Assembly: GCA_031370785.1 (NCBI GenBank)
Contig: JANMQY010000012.1
Location: 1-14,745, forward strand
Origin: Candidatus Eiseniibacteriota bacterium
GTDB taxonomy: Bacteria > Eisenbacteria > RBG-16-71-46
DNA: 14,745 bases
Direction of reading: 5' to 3'
A program made the position numbers and the translations under genes. Below the pieces are notes generated by a model. It was not told the DNA's origin, did no database searches, and worked only from the letters and a program-made list of their open reading frames with translations. Of the stretch, positions 1 to 14,745 are shown in pieces. Every line of letters starts with the position of its first letter. Within the stretch, counting starts at the first letter, position 1.

Positions 1-654
1 GCGGTCAAGACCATCGGCGAGCTGCACCCTGATCTGGTATTCCTCGACGTGCAGATGCCCAAGCTCGACGGATTCGAGGTGCTGGAGCTGCTCGAGCCGG
101 CGCCGGCGGTGATCTTCTGCACCGCGTACGATGAGTTCGCGCTGCGCGCGTTCGAGATCCACGCGGTCGACTACCTGCTCAAGCCGTTCGGTCGCGAGCG
201 GCTGAACGAAGCGCTCGAGCGGGTACGCGAGCGGCTGAAGGCATCGAGCGCCGCGGGCGCCGGCTCGACGCGCGCGAGCGCCACGCCGCCCACGTCTCTG
301 GCCGCGGCAGCGCGCCCGGCGGGCCAGTACGCTGAGCGCATCGTGGTGAAGGATGGCGCCAACGTGCACGTCATCCCGGTCGAGCGGCTCGATGTGGTCG
401 AGGCGCAGGATGACTATGTGGAGATCCGCGCCGAGGGGCGAGCCCATCTCAAGCACCAGTCGCTGGCCGCGCTGGCCGAGGCGCTCGATCCCGCGCGCTT
501 CGTGCGCGTGCACCGCTCCTACCTGGTCAATGTCGAGCGCATCGCGCGTCTCGAGCTGCTCGCCAAGGACAGCCGGGTCGCGATCCTGCACGATGGCCGC
601 CAGATTCCGGTGAGCCGCAGCGGGCACGAGCGCCTGCGGGAGTTGCTGGCGTAG
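1..654 (+). CDS. LytTR-family DNA-binding response regulator (REC + LytTR), 5'-truncated
   Basis: Frame 1 is open from base 1 (AVKTIGELHPDLVFLDVQMP...), so the true start is upstream of the window. REC hallmarks: phosphoacceptor Asp in VFLDVQMP, FCTAYDEFAL, DYLLKP. C-terminal LytTR motifs: EAQDDYV, FVRVHRSYLVN, IPVSRS. Stop TAG at 652-654. Confidence 0.96.
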   Translation, partial: AVKTIGELHPDLVFLDVQMPKLDGFEVLELLEPAPAVIFCTAYDEFALRAFEIHAVDYLLKPFGRERLNEALERVRERLKASSAAGAGSTRASATPPTSLAAAARPAGQYAERIVVKDGANVHVIPVERLDVVEAQDDYVEIRAEGRAHLKHQSLAALAEALDPARFVRVHRSYLVNVERIARLELLAKDSRVAILHDGRQIPVSRSGHERLRELLA

Positions 655-686
655 CCGGAACCGTCCGGGTGTAACGTAGAGAGTGC

Positions 687-2204
687 ATGTTCACTTCCAG
701 GCATCGCGCGATGTGGATCGTCGCTGCGCTGGTCACGGTGGCGTTCTCGGCGCTGGACATCGTGACACGCAGCCGGTTCGTCGCGTGGGCGTTCATCGGG
801 GCGGCAACCGCCGCCGCCGTGATGCTCGCGCGCAATGTGCCCGACAGTGCGGCGGGCCGCCCACCAATGAGGCCTTCAGCGGCGGGCGCCCGCGGAGGGC
901 CATACGCCGCCGACGAATATGCGCCGCCGTTGCGTGCCCTGTGGCGCGAGAGCCTGCTGCTCGGGCTCACCGGGTTTGGCGGCGGACTGGCGGTCCTCTC
1001 CAACATCGAGCGCCGCCTGGTGGCGCGCCGCCACTGGATTCGTGAGCGCACGTTCCTCGAGTCCGCGGCGCTGGCCCAGAGCCTGCCCGGCGCCGCCGCC
1101 GCGAACACACTCGCGCTGATCGGCCTGCGCCTGCGTGGTCTCTCGGGCGCGGTCACCGCGGTCGGCGGCTTCATCCTGCCCTCGTTCCTGATCCTGCTCG
1201 CCTTTGCGCTCCTCTACGGCCGGGTACGCGGCATTGCGGCGATCGACGCGCTGTTCCACGGGCTGAGGCCCGCGGTCGCGGGCCTCGTCGCCGCGACCGC
1301 GATGCGCATGGGCGGACGCCTTGCGTTCGAGCCCCAGGGGCGGCCCGGCGGATGGCGCCTGTTGGTGCGCGACCACTGGGCGCTGGGCCTCATGCTCGGC
1401 TCGGGGCTCGCTGTGGCCTTCGCCCATCTCGGTGTGGTCGAAGTGCTGCTGCTCGCCGGCATGGTCGGACTGATCCGCGGCAAGCTGCTCGCGCGCATCG
1501 ATCCGCTCAAGCTGGTCGAGGCGCAGTGGCGCTGGCTGCGGCGCCGCGCGTGGTTGATCGCCCACGCGGAGCCGGTCGCGGGCTGGAGGCGCTGGCTGCG
1601 AGATCGCGAAGACGATCTGTTCGCGCTAGCACCGCTCAGTCTGCCGCTCATGGGTCCGGGCTTCCCCGGCGCATGGCGCGCGCTGGGGGACCTGTGCGGC
1701 ATCTTCTTGCGCGCGGGCGCGACCACGTTCGGCGGCGGCTTCGTCATGATCCCGCTGCTCGAGAACGAGCTGGTCAGGGCGCGCGGCTGGCTTACTCCCG
1801 AGGCGTTTGCCGACGCGATGGCGCTCGGCCAGATCACGCCCGGGCCGGTCGTGATCACGGCGACATTCGTCGGCTACACGCTCTCCGGATTGACCGGCGC
1901 GCTGCTCGCGACGATATCGGTGTTCCTGCCGGCGTTCCTGATGGTGCTGGTGGTGGGAGGGTCGGCGCAGCGCTTCCGGCAGATGAGTGGCGTGCAGGCG
2001 TTCCTGCAGGGCCTTCAGCCGGCGGTTGTCGGGGTGATGTTCGCCGCGGCGATTGCGCTGCTGCGCTCCGCGGGAGTGACGCCCTTCAGCCTCGCGCTCG
2101 CGCTGGTTGCGTTCGCGACGCTGGCGACGTGGCGCATCAACTCGGCCTGGGTGCTGTTCGGCGGGAGTCTGGCCGGACTCGCGGCGCGAGCGCTCGGGGT
2201 GTGA
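687..2204 (+). CDS. chrA: Chromate efflux transporter, long-chain (bidomain) CHR family, with an ~75-aa N-terminal extension
   Basis: Two homologous CHR halves carry the GG-x-W-x-PG(P) signature: FGGGLAVL...HWI...AQSLPGA and FGGGFVMI...GWL...GQITPGP. Also ILPSF/FLPAF and GLRPAVAG/GLQPAVVG. The start is uncertain (ATG 687, ATG 711 or later). Confidence 0.92.
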   Translation: MFTSRHRAMWIVAALVTVAFSALDIVTRSRFVAWAFIGAATAAAVMLARNVPDSAAGRPPMRPSAAGARGGPYAADEYAPPLRALWRESLLLGLTGFGGGLAVLSNIERRLVARRHWIRERTFLESAALAQSLPGAAAANTLALIGLRLRGLSGAVTAVGGFILPSFLILLAFALLYGRVRGIAAIDALFHGLRPAVAGLVAATAMRMGGRLAFEPQGRPGGWRLLVRDHWALGLMLGSGLAVAFAHLGVVEVLLLAGMVGLIRGKLLARIDPLKLVEAQWRWLRRRAWLIAHAEPVAGWRRWLRDREDDLFALAPLSLPLMGPGFPGAWRALGDLCGIFLRAGATTFGGGFVMIPLLENELVRARGWLTPEAFADAMALGQITPGPVVITATFVGYTLSGLTGALLATISVFLPAFLMVLVVGGSAQRFRQMSGVQAFLQGLQPAVVGVMFAAAIALLRSAGVTPFSLALALVAFATLATWRINSAWVLFGGSLAGLAARALGV

Positions 2205-2243
2205 GGTTGCGCCGCGAGGGGCGACGGGCGAGAAACCTGCTCT

Positions 2244-2552
2244 CTACACCCGCCCGGGCACGGCCGGCGAGCGACGCCGGAACCACCACGTGAAGAACGC
2301 GGCGATCAGGATGAACGGCAGCACCGGCACGACGAGCATCACGATGCCGAAGCCGAAGAACACCGCGCCGACCACGCACGCGAGCACGATCAGCGGCAGC
2401 AGGAGCAGCGCAGTGAAGACGTGAAACACCCAGCCGAGCAGCCGGAGCGGCATGAACAGCAGCCAGCACACCATCGCGGCGACCGCAGCCAGCGTGCCGA
2501 AGACCACAAATCCGGCGATCGCCAGCGCTCCCAGCCCGAGCAGCCCGAACAT
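2244..2552 (-). CDS. Small hydrophobic membrane protein (102 aa), function unknown
   Basis: ATG preceded by GGGAG (minus strand reads GGGAGATCGAGAAAATG). The protein is almost wholly hydrophobic, with a basic C-terminal tail (WWFRRRSP). It fills the gap convergent to chrA and has a candidate ECF promoter upstream. Confidence 0.85.
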   Translation of the reverse strand: MFGLLGLGALAIAGFVVFGTLAAVAAMVCWLLFMPLRLLGWVFHVFTALLLLPLIVLACVVGAVFFGFGIVMLVVPVLPFILIAAFFTWWFRRRSPAVPGRV

Positions 2553-2636
2553 TTTCTCGATCTCCCGCTAGGGCGCGCCGGTCCGGCCAGAGCCGCATTG
2601 GCCCGATGCCGCCGGGCACGCCAACACGGGGCATTC

Positions 2637-2662
2637 TACGTCCGGTCGTTCCGGATGTTGCA
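2637..2662 (-). promoter_or_regulatory. Candidate ECF-sigma promoter (sigmaW/sigmaM-like) for the small membrane protein gene
   Basis: Minus strand reads TGCAAC-atccggaacgaccgga (16 nt)-CGTA, matching the known TG(A/C)AAC-N16-CGT(A) ECF consensus, about 85 nt upstream of the ATG at 2552. Confidence 0.65.
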
Positions 2663-2685
2663 AATGCCGGCCATGGGCACCCGCG

Positions 2686-2790
2686 ACAGTTGTGGGTCGG
2701 GTGAGCAACTCGCTCTGGAGCGAGTTGAAGGGCGGATGGGTCAACTCGTTCTGGAACGAGTTGCCGGGCAACTGGCTCTGGGAGCCAGTT
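2686..2790. repeat. Tandem array of three 22-nt palindromic repeats plus an upstream AGTTG half-site
   Basis: CAACTCGCTC-TG-GAGCGAGTTG (2706-2727), CAACTCGTTC-TG-GAACGAGTTG (2742-2763) and C-AACTGGCTC-TGG-GAGCCAGTT (2769-2790) are each perfect 9-10 bp inverted repeats. ACAGTTG lies at 2686-2692. Confidence 0.9.
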
Positions 2791-2875
2791 CGCCCGCCCG
2801 AAGACCGCGCCGGTCGCCCCGGGGTCCGCGTCTGCCCGGCGCCGGGCCCGGGGAGTCGCGCCTCGCCGTGGCTCC

Positions 2876-2884
2876 TGATAGATT
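2876..2884 (+). promoter_or_regulatory. Candidate extended -10 promoter element for the CDGSH operon
   Basis: TG-a-TAGATT (TGnTAnnnT pattern) ends 47 nt upstream of the ATG at 2932, in a short AT-rich patch. No good -35. Confidence 0.45.
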
Positions 2885-2931
2885 TCAGGCTTCGCTGCCC
2901 TCCATTGGGCGGCTTCGCCCGGGGGATCGGC

Positions 2932-3171
2932 ATGGCAGCCGCAAAGATTTCGGTGATGAACAACGGGTCGCTGCGCGTCGAAGGCGACTTCGAGATCGTG
3001 GATCAGGACGGCCGTCCGTTCGGCCTCGCGGGGCGGGGGAAAGTGTCCCTGTGTCGGTGCGGGCAGTCGAGCAACAAGCCGTTCTGCGACGGAACGCACA
3101 AGACCTGCGGCTTCGAGTCCACGCTCGTCGCCTTCGATCTGCCGGCGCCGGCCCCGAAGCCCGCGCCTTGA
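2932..3171 (+). CDS. CDGSH iron-sulfur domain protein (79 aa, single 2Fe-2S CDGSH motif)
   Basis: CRCGQSSNKPFCDGTH fits C-x-C-x2-S-x3-P-x-C-D-G-(S/A/T)-H, with a typical N-terminal NGSLRVEG strand. ATG at 2932 is preceded by GGGGGA. The ORF-track extension to 2692 is probably non-coding. Confidence 0.94.
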   Translation: MAAAKISVMNNGSLRVEGDFEIVDQDGRPFGLAGRGKVSLCRCGQSSNKPFCDGTHKTCGFESTLVAFDLPAPAPKPAP

Positions 3172-3183
3172 AATGCGGGTCGC

Positions 3184-3954
3184 GTGAAGCTCGGCACGCT
3201 GCTCGCCGCCGTCTTGCTGCTGGCCGCGGCCGGCGTGTGCGTGCGGCTCGGCATCTGGCAGGTGTCGCGCCTTCACCAGAAGCAGGCGATGAACGCCGCG
3301 CTGCGCGAGGCGCTCGCGGCGCCGCCGCTGACGCTCGGCGCCGTGCCCGCGCCGCCGGACTCGGTGCGCCACCGGCGCGTGCGCGCGCGCGGACGGTTCG
3401 ATGAGCGGCATCAGCTGTTGCTGGTCGGGCGCAGTCACGATGGCAGCCCGGGGGTCAACGTCGTGACGCCGCTGATGCTCGAGGGCGGATCGGCGGTGCT
3501 GGTGGATCGCGGCTGGATCTATGCGGGCGACGCCGCAACCGCGCGCCCGCAGGAATTCCCGGAGCCTGGAGTGCGCGACGTGGTTGGGATCGCGGATCTG
3601 CTTGTCGGAGGGCGGGGCGGCGCGCCTTTACGCACGCTGGAGGACGACAGCGTCACGGTGTGGACCGCGCGCTGGATGGACCTCGACACGCTGGCGGCCC
3701 ACTTCCCCTATCGAATCGCGCCGTACACGATCCGCCAGTTGCCGGGTGAGGACGTTCCCGAGCATCCCGCGCGCTCGGCGCCGAAGCCCTTGGATGAAAG
3801 CATGCATGTGAGCTACGCCGCACAGTGGTTCCTGTTCGCGGCCATACTTCTGTTCGGTCCGGCCGTCGTGATGCTGTCGCGCAGGCGTGAGGCGCGCGGC
3901 CCGAAATCCGACCTCGACATTCCGACCCGACCCGATGGGAGATCGAATCGATGA
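3184..3954 (+). CDS. SURF1/Shy1-family membrane protein
   Basis: N-terminal TM followed by LGIWQVSR, then GVNVVTPL, VLVDRGWI, and HVSYAAQWFLFA followed by a C-terminal TM. These are SURF1 family motifs. GTG start 12 nt after the CDGSH stop. Confidence 0.93.
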   Translation: MKLGTLLAAVLLLAAAGVCVRLGIWQVSRLHQKQAMNAALREALAAPPLTLGAVPAPPDSVRHRRVRARGRFDERHQLLLVGRSHDGSPGVNVVTPLMLEGGSAVLVDRGWIYAGDAATARPQEFPEPGVRDVVGIADLLVGGRGGAPLRTLEDDSVTVWTARWMDLDTLAAHFPYRIAPYTIRQLPGEDVPEHPARSAPKPLDESMHVSYAAQWFLFAAILLFGPAVVMLSRRREARGPKSDLDIPTRPDGRSNR

Positions 3955-5744
3955 CTCGAATGTTCAGCACCGTCCTGCTGCTGCTCGTGTCCGCCGCGCT
4001 CGTTCCTTTCGCCGCGCGCTCGGCGTCTGCTGCGCCCGCCGTCCGGCCCGGGGCGGCGCTCGCGAAACTGTGCGACGAGTTCTGGCAGGGCTGGCTCGCG
4101 GCCTATCCGACCCAGGCCACCGTGCTCGGCGATCATCGTTACGACAATCGGCTCGAAGACATCTCGCTGGCAGGGAGCGCACGCGAAGAGGCGCGACTCA
4201 AGAGTGTGCTCGCGCGCGCGCAGGCGATCGATGAGAAGGCGCTGAGCCCGGCCGAGCGCGTCTCGCGATCGGCGCTGATACTTGAATGCCAGAACGAGCT
4301 GGACGAGAGCGCGTGCCGGCTCGGCGAGTGGGTGGTGGATCCGCGCGGCGGCCCGCCTACCGAGTTCATGAACCTGCCGGACTTCACCGTGATCATCACG
4401 CCCGAGGATGCGGCGAATTACGTGGCCCGCTGTCGCGCGATGGGTCCGTACGTGGATGCGCGCATTGCGAACCTGACCCGTGGCCTCAAGAGCGGAAGGG
4501 TGGGAACGCGCGCCGGCGTCACCAAGACGCTTGCCGAGCTCGACACGCTGCTCGCGCAGAGCACCGAGAGCTGGCCGCTCCAAGCCCCGGTCACCGAAAC
4601 CCGCCTCGACTGGACGGCGCAGCAGAAGCTCGACTTCGCGAACGGCCTGGAGTCGGCGCTCAACGATGTGGTCCGGCCCGCGCTCACGCGCTACCGCGAT
4701 TTCCTGCGATCGGCGATCCTGCCCGCGGCGCGCAGCGACGAGAAGGCGGGGCTGTCGTTCCTGCCCGAGGGTCGCGAGGTGTATCTCAAGCGCATCCGCA
4801 CCCAGACCTCTCTCGATCGCACGCCCGAACAGCTGCACCAGCTCGGTCTCGATCAGGTGGCCAGGGTGCGCAAGGAGATCAGCGAGCTGGGCAAGAAGGT
4901 GCTCGGCACCGATGACCTGGCCGAGATCCAGAAGAAGCTGCGCACCGATCCCGCGATGCACTTCCGGACCGCCGCCGAAGTCGAGGGAAAGGCGCGAGAG
5001 ACGCTCGCTCGCGCCAAGGCCGCGATCCCGGGTTACTTCCGGGTGCTGCCCAAGGCGGATTGCCAGGTGAAGGTGATGGGCAGCTACGAGGCGCCGCATT
5101 CGACCATCGCCTACTATCGCCAGGGCGCGATCGATGGCTCGCGGCCGGGCAACTACATGATCAACACCTACGCGCCCGAGACGCGGCCGCGCTACGAGGC
5201 CGAAGCGCTGGCGTTCCACGAGAGCATTCCCGGGCATCACCTGCAGATCGCGATCGCGCAGGAGCTCCAGGGCGTGCCCGAGTTCCGCCGCCAGCTCGGC
5301 GTGACCTCGTACGTCGAAGGCTGGGCGCTCTACACCGAGCGCCTCGCGGACGAGATGGGCCTCTACTCAAGCGATACCGATCGCCTGGGCATGCTCTCGT
5401 TCGACGCATGGCGCGCATGTCGCCTCGTGGTCGACACCGGCATGCACGCCATGGGCTGGACCCGCCAGCAGGCGATCGACTACATGACCGCGAACACGGT
5501 GCTGGCGGAAAACAACATCGCCAACGAAGTGGATCGCTATCTCGGCGATCCCGGACAGGCGCTGGCGTACAAACTCGGACAGATCGAGATCCTGGACCTG
5601 CGCGCCCAGGCGAAGAAGCGGCTCGGCGATCGGTTCGATCTCAAGGCGTTCCACGAGACTGTGCTCGAGAATGGCGCGGTCGCGCTGCCGGTCCTGCGCC
5701 AGCAGGTCGAGGCATGGATCGCGACTCAGGAAGGAGCGAAGTGA
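3951..5744 (+). CDS. DUF885-family secreted protein (putative zinc metallopeptidase)
   Basis: Sec-type signal peptide. Family motifs: [69 protein letters not shown] overlap with the SURF1 stop. Alternative start ATG 3960. Confidence 0.93.
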
Positions 5745-7939
5745 TGAGCAGCCTGCGACCGACAAACTTGGGGAGAGCATCGATGAAATTCGCGAGAACG
5801 ATGACGAGCGTCGCACTGCTGATGGCCGCGGGCGTGGCCGCTGCGCAGTCGCCTTCGGCGAAGTTGCCCGAGACGCCGAAGCGACCGGTCGAGGATCGCT
5901 ACTTCGGCGTGACCGTGCGCGAGGACTACCGCTGGCTCGAGAACTGGTCCGACCCCGACGTCAAGGCGTGGAGCGAGGCCGAGAACGGCGTCACGCGACA
6001 CTACCTCGACAGCCTGCCGGATCGGCCCGCGATCCTGCGCCGCGTCGAGGAGCTGTCGCGCAGCCTCACACCCGCGTACCGCTCGCTGAGCTGGCGCGGC
6101 GGAGCGCTGTTCGCGATCAAGGACCAGCCGCCCAAGCAGCAGCCCATGCTGGTGCGGCTCGGCTCGCTCGACGATCTGACGCAGGAGACGGTGCTCGTCG
6201 ATCCCAACACGCTCGATCCGACCGGCGGCACCGCGATCGACTTCTACGAGCCTTCGCTCGACGGTTCGAAGGTCGCCGTCTCGCTGTCGCAGGGCGGAAG
6301 CGAGTCGGGCACCGTGCATGTCTATGATGGAAAGACCGGCGCCGCGCTCCGCGATCTCGTTCCACGCGTGCAGGGCGGCACCGCGGGTGGGAGCGTGACC
6401 TGGAACGCCGATGCCACCGGATTCTGGTGCACGCGCTACCCCGCACCCGGCGAGCGGCCGGAGGCGGACCTGTCGTTCTACCAGCAGGTGTACTGGCACA
6501 AGCTCGGCGAGTCCGCGGATCGGGACGCGTACGTGCTCGGCAAGGACTTCCCGAAGATCGCAGAGATCAAGCTCGACACCTCGCACGACGGCAAGTGGCT
6601 GCTGGTCGAAGTGCTCAACGGTGACGGCGGCGAGCACGCGTTCTGGCTGCGCGCCGCGAACGGGAAGGCGTTCACGAAGGTCGCCGAATTCGTCGACCGC
6701 ATCGTTGGCGCGAAGTTCGGCGACGGTGGGCTCTACCTGCTGTCGCGCAAGGACTCGCCCAACGGCAGCATCCTGCGCGTGCCGTTCGCCGCACCTGATC
6801 TGGCAAAGGCGAAGACCGTGGTGCCCGCGAGCGAAATCGCGATCGAGGACTTCCGGCCCGCCGGACCCAGGCTCTACGTGCAGGACATCATCGGCGGCCC
6901 CTCCGAAGTGCGGGTGTTCGATCTCGACGCCCGCGCGCTCGGCAAGCTCCCGATACCCGCAGTGAGCAGCGTGGGCGGCATCGTGCACCTGAACGGCGAT
7001 GAGGTGCTGGTCGAGCGCTACAGCTACACCGAGCCGCCGCGCTGGATGCGCTACGACCCGGCGACCGCGGCCTTCCGGCCTACTGCGCTGGCTCTCAAGT
7101 CACCCGCCGACTATTCGGACGTCGAAGTGCGCCGCGAGTTCGCGATGTCCAAGGACGGCACGCGCGTGCCGATCAACATCCTGTTCAAGAAGGGAACCAA
7201 GCTGGATGGTAGCGCGCCCGCGCTGCTCACCGGCTACGGCGGCTACGGGCTGAGCCAGCGCCCCGGCTTCAGCTCGACGCGCAAGCTCTGGCTCGAGCAG
7301 GGCGGAGTGTTCGCCGTTGCCAACATCCGCGGCGGCGGCGAGTACGGCGACGCGTGGCATCTGGCCGGCAACCTGACGAAGAAACAGAACGTGTTCGACG
7401 ATTTCGCCGCGTGCGCGCAGTACCTGGTGGACCGCCACTACACCAGCATCGACCGGCTCGCCTGCCAGGGCGGCAGCAACGGCGGGCTGCTGATGGGCGT
7501 GATGCTGACCCAGCATCCCGAGCTGTTCCGCGCCATCGTCTCGAGCGTGGGCATCTACGACATGCTGCGCGTGGAGCTGAGTCCCAACGGCCTGTTCAAC
7601 ATCACCGAGTTCGGCACCGTGACCGATTCGGCGCAGTTCCGGGCGCTCCATGCCTATTCGCCCTATCACCACGTACGTGATGATCAGCAGTACCCGTCGA
7701 TAATGTTCCTGACCGGCGCCAATGACCCACGCGTCGACCCGATGAACTCGCGCAAGATGACAGCGCGCATGCAGGCGACCGCGACCAGGAACCCGGTGCT
7801 GCTGCGCACCAGCTCGAGCACCGGCCACGGAATCGGCAGCCCGCTCTCGGCACGGAACGAGCAGCAGGCCGATATCTACGCATTCCTCATGGCCCAGCTC
7901 GGCATGCACTGGCAGAAGGGCGCGGTGGCCGTGCCGTAG
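5744..7939 (+). CDS. Secreted prolyl oligopeptidase (peptidase S9A): beta-propeller plus alpha/beta-hydrolase domain
   Basis: EDYRWLE, GYGGY, NIRGGGEYG, KQNVFDDF, nucleophile GGSNGG, Asp in ANDPRV and His in TGHG. Start is ATG 5744 (AAGGAG at 5731-5736, TGATG overlap with the DUF885 stop) or ATG 5783 (GGGGAG, cleaner signal peptide MKFARTMTSVALLMAAGVAAA). The ORF-track start at 5060 is spurious. Confidence 0.96.
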   Translation: MSSLRPTNLGRASMKFARTMTSVALLMAAGVAAAQSPSAKLPETPKRPVEDRYFGVTVREDYRWLENWSDPDVKAWSEAENGVTRHYLDSLPDRPAILRRVEELSRSLTPAYRSLSWRGGALFAIKDQPPKQQPMLVRLGSLDDLTQETVLVDPNTLDPTGGTAIDFYEPSLDGSKVAVSLSQGGSESGTVHVYDGKTGAALRDLVPRVQGGTAGGSVTWNADATGFWCTRYPAPGERPEADLSFYQQVYWHKLGESADRDAYVLGKDFPKIAEIKLDTSHDGKWLLVEVLNGDGGEHAFWLRAANGKAFTKVAEFVDRIVGAKFGDGGLYLLSRKDSPNGSILRVPFAAPDLAKAKTVVPASEIAIEDFRPAGPRLYVQDIIGGPSEVRVFDLDARALGKLPIPAVSSVGGIVHLNGDEVLVERYSYTEPPRWMRYDPATAAFRPTALALKSPADYSDVEVRREFAMSKDGTRVPINILFKKGTKLDGSAPALLTGYGGYGLSQRPGFSSTRKLWLEQGGVFAVANIRGGGEYGDAWHLAGNLTKKQNVFDDFAACAQYLVDRHYTSIDRLACQGGSNGGLLMGVMLTQHPELFRAIVSSVGIYDMLRVELSPNGLFNITEFGTVTDSAQFRALHAYSPYHHVRDDQQYPSIMFLTGANDPRVDPMNSRKMTARMQATATRNPVLLRTSSSTGHGIGSPLSARNEQQADIYAFLMAQLGMHWQKGAVAVP

Positions 7940-7965
7940 GGCGGCGAACCCACGAATCCGCCTCC

Positions 7966-8006
7966 GGCCGGGGCGCTCCCGAAGGCGCGCCCCGGCCTAA
8001 TTTCTT
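7966..8006 (+). terminator. Probable intrinsic terminator after the peptidase operon
   Basis: Perfect 11-bp stem GGCCGGGGCGC (7966-7976) / GCGCCCCGGCC (7987-7997) with a 10-nt loop, followed by TAATTTCTT. Confidence 0.7.
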
Positions 8007-8025
8007 CCTGCCTCGCCGCCGATAA
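7998..8025 (+). promoter_or_regulatory. Candidate sigma28 (FliA/SigD/WhiG-type) promoter for the hybrid kinase
   Basis: TAAT (7998-8001)-N16-GCCGATAA (8018-8025). The 8-nt -10 box is perfect and the -35 matches TAAA at 3/4. Confidence 0.6.
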
Positions 8026-8156
8026 CGAGTGGGTCTCATTGCGTCGCGGCCTCGCCGCGTCGCAAATGGGTATCGGAGCGCGCCGCCACCCCGCATCCCG
8101 CTGTCCCTCGCATCGGGCGCGAACCACAGGCCGCTGGTTCATGGGGAATTCCAAGG

Positions 8157-11100
8157 ATGGCACGTCCCTTCCACGCGTTGGTACGCACGTGGCGGGCGCG
8201 GTTCTTCTCCGCGCCTCGACCCGGCTTCCTCGCTCCCGGCCTCACCATTGCCTGGGCCGTGCTGCTGATCGCCCTGCTCGCGGCCGCGTGGACCTGGCGC
8301 ATCGCGGAAATCCGCGCCCATGCCGAAACCCGCGCGCGCTTCGATCAGGAAGCCGAGCGCACGCGGGCGGTGATTCTCGAGCGCATGAGTCGCTACGGAA
8401 ACGTGCTGCTCGGAGCCCGGGGGTTCTACGGCGCGAGTCATTCGGTCGAGCGCATCGAGTGGAAGGCGTACACCCAGAACCTCTCACTCGAGCAGAACTA
8501 TCCGGGCCTGGTCGCGCTCGGGTACGTCGCCAATGTGCCGCCCGGGGACCAGGCCGGGTTCGAATCCCGGACCCGCGCAGATGGCGCGCCGGGCTTCCGA
8601 ATGAAGCCGCCCGGCGCCCGCGATGGCTATCAGGTCGTCACGCTGATGGAGCCGGCTTCCCTCAACGCCGATCTGATCGGGCTGGACTTGGGCGTCCGGC
8701 CGGACGTGCGCAAGGTGCTCGACCGCTCCCGCGATCACAATCAGCTGCGCCTCAGCGGCGAGCTGAACCTCCGCCCGCACGCGCGCGGCGCGGCGGTAGT
8801 GGCGTTCTGCCTTCCGATTTATCGCAACGGCGCGACTCACACCACGCGCGCGGAGAATCGCGCCGCGGCGGTCGGATGGGTCGTGGCCCTCATCGACCTG
8901 CGGGCGATGATGAACGATCTCGGGAGCACGATGCCTTCAAATCTTGACTGCTCGATCTACGATGGATCGGAGGTCGATGCCTCGAAGGTGCTCTACCGCG
9001 CCTCTCTGCGCTCCGACGCCGGGAGCCTCGGGAAGTCCGGGATCTCGGCCACCGCCAGTAGCACCATTGGAAATCGTCTGTGGACCATCTTCGTCTCCCC
9101 ACAGGCGGGGTTCGAAGGGATGATGGATCGCAGCCGGCCGCTGCTCGTGCTGGCGCTCGGGGTGATCTGCGCGCTGCTGCTGTTCGGGATGGTGTGGTCG
9201 CTCGCCACCGCGCGGGTGCGCGCGATCGCCCTGGCCGACCGCATGACCGCTTCGCTGCGCGAACGCGAGGCGGAGGCTGCCAAGCTCGCGCTGGTCGCGA
9301 GCCGGACCGACAACGGGGTTCTCATCCTTGATGGGCGCGGCCGAATCGAGTGGGTCAACGACGGCTTCACTCGCATCACCGGGACCGAGCTCGACGATTC
9401 GGTGGGCCGGAGCCTCGATGAAGTCCTGACCGATTCCGAGACCCATGCCAAGACCGTCCTCGGCATCCAGGCCAGCATCGAGCGCGGCCATGCTTTCGAC
9501 GGCGACATCCTCATGCGCCCCGAGTGCGGCGACTCGGCTTGGCTCGCGCTCCAGATCCAGCCGATCGTGGACAGCGGGCATTCGGTGACACGCTTCATCG
9601 TGCTGGTGCGCGACATCACCGAGCGCAAGCGCGCCGAGCAGGAAATGGAGCGGGTGAAGGAGGAGGCGCTCGCCGCTTCGCGCATCAAATCCGAGTTCCT
9701 CGCGAACATGAGCCACGAGATCCGCACCCCGATGAACGGCGTGATCGGCATGACCGACCTGCTGCTCGACACCGATCTGACCACCGAGCAGCGGCAATTC
9801 GCGGAGATGACCCGCACCAGCGCAGACGGCCTGCTGACGATCATCAATGACATCCTCGACTTCTCGAAGATCGAAGCGGGCCGGCTCGACCTCGAGCGCA
9901 TCACCTTCAGCCTGCGCGACAACCTGCGCGATACGCTCAAGCCGCTCGGGTTCCGCGCGCACCAGAAGGGGCTGGAGCTGGCGATGGACATCGCGGCCGA
10001 CGTCCCGGACGCGGTGACCGGGGACCCGAGCCGTTTGCGCCAGGTGGTGATCAATCTGGTCGGGAACGCGATCAAGTTCACGAACCGCGGCGAGGTCGTG
10101 GTCCGGGTCTCCTGCGAATCAGAGACGGCGGATGAGACCACGCTGCTGGTCGAGATCCGGGACACCGGAATCGGCATTCCCCAGGACAAGCAGGCGATGA
10201 TCTTCGACGCCTTCTCTCAGGCCGATGGCTCGATGACCCGGCGCTACGGCGGAACCGGACTCGGCCTCGCGATCTCATCCAGCCTGGTGCGCATGATGGG
10301 CGGGCAGATCCGGGTGGAGAGCGAACCCGGGCAGGGGAGCCGCTTCATGTTCACCGCGCGCCTCGGTGTCGCCGAGCGCGTCGTGAGGCCCGTCGTGCCG
10401 GCCGGCTACGCGACGCTGCGCGGGCTGCCGGTGCTGGTCGTGGATGACAACCACACCAACCGGCACATCCTGCACGAGCTGCTCAAGGGCTGGGACATGG
10501 AATCCACGCTCGAGGAGCATGGAGTCGATGCGATCACGACGCTTCAGCTCGCCGCGGATCAGGGCGAGCCGTACGCGCTGGTCATTCTCGACATGCAGAT
10601 GCCGGGCATGGACGGGTTCTCGGTCGTCCAGCGCATGCGCGAGGATGCGCGCACTCGCGACACCGTCGTGATCATCCTGACTTCATCGGGCCTGCTCGGC
10701 GATGCGGCGCGGTGCCGCGACCTGGGCGTGGCCGGCTACCTGACCAAGCCCGTGACCGCTTCGGATCTGCTCGACAGCATCCAGCACGTGCTCGGCCACC
10801 GGGTCGATCCCGACGCGCCGCATCTGGTGACGCGTCATTCGCTGCGCGAGAGCCGCACGCGTCTGAAGGTGCTGCTTGCCGAGGACAATCCGGTCAACGC
10901 CACGGTCGCCACTCGCGTGCTCGAGAAGCGCGGGCACAGCGTGGTGGCTGTCGACAACGGCGAAAAAGCGCTGGCGGAGTTCCAGAGCGAGGAGTTCGAT
11001 CTGGTGCTGCTCGACGTGCAGATGCCGGTCATGGACGGTCTCGAGACCGCGACCCGCATCCGAAAGCTCGAGAAGGAGTCGGGCGGTCACGTTCCGATCA

Positions 11101-11696
11101 TCGCGATCACCGCGCACGCCATGAAGGGGGATCGCGAACGCTGCCTCGCCGCGGGAATGGATGGCTACCTTTCCAAGCCGATCCAGCCCGGCGAGCTGCT
11201 GGATCTGCTGGATCAGCTGACGGGCGGGCAGACGGTCGCGCCACCGGCCGCAGAGAAGCCGAGGAAGGTGGAGCCCGCGATCGCCCGCGAAGCGGCGCCG
11301 GACAGGACCGGGTCCGCGATCGCCCGCGAAGCGATGCCGGACAGGACCGAGTCCGTGATCGATCGCGAGGCGATGCTCAAACGCCTCTACGGCGACAAGG
11401 ATCTTCTCGAAGAGCTGTGCGTCCTGTTCAAGGCCGAAGTGCCGCCGATGCTGGAGCGTCTGCGTGAAGCGGTCGCGAGCGGCGACATGAGCGCCACGAA
11501 CAAGCTCGCGCACAAGCTCAAGGGCGGGTTGCTGAACTTCGCGGCCGAGCCGTCGGTGCGCGCGGCGCGAGCCCTCGAGGCGGCGGGGCGCGAGAACGAT
11601 CCGACACGCGCGGCCGAAGGCTTCAAGACGCTCAAGATCGAGATCGAGCGCCTGGGCAACGAACTCGACGATTTCGAGCAACCGCGCGCGGCGTGA
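8157..11696 (+). CDS. Hybrid sensor histidine kinase: TM-CHASE-TM-PAS-HisKA-HATPase-REC-REC-Hpt
   Basis: CHASE-like periplasmic region ([27 protein letters not shown]), PAS ([15 protein letters not shown]...RDITERK), H-box [17 protein letters not shown]-box [23 protein letters not shown], two REC domains (ILDMQMP, LLDVQMP, each with KP) and Hpt LAHKLKGG. Confidence 0.96.
11275..11376 (+). repeat. In-frame 39-bp (13-aa) tandem repeat, ~2.6 copies, in the REC2-Hpt linker
   Basis: Units start at 11275, 11314 and 11353 (ccgcgatcgcccgcgaagcg...ccggacaggaccg). Protein reads [13 protein letters not shown] / [13 protein letters not shown] / VIDREAML. Confidence 0.9.
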
Positions 11697-11715
11697 GGCG
11701 AGGCGACGGAGCAGC

Positions 11716-11760
11716 GGAATGCCGCGCCTGCCAGGCTGCGGACACTGGCGGGCCCATTCC
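11716..11760 (+). terminator. Imperfect long hairpin downstream of the kinase gene (possible 3'-end structure, no U-tract)
   Basis: GGAATG (11716-11721)/CATTCC (11755-11760) encloses GCCTGCCAG (11726-11734)/CTGGCGGGC (11745-11753), with one G-U pair. Confidence 0.35.
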
Positions 11761-11769
11761 ACTCGACCC

Positions 11770-11798
11770 TTGCCAAGCTGAAAACGAACGCTCAGACT
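11770..11798 (+). promoter_or_regulatory. Candidate sigma70-type promoter for the repeat protein gene
   Basis: TTGCCA-N17-CAGACT with an A-rich spacer, about 100 nt upstream of ATG 11899. Confidence 0.45.
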
Positions 11799-11898
11799 CA
11801 TCGCTCCTCAGACCGCATCGGGTGGGACGTGCATCGGGGATCCTCTCCTGCCCGGCGTTCCTGGCACCCTCTTCGCGGCCGAAGGGTGGAGGTCCGCG

Positions 11899-13599
11899 AT
11901 GTCAGGTGCGAGAAGGCTGGTCCTGCTTCCCATCGTCCTCGCAACTCTCGGCTCTGTAGCTCCAGCGGCATGGGCGGCGTGGCCGAGCGACCCCAACGTC
12001 AACGTGCCGCTCTGTACCGCCACCAACTTCCAGTTCAACCCCATGATCGCATCGGACGGCGCGGGTGGGGCGATCGTCACCTGGGTCGACCGCACTAGCT
12101 ACGACATCTACGTCCAACGTGTGAACGCCGCCGGGGTGCCGCAATGGACCGCCAACGGCGTGGCGCTCTGCACCGCTGCCAACGAGCAGTCCACCCCCAC
12201 GATTGCATCGGACGGCGCGGGCGGCGCGATCGTCACCTGGCAGGACAACCGCAGCGGCACGAACAACGACATCTATGCCCAGCGCGTGAACGCGGCCGGG
12301 GTGCCGCAGTGGACCGCCGACGGCGTGGCGCTCTGCACCGCCGCCAACTTTCAGTACAACCCCACGATTGCATCGGACGGTGCGGGCGGCGCCATCGTCA
12401 CCTGGCAGGACCAACGCGTCCCCGACTACCACATCTATGCTCAGCGGGTGAACGCGGCGGGGGTGCCGCAGTGGACCGCCGACGGCGTGGCGCTCTGCAC
12501 CGCAGCCATCGGCCAGCGGGGCCCCACAATCGTATCGGACCTGGAGGGCGGGGCGGTCGTCACCTGGCGGGACTACCGCAGCACCACCGGCGCCGATATC
12601 TACGCCCAGCGGGTGAACCCGGCGGGGGTGCCACAGTGGACCGCCAACGGTGTGGCGCTCTGCACCGCCGCGAGCAACCAGTACAACCCCACGATCGCAT
12701 CGGACGGCACGGGCGGGGCGATCGTCACCTGGGAGGACTTCCGCAGCGGCACGTACTACGACATCTACGCTCAGCGGGTGAACGCGGCGGGAGTGCCGCA
12801 GTGGCTCGCCAACGGTGTGGCGCTCTGTACTGCGGCGAACAACCAGCAGCTCCCCACGATCGCATCGGACGGCGCGGGCGGCGCGTTCGTCACCTGGTAC
12901 GACATCCGCACCGGAACCAACTACGACATCTATACCCAGCGGGTGAGCGCGGCGGGCGTGCCGCAATGGACCGCCGATGGTTTGGAGCTTTGCACTTCCG
13001 CCAACGAGCAGTCCCACCCCACGATCGCATCGGACGGCACGGGCGGGGCGATCGTCACCTGGCAGGATTACCGCGACGGCATCACTGACATCTACGCCCA
13101 GCGCGTGAACGCGGCGGGAGTGCCGCAGTGGACCGGCAACGGCGTGGTTCTCTGCAGCGCCGCCAGCGCCCAGTACAACCCCACGATCACATCGGACGGC
13201 GCGGGCGGGGCGATCGTCACCTGGGAGGACTTCCGCGGCGGCACGTACTACGACATCTACGCGCAGAATGTGAATCCCGACGGGACGCTCGGTGGAACCG
13301 TCGTATCGGTCCCGCCCTTGTCCATCGCGACGAGCTTCGCGTTACACAGCGTTCAGCCCAACCCCAGTTTCGGCGAGTTCCGCGTCTCTTTCTCATTGGT
13401 GGACGGCACGCCGGCGATGCTGGAACTGTATGACCTCACAGGACGCCGCATCGAGTCGCAATCGGTCGGCGGTTTCGGTCCCGGAACGCACGTCACGTCG
13501 CTGACGCCGCGCGTGGCCTCGTTGCCTCCGGGGATCTACTGCGTGAGCCTCACGCAGGGCAGTCACCGCGCGCTCAGCAAGGTTGCCATCGTGCGATAG
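11899..13599 (+). CDS. Secreted repeat protein (eight 54-55-aa repeats, probable beta-propeller) with a T9SS/Por-type C-terminal sorting-like domain
   Basis: RBS GGAGG at 11888-11892 and a signal peptide ending AWA. Eight repeats with consensus WTANGVALCTAxxxQxxPTIASDGAGGAIVTWxDxRxxxxxDIYAQRVNAAGVPQ. The C-terminal ~95 aa read PNP..F.L....LELYDLTGRR...G.H...LPPGIY.V.L...K..VR. Confidence 0.92.
   Translation: MSGARRLVLLPIVLATLGSVAPAAWAAWPSDPNVNVPLCTATNFQFNPMIASDGAGGAIVTWVDRTSYDIYVQRVNAAGVPQWTANGVALCTAANEQSTPTIASDGAGGAIVTWQDNRSGTNNDIYAQRVNAAGVPQWTADGVALCTAANFQYNPTIASDGAGGAIVTWQDQRVPDYHIYAQRVNAAGVPQWTADGVALCTAAIGQRGPTIVSDLEGGAVVTWRDYRSTTGADIYAQRVNPAGVPQWTANGVALCTAASNQYNPTIASDGTGGAIVTWEDFRSGTYYDIYAQRVNAAGVPQWLANGVALCTAANNQQLPTIASDGAGGAFVTWYDIRTGTNYDIYTQRVSAAGVPQWTADGLELCTSANEQSHPTIASDGTGGAIVTWQDYRDGITDIYAQRVNAAGVPQWTGNGVVLCSAASAQYNPTITSDGAGGAIVTWEDFRGGTYYDIYAQNVNPDGTLGGTVVSVPPLSIATSFALHSVQPNPSFGEFRVSFSLVDGTPAMLELYDLTGRRIESQSVGGFGPGTHVTSLTPRVASLPPGIYCVSLTQGSHRALSKVAIVR
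11980..13290 (+). repeat. Eight tandem in-frame 162-165 bp repeats
   Basis: Trp codons starting each unit are at 11980, 12145, 12310, 12472, 12637, 12802, 12967 and 13129 (spacings 165, 165, 162, 165, 165, 165, 162). Nucleotide identity between units is high. Confidence 0.97.
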
Positions 13600-13623
13600 T
13601 GCTTTGCGCCTGAAGTGAGTGGG

Positions 13624-13655
13624 GGGACGAGGCGCCAGGTGCCTCGCCCTGTATT
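13624..13655 (+). terminator. Possible intrinsic terminator after the repeat protein gene
   Basis: GGG-A-CGAGGCGC-CAG-GTGCCTCG-CCC hairpin (one G-U, one bulge) followed by a weak TGTATT tail. Confidence 0.5.
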
Positions 13656-13658
13656 AGG

Positions 13659-13667
13659 TGCTAGATT
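13659..13667 (+). promoter_or_regulatory. Candidate extended -10 promoter element for acnA
   Basis: TG-c-TAGATT ends 82 nt upstream of ATG 13750 and would place the TSS near 13674. Confidence 0.5.
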
Positions 13668-13674
13668 CCCAGTC

Positions 13675-13745
13675 GTTCCCGGGGACCCTGTGTGTCCCCC
13701 TTTCTCAACCGAGGGCCCTGTGTGCCCTCGCCACTGGAAAGGAAC
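13675..13745 (+). promoter_or_regulatory. Structured acnA 5' leader: two hairpins with identical CCTGTGT loops plus SD-pairing segments
   Basis: GGGGAC-CCTGTGT-GTCCCC (13681-13699) and CGAGGGC-CCTGTGT-GCCCTCG (13710-13730). CTTTC (13700-13704) is complementary to GAAAG (13737-13741), and GTTC (13675-13678) to GAAC (13742-13745). Confidence 0.7.
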
Positions 13746-13749
13746 CGTC

Positions 13750-14745
13750 ATGAACGCCTCCCGCCTGAACGATCCGTTCGGCGCGCGCGCCGCGCTCGCC
13801 ACTCCCGCCGGCAACCTCACCATCTACCGCCTCGACCGACTCGCCTCTTCGCTCGGCGTCTCGCTCGACTCGATTCCGTTCTCGATCCGTGTCCTGCTCG
13901 AGTCCGCGCTACGCAACTGCGACGGCTATCAGGTGAGCGAGGACGACGTGAAGCGGCTCGCGCGATGGAGCCCCACCGCCGAAGACATCGAAATCCCGTT
14001 CAAGCCCGCGCGCGTGATCCTCCAGGACTTCACCGGCGTCCCGTGCGTCGTGGATCTCGCCGCGATGCGTGACGCAGTCAAGCGCCTGGGCGCGGATCCC
14101 GCGAAGATCAATCCGCTGGTGCCGGTCGACCTCGTGATCGATCACTCGGTCCAGGTCGACCTGTTCGGCAGCGGGCTCGCGCTTGAAAAGAACGCCGAGA
14201 TCGAATTCGAGCGCAATCGCGAGCGGTACGAGTTCCTGCGCTGGGGGCAGAAGGCATTCCGGAACTTCCGCGTGGTTCCGCCCGCGACCGGCATCGTGCA
14301 TCAGGTGAACCTCGAGTATCTCGCGCAGGGCGTGATGACCGCGACCATCGGCGGCGAGAAGCTGGCATTCCCCGACTCGCTGGTGGGGACCGACTCGCAC
14401 ACCACCATGATCAACGGGCTGGGCGTGGTCGGATGGGGCGTCGGCGGTATCGAGGCCGAAGCGGTGATGCTTGGCCAGCCGCTGTTCATGGTCATGCCGC
14501 AGGTGGTCGGCTTCAAGTTGACCGGCACGCTGCGCGACGGCGTGACCGCGACCGACCTGGTGCTCACGGTCACGCAGATGCTGCGCAAACGGGGAGTGGT
14601 CGATAAGTTCGTCGAGTTCTATGGGCCGGGCCTCTCGGCGATGTCGGTCGCCGACCGAGCGACCATCGCGAACATGTCGCCCGAGTACGGCGCGACCATG
14701 GGCTACTTCCCGGTCGACGACGAAACGCTGCGCTATCTGGAGCGC
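13750..14745 (+). CDS. acnA: Aconitate hydratase A (AcnA/IRP family), 3'-truncated, absent from the ORF track because it runs off the window
   Basis: Manual translation from ATG 13750 (RBS AAAGGA at 13738-13743): [16 protein letters not shown]...[15 protein letters not shown]...[26 protein letters not shown]...[12 protein letters not shown]...[12 protein letters not shown]...[27 protein letters not shown]...[15 protein letters not shown]. The frame is open to base 14745. Confidence 0.98.

Follow-up and report, generated by a model that had tools for sequence, protein, structure and literature searches.

The leader of the aconitase gene acnA in a Candidatus Eisenbacteria genome carries two hairpins that present the same loop. 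Together they apparently form a cis-regulatory RNA that has not been described before and is restricted to a single AcnA clade of Ca. Eisenbacteria. The window, the whole stretch of 14,745 nt that was analyzed, ends within acnA. The predicted signals in the leader show the twin hairpins to lie between a −10-like box and the Shine-Dalgarno (SD) region. We lean toward reading them as a 5′ UTR translational operator that would be bound by apo-AcnA and give negative autoregulation when Fe-S clusters are short. The features of the locus are as follows.

13659 to 13667, + strand: predicted extended −10 element TG-n-TAGATT, containing a conserved TAnnnT hexamer; transcription start predicted at about 13674 to 13676
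13681 to 13699, + strand: hairpin 1, 5-bp stem GGGGA/UCCCC, apex C-C-CUGUGU-G, hexaloop at 13688 to 13693 (from sequence and covariation)
13700 to 13709, + strand: pyrimidine-rich linker, predicted weak anti-Shine-Dalgarno strand; 13700 to 13705 is predicted to pair with 13736 to 13741
13710 to 13730, + strand: hairpin 2, 6-bp stem CGAGGG/CCCUCG, apex C-C-CUGUGU-G, hexaloop at 13718 to 13723 (from sequence and covariation)
13736 to 13743, + strand: Shine-Dalgarno region GGAAAGGA, 5 nt past hairpin 2 and 6 nt before the start codon, conserved in the alignment
13750 to 14745, + strand: acnA, AcnA/IRP1-family aconitase, first 332 codons (PF00330); the gene continues on contig C59 of this genome

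Two Hairpins with One Apex

Hairpin 1 reads GGGGAC-CCUGUGU-GUCCCC and hairpin 2 reads CGAGGGC-CCUGUGU-GCCCUCG. They repeat with a period of 30 nt, and 19 nt separate hairpin 2 from the acnA ATG at 13750. An earlier note on this DNA had described these sequences and distances together with two compensatory differences between the stems, and re-reading the sequence bore out all of them. The note had also described an identical 7-nt loop closed by a C-G pair. The sequence identity stood, but the fixed 7-nt closing register is less certain, as the base two positions before the hexaloop (position −2) varies among relatives.

Apex statistics were taken from 64 hairpins of 32 leaders that were selected by protein, not by pattern. 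Position −2 is C in 60, A in 3, and U in 1 of these hairpins, while position −1 is C and the loop begins CUGUG in 64/64. The sixth loop base is U in 29, C in 24, A in 11, and G in none, and the base closing the apex is G in 63 and A in 1. Across these relatives, the apex therefore appears better written as N-C-[CUGUGH]-G than as a fixed 7-nt loop. The energy model favors a 7-nt loop closed by C(−2)-G over a bulge plus hexaloop by 3.2 kcal/mol, yet in the A(−2) variants only C(−1)-G can pair, so either closing register may apply. In either register, an unpaired or mismatched C lies directly beneath the hexaloop.

The loop probably folds as a C1-G5 pseudo-triloop that exposes UGU, with the unpaired C just below. 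Two observations point to this fold: the hexaloop CUGUGC forms a pseudo-triloop by NMR, according to the accessible text of PMC1636360, and the last base, which is never G, matches the iron-responsive element (IRE) rule and its base frequencies. Sixth-base frequencies for A/U/C/G are 0.17/0.45/0.38/0.00 in the element and 0.16/0.39/0.45/0.00 in 38 classic IREs, where the accessible text of PMC8466369 explains the missing G by the C-G cross-loop pair. The capacity of CUGUGU for C1-G5 pairing, proposed earlier, holds in that C and G occupy these positions in 64/64 hairpins. As neither base varies, we infer the pair itself. The never-G sixth base could also be explained if G is avoided there because it would pair with the invariant C beneath the loop.

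Stems Covary While the Apex Is Fixed

To collect orthologous leaders, 61 related genomes were searched with the AcnA fragment, and the best 30 loci were taken by protein score alone. Both hairpins were found in all 30 loci and in two further loci of family f1, giving 32/32 among these Ca. Eisenbacteria relatives. The earlier note had named loss of the loop or of the pairing upstream of orthologous acnA genes as grounds for abandoning the element; both are kept in all 32 leaders. It had also claimed covariation of the stems, which the alignment of the 30 orthologous leaders upheld. Pairing is present in 89% of the cells, and 41 cells are changed on both sides, a number reached by 0/500 shuffles. 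The covariation score is 0.316, against 0.093 for shuffled alignments and at most 0.134 in slid registers, figures inflated by kinship among the sequences, as the relatives are not independent. Hairpin 2 contains two heavily covarying pairs in which both sides changed in 16/30 and 12/30 sequences. RNAalifold recovers the same two helices from this alignment.

A larger pool of 103 leaders, partly selected by pattern and filtered for stems, was also compared. The innermost pair of hairpin 1 occurs there in all four Watson-Crick forms (AU 67, GC 19, CG 9, and UA 8; 103/103 leaders), and the hairpin period is 28 to 31 nt. In the five inner pairs of the pooled leaders, 18 G-U pairs stand against 5 A-C mismatches; the 32 protein-selected leaders give 3 versus 5, a comparison that is uninformative on the strand. 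Within the 3.44-Mb genome of the window, CCTGTGT occurs at 71 sites, and a Watson-Crick stem of at least 5 bp is formed only at these 2. The whole 181-nt region folds modestly better than its shuffles (z −1.64), so the proof of structure is comparative. This comparison confirms the twin hairpins as real and far from chance. It shows a pattern of change in which the stems appear selected for pairing rather than sequence and the apex for sequence.

The Leader between Promoter and Start Codon

The TAnnnT hexamer begins 18 to 21 nt before hairpin 1 in 24/32 leaders and at most 45 nt before it in 31/32, compared with 2 matches in 32 control windows. A strict consensus promoter scan of the window called no promoter. 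The position of the hexamer predicts a transcription start near 13675, which would place both hairpins inside a leader of about 75 nt. Against the concern raised beforehand, that transcription might start downstream of the hairpins, stand the −10-like hexamer upstream of hairpin 1 and the start predicted from it. Three RNA runs (shares 0.06 to 0.08) gave contigs of other organisms. The best match lies in a relative's 17-kb contig, which may be DNA; this contig aligns from 13658 onward and diverges before 13658. The RNA-run contigs give no support for leader transcription either way.

In the minimum-energy fold of the window's leader, the linker pairs with the SD region. The mean linker-SD pairing probability is 0.31, versus 0.16 for shuffled linkers, and it is higher in 38/56 leaders, with a pairing register that varies among leaders. 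The folding models give moderate support to the linker as a putative anti-Shine-Dalgarno strand. A three-way junction closed by 13666 to 13673 with 13733 to 13739 was considered unlikely, since its 5′ strand overlaps the predicted promoter.

Other features were seen around the leader. The word GCCGAT recurs about 10 to 16 nt upstream of the −10 box in many relatives and is absent from the window's leader; it is possibly a lineage-specific promoter element. Upstream, 11899 to 13599 encodes a 566-aa predicted secreted protein made of repeats of about 58 aa; a C-terminal sorting domain (PF18962) matches it weakly, below the cut-off. A GC-rich hairpin without a U tract follows the stop of this gene at 13628 to 13646. 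It is possibly the terminator of the secreted-protein gene and was not called by the strict scan.

The Element Occurs at a Single Gene

A covariance model of the element gave one strong match in the window's genome and 73 strong matches in 71/102 genomes of the order. Of these 73, 70 directly precede acnA (68 by coordinates and 2 by translation), and the other 3 are about 55 nt or less from a contig end. The relatives also gave 21 weak matches; 16 were examined and none was the element, being SD-like or chance matches. One weak match, G016:C186, is a perfect single hairpin on the strand opposite a trpA-like gene, at that gene's 3′ end. No strong match was found in 14 f1 genomes without an AcnA match, an absence limited by incomplete assemblies. 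One f1 genome without an AcnA match, G020, encodes a 751-aa aconitase (L199, C1:75000-78500) about 30% identical to AcnA, and no apex match was found upstream of it.

In a sample of 150 genomes drawn from the phylum, the strong matches outside f1 were in G038, G113, and G156. The G156 copy belongs to a second acnA, which sits on a contig of 2.6 kb and is possibly a contaminant. Among the genome-collection matches listed (119 loci), 37 have both stems and acnA, 1 has acnA and a weak second stem, 2 have stems with acnA undetected (one at a contig end and one a chance match), and 79 have neither stems nor acnA. Two records titled as other phyla carry AcnAs 79 to 81% identical to the window's. The metagenomes gave 75 matches: 62 before acnA (60 with both stems, 2 whose stem is imperfect), 3 truncated at a contig end, and 10 attributable to repeats or chance. 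No wide distribution of the element was found: the hairpin was seen in 0/32 outside acnA leaders, 0/8 leaders of family f3, and 0/4 class-level leaders.

The suggestion that the motif might be a dispersed genomic repeat was ruled out by scanning the genome for apex and stem and with the covariance model: 2/71 CCTGTGT sites have a stem, and there is one strong model match. A regulon in the window's genome was likewise rejected. Two other apex-plus-stem sites, C69:53851 and C73:64197, overlap with long open frames and have no SD and start behind them. The apex-plus-stem scan found no hairpin copy at 2944 to 3171 of the window, where a small CDGSH iron-sulfur protein (PF09360) adjoins a SURF1 gene. 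A scan of the genome for canonical IREs gave 1 site. In the genomes and metagenomes searched, the element was shown to occur only before acnA, as far as these model and pattern matches reach.

Family f2, a sister family, carries a single hairpin before acnA in 3/3 genomes (L036, L050, and L076). Its stem has a bulged U or C, one position closer to the loop than the IRE C8 position, and the SD forms the lower stem of the hairpin in 2/3 folds. The earlier suggestion of a dimeric binder, taken as obligately dimeric, is weakened by this single-hairpin form. A different conserved hairpin, with a GCCGC stem and a GCCC(U) loop, precedes the f2 element (n = 3); pairing between its loop and the 5′ arm of the CUGUGU hairpin is possible.

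The Element Travels with acnA

The AcnAs that bear the element form one clade, with a FastTree support of 0.999 (54 genomes) and an SH-aLRT of 98 (55 rows; 19 genomes left out). G038 belongs to family f3, while its acnA and leader are of f1 type, fall in the clade, and include the element. The gene beside the G038 acnA shares 79 to 82% identity with the orthologues that six f3 genomes have at this locus and no more than 69% with f1. The acnA of G113, a genome of another order, is likewise in the clade, and its hairpins covary. In the f1 genome G004, acnA falls outside the clade and lacks the element. By these phylogenies, the distribution of the element is shown to match the AcnA gene tree and not the species tree, and the element apparently co-travels with acnA. 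Apo-AcnA suggests itself as the binder, because autoregulation would predict just such a lone target moving together with the gene. The never-G sixth base and the travel with the acnA gene would both fit autoregulation. Single target and co-transfer fit any self-contained element or universally present binder as well.

The downstream gene is acnA, as first proposed. The window's open reading frame matches PF00330 (E 1e-97), and contig C59 overlaps residues 286 to 332 at 100% and runs 618 residues to the stop. Compared with human IRP1, the full-length orthologue in G032 reaches 1069 bits, and compared with mitochondrial aconitase 186, which places the gene in the AcnA/IRP1 type. The other marks of this type were also found: PF00330 and PF00694, a length of about 900 aa, similarity to IRP1, and RNA-contact residues. 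IRP1 contact positions were taken from the accessible text of PMC4184891 and mapped through the G032/IRP1 alignment. R269, S681, P682, R713, R780, D781, and W782 are kept, and K379 is present as R. The S371 equivalent is A in nearly all AcnAs, and most have non-basic residues at the positions equivalent to R688 and R732. AcnAs without the element keep the same contact residues, several of which are active-site residues. From the alignment, the kept residues would show capacity, not specificity. Eight positions mark the element-bearing clade within the order; one of them is an IRP1-like Asp beside R713. An AcnA signature for RNA binding was dropped because this best position recurs in 4 outside, element-free AcnAs.

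In the window genome (G000, 100% complete), neither Fur nor Rrf2/IscR was found, with controls positive in 13/14 and 14/14 genomes. Both are patchy in the order, including f1 (29/70 genomes for Fur and 27/70 for Rrf2), so the element would be independent of them. The window genome has two DtxR/MntR-family genes, and CsrA is present.

Many relatives carry an insert of about 520 aa in AcnA (L071:203-4459 of G023, L072, L073, and L078), probably an intein. It starts with C-I, ends with H-N, and lies inside the cluster-binding motif, the first residue after it being the third Fe-S ligand Cys. Its PF14890 match (E 5e-8) is just under the cut-off. A split AcnA match was counted by eye in roughly two dozen genomes; the window's acnA has no insert. 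No paper title on such an AcnA insert was found in the literature as far as it was accessible.

Comparison with Known RNAs

No Rfam covariance model matched the window at E ≤ 5, and in 6 related loci at E ≤ 10 there were 4 chance matches, none at leader positions. The Rfam search proposed at the outset therefore returned no family for the leader. No published description of the element was found in the full-text literature, which included few subscription papers and lay apart from the supplement of a 224-motif survey (PMC5737381). Covariation, the model scan, and the lack of an Rfam match support the original idea of a conserved, covarying, acnA-specific cis element.

The hairpins had been called IRE-like, and this description stood in part when compared with the features set out by Volz 2021 (PMC8466369). 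The loop resembles that of an IRE: the bases of the cross-loop pair at positions 14 and 18 are C and G in 64/64 hairpins, and the bulged N19, which is non-G and preferably U or C in IREs, is G in 0/64. The stem and the center of the loop depart from it. The AGU triplet at 15 to 17 is UGU in 64/64. At the place of the bulged C8, 6 nt 5′ of the loop, hairpin 1 has G and hairpin 2 has A. The canonical register of the five-pair upper helix forms 3/5 and 4/5 pairs. The non-canonical geometry that the earlier note had pointed out, with no C8 and no five-pair upper helix, was accordingly borne out. In the accessible texts, A15U deregulates human ferritin IREs (PMC8466369), and SIREs accepts loop motif 3, CUGUG(C/U), only together with C8 (PMC12230718).

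The metazoan IRE (RF00037 and RF02253; IRP1/IRP2), especially the 5′ IRE of mitochondrial aconitase, shares with the element a C-N-G-U-G-H hexaloop capable of C1-G5 pairing, a sixth base that is never G, a place in the 5′ UTR near the start, and an available IRP1-family protein. The element differs in having U at 15, no C8 bulge five pairs below the loop, a tandem rather than single arrangement near the start, a bacterial host, no Rfam match, and as its one target the gene of its presumed binder. Judged from its sequence, it would act like a 5′ IRE in the proposed reading but is not an IRE.

Bacterial apo-aconitase sites are another close parallel, alike in the presumed sensor and in aconitase autoregulation by iron status. 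According to the accessible reports, they include the own 3′ UTR of E. coli AcnB, the citZ leader, qoxD, feuAB, and gerE for B. subtilis CitB, sites of S. aureus CitB, and cwlM for M. tuberculosis AcnA. In those reports they are single-species stem-loops, and the E. coli autoregulation is positive and acts via the 3′ UTR. The element, unlike these sites, is a 5′ tandem that covaries across about 70 genomes. The riboswitch called guanidine-II (mini-ykkC) has two short stem-loops, whose conserved loops are identical, and a linker, according to the accessible texts of PMC5558903 and PMC5486947, and shares this outline and a translational position with the element. Its loops are identical tetraloops, kissing upon ligand binding, whereas those of the element are 6 to 7 nt and different in sequence, a single-hairpin form exists, and the element has no Rfam match and no known ligand. 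The apical loop of hepatitis B virus epsilon, CUGUGC, is the same hexaloop, and its accessible description gives, from NMR, a UGU triloop with a C-G closing pair and a bulged last base. Context and binder are unrelated, so epsilon is a structural analogue comparable in loop fold alone.

Proposed Mechanism and Alternatives

In the translational operator that we favor, AcnA lacking its cluster would bind its own leader when iron-sulfur supply is short and turn off its own synthesis. Apo-AcnA would recognize the loop G and U via the R379 and R269 equivalents. Binding at hairpin 2 would block the 30S subunit, either directly or by stabilizing the weak linker-SD helix, and the second hairpin may add a second contact or cooperativity. 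Cluster loading of AcnA would release the RNA. Repression is suggested by the hairpins adjoining the SD, and apo-AcnA as the binder also by the mRNA binding of apo-aconitases in other bacteria. Such binding is described in the accessible texts on E. coli (PMC4150767), S. aureus (PMC11317140), B. subtilis (PMC7430163), mycobacteria (PMC7527780), and Streptomyces (PMC3912134). The mRNAs bound in E. coli, B. subtilis, and S. aureus are their own or those of TCA genes, and mycobacterial apo-AcnA binding near a start lowers the protein (PMC7527780). Against this operator, a single hairpin cannot give the two-point contact of IRP1, as it has no C8 and no 5-bp upper helix.

A tentative reading, possible but well short of probable, is that one apo-aconitase spans the two hairpins, holding one by its UGU pseudo-triloop and the other by its unpaired C. 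These two contacts would replace the loop and C8 of a single IRE, and in f2 the bulged pyrimidine of the single hairpin would supply the second contact. Gene and operator would then form a self-contained, transferable iron-sensing cassette in a lineage often without Fur and IscR.

The alternatives differ in what would read the hairpins. An operator for another RNA-binding protein, possibly a dimer with one loop per subunit and responding to another signal, strikes us as rather doubtful. Identical loops at a tight period of 28 to 31 nt would suit a two-site binder, the apex departs from the needs of IRP1, and no AcnA surface signature convincingly splits element-bearing from element-free enzymes. 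However, no second target was found in the genome or its relatives, the element persists with the gene in two foreign backgrounds (G038 and G113), and a single hairpin suffices in all three f2 genomes, which weighs against a two-site dimer. CsrA is at hand, but its target, GGA, differs from a CUGUGH loop. ANTAR proteins bind dual hairpins whose hexaloops have A1 and G4; the element's loop begins with C, not A, and no PF03861 match was found, though no control genome matched either. A protein could be dispensed with altogether in a minimal riboswitch of the guanidine-II kind, whose loops would dock on citrate, cis-aconitate, or Fe2+ and so free or hide the SD. Its outline of two stem-loops with identical loops and a linker is the same, the linker can pair with the SD, and the lack of need for a trans factor fits co-transfer. 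We nevertheless judge it unlikely: the loops lack Watson-Crick self-complementarity, f2 makes do with one hairpin, and the element is seen only at acnA, whereas riboswitches usually serve several genes of one pathway.

Hairpins that passively stabilize the mRNA 5′ end or set a fixed, unregulated translation level would agree with GC-rich hairpins that begin about 6 nt past the predicted start. They would leave unexplained why eight apex bases are near invariant while the stems turn over, and why the apex is duplicated, and this makes the passive role very improbable. We give hardly any credence to a DNA operator made of direct repeats three helical turns apart or of palindromes, read for example by a DtxR-family factor. 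The 29 to 31 bp period and the two DtxR/MntR-family genes speak for it, but the arms change sequence completely yet stay complementary, which double-stranded recognition would not select. The excess of G-U pairs over A-C mismatches in the pooled set also stands against it.

Significance

RNA binding by bacterial aconitases has been known since 1999. According to the accessible text of a review, B. subtilis CitB also bound a negative control RNA, and in that of PMC8466369 prokaryotic IRE-like sequences are confidently excluded from the IRE family. The acnA leader described here offers a candidate site marked by evolution: over 100 distinct leaders show strongly covarying stems and an invariant apex, at a single target gene. 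Its binding rules, its structure, and its use as a portable iron-responsive translational switch can be tested directly in E. coli. Even with a binder other than aconitase, the element would be a regulatory RNA not described before, serving a central gene of the TCA cycle as a new protein operator or as a minimal riboswitch. If apo-AcnA binds it, the leader would be a well-defined bacterial test case for an IRE-like switch, and if one apo-aconitase does span both hairpins, it would be a bacterial counterpart of the IRE/IRP switch with a new geometry.
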